Translations under genes and position numbers: made by a program
NCBI GenBank assembly: GCA_030592575.1
Contig: JAUVIV010000003.1
Location: 1-56,100 of the forward strand
Reading direction: 5' to 3'
Source: a bacterium
Lineage (GTDB): Bacteria; Hydrothermota; UBA3073; JACQXS01
Length of the DNA: 56,100 bases
In this document: positions 1-56,100 of the stretch, piece after piece
How the letters are laid out: each line of letters begins with the position of its first letter
Position numbering within the stretch: the first letter of the stretch is position 1
The notes under the pieces: model-generated
Databases searched by the model: none
What the model saw: only the letters and a program-made list of their open reading frames with translations
What the model was told of the DNA's origin: nothing

Positions 1-2
1 GA

Positions 3-1889
3 ATGTATAGGAAAGTGAAGATAGATAACAGTGGAGGCACTATTACCAATTGTATGCTGGACAGTGTATATATCTGGCTTGAGAACTCATCTCCTACTAT
101 TACGAATAATGTGATTACAGGGAATGGCACAGCTATTAGTTGTCAGAGTGATGCCAATCCTATTATCAATTACAATGACATTTTTAATAACTCGCACTAT
201 GGTGTCTACAATGCCAGTGCCAGTGTTACAATCAATGCTGAAAACAACTGGTGGGGAGCATCGATAGGTCCTTTTCATTCAAGTAATCCCAGCGGGACAG
301 GGGATTCAGTTTCTGATTATGTTGACTTCGACCCTTGGTCGTCAGTCCCAAACAATATAAATCCAGGCAATATAACGTTAGACGATATAGCTATAACTGA
401 CAACTTCATTGCTATCAGTGAGAATGAGAAGCACGGTATATTTCAAAGAATATTCGATGCTGTTATGGGATTTTCCGGTCCCAGTACTGGAACTGATGTG
501 GATATATATCTGACATTTTCTGATAACTCAAACATCAAATCTATTACAGGTTATTTTGAGGCAATTGATCCGGCAATTACCTTAAATCCAGAGCATCAGT
601 TTAGCAAACAACCAAACGGCAAGTATAGATGTCAGTTTAAAACTCTAAATCTTTCACAAATGACAATTGAGATAATCAAAAAGATACTGTTGTATTCTAT
701 TCATACTCTTGGTACTGGTGGTTTGCCAGTTGACATCGAATTCATAAGTCCCAGGATGAAGTTACACAAGGTCACTGTCGAATTCATAATAGGTAATGAC
801 CAAGTCCTTACCGTGGATGAAGAATTGCCGAGATTTAACAAGAGTCTTTCAACTCAGATTAATGATTTTTGGTGTAGTGGATTATTTAACTATGACTGTG
901 GTATCTATGCGGCTTGTCCTGTTGATTTTTGTGTTGTAGACCCATCAGGCAATAGACTCGGAAAGTGGAATGGTCAAGAATACCATAATATTCCTTACTC
1001 AATATATTCAGATACCACTGAACCAGAATTGTGTGTTATATTGGGAGATAGTACCTATAATACAGTTTTTCAATCAACTTCTAGTGGACAGGACTCTTTC
1101 CACCTAATTATTGAGCAGAGTTCCGTTAGGAACCCAAACACAGATAGGAAAGTAACTTTTCCCTCAATAGATATTTGTGATAGTACAGAAGCATATATTG
1201 ATGTAGGGCATACTGTGTCATCTTTCAATTTAGATATAGATTATGACGGTGATACCAGCATAGATACTACTATATCTCCATCTTCTGACTCAACAGGAGA
1301 TTTCACATCACCACCTGCTCCTACTGGATTGATAGCTAGTTCAGATTCTGGAGAAGTCTTTCTTTCATGGAATGCAAATCCTGAAGCTGATGGAGTCAAT
1401 TATTATGTGATATATCGCGATACATTATCACGCCCGATAGACTCTATATCTATTTCTCTTGATACCAACTTTGTAGACTCAACTATCATCTCAGGGAATA
1501 AGCATTATTATAGAATAACAGCAGTTGACAGTTTTGGAAATACAAGTGATTTCTCGCGAGAGGTAGAAATTGATTATGTAGGTATTGACGAAAAAACACT
1601 GGATACACCTATTGTCTATCGCCTGTATCCCAACTATCCCAATCCATTTTTTTCAAAAACCACTATTAAATATGCAATACCACTAAATACAAAAGTATCT
1701 TTGAAAATCTATAACATATCCGGGCAACTTGTTAGAACACTTGTTTTGAGAACAGAAGATCCTGGATATAAGTGTATCCATTGGGATGGATATGATAACA
1801 AGAAAAAGGAAATTGCTGGAGGAATATATTTTTACCGTCTTGAGACCCCAGATTTTGTGGATACAAAGAAATTAATATTACTCAAATGA
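3..1889 (+). CDS. Secreted multidomain protein (beta-helix repeats, FN3, C-terminal FlgD-Ig/T9SS-A-like sorting domain); probably 5'-partial
   Basis: N-rich beta-helix ending AENNWWG; FN3 'PPAPTGL..LSWNAN..YYRITAVD'; CTD 'NYPNPF..LKIYNISGQLVRTL..WDG..GIYFYRL..KKLILLK'; ORF runs to the window edge. Confidence 0.8.
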   Translation: MYRKVKIDNSGGTITNCMLDSVYIWLENSSPTITNNVITGNGTAISCQSDANPIINYNDIFNNSHYGVYNASASVTINAENNWWGASIGPFHSSNPSGTGDSVSDYVDFDPWSSVPNNINPGNITLDDIAITDNFIAISENEKHGIFQRIFDAVMGFSGPSTGTDVDIYLTFSDNSNIKSITGYFEAIDPAITLNPEHQFSKQPNGKYRCQFKTLNLSQMTIEIIKKILLYSIHTLGTGGLPVDIEFISPRMKLHKVTVEFIIGNDQVLTVDEELPRFNKSLSTQINDFWCSGLFNYDCGIYAACPVDFCVVDPSGNRLGKWNGQEYHNIPYSIYSDTTEPELCVILGDSTYNTVFQSTSSGQDSFHLIIEQSSVRNPNTDRKVTFPSIDICDSTEAYIDVGHTVSSFNLDIDYDGDTSIDTTISPSSDSTGDFTSPPAPTGLIASSDSGEVFLSWNANPEADGVNYYVIYRDTLSRPIDSISISLDTNFVDSTIISGNKHYYRITAVDSFGNTSDFSREVEIDYVGIDEKTLDTPIVYRLYPNYPNPFFSKTTIKYAIPLNTKVSLKIYNISGQLVRTLVLRTEDPGYKCIHWDGYDNKKKEIAGGIYFYRLETPDFVDTKKLILLK

Positions 1890-2109
1890 TATGAACAATC
1901 TGTATAACCTTCCTATTTACCTTTAAGGGAAAAGACAAAACTTATCATTGCATACGAACCCCCAAAACGATAATTTTAAATATAATTGAAATAATTCCAA
2001 GAATATGGGAAAGATTTTCAGCTTATTTATTGGTCTTATATTTTTATCTACATCTTTTGTTATTATTAGAAGTTGGATAATTAAAACCATAAGAACAAGA
2101 AAATTCTAT

Positions 2110-2278
2110 ATGGGCAATTTAAGATATATTAGTCGTAATAGTTCAGTTAGAAGATGATGAAGACCTAACTCCAGAGTTCTTGAAAGAGCTAAAAAAGGCA
2201 GAGGAAAATATTGAAAAAGGAAAGGGGATAAAACTTAATTTTAAAAAGGAAGTAGAAGGCTACTTCAATACTATGTAA
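2110..2278 (+). pseudogene. Probable antitoxin upstream of RelE, frameshifted or lacking a start
   Basis: Frame 2123-2278 reads ..EDDEDLTPEFLKELKKAEENIEKGKG..YFNTM* and ends 1 nt before the toxin ATG; ATG at 2110 is 1 nt out of frame. Confidence 0.5.
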
Positions 2279-2279
2279 A

Positions 2280-2540
2280 ATGAAATACAGTTATCACTTT
2301 GACCCAGAATTAGATAAACTTCTAATAAAACTGAAGAAAAAAGATTTTGTATTACATGAGCAAGTGACGAAAAAAGTTTTACAAATTGTAGAGAAACCAG
2401 AATTGTATAAGACATTAAGTTACTTTGGAGGAAAATACAAACGTGTTCATATCGGTCCATTTGTGTTAAGTTTCACTCTTAAAGGAAACGAAGTGTGGTT
2501 CTTAAGTTTAAAACCTCACGATGAAGCTTATAAGAGGTAA
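2280..2540 (+). CDS. Type II TA toxin, RelE/ParE family mRNA interferase
   Basis: 86 aa, basic; 'YKRVHIGPFVLSF' and C-terminal 'HDEAYK' typical of RelE/StbE. Confidence 0.8.
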   Translation: MKYSYHFDPELDKLLIKLKKKDFVLHEQVTKKVLQIVEKPELYKTLSYFGGKYKRVHIGPFVLSFTLKGNEVWFLSLKPHDEAYKR

Positions 2541-2676
2541 CCAATGAGGCAAAAGTTCTGAGAAAGGTATAGGTACAGCTATAGACTTTTTTCTTTTTAT
2601 CACTTCTAATTATATGTAATAGCTCTCTAAAACTATAAAGAGATGCTTAAAGGATTGGAATCGTGTCTACTTTGAA

Positions 2677-3186
2677 TTACTCTCCCTTCCGATCTGGTAT
2701 CTCTTTTTTTCTTTCAGGTATTTCTTTCTTGCTGTTGGGTATTATCGATTTTTCTTTCTCAATTATAGGAGTGTCCTCAAGACGTTCGTAGTCAATCCTT
2801 ATCTTCTGTACCTTATTTACAAAGTTGGATAATGTACGCTCAGCGTTCTTTCTTTCAGAAACATCTGAAAGACGAAGAATAGTCTCTTCTACCAATGTCA
2901 TACATCTTTCAAGGTATTCGTCGTATTTCTCTTTAGATATTATTCCATCTTTGTATCGCATACACATCTCATATAACCATCTATCAAGTAATGCAGCCTT
3001 TTCACTTGCCTCTCTTATCTTTTCTGGAGAAACGTCTACACTTGGCGATATGTCTTTCAAGAACGCCTTAGCAGAGATATGTTTCCCTTGATATTCTATC
3101 AAAGGCTTACATTTGATTCTTGCACAAGAAATCACAAGCACTAAGAGCATTGCTATGACAGACGTAATAACAAAAACTCCCTTCAT
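2677..3186 (-). CDS. Hypothetical lipoprotein
   Basis: SD GGAGGAG before MKGVFVITSVIAMLLVLVISC (lipobox-like); C-terminal KKEIP repeats. Confidence 0.6.
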   Translation of the reverse strand: MKGVFVITSVIAMLLVLVISCARIKCKPLIEYQGKHISAKAFLKDISPSVDVSPEKIREASEKAALLDRWLYEMCMRYKDGIISKEKYDEYLERCMTLVEETILRLSDVSERKNAERTLSNFVNKVQKIRIDYERLEDTPIIEKEKSIIPNSKKEIPERKKEIPDRKGE

Positions 3187-3315
3187 TTTCTCCTCCCCTC
3201 TTTCTTCCTGCAACTTGAAAGTTGCGATTCTTATTAACACGATTTAAAATCGTGCCTACATTTACAAAATCTCTCTTAAACATGCGAAATGCCCTTCTTT
3301 GCCATTTTTACCTTC

Positions 3316-4122
3316 TTATTTGACTGAACCAGCGTCCTTCCTTGGTATTAAAAGTGATATAGGCAAAATACGTTTAGACTCTGAAATTTCAAATTGTAAA
3401 GATTTGCATATTTCTCCTGGTTTTTCTTCACTTTCAAAAGACATGTTCCACAAATCCCCCGGTCCTAAATCAAATTCTATTTGTTTCCCATTATACGTTG
3501 CATTTAGAATCACACCCGTAATTTTTTTCTCTTTTCCATTAAGAATTTGCAGTCCATAAGAATAAACTTTCTCATCAAATCTTGTAAGTGATTCTACTCT
3601 TAATAACTCACTGTATTCAATGGGATAATTTCCTATCGAAAAAGAAGAAATTAAAAGCAGTCCCTTTTTTATTAAGTCAATAGGTACTTCTTCCAGTACC
3701 TTCCAAATAGAGTGGTTCCAAGGTACATATGCATTAGCTTTCTCCGCTATCACAGCAGATCTTGCACTAAAGGGATTACGTCCAGCTAATGCATCCACAT
3801 CTGCAGTAGTATTAACCTTTTGGGGAGACCATAAAGATTGAAGCGTCACATTCGATGGTCTTGTAGGATGAACTATATAATCCACACCTGGTGCTTTCCA
3901 TTTGATGCGCATGTTACAATATACATTGTTTGCATAGCTACCGTTCTCTGCTATGTAATAGTACTCCTTCATCTGTAGACTAAAAAAAGATTGTGGAGAG
4001 ATACGAGAGGTTAAAATCAAGTCGTTAATTGTATTCGGTGGCTTAACAATAATAGCATCATGGTTTTTGTTCGGGTCATTCCATCGTGTAATAATATCTG
4101 GATACTTATTCTTTGCCATCAT
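3316..4122 (-). CDS. Hypothetical protein
   Basis: 268-aa ORF with AAGGAG SD; no recognised motif. Confidence 0.6.
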   Translation of the reverse strand: MMAKNKYPDIITRWNDPNKNHDAIIVKPPNTINDLILTSRISPQSFFSLQMKEYYYIAENGSYANNVYCNMRIKWKAPGVDYIVHPTRPSNVTLQSLWSPQKVNTTADVDALAGRNPFSARSAVIAEKANAYVPWNHSIWKVLEEVPIDLIKKGLLLISSFSIGNYPIEYSELLRVESLTRFDEKVYSYGLQILNGKEKKITGVILNATYNGKQIEFDLGPGDLWNMSFESEEKPGEICKSLQFEISESKRILPISLLIPRKDAGSVK

Positions 4123-4890
4123 TCTCTCCTTTTAAGCCATCTGGCTTATGAGATTAAGCTAACACTCAGATAGGACTTGTCAACCCAAAAATCTAAAAGT
4201 ATATACTGGAGTATAGAAAAGTTTAAATACTACCCATGTTTTTTACTATCATAGAATGATTACAAAACTTGATTCAAGGTGCAAAAAGGCAGTATTCAAC
4301 ATAGAAGATATAGTCAATGAAATGAACTTAAAGCTCAACCACATTATAGAGACTCAAAAAGAAGCAAGATACTCAAGTTATAAAATGTATCCTGAACTTT
4401 ATTATCAAGCGTATCAATAAGTAAGAATTATTTCCACTCAAATATTCAAAGTCTAAAAGACAAACAAGCTCTCCTAAAAGGTTTTTGCGATACCTTGAGG
4501 ATTGAGTACAAAGCTGGAAACAGCCAAAATCGCCGGTTACAGCCTGTCTGACTTGAATGTCAGAGTAAATAAAAGGAAAAATAAAATGCCACAACAATCA
4601 CCAAACAATTAAAGTACACAAAACAGAATTTAGTGGCAATTAGTGCCTTAGTGTTTTCGTGGCGAGAAAAAGGTAAAAATGGTAAGAAGTAGATATATAC
4701 CAGGATGGAGATTTTAATACCTGTGAGGTAAGCAACTATAATTCTCTTTGCAGTTTTTTTCCTTCTCTTTTTTGTTGCAATGATTGTCTCCACAAGTTCA
4801 ATGACAAATCGCAATACTCTGGTATGATGATAGAAAGAAGTGTTGCGCTTACTGATTGAATTCAGTTCCATCAAAAAGTCAAGAAAAAGC

Positions 4891-4918
4891 TTGAATTATA
4901 TATATATTTATTTATACT
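4891..4918 (+). promoter_or_regulatory. Sigma70-like promoter of plsY (probably leaderless)
   Basis: TTGAAT-16 bp-TATACT, 7 nt before ATG 4926; no SD. Confidence 0.5.
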
Positions 4919-4925
4919 ACTCAAA

Positions 4926-5510
4926 ATGACATATTTTATAGCTTTTGTTTTTGGATTTGTGCTTGGGAGTATCCCGTTTGGATATATCCTTGCAAGGGTA
5001 TTCAAAAAAATAGATATAAGAGAACACGGCAGCGGAAATATAGGAACTACAAATGTGATGCGATTCTGCGGAAAACCAATTGGTATAGCGGTTTTTATTT
5101 TTGATGCAAGTAAAGGATTTGTGCCTGCCTTTTTGTCAGTTCAGTGGCTGGGGATGAACCCTGCAATCATTGCAGGGTTGGCAGCATTACTTGGGCATGC
5201 ATTCACTCCGTGGCTTAAATGGAAAGGCGGCAAAGGAGTTGCGACTGGATTGGGAGTTTTTATAGGACTTGCACCTTTATCTGCTTTTAGTGCTTTTTGT
5301 GCATGGATTGTGATTCTTTTGATTTTCAAGTGGGTATCGGTGGCATCAATGGGAGCTGGGGCAGTACTTGCTATTTCTACATTATTGCATTACTGTATTT
5401 CGTCTATATTTTTTTTCGCATTAGTAGTTTGTTTGCTTATAGTGTTTTTTCATCGTTCAAATATCCGACGCCTTCTACGAGGTGAGGAACCAAAAATCGG
5501 TAAGAAATAA
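4926..5510 (+). CDS. plsY: Glycerol-3-phosphate 1-O-acyltransferase PlsY
   Basis: Motifs GSIPFG, DIREHGSGNIGTTN, DASKG, GH, GGKGVAT, HRSNI. Confidence 0.97.
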   Translation: MTYFIAFVFGFVLGSIPFGYILARVFKKIDIREHGSGNIGTTNVMRFCGKPIGIAVFIFDASKGFVPAFLSVQWLGMNPAIIAGLAALLGHAFTPWLKWKGGKGVATGLGVFIGLAPLSAFSAFCAWIVILLIFKWVSVASMGAGAVLAISTLLHYCISSIFFFALVVCLLIVFFHRSNIRRLLRGEEPKIGKK

Positions 5511-5554
5511 CCACGAAGAACACAATGGGTACAAAGAGTAAACCCAATTAGAAC

Positions 5555-5772
5555 ATTTTAATGTTGAGTTGACGCAAATAGTTGTTCTATCTATTTGAGA
5601 TTCTTCACGGAGTTTATCCTGAGGCGAGAATTGAGATTCTTCACTTCGTTCAGAATGACAAGCGAAGGGCTCGGTGTGACAGGGTGGAAATTGTTCAGGG
5701 TGACATTTACCGAAGGGCTCAAAATGACAGAGAGGGAAGAAATGATTATTTATGCCACGCCGAGATTAAAAT
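5555..5772. mobile_element. MITE-like composite repeat (copy 1) with imperfect ~29-bp terminal inverted repeats and nested GTCATTCTGA-type palindromes
   Basis: Ends ATTTTAATGTTGAGTTGACGCAAATAGTT and GATTATTTATGCCACGCCGAGATTAAAAT are shared with 40507-40683; inner 5597-5730 matches 10160-10293 (reverse strand). Confidence 0.75.
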
Positions 5773-5776
5773 CATA

Positions 5777-7981
5777 TTAGAATAAACTTGCCCCGAAAAA
5801 GAATTTTTTCTTTATTTCCGGGAAAATAACAATCTCTGCCTTTTCTATATTGGCTTTTTCTTTTGCAATTTCAATAGCTCGAAGTAACCCGCCAATTTCA
5901 TCTGTCAATCCAATTTTTTTCGCATGAGTGCCGCTCCATATTCTCCCTTGAGCAATTGAATCTACTTTAGCTTTATCAAGTCCTCTTCCTTCTGCTACTT
6001 CGGTAATGAACCAATCATAATACCATTCAATCTCTTGTTCAAATTTTTCCTGCTCCTCTTCGGTAAAATGTCGCAGGGTAGAAAAATAATCAGCATGTTT
6101 GCCTCGCTTAACCGTGTCCCAGCCAATCCCAAATTTATCATAAAGTCCTGTTAATACCGGGTGCACACCAAATACTCCTATTGAGCCAGTGAGTGTAAAT
6201 CTGTCAGCAAGGATTGTATCGGCAAAGCAGGAAATTTCATATCCTCCCGAAGCGGCAACATTACTCATTGAAACAATAACGGGCTTTTCTTTGGCTACTC
6301 TTTTTAATTCTTTGGCGATTATATCAGATGCAAAAGCACTTCCCCCACCAGAATTTACTCTGAGTACGAGTGCACGGATAGATTTATCTTTTCTTATTTT
6401 ATTGAGGAGTTTCGATATTGTTTCAGAACCCATGTATTTGCCTCCGATAATTGGGATTGGATTATATCCACTTTTCCCCGTTGCTATTGAACCTTCTGCT
6501 ATAAGAAGAGCAATTTTGGGTTTATCCTCTTTCCATGTTCTTGTGAGCTCTTTGTTCCCAAGGAATTTTTCCATTGATTCTTGCTTTGAGGATTTACCGG
6601 AAATTTCTTTCAATATATCATCTATTTCGTATTGATAAGCAACTGTATCTATAAGCCCAAAATTCAGAGCTTTTTCGGAGTTAAAAAATACCTCATTGTT
6701 TATAAGTTCAAGAAGTGAGTCAGGTTTCATATTTCTGGATTGTGCAATTTCTCGAACCATAGGTTCCCATATATCATCAAGATAGCACTCAAGTTGTTCG
6801 CGGTCTTCTTCGGACATACTTTCTCGTTCCAACATTTCTCGTGCAGATTTATATTTACCTATATGTGCAATGTCGGTTTCAATTCCAAGTTTTTCCAGAG
6901 TACCTTTTAGATACATTTTATTTGCTGCAAGTCCGGGCAAAACTATACTTCCAAGATGAGGTAAAATTATGTAATCTGCAACGGAAGAAAGATAATAACT
7001 ACTCATAGCATATCCTTCTGAAAAAGTGATAATTTTTTTGCCTGCTTTTTTGATTTTCAGGAGTTCTTGCCTGAGTTCTTCCGCCTGAGCTATGCCAAGA
7101 CTGTAAGGTTTAAGATGAATGAATAAACATTTTACATCTTCTCTTTCTTTTATTACTTCAAGATCGCTCAAAAGGTTGTAAAATCGGGGGGTACTGCTTT
7201 TCTTAAATCCAAGATATTCACTCTTTTCCTGCATTTCAGGGTAAGAACCTTTAAGCGTGAGCTTAACGATTTTCTTTTTCTTATGCATAAAAGTAGGATA
7301 TTGTTCACGAGATAGAATCAAAGATGCTTTTTCGTGCTCAAATTTGGCGTCAGTATTTCCTCCTATTTTCAAATTCCCAAAAGATATATCTGTTCCAAAA
7401 TTTACCTTTAAGTTGTCATTCTGGGTGTTAGTGAAGTTTCCTTTTTGACTCACAGAAAGAGAAAAAATAACTCCATCCAAAGGTTCAACTCCAATTCCAT
7501 ATATTAAATTTTCAAGACTGTCTTTTGCAAATAATGCATCGCAAAAAATTGTAACTCTGTCTGTGCCGGGTTTCAAACTTATACCTCCTCGCATAACAGG
7601 TTTCTCTTCAATAGGAATTACCAACCCAAAACTTACAAATTTCTTTGGTCTGAATATTCCTCCAAGTTTATGTGTAGGAGCGATTCGTGAATTACTCTTA
7701 CCAAAATTGTAGTTATAGCCAAGCCAAAAGGATTTTCCAATATTCATACTGCTTCCTAAAGTAAAAGATGGTTTCTCTTTTTGTTTTAGCTCGATACCAA
7801 ATGCTGAATTTTGAGAAGATAGACCGATTAAATGCCAGTCATTCTCAAATAAATATATACATTCATATCCCTGATTTATCCCAAGTCCGGCCGGATTCAT
7901 AAATAAAGCTTCTCCTCTTCTTGCAGTTGATACGGAACTTCCATCAAAACTTAAGAATATACAAATTATAAGTTGTAGCAT
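5777..7981 (-). CDS. sppA: Signal peptide peptidase SppA (67K type) with an N-terminal beta-barrel-like extension
   Basis: Two S49 domains: GKYKSA (Lys), RVNSGGGS, AASGGY (Ser), TGSIGV, QGRIWSG; first ~230 aa has NPAGL and alternating beta strands. Confidence 0.9.
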   Translation of the reverse strand: MLQLIICIFLSFDGSSVSTARRGEALFMNPAGLGINQGYECIYLFENDWHLIGLSSQNSAFGIELKQKEKPSFTLGSSMNIGKSFWLGYNYNFGKSNSRIAPTHKLGGIFRPKKFVSFGLVIPIEEKPVMRGGISLKPGTDRVTIFCDALFAKDSLENLIYGIGVEPLDGVIFSLSVSQKGNFTNTQNDNLKVNFGTDISFGNLKIGGNTDAKFEHEKASLILSREQYPTFMHKKKKIVKLTLKGSYPEMQEKSEYLGFKKSSTPRFYNLLSDLEVIKEREDVKCLFIHLKPYSLGIAQAEELRQELLKIKKAGKKIITFSEGYAMSSYYLSSVADYIILPHLGSIVLPGLAANKMYLKGTLEKLGIETDIAHIGKYKSAREMLERESMSEEDREQLECYLDDIWEPMVREIAQSRNMKPDSLLELINNEVFFNSEKALNFGLIDTVAYQYEIDDILKEISGKSSKQESMEKFLGNKELTRTWKEDKPKIALLIAEGSIATGKSGYNPIPIIGGKYMGSETISKLLNKIRKDKSIRALVLRVNSGGGSAFASDIIAKELKRVAKEKPVIVSMSNVAASGGYEISCFADTILADRFTLTGSIGVFGVHPVLTGLYDKFGIGWDTVKRGKHADYFSTLRHFTEEEQEKFEQEIEWYYDWFITEVAEGRGLDKAKVDSIAQGRIWSGTHAKKIGLTDEIGGLLRAIEIAKEKANIEKAEIVIFPEIKKKFFFGASLF
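7674..7701. repeat. 28-bp GTAG REP-like palindrome inside sppA
   Basis: GTAGGAGCGATTCGTGAATTACTCTTAC; translated as KSNSRIAPT. Confidence 0.75.
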
Positions 7982-8068
7982 TTATCCTCCTTTTTCCGAT
8001 TTATATCAAGCAAGACAAAAAAGTCAAGAGGAAACAGAGAAAGTAATTAAGTTGAAATAATCCTGAAT

Positions 8069-8352
8069 CACGAAAACACGAAAAGCATTGGCACACAGAT
8101 TTGCACAGATTTGAAAGATTAACACAGAAAAAACAATAAACACGAACTTATCACGAACACCTTTGAACCCTACACAAACAAAGATTTTTCTTTTCTCTGC
8201 GTTCTTTGCGTTTCTGCGGTGATTATCTTGTCTTGTACAAATCTGCGATTATCTGCGTCCATCTGCGGTTGAAAAGTCTTCTCATTTTATAAATTTTCTT
8301 TGTGTCCTTTATGATTCATTTTTTATCTCTTTATCTGTGTTTATCCGTGGTT
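8069..8352. repeat. Intergenic array of degenerate 8-10-bp repeats arranged as inverted arms
   Basis: Left arm CACGAAAACACGAAAA, CACAGATTTGCACAGATT; right arm ATCTGCGATTATCTGCGTCCATCTGCGGTT, ATCTGTGTTTATCCGTGGTT. Confidence 0.7.
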
Positions 8353-8376
8353 AAAAATATATTAAGAGGGCAGGAA

Positions 8377-17570: not shown

Positions 17571-19538
17571 ATGAAATATTATAATAAATTAATTTTTTGC
17601 TTTATCATTGGATTATTTTTACTTCTTGGTTGTGCTTCCAAAGATGACCAATGGATTCGTCCTTTACCAAAGCGAATTATAACTCAAGAGCAGTTACCTA
17701 ATGCGAATGCTGTCTTTCTATTAGATGAAGAAAGTTTTAAAGTTATTCCACAAGAGGAAGAATTCGGTTTATTTGGTAGTTTTACCGGACTTCATACTTT
17801 TGAACTTAAAACGGTTATTGTTACAATTTTGAACAAACAGGGACTTCGTTATGCATCGTGGGAAACTCCTTGGTATTATGTTGACCCTGAGGATAAATTT
17901 GGTGGTATAATTGAAATTAAAGGAAGAGTCTTGAAACCAAATGGTGAAATAGTTCTTCTCAAACCTGAAAATATTTATGAAGTTGATATTACGAAATATC
18001 TCAAAAAAAAGCATATTGCGTTTCCTGGAGTAGAGCCAGGTTGTGTGATACAATTACAATATATTATACAACATCGTTGGCGAGCAAAGTCCGCAAGTAT
18101 TCGTTATCTTCAATACGATGATCCCGTACTTCATTCTCACTATTATATTACTTTACCTACTAAATGGGAACCACGATATAATGCTTTGCCAGTGGGGTAT
18201 TTAGAAGAACCTGATATAGAGCAGGTTGCAAAAAGTTATGGAGCAGGGAATACTTATCACTGGTATAAAAGGAATATTCCGGAAATTGAATATGAACCTT
18301 TTATGCCTTCCTTAACTGATTTGATTCCTCGGGTAACCTTTTCACTTTACAAAATTGAAGGGCAACACTCACGAAACACGAGTAATTGGGAAAATATTGG
18401 GAAATGGTTTTACGAAGCAATACAGAATAAGATGAACCCAAGTGGAAAAATTAAAGAATTAGCAAAAGATTTAACGAAAGATGAGAAAGATATAAGGGTA
18501 AAAATAAAAAACATTTTTTACTGGATTCAAAGTAATTATAATGTCGGTATTGATAATACATGGGTATTTCAAAAACCTGACGAGACTATTGATGAAGGCA
18601 AAGGTACAAGTGGTGATATAGCTTGCTTACTTATTTCTATGTTAAAAGCCAGTGATATTCAGGTAGAGCCAGTACTTATAAGTACAAAAGAGAATGGTAA
18701 AGTTGACCAAGAAGTTCCCACTTCAGTATGGTTCAACCGTATTATTGTACGTATTCCTTGTGAAGACAGTTCATTTATCTGGCTTGATCCTGCTGCAAAA
18801 GTTGGGGACATTAATGTTTTACCTTATGAGTCTCAAGGTGTGGATGCATTTATTCTATCAAAAGATAGTAGCCATTTTGAAAAAACACCTATTGCTGGAC
18901 CTGAAGATAATGCGCATATTTGTGAGATTGAGGTATCTTTGAAGGAAGATGGCTCAGCTGCTATTTCTTACGATATTACTTTTGAAGGTGAAATTGAGCG
19001 GGGAAAAAGAATTGAATATACAACTTTAAAGCGTACGGAATGGGAGGTTGAGGCTGCTAAGCTATGCGAAAAGGCAGTATTAAAAGATTATTCTATTCCT
19101 GATCCTGATAGTCTTGGAAAAACTTTTAAAGTGAAAGCTGATTTTGATATGCGAAATTTTGCTGTACGAGCAGACACAATGCTTTTTTTCTCTCCGTTTT
19201 CTTTAGTTCCTTCAAAGCAGTTATTTCCAAAAACTTCTCGTATTCATCCGGTAGTTTTCGATTATAAATTAATCAAACGAGATAACATAAATGTTACTAT
19301 CCCCAAAAAATACAAAATAGTGAAAATACCTACTGATTTTACTCTTCAATCTCCACATGGTAGGGTTACTTTTAAGTATCAGATGAATGGAAAATATGTT
19401 GTTCGTTGTGAACGTGAAGTTATACTTGATAAGTTAAATGTTTCAGTTAATGAATACGAAAAGTTACGTGATTTTTACACAAAACTTTGTGAAAAAGAAA
19501 TGGATAAAATTATCTTATCAAAAATAATCAAACGATAG
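17571..19538 (+). CDS. DUF3857/transglutaminase-like lipoprotein, catalytically degenerate
   Basis: SD AAGGAG; lipobox LLGC; GTSGD and FNRII replace the Cys and His motifs; WLDP retained. Confidence 0.85.
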   Translation: MKYYNKLIFCFIIGLFLLLGCASKDDQWIRPLPKRIITQEQLPNANAVFLLDEESFKVIPQEEEFGLFGSFTGLHTFELKTVIVTILNKQGLRYASWETPWYYVDPEDKFGGIIEIKGRVLKPNGEIVLLKPENIYEVDITKYLKKKHIAFPGVEPGCVIQLQYIIQHRWRAKSASIRYLQYDDPVLHSHYYITLPTKWEPRYNALPVGYLEEPDIEQVAKSYGAGNTYHWYKRNIPEIEYEPFMPSLTDLIPRVTFSLYKIEGQHSRNTSNWENIGKWFYEAIQNKMNPSGKIKELAKDLTKDEKDIRVKIKNIFYWIQSNYNVGIDNTWVFQKPDETIDEGKGTSGDIACLLISMLKASDIQVEPVLISTKENGKVDQEVPTSVWFNRIIVRIPCEDSSFIWLDPAAKVGDINVLPYESQGVDAFILSKDSSHFEKTPIAGPEDNAHICEIEVSLKEDGSAAISYDITFEGEIERGKRIEYTTLKRTEWEVEAAKLCEKAVLKDYSIPDPDSLGKTFKVKADFDMRNFAVRADTMLFFSPFSLVPSKQLFPKTSRIHPVVFDYKLIKRDNINVTIPKKYKIVKIPTDFTLQSPHGRVTFKYQMNGKYVVRCEREVILDKLNVSVNEYEKLRDFYTKLCEKEMDKIILSKIIKR

Positions 19539-19562
19539 AGGCAAAAAATAGAGAGTCTACAG

Positions 19563-19590
19563 GTAGGGGCGTTTAATTAAATGCCCCTAC
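19563..19590. repeat. Intergenic 28-bp GTAG REP palindrome
   Basis: GTAGGGGCGTTTAATTAAATGCCCCTAC, near-perfect inverted repeat just after the stop at 19538. Confidence 0.85.
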
Positions 19591-19768
19591 ATTCAATTTC
19601 AGGATAAGAAAATTTTCAATAGAATATTCTAATCTTTCACGAAAATTTATTTGCTTTTTAAAAAATCTGGAAGAGAAGAAAGATGTGCATTTTAAAATAG
19701 GAGCTATCCTACCCTTCTGTTTTTGTCAATAAAAATCACAGAAGAATTATTCCTTTCACAAAAAATGT

Positions 19769-19796
19769 TTGACACAGAAGCACGAGGAAGTATAAT
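19769..19796 (+). promoter_or_regulatory. Consensus sigma70 promoter of the DUF502 gene
   Basis: TTGACA-16 bp-TATAAT, 6 nt before ATG 19803. Confidence 0.7.
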
Positions 19797-19802
19797 AAAA
19801 AT

Positions 19803-20453
19803 ATGAAAAGGAAATTCATTACAGGTATCGTAGCATTGCTTCCAATAGGGCTTACGGTATTTATTATCTGGTTTATGGTTATGAAAATTGGGGGGCTTCT
19901 GGAAGTAGTTTTCAGAAAAATACCCACACTTTCAAATTTACCTTTGCCATTAATTTCGTTTTTTGGTTTTCTAACGCTTGTCTTAATTATTTATATGATT
20001 GGTATCATAACTTCAAGTTATATAGGAAAGCGTATTTTGAAATTTGGAGAGGATATAATTTCAAAAGTTCCTCTTATCCGTATAATTTATACATCTGTAA
20101 GGAAATTTACGAATGCTGTATTCATAGATAAATCGGCATTTGAAAAAGCAGTGGTTATTGAATATCCAAGAAAAGGAATTTATACTATGGGATTTTTGAC
20201 AAACGAATCCAGCTGGGAAATTGATGGAAAAGGAGAAAATGTAAATGTATTTATCCCGACATCGCCAAACCCAACTTCAGGATATTACATAATTGTTCCA
20301 AGAGTGGAGATAAGAGAAACAGATTTGTCTATTGATGGTGCATTAAGAACCATCATTTCGGGGGGAGTAATATTACCGAGAAATAGGAAGTTAACAAAAT
20401 TGAAAGAGGAGGCAGATAATGAAGGAAGAGAAAAAAGAGATTCGCAAAATTAG
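19803..20453 (+). CDS. DUF502 family membrane protein
   Basis: FITG..LLPI, VPLIRIIY, IEYPRKG, FIPTSPNPTSG, IISGG. Confidence 0.92.
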   Translation: MKRKFITGIVALLPIGLTVFIIWFMVMKIGGLLEVVFRKIPTLSNLPLPLISFFGFLTLVLIIYMIGIITSSYIGKRILKFGEDIISKVPLIRIIYTSVRKFTNAVFIDKSAFEKAVVIEYPRKGIYTMGFLTNESSWEIDGKGENVNVFIPTSPNPTSGYYIIVPRVEIRETDLSIDGALRTIISGGVILPRNRKLTKLKEEADNEGREKRDSQN

Positions 20454-20607
20454 ATTAAAATCAAAGAATTGGACATTTATTCTTGTGGGGTTATTATTTA
20501 TTGGAATCGGATATTTATCCTTAAGTAAAGGTTCTTTGACTTTAGCTCCGGTGCTTTTGGTAACGGGGTATTGTGTTTTAATTCCGATAGGGATAATTTT
20601 AAAATAG
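20419..20607 (+). CDS. Small two-TM membrane protein (DUF3098-like)
   Basis: SD GAGGAGG; 'KNW..GY..SLTLAPVLLVTGY..IPIGI'. Confidence 0.7.
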   Translation: MKEEKKEIRKIRLKSKNWTFILVGLLFIGIGYLSLSKGSLTLAPVLLVTGYCVLIPIGIILK

Positions 20608-20609
20608 TA

Positions 20610-22055
20610 CTAATAGATATTTGAATTAAAGCATACGAATTTTAACTGAGTCATTTCCTGGATAGCGTACTTTACGCCTTCTCTTCCGATTCCGCTTTCT
20701 TTTACTCCACCATAAGGAATATGGTCAACTCTATAAGTCGGTATGTCGTTAATTATAATTCCGCCTACTTCCAAGTTTTTAGATGCATAAAGAGCTTTTT
20801 TGACATCATTAGTATAAACTCCTGCATTTAATCCGTATTTAGAATTATTAACTTTTTTAATTACTTGTTCCCAGTCCTCAAATCCCATAATTGATACAAC
20901 AGGAGCAAACATTTCCCGAGCTACTACTTTCATTTCAGGTGTTACATTGGTGAGTACGGTAGGTTTGAACATAGAGTCCTTATGGCTGTTGCCAATCAAG
21001 ACCTTAGCTCCTTCCGAAATTGCTTTATCTATCCATTGTTTTGTGCGATTGGCTTCTTGTTTTGTAATCATTGGACCTATATCCGTATCTTCATCCAATG
21101 GATTTCCTGATTTTAATTCTGAAACTGTTTTCAAAAATTGCTTGATAAATTGGTCTTTTATGTTTTGATGGACGTAAATTCGTTGAATAGATATGCATAC
21201 TTGTCCGGAATAAGCAAAGCTTCCGAAAACACATCGCTCAACAATTTTTTGTAGGGATACCCCTATATCTTTATCAATAATTACAGGAGAGTTACTACCT
21301 AGTTCAAGTGTAATTCGTTTAAGTCCTGCTCTTTCTGTAATTCCGAGCCCAACGGATGCACTGCCGGTAAATGTGATTTTAGAAATTCTTGTGTCTCGGA
21401 CTATAGCGTCTCCGATTGTGGAACCTGTTCCTGTTAGGATGTTCAAAACTCCTTGCGGGAGTCCGGCTTCTATCATAATCTCTCCTAATTTAATTGCAGT
21501 TATAGGAGTATATGTGGATGGTTTGAGCACGATAGTATTTCCTGATGCAATTGCTGGAGCTATTTTATGAGCAACTAAGTTTAATGGAAAATTAAATGGA
21601 GTAATCGCAGCTATAATTCCAAGTGGTTCACGGAAAGTAAATCCGATTCTATTTTCTCCTTTGGCTGATGCATCCATAGGTATTGTCTCGCCATAAAGTC
21701 TTTTGGCTTCTTCAGATGCGAATTTGAATGTTTCGCTTGCACGGTCAACTTCGCCTTTTGCTAATTTTATTGGCTTTCCTGATTCTAATGTAATAGTTTG
21801 AGCAAGTTCTTCTTTTCTTTCTTTTATAATATCTGAAGTGTGTTCAAGGATTAGAGCCCGTTTATGAGCAGGAAAGTTTTTGGTAATTTTAAAAGCTTCT
21901 TGAGCACTTTGGATGGCATTATCTACTTGTTGTCTGGTAGCTTTCGGAATTGTGCCAAGTAGTTCCTGGTTGTAAGGGTTTCTAACTTGTAGTGACGATT
22001 CGCGAATCGCTCTTACCCATTCACCATTTATAAGTAATTTATATTTTTTAGGCAT
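20610..22055 (-). CDS. Aldehyde dehydrogenase family protein
   Basis: ITPFNFP, LKPS, FTGS, LELG, GQVC (catalytic Cys), EMFAP, PYGGVKESGIGREG. Confidence 0.95.
   Translation of the reverse strand: MPKKYKLLINGEWVRAIRESSLQVRNPYNQELLGTIPKATRQQVDNAIQSAQEAFKITKNFPAHKRALILEHTSDIIKERKEELAQTITLESGKPIKLAKGEVDRASETFKFASEEAKRLYGETIPMDASAKGENRIGFTFREPLGIIAAITPFNFPLNLVAHKIAPAIASGNTIVLKPSTYTPITAIKLGEIMIEAGLPQGVLNILTGTGSTIGDAIVRDTRISKITFTGSASVGLGITERAGLKRITLELGSNSPVIIDKDIGVSLQKIVERCVFGSFAYSGQVCISIQRIYVHQNIKDQFIKQFLKTVSELKSGNPLDEDTDIGPMITKQEANRTKQWIDKAISEGAKVLIGNSHKDSMFKPTVLTNVTPEMKVVAREMFAPVVSIMGFEDWEQVIKKVNNSKYGLNAGVYTNDVKKALYASKNLEVGGIIINDIPTYRVDHIPYGGVKESGIGREGVKYAIQEMTQLKFVCFNSNIY
21989..22016. repeat. 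28-bp GTAG REP-like palindrome inside ALDH
   Basis: GTAGTGACGATTCGCGAATCGCTCTTAC; translated as VRAIRESSL. Confidence 0.75.
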
Positions 22056-22096
22056 TAATTTATATTTTCCTACCGCAAGGTTTTTAACCTTTTGTT

Positions 22097-22267
22097 TTAT
22101 AATTTTTTTCTCTGCGGTAATTTTTTTATTTCTTTTTTTGGCAAAGGACGTTGACTATTGCTTCCACATTTGGGACAAGTTCTTTCTTTTGGGATTTTTT
22201 TATCATAGAGTTCCTTATACTCATATCCGCATCTTAAGCATTTAAAAGTTATTTCTTCTTCAGCCAT
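22097..22267 (-). CDS. Small zinc-ribbon protein
   Basis: SD AGGAGG before MAEEE; CLRC..CPKC. Confidence 0.75.
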   Translation of the reverse strand: MAEEEITFKCLRCGYEYKELYDKKIPKERTCPKCGSNSQRPLPKKEIKKLPQRKKL

Positions 22268-22334
22268 TTTATCCTCCTTCTTTTTTGCAGTTCTATCTGT
22301 TATAGGATTGTTTTTTGGAAGTGTCAAGAGAAAT

Positions 22335-22356
22335 GTAGGAGTGTTTTTGCTCCTAC
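22335..22356. repeat. Short GTAG..CTAC palindrome
   Basis: GTAGGAGTGTTTTTGCTCCTAC. Confidence 0.6.
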
Positions 22357-22485
22357 ACGGCGTTAATTGATAGTACTTAAGTCTGTCTTAAAGTGTGAAT
22401 GAAAAAATCTTATTATTAATTGTAGAGGATTAGGGAGAGCTTAAATTTATTTTCTATACAAATTTTAAATGTTGCACAGTTAAAA

Positions 22486-25065
22486 CTATTTAAAAACTAT
22501 AAGTTTTAGGAGTTTTGTTTCTTCATCTGCTTGAAGTCTCAAAAAATATATTCCATTTACGACCGATTTTTCTTCATCATTACATCCATTCCAAGCAAAT
22601 TCATATACACCGCATTCAAGAAACCCGTCAAATAATTTCTTCACAAGAGTCCCTGCTAAGCTATAGATTGATAGATTGGCTTTAGTCGGGTACTTTTTGA
22701 TATTGAACTTTATACGAGTCTTTTGACAAAATGGGTTAGGAAGGCAAGAAAAGAGGATAATATTTGAATCTGCAACATCTTCTTTCATAGATGTTACGCT
22801 ATCGGGAACTTCAATTTCAAAAAAATGCATTACCTTTTCAATATATTGTACTCTCATAGAATCAGGAATTTCCGAGAATCTGAATCGTGTGCACCAAATT
22901 TTGTGCTCATTTTCATAAGAGAAACCACAAACTTTTCCTTCTTTATCTGAGAAAATTGTATCATAATTATTCGGGAGAAACCACTCAAAACTTTTATCAG
23001 AATAATTGAACGAAAATCCCATACCCGATATTAGAGACATAGGAACTTCGGATGTATTTTTTCCTGACAACAATTCATTTAACCAAAGATTAGATTTTTC
23101 AATATATAAGTTTTTGGGAAGAGAGTCTATAACGAAATTCATCTCATCGGAGATAAAAAGAACTTTGAAATTTTCAAGCCATTCGTTTTTGATTTTCAAA
23201 TTTTCGCTCTCGTCTATCCACATTCCTTTATATCCAAGTTCGCAAAGTACATTATTTAGCAGTGTATCAGATACAAGAAAATCTCCACCAGCTACACGAG
23301 TTGAAACCGCAAGCGTATCATTGTTCGGATTTTCGTCTCTATACGAAAAGACTTTGAAGTTTATTTTATAATCTGCTCCGATACAATACTTGCTCCATTC
23401 CGGAAATTCAACTATACTCTCTCCTCTTGCTTTAAGAGTATCAATCACGATATGTTCCATATATATAGGCACTTCGTTTGAATCTATTTCGCAAAAAACT
23501 TTACAATTTGTTTCGGGTATTCTACCAAGATTATGTACTATACAGACTGGAGAAAAAACACTGTCAGGAAAAAGCCAACTCACAGGTGCTTCAGTAATTT
23601 CTATATCCACTTTAGGTATTCCATGTAAATTAAGAGACGGGTCACCCCAAATTTCAAACTTTTGAGTATTTTTCGGGAAATTGGTTTCATACCAAAATTT
23701 AGCTTGAAGAAAAGCATCGCCAACTATTTCATTTTCCATAAGATATTTTAAAAATATATAATTAAAACTTTGGCTTCCTCCATCACTTATATTATTCCAG
23801 TTAGGCATATAAGATGCTTTGGAGTCCGGTGCTACTACGCAAGCAGCTCCTTGTTTCAGGAATTTTTTCGCATCAAAAGGAGCAAATACAAAAGAAGGGA
23901 TTTCACCATAAAGGAAATATTTGCTTAACTTAATTTCATGAGCTTCCGGAACCTCATCTCCATCATCCCACAACCAAATCTTTGAATGAGTCAAAAAATT
24001 GATTATCGGATAATTACCGGAAATTATTTCACTGTTAGATTCTCTATAGTTCCACTTTGTTGGAATTACAGACTCAAGTTCTTTTAAAAAAATATTTTTA
24101 TTTTCTTGAGGAATTCCGGAAAAATCTTCATTTTCATAATTAGATATTCCTTTCACGAATAATATTTTTTTATCTACTCCATTAATCTCAAATTCTATAG
24201 TGTTCTCTAAGATAGAGCTCAAAATATCCACATCAGTATATGGTATTCTTCCAATGATACAACCTGTTGAGCTTTGCAATTCTACAGAATCACCTATTAC
24301 AAGAATATATTTAGGATTTCCTATAAATTCTTGACTTTCCGAAGAGATAATTTTTACTTTATGTCCAATCGTTTCTTTCCATTCTGCGAAATCCTGAACA
24401 ACTGTTCTGAGCTCTTCAGGAACTATTATTACGTAGTTATGCGAACCAATCGAAGTTCTTCTGTACCATTCTTTTGCTGCATCAAGATTAAGTACTTTAT
24501 GTGTAGGAATTGTATTCAACGGGAAAATAAAATCATCCAATGTGGTATCAACTTGAACAATCTTTTTAGGGTAGGTATAATCAATATCTATTGTAATATC
24601 AGGAGTCCACCACAATTTTTGAGTTTCTTGATTATAAGTAAAAGGAGAAATCATTACTTTTGCAAATTTATACCCTCTAAACTCAAATGTTCCAAGATAC
24701 TTGCCAATACTATCCTGACAACTAATCTTGTTTTCAACTTTCAACTTATTGTTTTCAGTTGTTAAAGGAGAATCTCCTTCTCGTAGTAGTATAGGAATAG
24801 AAATGGGAGTTTCGATTTTTTGAGGAATGAGTTGAGGCATTCCTCTCACATTACATCTTGTAATTTCACTATATGGGGGAATTATAATCCATACAACTCG
24901 AGAAGGTAACCATGAATTACCAGCTTCAAGAGTAGAACCAAATCCTTCGGCTATTACACGGTTATTTTTTATCTCATATTTTGGAGTACTAATATTAAAA
25001 CGCTTTCCTATTGCAATACTTGGATTTATTGCAAAAAGGCATAAAAAAAATAAATAACTTTTCAT
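22486..25065 (-). CDS. Gingipain (C25)-like secreted protein, degenerate, with CARDB-like Ig domain and FlgD/T9SS-like CTD
   Basis: Propeptide-like N-terminus; 'NYVIIVP..FAEWK..GHKV', 'YILVIGD', 'IGRIP', 'WGDPSL'; CTD 'PNPF..IYSLAG..GIYFLRL'. Confidence 0.7.
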   Translation of the reverse strand: MKSYLFFLCLFAINPSIAIGKRFNISTPKYEIKNNRVIAEGFGSTLEAGNSWLPSRVVWIIIPPYSEITRCNVRGMPQLIPQKIETPISIPILLREGDSPLTTENNKLKVENKISCQDSIGKYLGTFEFRGYKFAKVMISPFTYNQETQKLWWTPDITIDIDYTYPKKIVQVDTTLDDFIFPLNTIPTHKVLNLDAAKEWYRRTSIGSHNYVIIVPEELRTVVQDFAEWKETIGHKVKIISSESQEFIGNPKYILVIGDSVELQSSTGCIIGRIPYTDVDILSSILENTIEFEINGVDKKILFVKGISNYENEDFSGIPQENKNIFLKELESVIPTKWNYRESNSEIISGNYPIINFLTHSKIWLWDDGDEVPEAHEIKLSKYFLYGEIPSFVFAPFDAKKFLKQGAACVVAPDSKASYMPNWNNISDGGSQSFNYIFLKYLMENEIVGDAFLQAKFWYETNFPKNTQKFEIWGDPSLNLHGIPKVDIEITEAPVSWLFPDSVFSPVCIVHNLGRIPETNCKVFCEIDSNEVPIYMEHIVIDTLKARGESIVEFPEWSKYCIGADYKINFKVFSYRDENPNNDTLAVSTRVAGGDFLVSDTLLNNVLCELGYKGMWIDESENLKIKNEWLENFKVLFISDEMNFVIDSLPKNLYIEKSNLWLNELLSGKNTSEVPMSLISGMGFSFNYSDKSFEWFLPNNYDTIFSDKEGKVCGFSYENEHKIWCTRFRFSEIPDSMRVQYIEKVMHFFEIEVPDSVTSMKEDVADSNIILFSCLPNPFCQKTRIKFNIKKYPTKANLSIYSLAGTLVKKLFDGFLECGVYEFAWNGCNDEEKSVVNGIYFLRLQADEETKLLKLIVFK

Positions 25066-25237
25066 TTTTATATTACACTACTGTATATCTAAACCCAAAC
25101 CTCTTTAACTTCTTAAATCCTTATTACATTAAGTTATATATCTGTTGCCAGCTCGTTTATTTTATACAATAATAGTATTATTCTATTGTATTCTTGTCAA
25201 GTGGAAAAAAATGGATAATTCTAACTCATTTTAAAAG

Positions 25238-25266
25238 TTGACATCTCGGTAAATATTAAATATGAT
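25238..25266 (+). promoter_or_regulatory. Sigma70 promoter of the glycosyltransferase operon (probably leaderless)
   Basis: TTGACA-17 bp-TATGAT, 6 nt before ATG 25273; no SD. Confidence 0.7.
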
Positions 25267-25272
25267 AAAATT

Positions 25273-27117
25273 ATGCTCAAGGCAAGTGTTATTCTTCCTA
25301 CTTATAATCGTGCTTATATATTAAAAGATTGTCTTTCCTATCTCTTAAATCAAACTACGAATGATTATGAAATCATAGTCATTGATGATGCATCCCAAGA
25401 TGAGACCTCTGAAGTAGTTTCCGGATTCCAAATTCCGGATTCCAAATTAAAGTATATCCGATTAGAGAAACAGTCAGGACCTTATGTGGCAAGAAATATT
25501 GGTGTTGAGCAAACCAACAGTGAACTTATAATTTTTTTAGATTCAGATGTTCTTGTTCATCCGGATTTTGTTCTTGACCACATTAAAATACATAGAAATA
25601 ACGAGAAAATATGGATTCAGGGAATGGTTAATCACATTCGTTTCCCAAATCAGGTGAATTTTAAATTCTATTATCCAAGTGCTTTATGCATTGGTACTTT
25701 TATTACTCAAAACGCATCTGTACAGAAAAAGTGGTTCCTTGAAATTGGAGGATTTGAGGATTTTGGTAGCAAAATGGGGTATAAAGATGTGGACCTCGGC
25801 ATAAGATTTCAAAAAATTGGACTTAACCCGGTTCATCCACTTTTCCGATGCAAAGCTTATCATATTGATGGACCTCCTCGTATGGAAAATCTGCAAGAGT
25901 TTTTCGATAAGTGTCAAGAAAGAGGAAAAAGTGCTTATTTTCTCATTAAGCGACACGGTAAATTAGGTAAAAAATTTGCACACACAACAAAAGCAATTCG
26001 TATTTCTCGCTTTTTTCAAACAGATAGGTGGATAGATAATGGATTAAAATTCTTAGAATCTTCCCGAGATTCCCCGATTCTTCCACTCTTTCCAATATGC
26101 AGAATGCTTATGAAATATCATTATCGTTCAAAAGGAATTCTTGAAGCTCAAAAATCAGAGATTAAAGTTCAAAATAAAAAACAAAAAAGCAATCCTAAAC
26201 TTCCAATTTACAATTCTCAAAATTCAAATCCTAAAGCTTCGGTTGTTATTGTAACTTATAATAGAGAAAAATTACTCCGATATTGCTTGAGAGCTCTTTT
26301 ATCTCAGACCTCTCAAGACTATGAAATAGTTGTAGTAGATGATGGTTCAACTGACGGGACGCACTCTCTTCCCGAAATAAAAAAAGTAAGATATTTTAAA
26401 AACAGTGCTCAGAGTGGACAACCTTTTTCTCGAAATAGAGGGATAAAAGAAGCCAGAGGAGAAATAATAATATTTGTAGATTCTGATGTTATTGTAGACA
26501 AGAACTTTGTCAAAGACCATATTTTGCCACATAAGACAGAAGATAAACTAATTGTTCAGGGATTAGTTCGGCATATTCGTCATCCAAAAGCTGCCGGTCG
26601 TTTCTCCTTAAAGATTGATGGATTCTCAAAAGAAGGATTAGTTACTCAGAATGTGTCCGTAAAGAAAAAATGGTTTCTTGAAGTAGGACTCATGGATGAA
26701 AATTTTGGCATAACGATGGGTTATGAAGATACAGACTTAGGAAGAAGACTCAAGAAAATTAATTTAAGAACCATATGTGGATTCATAAAATGTAAAGCAG
26801 ATCATGTTGATGGCTATCCAACTCGTGAGAAATTTGAGATTTCATTTCAGAAAAGATATGAATGGTCAAAGAACATTGTTTATTTCGGCAGTAAATATGG
26901 GAATCGTTTCGTCAAAACAAGTAAGGTGTTACTTGTTTCAAGACTTCTCTTGCTCTCACAATGGGTAGAAAAGGAAGCTGCAATTAAACTTCTTACTAAT
27001 TCTGTTGACTTTCCAATATTTTTTGTTGCTCCTCTGCTCAAAGAAATTATGAAATATCACTATCGGGCAAAAGGAATTTTAGAAGTACAAAATGAAAATC
27101 GAAAAACAAAAGAGTAA
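25273..27117 (+). CDS. Tandem GT2-GT2 glycosyltransferase
   Basis: Two paralogous domains (KASV..TYNR, DDxSxD, DSD, MKYHYRxKGILE) joined by a low-complexity linker. Confidence 0.92.
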   Translation: MLKASVILPTYNRAYILKDCLSYLLNQTTNDYEIIVIDDASQDETSEVVSGFQIPDSKLKYIRLEKQSGPYVARNIGVEQTNSELIIFLDSDVLVHPDFVLDHIKIHRNNEKIWIQGMVNHIRFPNQVNFKFYYPSALCIGTFITQNASVQKKWFLEIGGFEDFGSKMGYKDVDLGIRFQKIGLNPVHPLFRCKAYHIDGPPRMENLQEFFDKCQERGKSAYFLIKRHGKLGKKFAHTTKAIRISRFFQTDRWIDNGLKFLESSRDSPILPLFPICRMLMKYHYRSKGILEAQKSEIKVQNKKQKSNPKLPIYNSQNSNPKASVVIVTYNREKLLRYCLRALLSQTSQDYEIVVVDDGSTDGTHSLPEIKKVRYFKNSAQSGQPFSRNRGIKEARGEIIIFVDSDVIVDKNFVKDHILPHKTEDKLIVQGLVRHIRHPKAAGRFSLKIDGFSKEGLVTQNVSVKKKWFLEVGLMDENFGITMGYEDTDLGRRLKKINLRTICGFIKCKADHVDGYPTREKFEISFQKRYEWSKNIVYFGSKYGNRFVKTSKVLLVSRLLLLSQWVEKEAAIKLLTNSVDFPIFFVAPLLKEIMKYHYRAKGILEVQNENRKTKE

Positions 27118-28339
27118 AAATTTTATTTCCTATTCCACATCTCCTACATACTTATTTTTAAGTAACTGCTACGGCGAAGATCGTTCCGCTGCTCTTATTG
27201 CTGAAGAATTGTTGAAGATTCATACTTTAGAGTTCAGAGTAAAAGACAAGAAGCAAAAAATTAACTCTCAATTATTAGGAGCTTCTCTCATTTCGCAAGG
27301 AGAAGAGTATGAAAAAAAAGGTATTTCTCTACTTATAAAAGGTAAAATGCCTCCATCCGGAGGGTTCCCGAGAAACTTTGTGGACTTTATAAAAGATGTT
27401 GTTACAAGTTCCTATATTCCAATAAGATATTACATTGCACTCCGAAAAATTCGCAAAGAGATAATTCAAGCTATAGTTGTGGGTGATATATTTCTTCTTG
27501 TACTTGCCTGGTTCGGACTTCGGAAACGTCTTATATTTCTTGCTCCGGCAAAATCAGATTACCAAAATCCACATTATAAATTTGAATGTTGGGCAATGCG
27601 AAAAATCTGCATAAAAGTTTTTACTCACGATGAATATACTGCACAAAACTTAAAGAAAGAAAAAATACCTGCATTATTTGTAGGAAATCCTATGGTAGAT
27701 GAATTAAAGGAAACTCATAACTCACAACTCACAACTCACAACTCAAAAAATCTCATTGGAATTCTGCCTGGCTCCAGAAAAGAAGCGTATAAAAACTTCT
27801 TGAAAATTCTCGTTGTAGTTGAACAAATATCAAATAAAAAAGAAGGTATAAAATTTGTAGCGGCTATTCCATCGTCTCTTGATTTACAAAAATTAATAAC
27901 TCTATCAGAATCTAATGGATGGAAACACACAAAATCTGAAACCTGTAATTTGCAAACTATAATTAATAAAAACAAAGTTGAAGTATGTTTAGCAACTAAT
28001 TCATTTGTTACTCTAATCAATGAGTCGGATGTTATAATTGGATTATCAGGAACCGCCAATGAACAAGCAGCGTCTCTCGGTAAACCAATAGTTTCGTTTA
28101 AAGGTTGTGGTACTCAAACATCGATTACAAGAATACAAAATCAAGAAAGGTTATTAGGTGGTTGTTTGAAATTTATTTCCGATTTTCCTGAGGGTGTAGT
28201 AACTGAAGTTATAGAACTTTTGAATAATGAAGAACTACGGCAAACGAGAGGAAAAATTGGAAAAAAGAGAATGGGTCCTCCTGGAGGAGCTAAAAATATT
28301 GCACAATTTATAAATGATTTATCTTATAGACCCACGTAA
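27092..28339 (+). CDS. Lipid-A-disaccharide synthase-related (LpxB-like GT-B) protein
   Basis: FLSNCYGED, MPPSGGF, VGNPMVD, ILPGSR, GTANEQ, RMGPPG. Confidence 0.85.
   Translation: MKIEKQKSKNFISYSTSPTYLFLSNCYGEDRSAALIAEELLKIHTLEFRVKDKKQKINSQLLGASLISQGEEYEKKGISLLIKGKMPPSGGFPRNFVDFIKDVVTSSYIPIRYYIALRKIRKEIIQAIVVGDIFLLVLAWFGLRKRLIFLAPAKSDYQNPHYKFECWAMRKICIKVFTHDEYTAQNLKKEKIPALFVGNPMVDELKETHNSQLTTHNSKNLIGILPGSRKEAYKNFLKILVVVEQISNKKEGIKFVAAIPSSLDLQKLITLSESNGWKHTKSETCNLQTIINKNKVEVCLATNSFVTLINESDVIIGLSGTANEQAASLGKPIVSFKGCGTQTSITRIQNQERLLGGCLKFISDFPEGVVTEVIELLNNEELRQTRGKIGKKRMGPPGGAKNIAQFINDLSYRPT
27712..27746 (+). repeat. In-frame 7-bp tandem repeat (AACTCAC) x5
   Basis: AACTCAT AACTCAC AACTCAC AACTCAC AACTCAA; peptide THNSQLTTHNS. 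Confidence 0.85.
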
Positions 28340-29417
28340 TACTACAAAGCTGTACAACTTTGAACTGCTTTGGGCACTTAAAAACCTTGGGCTCAATTAC
28401 AAGTTCATAGGACCTATGCCGAGTAATATAGAAAATCCTCCGGTCCGTCCTTGCAATTCTTTTATGCCATTTTCCAGAGGATTATTAGGGGAAATGCCCA
28501 AACTTGCAAGTTTTGTCGGTAATATTTCTCAAACACCGGAAATTACATCGGGATGGATGAATTTTAAAAAAGTGTTAAAAAAAGAAGATATAATCCATCT
28601 GCTATGGGTTACCTCTACTTCGGCTGAATCAATTATACTACCAAAAATTAGTGGAAGTATCCGAAAGTTAGTACACACTGCACACAATATACTTCCGCAT
28701 AGGGATAGAGAAAGTGATTACCAACGATTCAAAAAAATTTATCCATCATTTGCTCATATCTTTTTGCATTCTCCTCAGACGAGAACAGAGTTTTTGCAAC
28801 TTTTTCCTAAAATAAATCACGAAAATGTATCTGTTATCTCTGTTGGCAACTATGAAAATTTTTATAAAGTTCACGATAAAACCACCGATGCTGATAAACA
28901 GAAATTTAATGAGCGTGTATTTTTATTTATGGGACCAATAAAATCATATAAAGGATTTGATGTGTTATGTGATGCAGCAAAATTACTGAAAAACAAAAAT
29001 TTCAAAATACTTTCCCATACAAATTCTTTGTGGACTCCCGAAGAAAGTTATTTTATAAAACACTCCTCTCCACTTCCTTATCAGCAACTTGGCATTTTAT
29101 ACAGGTCATCGGATGTTGTAGTAATTCCATATACAAAGATTTCTTTGGCAAATTCTTTACTTGAGGCAGCTTATTTTGCTAAGCCCGTTATTGCAAGTAA
29201 AATAGGAGCATTACAAGATATAATAAGAGATGGAAAAGAAGGGTTTCTTGTAAAACCGGGCTCTGCAAATGAACTTAAAGAAGCTATGGAAAAAATGCTG
29301 AATATGTCAGAAAAGAAACTCAAAGAAATGGGTGAATCTTTGAAACAGAGGTCAATAGAAAAATTCCCCTGGAGTCGGGTTGCAGGTCAGCTTGCTTCGG
29401 TTTACGAAAAAAGATAG
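28314..29417 (+). CDS. Glycosyltransferase family 4
   Basis: HTAHN, KGFDVL, 'LLEAAYFAKPVIASKIG..GFLVKP'. Confidence 0.9.
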   Translation: MIYLIDPRNTTKLYNFELLWALKNLGLNYKFIGPMPSNIENPPVRPCNSFMPFSRGLLGEMPKLASFVGNISQTPEITSGWMNFKKVLKKEDIIHLLWVTSTSAESIILPKISGSIRKLVHTAHNILPHRDRESDYQRFKKIYPSFAHIFLHSPQTRTEFLQLFPKINHENVSVISVGNYENFYKVHDKTTDADKQKFNERVFLFMGPIKSYKGFDVLCDAAKLLKNKNFKILSHTNSLWTPEESYFIKHSSPLPYQQLGILYRSSDVVVIPYTKISLANSLLEAAYFAKPVIASKIGALQDIIRDGKEGFLVKPGSANELKEAMEKMLNMSEKKLKEMGESLKQRSIEKFPWSRVAGQLASVYEKR

Positions 29418-29430
29418 ATGTTTTTCTTTT

Positions 29431-29726
29431 CTCTGTGTTCTCTGCCACAAAAACACTAAGGCACTAAATTTCACTAAAATTATAATATAATTTCTTTTGT
29501 AAAGTTTTGTGATTTGGTGATTCCTGCTCCTGTCAGGAACAAGCTTCGTGGCGTTTTATTTAATCATTTCTCTGTGTTCTCCGTGTTCTTTGTGGTTCAT
29601 TTTTTTTGTAGTTTAAAAGTCTTTTCATTTTATGATTCTTCTTTTCTCTGTAGTTCAAAAATATTTTATCTGTGTCATCCGCGTTATCTGCGGTTAAGAA
29701 GTTTTTCTCTGTGTTCTCTGTGGTGA
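29431..29726. repeat. Intergenic array of degenerate 8-9-bp repeats between convergent genes
   Basis: CTCTGTGTTCTC(T/C)G x3, GCCACAAAAACACTAAGGCACTAA (near reverse complement of 4628-4664), ATCTGTGTCATCCGCGTTATCTGCGGTT. Confidence 0.75.
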
Positions 29727-29755
29727 AAAAAAAGGGGTTTCAACTCTATCCCTTA

Positions 29756-31528
29756 TCAGCTTAGAGATATTTTTACCAACTTATTATACAATCCATTATT
29801 TTCAAGTAATTCGTTATGAGTGCCTTCCTCTACTATTTTCCCCTGGTCTATTACAATTATACGGTCTCGGTCACGAACAGTTGAAAGCCGATGGGCTATA
29901 ACGATTGCGGTTCTGCCTTCAAGCAACTTTTCCATAGCAGAATGGACTTTGCTTTCGCTCTCCGGGTCCAGGTGAGATGTAGCTTCATCAAATATAAGAA
30001 TGTCAGGATTTTTACAAAACGCACGAGCAATTGCAATCCGCTGACGCTCACCACCTGAAAGTGAAACTCCTCTTTCTCCTACCAGGCTATCATATTTTTG
30101 GGGAAGTCTTTCAATAAACTTATTTGCATTAGCTAATTCCGCTGCCTGATAAACTACATCAGGTTGTATGTCAGAAGCACCGTATGCAATGTTATTAAAC
30201 ACAGTATCGTCAAATAGAATGGGTTCTTGGGTAACAAGCCCCATCAAAGAATGTAAATCATCAAAAGAAATTTCTCTTATATTTACACCATCAATCTCAA
30301 TTGAACCTTGAGTTGTATCATAGAAGCGAGAAAGAAGATCTGTAAGAGTAGATTTACCGGCTCCTGATGGTCCCACAAGAGCAATGTTCTCACCTTTTTT
30401 TATACAAAATGTAACCCCAGAAATTACTTCTTGTGAAGGGATATAACTAAAGTGAATTTTGTTGAATAGAATTTCTTTTTCGAAGGATTTAAATGGAATC
30501 GGATGAGCTATTTCTTGCACAGTAGGTTTGGTATCAAGAATTCTTTTTACTCTTGCCATTGCCTGAACTCCTCGTTGAAGATATACATTTGCCTTTGGAA
30601 GTTGATTCAAAGATTGCATCATACTTATTGCACATGCCAAAAATATAAGAAATCTATCTGCAGAGAGAGTATTAGCAACAAATATCTGATATCCACCATA
30701 ACTTAAGAGAATACAGACTCCAATTGTAATTACAAGTTCTGAAGCAGGAATTCCTATAAGTCCAACTCGTTCAAATCTAATAGCTGACTTCAAATAATTA
30801 TATGTGGTTTTGCAAAATTTATTAATTTCAAATTTTTCTGTCGCAAAAGCTTTTACTATTTTTATTCCTACAATGGATTCCCCAATGTTGCTTGTGATTT
30901 TTGCCATATCTTCTTGAACCTTATCACTTTTTTCTCTGAGTTTCTTTGCAAGTTTATTGAGAAGCCAACCGAGAACCGGGAAAGTTATAATAGATACAAG
31001 AAGAAGTCTCCAGTTGAGATATAGAGCAAATCCCAAATAAGCAAGTGTGAGCAATAAGTATTTCAAAAAATTAAAAACCCCATCTTTCATTGCACCTTTG
31101 ACCATTGATATATCATTTGTCATTCTTGAAACAAGCATTCCTGACTGAGTTTGCTGAAAATAGTCCAAAGAAAGTGTGTGTAAATGAGAGTAGGTATCAT
31201 CTCTTATTTTTTTCATTACATTTTCTTCAATTGAGACTCCAAGATATTGGTGTAAATATCTAAATATACCTTTGAGTAGGAAGGCAGAGATAAGTATTAT
31301 CTGAAGTTTTATAAATGCCTGAACTTTTGAGCCCTGAAGAAACCATTTGTTAAATGTGGCTAAAAAATCATTACTCAGAGGAAATGAGTTCTCGTAAAAT
31401 ATAGCATGTAAAAATGGAGATAATAAAGAAAGTGAAAAGGTTGAAACCAAAGCAAAAAGGAACATAAAAACAATACATAATATAAGCTTATTAGTGTGAA
31501 GTTTAAGATATGGAATAAAGTTTTTCAT
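29756..31528 (-). CDS. ABC transporter, fused permease/ATPase (MsbA-like)
   Basis: TM domain plus GPSGAGKS, LSGGERQR, IFDEATS, IAHRLST. Confidence 0.93.
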   Translation of the reverse strand: MKNFIPYLKLHTNKLILCIVFMFLFALVSTFSLSLLSPFLHAIFYENSFPLSNDFLATFNKWFLQGSKVQAFIKLQIILISAFLLKGIFRYLHQYLGVSIEENVMKKIRDDTYSHLHTLSLDYFQQTQSGMLVSRMTNDISMVKGAMKDGVFNFLKYLLLTLAYLGFALYLNWRLLLVSIITFPVLGWLLNKLAKKLREKSDKVQEDMAKITSNIGESIVGIKIVKAFATEKFEINKFCKTTYNYLKSAIRFERVGLIGIPASELVITIGVCILLSYGGYQIFVANTLSADRFLIFLACAISMMQSLNQLPKANVYLQRGVQAMARVKRILDTKPTVQEIAHPIPFKSFEKEILFNKIHFSYIPSQEVISGVTFCIKKGENIALVGPSGAGKSTLTDLLSRFYDTTQGSIEIDGVNIREISFDDLHSLMGLVTQEPILFDDTVFNNIAYGASDIQPDVVYQAAELANANKFIERLPQKYDSLVGERGVSLSGGERQRIAIARAFCKNPDILIFDEATSHLDPESESKVHSAMEKLLEGRTAIVIAHRLSTVRDRDRIIVIDQGKIVEEGTHNELLENNGLYNKLVKISLS

Positions 31529-31582
31529 CTTCTTAACAATGGTTCAATTTTTGTTGAGTTTTATTACAATATAAAAAAGATT

Positions 31583-31683
31583 TGTCATTCTGAGCAGTAG
31601 CAAAGAATCTTTTTGATTCGAAATATTTTATGAAGTCTATTTTGAACAACATATTGAGATTCTTCATTTCATTTAGAATGATA
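31583..31683. repeat. Inverted pair of GTCATTCTGA-type palindromes (REPIN-like)
   Basis: TGTCATTCTGAGCAGTAGCAAAGAATCT ... GAGATTCTTCATTTCATTTAGAATGATA, immediately 3' of the tRNA. Confidence 0.75.
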
Positions 31684-31702
31684 GGTGAGTATAATTTTAA
31701 AG

Positions 31703-31776
31703 TACGCCTGAAGGGACTCGAACCCCCAACCCTTGGATTCGAAATCCAATGCTCTATCCAATTGAGCTACAGGCGC
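31703..31776 (-). tRNA. tRNA-Arg (anticodon UCG), CCA not encoded
   Basis: Cloverleaf GCGCCTG-TA-GCTC..GAGC-A-TTGGA-TTTCGAA-TCCAA..GGGGG-TTCGAGT-CCCTT-CAGGCGT-A. Confidence 0.97.
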
Positions 31777-31911
31777 ATTGATAATATCAATTTTTGAAAT
31801 CTTGATACAAGGTCTATATATTTTTAAAAGCAAGATTTTGACTCTGATTCAGAGAAAACAATAAACTAAAAATAGAACAAATTGAAATGTATAAAAATAT
31901 CTTTAACGGGT

Positions 31912-32058
31912 TCAACTTTTTTGTTCTTCTAATTTTCCCAATACATTTTTATAAGCTTCTGTTCTCAAATCATACTTTGAAGGATTATGTCTTGTAGAGT
32001 TTTTCCTCCATGACCTTTTAAATTTACGTCTTCTCCTTTGCGTCCATGTTCGCCTCAT
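31912..32058 (-). CDS. Putative 48-aa Arg/Lys-rich small protein (below the ORF-track cutoff)
   Basis: AGGGGG SD 6 nt before ATG; MRRTWTQRRRRKFKRSWRKNSTRHNPSKYDLRTEAYKNVLGKLEEQKS. Confidence 0.5.
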   Translation of the reverse strand: MRRTWTQRRRRKFKRSWRKNSTRHNPSKYDLRTEAYKNVLGKLEEQKS

Positions 32059-32080
32059 TATTTACCCCCTATAATTTTCC

Positions 32081-32117
32081 AAGCTTACTGAAATTTACTA
32101 AAAAATTCAGTAAGCTT
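32081..32117. terminator. Hairpin downstream of the FKBP gene
   Basis: AAGCTTACTGAA..TTCAGTAAGCTT, 12-bp perfect stem; U-tract weak. Confidence 0.45.
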
Positions 32118-32139
32118 TTACCTCTTAATACTCAGTAAT

Positions 32140-32574
32140 TTATTTAATTGCAAGTAATTCTATCTCAAAAATCAATGTTGCATTTGGAGGAATAAGAGCA
32201 CTAGCTCCGCGTTCTCCATATCCAAGCTCAGGTGGAATAAAAAGTTTTCGTTTGCCACCTACTTTCATAGAAATAACTCCTTTATCCCAACCACTTATAA
32301 CTTGTCCTTGCCCTAAAGTAAATTTGAATGGTACATTACGATCTTTAGAACTATCAAACTTCGTACCATCTTCAAGCCAACCGGTATAATGCACAGCTAC
32401 TCGTGACCCAATTACAGGTGAAGCTCCTGTACCGATAATAATATCCATATACTTCAATCCTGATGGCATAACAACCATTTTACCGGTTTTCTCTTTGGAG
32501 TCGCATCCAACCAATATGAATAAAAATGAAGTCATAGCGATAGAAAAAACAGCATTAAAAGTCGTCAATTTCAT
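32140..32574 (-). CDS. FKBP-type peptidyl-prolyl isomerase (lipoprotein)
   Basis: Lipobox LVGC; [39 protein letters not shown]; SD AGGAGGTG. Confidence 0.96.
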
Positions 32575-32820
32575 TTTAAATCACCTCCTTTTTTTGTATC
32601 ATAAATAAACTTTTTTAGAAAGTCAATATTTTTTTAAAAAACATTCCTATTTTTTAACAAGTTAAACTTCAAACTTATTGCAACAAACCCAAAAAGTTAA
32701 GAAAAAACTTGCCAAATCTGAAATTCTTAATATTATATATTTAGTGTCGGCTCGGAATGCAGTTTGTCCGAGAGTAATTGCAAAGGAATTTGACTTATCA
32801 ATTCCGGAGTATCTCGAAAT

Positions 32821-33303
32821 ATGAAAAATTGCAACACTATTCCAAAGACTTTAAATAAATTATCTTTTGTATTTTTGTTCCCTTGCATTCTTATGTACTT
32901 ATCTTCTTGTACTCTTTATAATAAAAATTACGACTGGGCAGAGAATATCCAAAAAGGTAATTATAAAATCGTATCGCTTGGCACATATCCTTATACTACA
33001 TCACAAATTAGATATGAAGCTCAGGAATTTATTAAGTTAAGAAAAGAAATAGAGAAATCAAATGAGCTTTTATCCAAGATTGTTCATCATTTTTATCCGG
33101 AGGAGGAGAATGCGGGGGATAAATCCCCACGCTACAACTTTAAGTATAAATTTGCGGCTACTGATTCTTTTGGGAATAAAATTATTTTAAGGTATTTTGC
33201 AATGAAAGTTCCTATAGATGAATTTGCCGGGTATTCAATACAGTTTATTTTTATTGATGAAAAAGTTCATGAAGCTTACTTGTTTAAGACTCCATTGGAG
33301 TAG
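32821..33303 (+). CDS. Hypothetical lipoprotein
   Basis: Hydrophobic leader ending in LSSC. Confidence 0.65.
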   Translation: MKNCNTIPKTLNKLSFVFLFPCILMYLSSCTLYNKNYDWAENIQKGNYKIVSLGTYPYTTSQIRYEAQEFIKLRKEIEKSNELLSKIVHHFYPEEENAGDKSPRYNFKYKFAATDSFGNKIILRYFAMKVPIDEFAGYSIQFIFIDEKVHEAYLFKTPLE

Positions 33304-33333
33304 AAGAGTGTTGTAAAATGAATGTATATAAAA

Positions 33334-33403
33334 TTTGGAGTGCAGTAGCTTGCTACTGCGAAATAGGTGCGAAAGATGCAAAAAGCAGCTTTTGCACTCC
33401 AAA
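33334..33403. repeat. TGGAGTGC..GCACTCCA hairpin element
   Basis: TTTGGAGTGC..GCACTCCAAA termini with inner GCAGTAGCTTGCTACTGC; related copies at 42888-43047 and 54374-54429. Confidence 0.75.
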
Positions 33404-33511
33404 GTGCACTTCAAAGAAAAAATATTGAATAAATTATGTAGGAGCAGATTCTATTTACAATAATATAAATTGCAGCTGAAAAATTGCTTTTACAAACAAA
33501 GGAGGGCAAAA

Positions 33512-35698
33512 ATGAAAGTTTTGATTTTTATGTTTTTGATTCTTGTTCCACAAGAACGAGGGATAACTTCCCATACTACGAATAGCTTGAAATCATTGGT
33601 AAGGATTTATGATATTGGCGTTAATAAATCAAGTCTTTACAAGCAATTTAGTGGATTGGATATAGCTGGACACAAACCTGGAAAGTGGATTGATGTGATT
33701 GTAACGCAGGAAGAATTGAGTAAATTAACAGGCAAGAACATAAAGGTTCTTGTTCAAGATATAGAAGAACTTGAAAAAAGTCTAAAAGACTTCTATCACA
33801 GCTATTCTGGTTTTGTTGATACATTTATGCAAATTGCTATAGATTATCCCAATATAACAAAACTTTATACCATTGGTGTTACTTGGGGAGGAAGAGATAT
33901 ACTTGCTATGAAGATTTCAGATAATGTAGAAGTGGACGAAGATGAGGCAGAGCTTGTTTTTATGGGGCTACATCATGCTCGAGAATGGCCATCTCTTGAG
34001 ATACCTCTATTTTTCGCCGATACACTTACTCGGGCCTATGGCAACGATTCCCATATTACAAATTTAATAAACGAAAGAGAGATATGGCTAATTCCTTGTG
34101 TAAATCCTGATGGTTATGTATATTGTCATGATGAAGGAAATGACTGGAGAAAGAACCGCAGACCTTTACCGGGTGGATATTGTGGAGTGGATCCAAATCG
34201 TAACTATGATGGTAGTTGTGATGGTAATCCTTGGGGTGCATGGGGAGGAGTATTTGCATGGCCAACAACTCATTTTCCTTTATATGAAATTTATTGCGGT
34301 CCTTTGCCTTTTTCAGAGGCAGAAACCCAAGCTGTAAGGGACTTTGTTATAGCTCATAATTTTACTTTTTGTGTATCTTATCATACTTATTCAGAATTGG
34401 TTTTATGGCCATGGGGGTACACTTATCAAGGAATTCCTGATTCTGTTTTAATTGCACAAGTTGGAGAAAATATGGCGAGTCGAATAGGATGTCAGGGAAG
34501 CGGAACTTATGATGCATTTCAGGCATCGGGATTATATCCGACTACAGGAACTACTGATGACTGGGTTTATGGGCACGGACTTTTTGTTGAAGAGAAAAAT
34601 ACACTTGCATATACTGTAGAAGCTTGCAGTTCATTCCATCCGGGAGCAAATGAGTTGAATCAAGTGATAAGAGAAAACTTTGATGGAGCAATTTATTTGT
34701 GTGATATTGCCGACTCAATAAAGAATTTGTTAGTCCCAAGAATTATTCCTCCTGTTATTGGGCAACTTGATACAAGTTTTGGGAATTATGAAATAACTTG
34801 GAGCCAAAAAGATGCGGATAAATATGCTCTTCAAAAATTTCAAGGATTTTCAGCAATTTGCGATAGTGTTGAGGAAGTATCTGATTTATGGATTCTTGAT
34901 GGATTTACAAGGAGTAATATAAAAGCACATAGTGGTTCGTATAGTTATTTTTCAGGAGATTCTAATAGTATGGTTACATCAATGACAACTCGCTATCCTT
35001 TGCCTCAAACGGATTCTCTCGTTTTTTGGGTAGAATATACTCTTCAGAGTGAGTATGATTATACTTTTGTAGAAGTATCTTCTACCGGAAAAGAATGGAA
35101 AATACTTGATTCATTTAATGGGACATCAGGTGGATGGAAAAGAAAGGCTTATCAATTTCCATCATCTAAATCTTTATTTGTTAGATTTAGATATGTAACT
35201 GATTACGAATCAATATATGAGGGTTTTTATGTTGATGATATTTATCCTGTAGCGAGTTTTGATTCAATAATTACTATTTCTGAGGATATAACGGACACAT
35301 TTTATTTGACAACAGATAATTTAGAAGGTATTCATTGGTACTGTGTAAAAGGACATAATTTACGGGGCTGGGGTGATTTTAGCGAGCTTGAAGATGTAGT
35401 GATTAAGGAGTCTGGAGTAAATGAAACTGATTTTGTTAAACCGTTTATAATTGTTAATTCGGAGAATCTTTTCTCAAGAATGATAAAGATAAAATATAAT
35501 CTTCCTGTAGGATATTCCGGAAGTTTGAAGATTTATGATTCTGTCGGAAGGTCTATTTACACATTCCCGATTTCTAACTTTCGAACCCCGCTCAACGAAG
35601 TAGTTTGGGATGCTAAAGGTTTTGCCGCTGGAATTTATTTTGTTGTTTTTGATACCAAGGGTTTTAAGAAAAGCCTAAAAATAACTTTAATTCATTAG
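33512..35698 (+). CDS. M14 zinc carboxypeptidase (carboxypeptidase T-like) with an InhA/MAM-like beta domain and CTD
   Basis: HHARE, NPDGY, WRKNR, NRN, SYHTY, YTVE; CTD 'LKIYDSVGR..GIYFV'; SD GGAGG. Confidence 0.92.
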   Translation: MKVLIFMFLILVPQERGITSHTTNSLKSLVRIYDIGVNKSSLYKQFSGLDIAGHKPGKWIDVIVTQEELSKLTGKNIKVLVQDIEELEKSLKDFYHSYSGFVDTFMQIAIDYPNITKLYTIGVTWGGRDILAMKISDNVEVDEDEAELVFMGLHHAREWPSLEIPLFFADTLTRAYGNDSHITNLINEREIWLIPCVNPDGYVYCHDEGNDWRKNRRPLPGGYCGVDPNRNYDGSCDGNPWGAWGGVFAWPTTHFPLYEIYCGPLPFSEAETQAVRDFVIAHNFTFCVSYHTYSELVLWPWGYTYQGIPDSVLIAQVGENMASRIGCQGSGTYDAFQASGLYPTTGTTDDWVYGHGLFVEEKNTLAYTVEACSSFHPGANELNQVIRENFDGAIYLCDIADSIKNLLVPRIIPPVIGQLDTSFGNYEITWSQKDADKYALQKFQGFSAICDSVEEVSDLWILDGFTRSNIKAHSGSYSYFSGDSNSMVTSMTTRYPLPQTDSLVFWVEYTLQSEYDYTFVEVSSTGKEWKILDSFNGTSGGWKRKAYQFPSSKSLFVRFRYVTDYESIYEGFYVDDIYPVASFDSIITISEDITDTFYLTTDNLEGIHWYCVKGHNLRGWGDFSELEDVVIKESGVNETDFVKPFIIVNSENLFSRMIKIKYNLPVGYSGSLKIYDSVGRSIYTFPISNFRTPLNEVVWDAKGFAAGIYFVVFDTKGFKKSLKITLIH

Positions 35699-35699
35699 A

Positions 35700-38588
35700 A
35701 TGAAACGCTTCTTATTTCTTACGTCTTGTTTCTTGTTTTTTGCTACTTCTCTTAATGCAAACTATTGGGAGTTTGGACAAAACAAAGTTCAATACGAAAA
35801 ATTTGATTGGCAAGTAATAGATACTGATAATTTTAGTATTATCTATTATCCCGGAGGAGAATTACTTGCTGAATTTGCCAAAAGTGTTTTGGATGATGCG
35901 TATGGTTCTTTGTCTAACGCTCTTTCACATGACCCAAGCAAACGAATTCCTGTTATTATATATAAGTCTGCTAATGATTTCGAGCAGACAAATGTAACTC
36001 TTTCGATAATTGATGAAAATACAGGTGGTTTTGCTGAGTCGATTAAAAATCGTATTGTTATTCATTATAATGGAAATTACGAGAAGTTCAGGCATGTTTT
36101 GGCACATGAACTTACTCACCCATTTCAATTTAGTATGACCCGTGGTCCTGGTGGATTAGCATCTTTGCTTTCAACAACAGGTATTAATGCTGTTCCGTTA
36201 TGGTTTATTGAGGGAATGGCAGAATACTTTTCACTGAAGTGGGATGCCGAATCCGATATGATTATTAGAGACCTTATGTATTGGAATAAACTATATCCGA
36301 TTAATAAGCTTTATTTAATATCAGGCTCATATCCTATGTATAAGGAAGGACAATCAGTTGTAAAATTCATCGCAGACAGATATGGCGAGAAAAAGATTGG
36401 AGAGATATTTAGAAAAGCAAGTAGAATAGGAGGAATAAATAATGCGTTTGAAGCCGTGCTGGGGGTAGATACAAAGGAATTAAATCATCTCTGGATGAAA
36501 GAATTAAAAAAACATTATTGGGCTTTATGTTCTGAAAAAGATGAAGAGCCAAAGAAAGCTCGCAGACTCACAAAACATGAAGGGTATTTCCTGAATACAG
36601 CTTCTTCTATTTCTCCCGATGGTACTGAAATTGCCTTCTTTTCTGATCGTGATAGATATGAGAGTTTATATCTTATGTCAGCAATTGATGGAAGAATAAA
36701 AGCTAAATTAATTGGGGGAGGCAAGACAAGAGGATTTGAATCTTTACATGTTATGCAAGGAGGAATCGGGTGGCATCCAAATTCCAAGATAATAGCTTTC
36801 GTAGCAAAAACTCAAGGCAAAGATATTTTATATATTATGGATGTAAAACAGCGAAAAATAATAAAGCAATTCAAATTAGAGCTTGACCGAATTTTTTCTC
36901 CTTCTTTTTCGCCGGATGGTAAATTTATTGCAATTCGTGGAGTTAAAGACGGAGCCGCAGATATATATATATTAAATTATTTAACCGAAGAACTTTGGCC
37001 ATTAACTAATGACCAATATGATGATTTAACTCCATCGTGGTCTCCGGATGGGAAATATATAGTTTTCGCTTCGGATAGACCATTCGACGGTGAGGAATGG
37101 GAATATGGAAAATATACTCTTTTCAAATTATCCAAAAATGCTGAAATAATAGAACCTCAAATACTAATCAAATCTCTTGAAAGAGCTACTTATGTTGCTT
37201 ATCCTTTATGGCTATCTTCGGAAGTAAATGAAAATACGGATTCATTGAAAAACAATTCATTCGTAGATAATATTTTCTTCGTCTCAAATCGGGATGGTGT
37301 AAATAATTTGTACGTATTTAATATAGGAGATACATTACCTGCACAGCTTACAAATGTAATTGGTGGAATATTTACACCCTCCATTTCCAAATCAGGCAAA
37401 CTTCTTGCAATGTCAAGCTATATAAATTCAGGTTGGGATATATATATCTTGAAGAATCCTTTGAATAAAGGAGATTCACCCAATCCTCCAAAATCATATA
37501 ATACAAAATATACAAAAATAGCACAAGATACAGTTGAAATTGAGTCTGATAAATTAGGTCTTCGTTTTGCACCAGATTGGGGAGGTGGTGCTATTGAGTA
37601 TTCTGCCGGAGGAAATATTTCAGGAATACTTAGATTGGCAGCCTCGGATTTACTTGGTAATCACCGATTATATCTTGAAACATCATCACCTAATAATATA
37701 TTATCAAGCTACAATCTAACGTACTTTTATCTTCCGCAAAGATTAAACTTAGGAGTAACTACTTTCAAGGATGAATATTATTACTGGCTTAACTCGGATC
37801 GTATCTGCAGAAATGAAATTTTGGGTGGTGGTTTACTATTGAGTTGTCCAACTGATAAATTTCATAGAGCAGATTTAGAACTAATAGCTTATAAGCAGGA
37901 AGAAGAAACATATTTTTATCAGGAAACTAACAGCAATCTTGAACCAAAAAGTCTTGATATAGAATCATACTATCAAGTTGCTACTTCCCTTGCCTGGATA
38001 TATGATAATTCTGTCTGGGGATACACGGGTCCTATGTTTGGGCAACGAGGTAAAATAAGTATGTATTCTACGCTACCAGCTATTCGCCCTACCTTGCTTT
38101 ACAACTTATATAAATTAGATTTTCGCAAATATATAGGAATCGGCAAAAGACATTCATTTGCTGTGAGATTAATGAATTTGGGAATATGGGGTAAAGACGA
38201 AGAAAAGATGGGAGATATTTGGCTCGGAGGATCTGAAGATTTAAGAGGATATGCAATTCAAGACTCTATAGCTGGTAAAAATGTTGGAGTCTTAAATCTT
38301 GAATTCAGATACCCATTCATTGACCAAATTAATATTTCTTTCCCAGTTCCTATCCAAATCAGGGGAATACGAGGAGCTTTGTTTTGCGATTTTGGATATG
38401 CAACAGATGACACGTATAAACTTGGTTTATACGAAAACGGAAGACTTCAAGATTTGAAATTTGATTTTGGAGCAGGGATAAGAATGAGAACACCTTATTT
38501 TATCGTGAAGTTTAACTGTGCCTGGAACAGTGATTTCGTATATACTTCCAAACAGTATCTTTCCATTTCCTTGATGCCCGAATTTTAA
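35700..38588 (+). CDS. Omp85/BamA-family barrel fused to a zincin (peptidase MA-like) domain and PD40/TolB propeller
   Basis: FGQNKVQY, HELTH..WFIEGMAEY, SPDG repeats, GGSEDLRGY, LEFRYP, C-terminal F. Confidence 0.88.
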   Translation: MKRFLFLTSCFLFFATSLNANYWEFGQNKVQYEKFDWQVIDTDNFSIIYYPGGELLAEFAKSVLDDAYGSLSNALSHDPSKRIPVIIYKSANDFEQTNVTLSIIDENTGGFAESIKNRIVIHYNGNYEKFRHVLAHELTHPFQFSMTRGPGGLASLLSTTGINAVPLWFIEGMAEYFSLKWDAESDMIIRDLMYWNKLYPINKLYLISGSYPMYKEGQSVVKFIADRYGEKKIGEIFRKASRIGGINNAFEAVLGVDTKELNHLWMKELKKHYWALCSEKDEEPKKARRLTKHEGYFLNTASSISPDGTEIAFFSDRDRYESLYLMSAIDGRIKAKLIGGGKTRGFESLHVMQGGIGWHPNSKIIAFVAKTQGKDILYIMDVKQRKIIKQFKLELDRIFSPSFSPDGKFIAIRGVKDGAADIYILNYLTEELWPLTNDQYDDLTPSWSPDGKYIVFASDRPFDGEEWEYGKYTLFKLSKNAEIIEPQILIKSLERATYVAYPLWLSSEVNENTDSLKNNSFVDNIFFVSNRDGVNNLYVFNIGDTLPAQLTNVIGGIFTPSISKSGKLLAMSSYINSGWDIYILKNPLNKGDSPNPPKSYNTKYTKIAQDTVEIESDKLGLRFAPDWGGGAIEYSAGGNISGILRLAASDLLGNHRLYLETSSPNNILSSYNLTYFYLPQRLNLGVTTFKDEYYYWLNSDRICRNEILGGGLLLSCPTDKFHRADLELIAYKQEEETYFYQETNSNLEPKSLDIESYYQVATSLAWIYDNSVWGYTGPMFGQRGKISMYSTLPAIRPTLLYNLYKLDFRKYIGIGKRHSFAVRLMNLGIWGKDEEKMGDIWLGGSEDLRGYAIQDSIAGKNVGVLNLEFRYPFIDQINISFPVPIQIRGIRGALFCDFGYATDDTYKLGLYENGRLQDLKFDFGAGIRMRTPYFIVKFNCAWNSDFVYTSKQYLSISLMPEF

Positions 38589-38679
38589 TCTCCTAATGGT
38601 AATGTCCCATAGTTGTAAATTTCTTAACTCTCAACTTTATAACTGCCTCTGCTGAAAAAATTCGTAATTTTACACAACA

Positions 38680-40380
38680 TTATTTGAGAAACACTATTTG
38701 GATTCTGTGTGTCTTCTTTTTTGAGGTTAACACACAAAAATAAATTCCGGAAGAACTTAAAGTACTGTTATTTGTTTCTCCATTCCAATTGGCAAGGTAG
38801 ATTCCTGATGATTTCTGTTCATTAACAAGTGTTCTGACAAGCATGCCTGATAAATTATAAATACACAATGAAACCGGAACTTTTCCTTTGCCTTGTATCG
38901 TATATCTAATTGCAGTAGAGCGAGTAAAAGGATTCGGATTGCTTGCAAGCACATTAAGTTCTTGTTTATAGCTTCTTTCTTCAACGCTCGAGGCTGAATC
39001 CTTGAATATTTGAGTTCGCCAGGTATTATGAATTTTCCAATGATGAGATTCTTTACGAGGAACTGTCAGGTCATCATTAATATTTGTAATATGATATTGA
39101 ATATCAGACCATATATCCCTGTGATTTGCCCACGCTGTATCATCTTCTAATACTCCAATACCTCCTACACTATATACGCTAACTATCTCAACCACATTAT
39201 CACCATCTACATCTCCTACAGTTCCGTATTCTCCTGTATAATTAACAAATGCTGAATCCCTATAAAATGGATTACCACTGTTATCAGGATGATTGCCATC
39301 AGTACCATTATATATTGCTAAATACTCTCTACCAGACATTATAACATCTCTATCCCCATCTCCATCAATATCACAAATAACTGCTGCTACGTTAGGCCAC
39401 CAACTTATTTGTGCCCCATTTTCTTTTTTCCATACAAGTTGACCTCCAGTACCTGTTGAATTTTCTCTCATGCAGTACATATAACCCTTGTTATCAAAAT
39501 TTTTGTCACCTCTATAAATTACTATCTCTGGTAAACAATCAGGTAAAAAATCAAGGTCAGCAATTGCTATTTCGCACGAAAACTTTAAACTATCCGGGGT
39601 ATAAGACCATCTTAAATTTCCATTTCTTTCCAGACAATAAAGTGTTTTCCCACAACCTACTACAATTTCTGCATAACAATCTAAATCTATATCAGCTATA
39701 GCAGGCCATGTACTCGTAGTGCATGGAAAATTCCAAAGAGAACTTCCATCTATCCCTTTAAGACACCAAATACCATTATACCTTGTTGCAACTATAATTT
39801 CCGGGCTACCATTTTCATCAATATCACTTATTGCTATGTAGCCTTTCTTGTCAGAAGCCCATTTGACTGACCCATCACTATTAAGACAATAAAAACTGTC
39901 TGAATCACTGGTCAAAATCTCAGCATCTCCTATAGTGTCCACATTAGCAATCAGTGGGGATATAAACTTGCCACTACGAGTCCACTTCACAGTACCATTT
40001 GATGAAAAGCAATAAAGGAGTTCAGTACTATCTACGCCCCTATTTGAAACTATGATCTCAGGATCACCATCGGCATCTAAATCAGCTATCGCAGGTGACC
40101 CACCTATCCAATGGTCCCAACTGGTACTTCCTAAGTTATATGACCACTTAACACCTCCGGCAATACCATCAACACAATAAAGATATGCACTGTCAAAGGG
40201 TTCGTTAGAGATCATTATAATTTCAGACCCCGGAATACCATCTATATTAGCGAATACTGGCACTGAAAGGTTATAGTCATGCGGGTCAAACGACCACTTT
40301 AAATAAGGAGTGCCAAATCCTCCAAACGATTTACCTGCTATGAATATAAAAAAGCACAGAATATATCTTATTCTTTTCAT
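38680..40380 (-). CDS. FG-GAP/PQQ-like beta-propeller secreted protein with FlgD/T9SS-like CTD
   Basis: Repeated (P)AIADLDxDGxxEI and GxVKW; CTD 'PNPF..IYNLSG..VRTL..SGIYF'; SD GAGGAGG before MKRIRY. Confidence 0.85.
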   Translation of the reverse strand: MKRIRYILCFFIFIAGKSFGGFGTPYLKWSFDPHDYNLSVPVFANIDGIPGSEIIMISNEPFDSAYLYCVDGIAGGVKWSYNLGSTSWDHWIGGSPAIADLDADGDPEIIVSNRGVDSTELLYCFSSNGTVKWTRSGKFISPLIANVDTIGDAEILTSDSDSFYCLNSDGSVKWASDKKGYIAISDIDENGSPEIIVATRYNGIWCLKGIDGSSLWNFPCTTSTWPAIADIDLDCYAEIVVGCGKTLYCLERNGNLRWSYTPDSLKFSCEIAIADLDFLPDCLPEIVIYRGDKNFDNKGYMYCMRENSTGTGGQLVWKKENGAQISWWPNVAAVICDIDGDGDRDVIMSGREYLAIYNGTDGNHPDNSGNPFYRDSAFVNYTGEYGTVGDVDGDNVVEIVSVYSVGGIGVLEDDTAWANHRDIWSDIQYHITNINDDLTVPRKESHHWKIHNTWRTQIFKDSASSVEERSYKQELNVLASNPNPFTRSTAIRYTIQGKGKVPVSLCIYNLSGMLVRTLVNEQKSSGIYLANWNGETNNSTLSSSGIYFCVLTSKKKTHRIQIVFLK

Positions 40381-40506
40381 ATTTCCTCCTCTTTTTATTC
40401 TAATGTTTAAAAAGTAGAAATTGTCAAGTTTTTTTTGGTTTTTATATAAACTTTCTAAAGATAAGTAGCTACAAATAATTAGAAAAAGAAACAGGTCTTT
40501 CATATC

Positions 40507-40683
40507 ATTTTAATGTTGAGTTGGCGCAGATAGTTGCTTGTAGCTATTTGAGATTCTTTACGGAGTTTATCCTGATGCAAGAATTGAGACCATTCACGGA
40601 GCCTGTCCTGACAACTACGAGATTCTTCATTTCATTCAGAATGACAGAGGAAATGATTATTTATGCCATGCCAAGATTAAAAT
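40507..40683. mobile_element. MITE-like composite repeat (copy 2)
   Basis: Same termini as 5555-5772, with different nested GAGATTC..AGAATGAC cargo. Confidence 0.75.
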
Positions 40684-40746
40684 CGTATCATCCATTGGAA
40701 CAGAACTTTCGTAGAATTTCCCAGATATTAATATAGGAAACCCTCC

Positions 40747-40782
40747 AAAAAAACAATGTGGGACAAGATTACCTTGCCCCAC
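40747..40782 (-). terminator. Intrinsic terminator of the OMP gene
   Basis: Minus strand GTGGGGCAAG-GTAAT-CTTGTCCCAC followed by ATTGTTTTTTT. Confidence 0.7.
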
Positions 40783-40819
40783 TGTTTTATAATATTGTCT
40801 AAATTATGTGTTGTTTCTC

Positions 40820-41416
40820 TTATAGATACCAGAAAAACATAAGACTGAAATATAGATTTCCCAAAAGTATGTTAGTAATTGATGGTTCCTTGGTTGTTGT
40901 TGTTTGACCACCAGATTCCATTTTGTTCTCTTCAGAGCTACCACCGAAAAAGTTTTCGGACGAGATACATACTGAAAAATTAGGAGTTACAAAGTGCTCT
41001 AAGGCAAGTCCAAGTGGTATCCCATAAGTTGTTGTAGAATTTGTTATCTTGCTACTACTTGTTGTATAGTAGTCATAAATATCTTTTAACATATCAAATC
41101 CGAATCCGAATGTGCCGTAAAGATTGGACTTTTCTTTCTTTATGAAAGGAAAGAGTCCTCTTATGCTAAATCCTATGTCTGAGTTAGTGATTTTAAGACT
41201 GTCAATTTCATTATCTGAGGTATATAAGGAATAAAGAACACTTGGTTCAATCACAACAGGTCCTACTCCTACTCGCATACTAAAATATGCAGGTTCCCAG
41301 ATTGAACCTCCTGGGTATGGTCCAACTCCAAATCCTATCTTTTTGTTCATATCAACTGCAGATGCTGTTCCTCCGATGACTATGACTGCAGCTATAATCG
41401 CTACAAATTTCTTCAT
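40820..41416 (-). CDS. Small outer membrane beta-barrel protein
   Basis: SD GGAGG; signal peptide ending ASA; amphipathic strands; C-terminal FFWYL. Confidence 0.8.
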   Translation of the reverse strand: MKKFVAIIAAVIVIGGTASAVDMNKKIGFGVGPYPGGSIWEPAYFSMRVGVGPVVIEPSVLYSLYTSDNEIDSLKITNSDIGFSIRGLFPFIKKEKSNLYGTFGFGFDMLKDIYDYYTTSSSKITNSTTTYGIPLGLALEHFVTPNFSVCISSENFFGGSSEENKMESGGQTTTTKEPSITNILLGNLYFSLMFFWYL

Positions 41417-41600
41417 CTTTCCCTCCTTTTGTAACCCCACCTTAATGTGGAATATATTTTTATATTTATAAAAAAAGTTACTTGATTCTTACTAAAAAAA
41501 ATTACTCTGTCAAGAATAATCTTAATTTTAAGGTTGCAACTTTCTATTTCCTGTTTTATATTGTTTTTAAGAATAAATTAAAATCACAAGCCTAATAATT

Positions 41601-42776
41601 ATGAAAAAAAATATTACAGCTAACATCCCAACTTACTCGGTGAATGAAACTTTATTAAATAGGAAATATCATTTTCTAACAGCTGGCGGACTTCCTTCTA
41701 AAAAGGAAGTAAATAAAGCATATAAATTATTACTGAGTACTTTATCCATATCTCCTAAATCTACTGTATTTAATTTGGAATGTGGTTATGGGAATATAGG
41801 GATTGTTCTGGCAAATTTAGCTTCTTCCGGTTTTGTACATCTTATAGATCGTAATATAAGAGCTCAAAGATTTGCGGAAATTAATCTCAAAAGTAATAAT
41901 GTTTACAATGCAAAAGTTGTACTTGCTGATACCGTTGAAGAGATAGAAAAGATTTCATTTGATGTCGGAGTAACTGCCCCTTCTGTTCACAAGGGGTCAA
42001 AATACCTCTATGAATTAATAGAGATGGGCATTACATTATTGAAAGAAGGTGGTGAATTTTATTTTGTCGGCAAAACAGATAAAGGCGTACGAAGTGTTGT
42101 GCGACAAACAGAAGAACAGTTTGGCAATGTAGAGATTTTGCGAAAACGTAACAAATGGTGGGTAGTTAAAGTTATAAAGAAAACAAAAGCCAAAATATAT
42201 GACCCTCGGAATTATGAGCGTATAATAGAAGAAAAATTAGAAGATGGAACATATAAATTTTTTACCAAATGTGGACTTTTTTCTATCAAAAGAATTGATA
42301 AAGGCACAAAACTCTTATTGGATTCTATAGAAAAAGAAAATGCTCCTACTAACAAAATTCTGGATTGGGGATGCGGATATGGTGCAATTGGCATTCTGAT
42401 GGCAGCATCTAATAAACAGGCAGAAGTATATTTAATGGATTCAGATTTACGAGCATATAAAGCTGCTCAAAAAAATATTTCCTTAAATGGTATAAAGAAT
42501 GCAGAAGCATATTTAAGTGATTCTGCTTTGATTTTCAAAAACATTAAATTTAGCAAAGTAATTACAAATCCTCCCACACACAGTGGAAATGATGTATGCT
42601 TCCAAATAATACAGGAAGCTTACCAATTATTGGATAAGAATGGACAATTCTATATGGTTGTAATGAGGCCCATTGGATACGAGAAGGAAATAACACGTAT
42701 TTTTGGCAATGTTAAAAGATTACAAGAAAAAAACGGCTACACGATTTTGCAATCCCAAAAAGGATATTCTTCCTAA
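41601..42776 (+). CDS. Two-domain class I SAM methyltransferase (RsmC/RlmG-like)
   Basis: C-domain GLFS..IDKGT, ILDWGCGYG, TNPPTH; degenerate N-domain NLECGYG. Confidence 0.85.
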   Translation: MKKNITANIPTYSVNETLLNRKYHFLTAGGLPSKKEVNKAYKLLLSTLSISPKSTVFNLECGYGNIGIVLANLASSGFVHLIDRNIRAQRFAEINLKSNNVYNAKVVLADTVEEIEKISFDVGVTAPSVHKGSKYLYELIEMGITLLKEGGEFYFVGKTDKGVRSVVRQTEEQFGNVEILRKRNKWWVVKVIKKTKAKIYDPRNYERIIEEKLEDGTYKFFTKCGLFSIKRIDKGTKLLLDSIEKENAPTNKILDWGCGYGAIGILMAASNKQAEVYLMDSDLRAYKAAQKNISLNGIKNAEAYLSDSALIFKNIKFSKVITNPPTHSGNDVCFQIIQEAYQLLDKNGQFYMVVMRPIGYEKEITRIFGNVKRLQEKNGYTILQSQKGYSS

Positions 42777-42887
42777 TTAATATAATTTAAGAGTTAAGAT
42801 TTCTGATCTGCGAAAATGGCAAAAAAACACTCTTTACTTTGTTTCTGTATTCTCTCGTTAGCTATTACTTTCACTTTTGAAATGCTT

Positions 42888-43047
42888 TTTTGGAGTGCAA
42901 CCTTGAACTTGTTTCAGTGGCTGTTTTTGTCATTGCAAACCCTTCGCTTGTCATTCGAACCCTTCTTCTGTCATTCTGAACGAAGTGAAGAATCTCGCTC
43001 AGAGCAAGCTTCGTGAAGCAATAGCAATGACAGTTGATATACTCCAT
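42888..43047. repeat. Nested composite: TGGAGTGC..ACTCCA shell enclosing three stacked TGTCATT starts
   Basis: TGTCATTGCAAA-CCCTTCGCT-TGTCATTCGAA-CCCTTCTTC-TGTCATTCTGAACGAAGTGAAGAATCTC..GAAGCAAT..CAATGACA. Confidence 0.8.
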
Positions 43048-43050
43048 ATT

Positions 43051-44670
43051 TTAATACATTCTTCTTATTATTAGTTCGGCAATGAGTAAAAGAAGCACAA
43101 ATATGAAAAACCATTTTTTGATGCTTATTTGCTCTCGTTGATGTTTAAGTTCGAGTGATGAAGAAACGAGAGAGTTGCTCAGATTTACTGCAAATTTTGT
43201 TATTTCGGGGATTTCATAAACTCCGGGGGACATAGGTGTGAAGCGTATGTAGATTCCATCAGATTCAACTTTTGGTGTAAGTGTTTTTGTTTGTATGGAA
43301 AATTCATTGGTTGTCTTTATGCATTTGTAGGACTTAGATTTTGGCACTTTGAATCTCACAGGTTCACCAACGAGAAAGTTGTATTGCTCTATAGGTTTGC
43401 CTGCGAGATAATAAGCTGTACGATGCATCAAAGGAACGAAAAGCGGTGAAAGGACAAAGTCTCCTGCTTCTCGGCTCAATGGAAATGAAAAAACCAATGT
43501 TTGTGGAGCAGGTTCAATAATTGCAGGAGTTCCGTCAGAGAATCTTGCAATTATTTTGCTTTGGGCAATCGTTAAGGTTGCCTCTACATTTTCTCTTTGA
43601 GTAAATTTTACTTTTTTGAGTTCTGATAGGTGTTTAAATCCACTAAATATTGGATGGCTCTCAAGAATTTTATCAAGCGTGAGAAATCCTGCTATTTTCT
43701 GAGAGTTTGCAGGCAAAGAAAGAGTCTTTGTTGAGAATTTTTGTTGTGAGTTGAAGAAGGTTATTACATCGTATTGAGATGGAGCTATAAGTTTTTGACT
43801 GATTTTTATATTAATTCTTGAATTGGTTTCGGATGGAGAAAGAGCATTTTTCAAGAAATACGTATCTTTAGAATTACCAACTAATAAAACTTTCAATTTA
43901 GGAGAAGGTACATAAACGAAATATCTTGTATTATCAAGAGAGAGAGCATCTTGTTCTTCTATTTTTACTGAGCCCGCACAAGCTTCGGAAAACATAGGGA
44001 AAATTGCTGTGCTTGTTGAATATGGGGGAATTGTAAGTTGTAAACTCAAAGTTGTGAGTTGTGAGTTAAAAGTTATGAGTTTTTGTCTCTCTTGCCCTGT
44101 ATGATTTGTTACAAAAGCGAGGAAGGAGGACTTAAAAGCAATTGAGTCTATTGAAAAATTATCTTTCTTTCCCGTAAGTTCTATGAGTTTTGCTTTTCCA
44201 ATAAGAGTATCTGGTAATTTTCCGACTTTAGTGATTATATAATCCACATTTTTGGTCGGCAAAGAGAATTTCTGATATTTACATTTAGATGGATAAGACT
44301 CTCCCGATGCGAGTAATATTTTTGTGTCCTTAAGTTTATCGGTTGTTTTGATTGCTCTCTCAAAAAGAGTACGAGCTCCATCTAAAGCTTGCATATCCCA
44401 AGAGTCATCAAGGATTGCGATTTGTTGCTTGCGAAAAATAGATGGATTTGCGAATCCAAGAATTAAAAAAAATATGGCGAGAGTTCGTAATACAAGGAGT
44501 ATAATGTCCTTGAGTTTTCTAAGTGAGCGTTGTCCGTGTTCGGCAGATTTAAGAAGTGAGATTGATGGAAACCATATTTGCTTTAATCGGTGTCGATGCC
44601 ATAAATGGATTAAGAAAGGAATTGGTAATGCCAGAAGCCCAAATAAGAAAAGTGGAGAAAGGAAATTCAT
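43051..44670 (-). CDS. BatA-domain membrane protein
   Basis: N-terminal 'FLSPLFL..PFLIHL..FPS..LLVLR..FANP'; C-terminal 'LLLIAE'. Confidence 0.85.
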   Translation of the reverse strand: MNFLSPLFLFGLLALPIPFLIHLWHRHRLKQIWFPSISLLKSAEHGQRSLRKLKDIILLVLRTLAIFFLILGFANPSIFRKQQIAILDDSWDMQALDGARTLFERAIKTTDKLKDTKILLASGESYPSKCKYQKFSLPTKNVDYIITKVGKLPDTLIGKAKLIELTGKKDNFSIDSIAFKSSFLAFVTNHTGQERQKLITFNSQLTTLSLQLTIPPYSTSTAIFPMFSEACAGSVKIEEQDALSLDNTRYFVYVPSPKLKVLLVGNSKDTYFLKNALSPSETNSRINIKISQKLIAPSQYDVITFFNSQQKFSTKTLSLPANSQKIAGFLTLDKILESHPIFSGFKHLSELKKVKFTQRENVEATLTIAQSKIIARFSDGTPAIIEPAPQTLVFSFPLSREAGDFVLSPLFVPLMHRTAYYLAGKPIEQYNFLVGEPVRFKVPKSKSYKCIKTTNEFSIQTKTLTPKVESDGIYIRFTPMSPGVYEIPEITKFAVNLSNSLVSSSLELKHQREQISIKKWFFIFVLLLLIAELIIRRMY

Positions 44671-45542
44671 TTTATTTTTCTACGTCTTGCAAGATAAAAA
44701 GTTAGAGCTTTTTCAATAGGTTCAGAGGTAGAGGACAAAATATAATCAATATTATGTGAATGAAAGTTATGTCGGTAAGTATCTATAAGTTTTTTAAGTT
44801 CCTGCTGGTAGGTTTGTTTCATTTCAGGTGTTATCGGAGTTTCCTCATTAGTTTCAAGGTCTTTAAGGATTGCAGATTCTTTGAAAGAAAAATTAAGTTC
44901 AGATGGGTCAAGTATATGAAAGACTATGACTTCGTTTTTTCTGTATCTTATGTTTTTGAGTGCTTTAATTATATCTGCTTCAGGAGCAAGGAGGTCGGAC
45001 AAGAAAATTACTATACCTTTCTTTTTAATCCTTGCCGAGATTTCATTCAGAACTTCCGGGACTTTAGTTTGTTTAGATGGTTTTGCTTTATCTAAAACCT
45101 TTAGGATTCTGGATAGCTGAAGTTTTGTTCCGGATGGAGGAAGATAAGAGCTAATCTTTTCATCAAAGAGAGTAAAAGAGACTGCGTCTTTCTGGCGGAC
45201 AAGAAGCCATGAAAGACAAGCTCCGAGAGTTGCAGCATACTCAAATTTTGTTGTATTATTTGAGCCATAGCCCATAGAGTTTGAACCATCAAGAATAATA
45301 TGAACTAAAGAATTTGTTTCTTCTTCAAATTGTTTGGTATATAATCTTTCTCTACGAGCATATATTTTCCAATCTATACGCTTTGGTTCATCTCCCGGTT
45401 GATAAGGTCTATGTTCTCGGAATTCAAGGGAAAATCCATGATAAGGACTACGATGTATCCCAACAAGAAAGCCCTCAACGATGAGCTTTGCCCTGAGCTC
45501 CATTGACTTTATCTTGGAAAGGGTTTTAGGGTCAATCCACAT
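44667..45542 (-). CDS. DUF58 family (vWA-like) protein
   Basis: GIHRSPYHGFSLEFREHRPYQPGD..IDWK, EEE, DGSNSM, LSD. Confidence 0.93.
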   Translation of the reverse strand: MWIDPKTLSKIKSMELRAKLIVEGFLVGIHRSPYHGFSLEFREHRPYQPGDEPKRIDWKIYARRERLYTKQFEEETNSLVHIILDGSNSMGYGSNNTTKFEYAATLGACLSWLLVRQKDAVSFTLFDEKISSYLPPSGTKLQLSRILKVLDKAKPSKQTKVPEVLNEISARIKKKGIVIFLSDLLAPEADIIKALKNIRYRKNEVIVFHILDPSELNFSFKESAILKDLETNEETPITPEMKQTYQQELKKLIDTYRHNFHSHNIDYILSSTSEPIEKALTFYLARRRKIK

Positions 45543-45717
45543 AATAATAGAGAGGAAATAAAAATCTCTTGTCTTTTATCTTAAGTCTATGGTCTTATTT
45601 TTGAACTGTCAAACTCTTTTTGGGAATTTTCTTGACAATTAAGAGAGGAAAAGATAATTTACTTTGTAAGAACAAAAAATATAATCCTATAAAAATAATA
45701 AACTGGAGGTATTGTAA

Positions 45718-46035
45718 GTGGGAAAGATTAATCTGAAAGAGCATAATGTAAAGGGAATATGGGTGCCACAGGAAATTGGGTTTGTAAATAATACTGCTTT
45801 AAGAATTGCAAAACTCAAAGGAGATTATAAGTGGCATATACATAAAGAAGAGGACGAGTTTTTTCTGGTGATAAAAGGCTCAATATGCATAGATACCGAG
45901 AAAGAAACAGTTGAACTAAAGGAATGGGAAGGATATCTTGTTAAGGCAGGATTAAAACATCGCTCAAGAGCATCGGAAGTAGCAACTGTTCTTATAGTTG
46001 AACCAATAAAAACTAATACAAAGGGCGAGAAATAG
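45718..46035 (+). CDS. Cupin domain protein
   Basis: GTG start with GGAGG; WHIHKEEDEFF..KH. Confidence 0.9.
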   Translation: MGKINLKEHNVKGIWVPQEIGFVNNTALRIAKLKGDYKWHIHKEEDEFFLVIKGSICIDTEKETVELKEWEGYLVKAGLKHRSRASEVATVLIVEPIKTNTKGEK

Positions 46036-46178
46036 AGTCCAAATATTGAAACAAATTTTTTTGCTTGCATTTCAAACTAAATTGTTCCTATCAAATATTT
46101 ATGTGTTTTCCGTAAACTCTATGGTTCACATCATTTTTCCTTGACAATGAATAGGATTGCAATATATTTTTGGCAAAT

Positions 46179-56100: not shown

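Follow-up and report, generated by a model that had tools for sequence, protein, structure and literature searches.

GTAG-type REP elements are said to have been described together with RAYT (TnpA-REP) genes by Nunvar in 2010. Rickettsia palindromic elements (RPE) are much longer (~100 nt or more) and have been described as insertions by which residues are added. Template-switch (quasi-palindrome) mutagenesis and, between dispersed repeats, short-patch gene conversion would overwrite existing bases from a template, using short homologies and end points that vary. To our knowledge, neither template switching nor gene conversion is established as a route by which a REP family enters new sites. 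According to the excerpts of Di Nocera 2013 (PMC3733652), most REPs are intergenic, GTAG REPs inside ORFs have already been reported (most of them in Opitutus terrae), and RPE, which are summarised there, lie in frame inside genes whose proteins probably still work. The excerpts of Corneloup et al. 2021 (PMC8266576) describe the mechanisms of REP dissemination as poorly understood, and the 'peel and paste' transposition of IS200/IS605 as employing a Y1 HUH enzyme, a hairpin substrate and a cleavage-guiding tetranucleotide, with no target duplication. In-frame REPs are therefore already published, and an analysis of replacement versus addition was not found in the literature, including the excerpts of PMC3733652, PMC8266576 and PMC3686654; in those of PMC3733652, neither a comparison of filled with empty sites, nor replacement, nor target duplication was found.

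Here we argue, for a 56,100-nt stretch of bacterial DNA (the window) and the genome to which it belongs (G000), that GTAG REPs replace host bases at slots, new copies probably having been written over their target in one event. Related genomes used as comparators are designated G001, G002, G003, etc. Host genes and palindromes of the window are as follows.

5777..7981, minus strand: host gene, S49 peptidase (Pfam PF01343, E 2.9e-74)
7674..7701, minus strand: in-frame 28-bp REP in the S49 (SppA-like) peptidase gene, encoding GKSNSRIAPT
8377..10338, minus strand: host gene, TonB-dependent receptor, Plug and beta-barrel (Pfam PF07715, PF00593)
9111..9138, minus strand: in-frame 28-bp REP in the receptor gene, encoding IRAIHELPLH
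9416..9443, minus strand: second in-frame 28-bp REP in the same receptor gene, encoding RRNNLQPAPT
19563..19590, no strand assigned: intergenic, nearly perfect REP copy, with inner stop codons in otherwise open frames
20610..22055, minus strand: host gene, aldehyde dehydrogenase (ALDH; Pfam PF00171, E 4.3e-165)
21989..22016, minus strand: in-frame 28-bp REP at ALDH codons 14-23, encoding VRAIRESSLQ
43051..44670, minus strand: host gene, BatA-domain protein (Pfam PF07584, BatA N-terminal, E 3.9e-19)
43563..43587, minus strand: in-frame partial REP in the batA-like gene, comprising the tail and inner stem but lacking the GTAG head, encoding VEATLTIAQ

Inspection of the sequence identified GTAG...CTAC palindromes of 28 bp at 7674 (GTAGGAGCGATTCGTGAATTACTCTTAC), 9111 (GTAGGGGCAATTCGTGAATTGCCCTTAT), 9416 (GTAGGAGCGGGTTGCAAATTGTTCCTAC), 19563 (GTAGGGGCGTTTAATTAAATGCCCCTAC) and 21989 (GTAGTGACGATTCGCGAATCGCTCTTAC), in which 9-11 of the 11 outer pairs are Watson-Crick or G-T; the intragenic copies are imperfect palindromes and the intergenic copy at 19563 is nearly perfect. 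An earlier, sequence-only reading had placed four of these palindromes (7674, 9111, 9416, 21989) inside ORFs and had recognised the intergenic copy and a partial copy in batA (43563-43587); all six were recovered, the four in open frames. These palindromes are members of a GTAG-headed REP family and not a chance pattern. A relaxed scan, which tolerated up to 4 mismatches to GTAGGGGC/GCCCCTAC and demanded 4 or more of the 5 inner pairs, detected 107 copies in this genome of 2.49 Mb against 1 in a shuffle of it, a strict pattern gave 37 matches against 0 in the control, and 55 of the 61 matches of a stricter regular expression are exactly 28 nt long. Overall, the elements measure 27-30 nt with 9-14 paired positions, within the size of short hairpin-forming palindromes (20-40 bp); the copies share a conserved 8-nt outer stem, GTAGGGGC/GCCCCTAC, and differ in the inner stem, where changes in the two arms compensate each other. 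The 5' tetranucleotide of the intragenic copies follows GT[AG]G (G 92%, T 92%, A 98%, G 79%), with a conservation of 88-93% in intergenic copies. A longer, 30-nt element (T+28+A) was suggested by the T preceding 70% of intragenic copies and was rejected because the flanking bases are complementary in 28 of 107 copies, which does not exceed the frequency in random 28-mers (27%).

Around half of the copies are found in frame within loops of ordinary proteins, where they use two TAG-avoiding frames, in place of the mostly extragenic location that characterises REPs. Fifty-four of the 107 relaxed matches fall within stop-free frames of at least 250 aa, compared with 2143 of 3000 random 28-mers. 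The earlier reading that the four intragenic copies of the window occupy two reading frames agrees with the encoded peptides, the first REP base being codon base 2 for GKSNSRIAPT (7674) and RRNNLQPAPT (9416) and codon base 1 for IRAIHELPLH (9111) and VRAIRESSLQ (21989). Genome-wide, the 54 intragenic copies are split 34, 20 and 0 among the frames; the third frame would read TAG inside GTAG.

Intragenic copies in conserved genes offer exact before and after sequences, which are rare for intergenic copies. Presence or absence of intergenic REPs, queried at seven loci (L178, L179, L181, L193, L196, L197, L199), yielded a single clean case, L197, in which the difference of 46 nt is larger than a REP and polarity is not fixed. 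The REP was found in both species at L179 and L181 and was swapped at L199; L196 gave no match, at L193 and L178 nothing colinear extended across the REP, and the copy at 19563 could not be aligned with any sequence of G001 or G002.

At each site compared, the aligned sequences show that an intragenic REP stands in place of host bases rather than being simply added to them. Seventeen comparisons of a REP-bearing with a REP-less site, from three species, gave net differences of 0, 3, 6, 9, 12, 12, 12, 12, 15, 15, 15, 15, 18, 18, 18, 18 and 27 nt (range 0 to +27, median +15), all of them multiples of three. A 2-nt flanking direct repeat, sought as a trace of target duplication, accompanies 5 of 106 copies vs 9.2% of random 28-mers, and the combination of target-site duplication and additive insertion that marks MITEs and classical transposons was not found. 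Given this absence of target duplication, and net values of 0 to +27 with none at +28 or +30, 2-28 host bases were lost per site, usually 10-16. Alignable counterparts were available for approximately one quarter of the 54 intragenic copies of this genome, and G001/G002 sites lacked one in 14 of 37 cases in one survey and 6 of 24 in another. Because the comparators diverge by 5-25%, part of the net values could come from in-frame indels that arose later. Automated net lengths were off at two sites, owing to another indel or a gene start inside the alignment window; for both the peptidase (automated value 14) and ALDH (9, versus G005 only), codon alignments were used instead. DNA searches against G001 and G002 gave no match for the C62 host gene, which carries two REPs, and did not cover C87:6525, C94:8543, C94:42656, C94:43582 or C38:11667; C38:18365 was not alignable to these genomes.

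Codon alignment of the window's loci with their nearest orthologues gave net differences of +6 (ALDH), +12 (9111), +15 (peptidase), +15 (batA) and 0 or +18 (9416) nt. In ALDH, the spacing between INGxW and VRNP is 10 codons (30 nt), compared with 8 (24 nt) in G002, G031 and G005, and is 8 in 42 of the 44 homologues that could be parsed by regular expression among the 120 database matches listed. Among the matches listed, P0002, a homologue of 83% identity, has the same 10-residue REP-coded loop, and P0006, from another organism, carries in that loop an insert of 10 residues that is purely additive. The empty ALDH site of G005 has CTAC at the position of the REP head. In the receptor, the 9111 site spans 12 residues versus 8 in G001, G002 and G003, and GTAG (plus strand) occurs exactly at the REP 5' end in the empty sites of G001 and G002. 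The 9416 REP is an older copy, present also in G001 and G002 (same genus), where it is better preserved, occupies the same codons and shows no net difference; relative to G003 (next genus), the site is +18 nt, in a weak alignment of 50% amino acid identity. The peptidase site is +15 nt relative to G001 and G002 and 5 residues longer than in 11 of 13 relatives. Among Logan contigs from three runs of cold-seep metagenomes, one of which is probably the source, no REP-less allele was seen, and the alignment of one X3 contig ends inside the 7674 REP. The batA site is 15 nt (5 residues) longer in G000 and G001 than in G002, G003, G006 and G008 (4 of 5 relatives), and the two inserts are unlike in sequence.

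Outgroups set the polarity of five sites, with support from three relatives and 42 of the 44 parsed homologues for ALDH, 11 of 13 relatives for the peptidase, 3 of 3 for receptor 9111 and 4 of 5 for batA; the fifth is a receptor REP present in G002 only, which is perfect, 29 nt long, and absent from G001 and G000, whose loop length G003 matches. Considering all 17 empty sites, GTAG stands exactly at the REP 5' boundary in 2 (chance ~0.3% per position by our own arithmetic) and 4 nt off in one further site, and 13 have neither GTAG nor CTAC at the boundary. The sequence-only reading had proposed that insertion is coupled to deletion or overwriting of host bases, and the alignments support this proposal: ancestral residues are not retained at the REP sites of the window, and neither a clean additive insertion nor a target duplication was encountered there.

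That gain and loss happened in a single step is what we infer from these patterns, no allele pair differing by a single event having been seen among the comparisons. It is unlikely, in our judgement, that they happened in two, with an in-frame REP addition (28+2 nt, or the 27-nt form) followed by independent deletions that remove adjacent host codons in frame and return the loop towards its former length. A two-step history would accommodate the spread of net values from 0 to +27, including the one near-additive case (a 29-nt REP in a nitrilase-like gene, +27). The smallest net values belong to the most degenerate REPs (ALDH +6, L185 +3, L158 0), which fits some later trimming, and truncated or partial REPs (C68:6581, batA, the G002 allele of C94:13264) indicate that deletions do happen at REP sites. 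However, none of the 17 comparisons reaches +28 to +30, and the seven best-preserved REPs, which have no more than 1 mismatch to the consensus ends, already show net values of +12 to +18. The youngest case, the perfect REP of G002, already stands at +12 against the 94% identical G001 locus. Furthermore, the REP is intact and only host bases are missing, a result not favoured by random deletions.

Comparison of closely related genomes reveals that a site, once made, persists as a slot in which the hairpin is exchanged for other family members. Different palindromes occupy the same site in genomes that are 89-97% identical. In each of the two slots of one glycosyltransferase gene, G001, G002 and G000 carry palindromes that differ from one another; one intergenic slot carries three unlike inner stems in three species, and another is filled in G001 by a 28-nt GTAG REP and in G002 by a GTGG-headed palindrome of 50 nt. 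Homologous recombination importing short gene segments that already carry another REP, with no REP-specific writing, is consistent with such differences between similar flanks, and with the occurrence of identical REP sequences in distant families of the phylum. Nevertheless, we consider it a poor candidate, as the changes end at palindrome boundaries with flanks colinear up to GTAG and CTAC, and the origin of a first copy with a net change below 28 is left unexplained. Formation in place, by an intra-strand template switch correcting a quasi-palindrome that resembles half a REP with nothing imported, is highly improbable: another species' sequence shares part of one REP arm at C94:50927 and L158:2233, but the same 8-nt head and tail occur in 107 copies, the polarised empty sites (ALDH, peptidase, receptor) are unlike a REP arm (at best 9-11 mismatches of 16), and most empty sites here lack any half-REP.

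Under single-event overwriting, a new REP copy would be written over its target with the first junction at a GTAG-like tetranucleotide and the second at a variable distance downstream, either through cut-and-replace by a Y1 enzyme on single-stranded DNA or through a switch of template, during replication, to another REP. Only frame-preserving products with a tolerable loop length would then be retained by selection. More tentatively, a dedicated replacement reaction is possible in this lineage, in which an incoming hairpin would be joined at a GTAG-like site, by a RAYT-like Y1 enzyme or through a REP-templated strand switch, with ~10-16 downstream bases discarded and existing slots continually rewritten with other members of the family. 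The genome has 6 matches to PF01797 (Y1/HUH, RAYT-like) above the curated cut-off. None of the six genes in the 157-contig assembly is flanked by the 28-bp GTAG REP family, so the Y1 enzymes are candidates only; the Y1 gene of C152 is bracketed by a different hairpin element of ~55 nt, and that of C144 holds a different 28-bp palindrome in frame. Among related genomes, 23 of 41 contain the strict REP pattern (controls 0-1). Nine of the 10 relatives without a Y1 match also lack a REP match, and 22 of the 31 with Y1 have REPs, these genomes being related and not independent.

REP replacement inside genes offers a clue to how such elements spread in an uncultivated bacterium. It constrains any mechanism, which must make no target duplication, lose host bases, sometimes place GTAG at the junction and re-use sites. 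A repeat family is rewriting loops of housekeeping enzymes, part of the loop sequence being set by the repeat. If a replacement reaction does operate, filled and empty genic sites would record the pathway of REP dissemination and a natural activity for short-patch overwriting of DNA.

In comparison with described systems, the family resembles GTAG REP/RAYT systems in its short GTAG-headed palindromes, its many copies, its sub-families with compensating stem changes and the presence of Y1/HUH genes in the genome. It differs in that no RAYT gene flanked by the 28-bp REP was found and, relative to the GTAG REPs in the excerpts of PMC3733652, in that half of the copies are intragenic. RPE, as excerpted there, are likewise in-frame palindromic repeats inside genes, whereas the units described here are 27-30 nt, stand in place of host codons and change length by a net 0-27 nt, and the family does not qualify as RPE. 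Features in common with IS200/IS605 are a Y1 HUH gene, a hairpin, no target duplication and, in two of the 17 empty sites, GTAG at the junction; however, IS200/IS605 adds its full length next to the target, whereas here a variable amount of host bases downstream of the junction is lost. Template switching or gene conversion, finally, would explain the REP-for-REP swaps via the conserved 8-nt ends.

All five 28-nt GTAG-headed palindromes (REPs) that the sequence-only reading had placed at 7674, 9111, 9416, 19563 and 21989 were found at those positions, as was the partial copy it had claimed in batA, a headless REP at 43563-43587. The four intragenic copies sit on the complement of the coding strand in three minus-strand genes and, on translation, occupy two codon phases, as had also been proposed. 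The host genes in this 2.49-Mb genome (G000; 157 contigs, 34.6% G+C) are as follows:

5777-7981, minus strand, S49 peptidase; hosts the REP at 7674 (peptide GKSNSRIAPT)
8377-10338, minus strand, TonB-dependent receptor; hosts the REPs at 9111 (IRAIHELPLH) and 9416 (RRNNLQPAPT)
20610-22055, minus strand, aldehyde dehydrogenase (ALDH); hosts the REP at 21989 (VRAIRESSLQ)
43563-43587, partial REP in the gene of a BatA-domain protein

Codon alignment with the nearest orthologues, the check suggested by the sequence-only reading, gave net lengths (REP allele minus the empty allele without a REP) of +6, +12, +15, +15 and +18 nt, the last against the next genus (G003). Between TGG and GTT AGA AAC CCT, the ALDH gene has ten codons in G000 and eight in G002 (same genus; 82% amino-acid identity), G031 and G005, a net of +6 nt; 24 host nucleotides have therefore been replaced by 30. 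The loop has eight residues in 42 of the 44 homologues parsed by regular expression (120 listed), and the two with ten are the query itself and P0002 (83% identical, loop GAIREPSLQ). Homologue P0006 (73% identity) carries a purely additive ten-residue insert, SARGSSASGR, in this same N-terminal loop, where palindromic inserts of other families may land repeatedly. At receptor site 9111, G000 has 12 residues and its congeners G001 and G002, as well as G003, have 8 (+12 nt), with GTAG on the plus strand of the empty sites of G001 and G002 exactly at the position of the GTAG of the REP. At 7674 the peptidase is five residues longer (+15 nt) than in G001, G002 and 11 of 13 relatives, the exceptions being G006 (same length as G000) and G029 (intermediate). 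The receptor copy at 9416 is older, since at these codons G001 and G002 have a REP too, in a better-preserved form; G003 is shorter by 18 nt in a weak alignment. In batA, the alleles of G000 and G001 exceed those of G002, G003, G006 and G008 by 15 nt, and the inserts of G000 and G001 differ from each other.

Other repeats accompany these genes. A ~94-nt repeat (5590-5690 and 10200-10293, an inverted pair of 97% identity) flanks the peptidase-receptor gene pair, with about 40 BLAST hits in G000 and many in G003; its copy at 10200-10293 lies in frame directly after the signal peptide of the receptor, where ~47 residues of G000 are missing from G001 and G002. Between the two genes, at 8066-8240, are short repeats of another family, which have dozens of matches of 80-97% identity in G001 and G002; metagenome runs show an increased contig depth there.

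A relaxed scan of G000 (at most four mismatches to the outer stem GTAGGGGC/GCCCCTAC, at least 4/5 inner pairs) returned 107 REP copies, against 1 in a shuffled genome, and 55 of 61 hits of a stricter pattern were exactly 28 nt long. The outer 8 nt are conserved, while the inner stem splits into sub-families with compensating changes (for example GTTTAATTAAAC, GTTAAATTTAAC, ACGATGCATCGT, GATTCGCGAATC and GGTTCGCGAACC). Stop-free frames of at least 250 aa hold 54 of the 107 copies, frames below 120 aa hold 46, and 7 are intermediate; of 3000 random 28-mers, 2143 fell in frames of at least 250 aa. Mismatches are more numerous in intragenic copies (mean 2.9 vs 1.6), which use only the two codon phases in which the TAG within GTAG is not read as a stop (34, 20 and 0), and nearly all copies of the two sub-families with stop codons in the inner sequence are intergenic. 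Decayed copies with G to A changes in their ends occur on contigs C34, C119 and C155. The design is present in 23 of 41 related genomes (0-1 hits with a reversed-pattern control), and identical 28-mers of the inner GTATTGCAATAC and GTTCAATTGAAC types are shared by G025, G028, G034, G037 and G040, from different families of the phylum, so that REP variants would be either conserved from very early on or spread horizontally.

DNA of G001 and G002 recovered by searches, together with the sequences flanking every strict-pattern REP in G001 (13) and G002 (29), was compared with the whole of G000, covering about a quarter of the 54 intragenic REPs of the latter; a counterpart was absent for 6 of 24 sites in one set and 14 of 37 in another. 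Seventeen comparisons set a REP in one species against a site with nothing REP-like in the other.

Net length of REP alleles over empty alleles (C, contig:position in G000 unless G002 is named; L, loci of G001/G002)
0 nt: L158:2233
+3 nt: L185/L192
+6 nt: ALDH
+9 nt: C68:6581 (REP without CTAC tail)
+12 nt: receptor 9111; G002 C28:9435; L175; L191 (27-nt REP)
+15 nt: peptidase; batA; C87:5467; L174
+18 nt: C68:5328; L166; L182; receptor 9416 vs G003
+27 nt: L176:2004 (29-nt REP in a nitrilase-like gene; protein alignment)

Every one of the 17 net lengths is divisible by three and none falls at 28-30, with 2 to 28 host bases lost per site, most often 10-16. Flanking direct repeats are not enriched at the 28-mers (a 2-nt repeat in 5 of 106, vs 9.2% at random places). 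Given no net of 28-30 and no excess of flanking repeats, none of the sites examined can have arisen by clean addition with target duplication. The initial observation is thus confirmed and its interpretation, that insertion is coupled to loss or overwriting of host bases, supported.

From these between-species comparisons, none of which is a single-event allele pair, we infer that gain of the REP and loss of host bases were coupled in one event. That the REP was instead inserted additively and trimmed afterwards appears unlikely. Seven REPs whose ends differ from the consensus at one position or none have net lengths of +12 to +18, and the most decayed ones 0 to +6; this pattern indicates an early reduction in length, to which some later trimming may have added. 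The clearest case is a perfect 29-nt REP at C28:9435 of G002, absent from G001 (locus 94% identical) and G000, with a net length of +12; G003 has the loop length of these two empty alleles, and in both of them GTAG stands at the junction.

Many shared sites are occupied by a palindrome in both species, but by different ones, and overwriting therefore occurs REP over REP too. At one such slot, C17:17044 holds the GGTTCGCGAACC type, and G001 and G002, with flanks 15 nt shorter, the AAATTATAATCT type; palindromes also differ between C110:24824 and L173, C8 and L184, and C37 and L188, and an intergenic slot (C31:3649, L170, L189) has three different inner stems. One glycosyltransferase gene (G001 and G002 loci 93% identical) has two slots, reading SKGNSQYTPT in G000, GIPTCRDT in G001 and FVGASRRLAPT in G002 at the first, and TQIKNNSQTSLA, VGAGLNPAPT and VGESESSHLSN, respectively, at the second. 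At one intergenic slot, G001 has a 28-nt GTAG REP and G002 a GTGG-headed palindrome of 50 nt, with a difference of 25 nt, no multiple of three, and another intergenic REP accompanies a 46-nt difference; multiples of three are a filter acting inside genes only. REP dimers were also seen inside ORFs: C58 has two adjacent REPs vs one in L171 of G002 (33-nt difference), and L099 of G001 and L102 of G002 have two each, G000 holding an AT-enriched, decayed version of both (C68:~5840-5900).

Six PF01797 (Y1_Tnp) hits, RAYT-like HUH enzymes, were found in G000, and 0 of 6 genes is flanked by the 28-bp family. One (178 aa, in the region C152:10845-11481) has on each side a copy, in direct orientation, of a compound hairpin element of ~55 nt that bears no relation to the 28-bp REP. 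A REP of the 28-bp family follows ~135 nt downstream, in frame and close to the start of an ORF that appears asparagine-synthase-like by its N-terminal sequence. Within another Y1 gene, a 28-bp palindrome other than this REP, GTAAGCAGGGGCAATTGCCCCTGCCTAC, lies in frame (C144:8347-8374). Of the 41 related genomes, 10 gave no Y1 hit, and 9 of these also lack a REP match; a Y1 hit is present in the other 31, of which 22 have a REP match as well. As these genomes are related to one another, the counts are descriptive and no statistics are attached to them.

A REP may be copied over its target, anchored at GTAG. Such a route fits the lack of duplication, the two empty sites that retain GTAG, a second junction whose position varies, the existence of partial REPs and the exchange of one REP for another. 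Such copying could proceed by a template switch during replication, onto another REP via the conserved ends. Alternatively, a RAYT-like enzyme might cut and replace on single-stranded DNA, with a chemistry modelled on the IS200/IS605 family as described in PMC8266576, in which GTAG is proposed to direct cleavage.

Di Nocera et al. 2013 (PMC3733652) reported that GTAG REPs lie inside ORFs and discussed loops; in the main text of that paper, 'duplication', 'empty site', 'replaced' and 'multiple of three' do not occur. A literature search on REP replacement of host bases found nothing, and Corneloup et al. 2021 (PMC8266576) state the dissemination pathway to be unknown. In the passages covered, Nunvar et al. 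2013 (PMC3686654) report that orthologous RAYT genes are flanked by REPs of different classes, and they describe no slot swaps in other genes. The palindrome is itself a REP of known kind; its occupation of genes by replacement, with re-use of slots, is a variant of which the literature searched gave no description.
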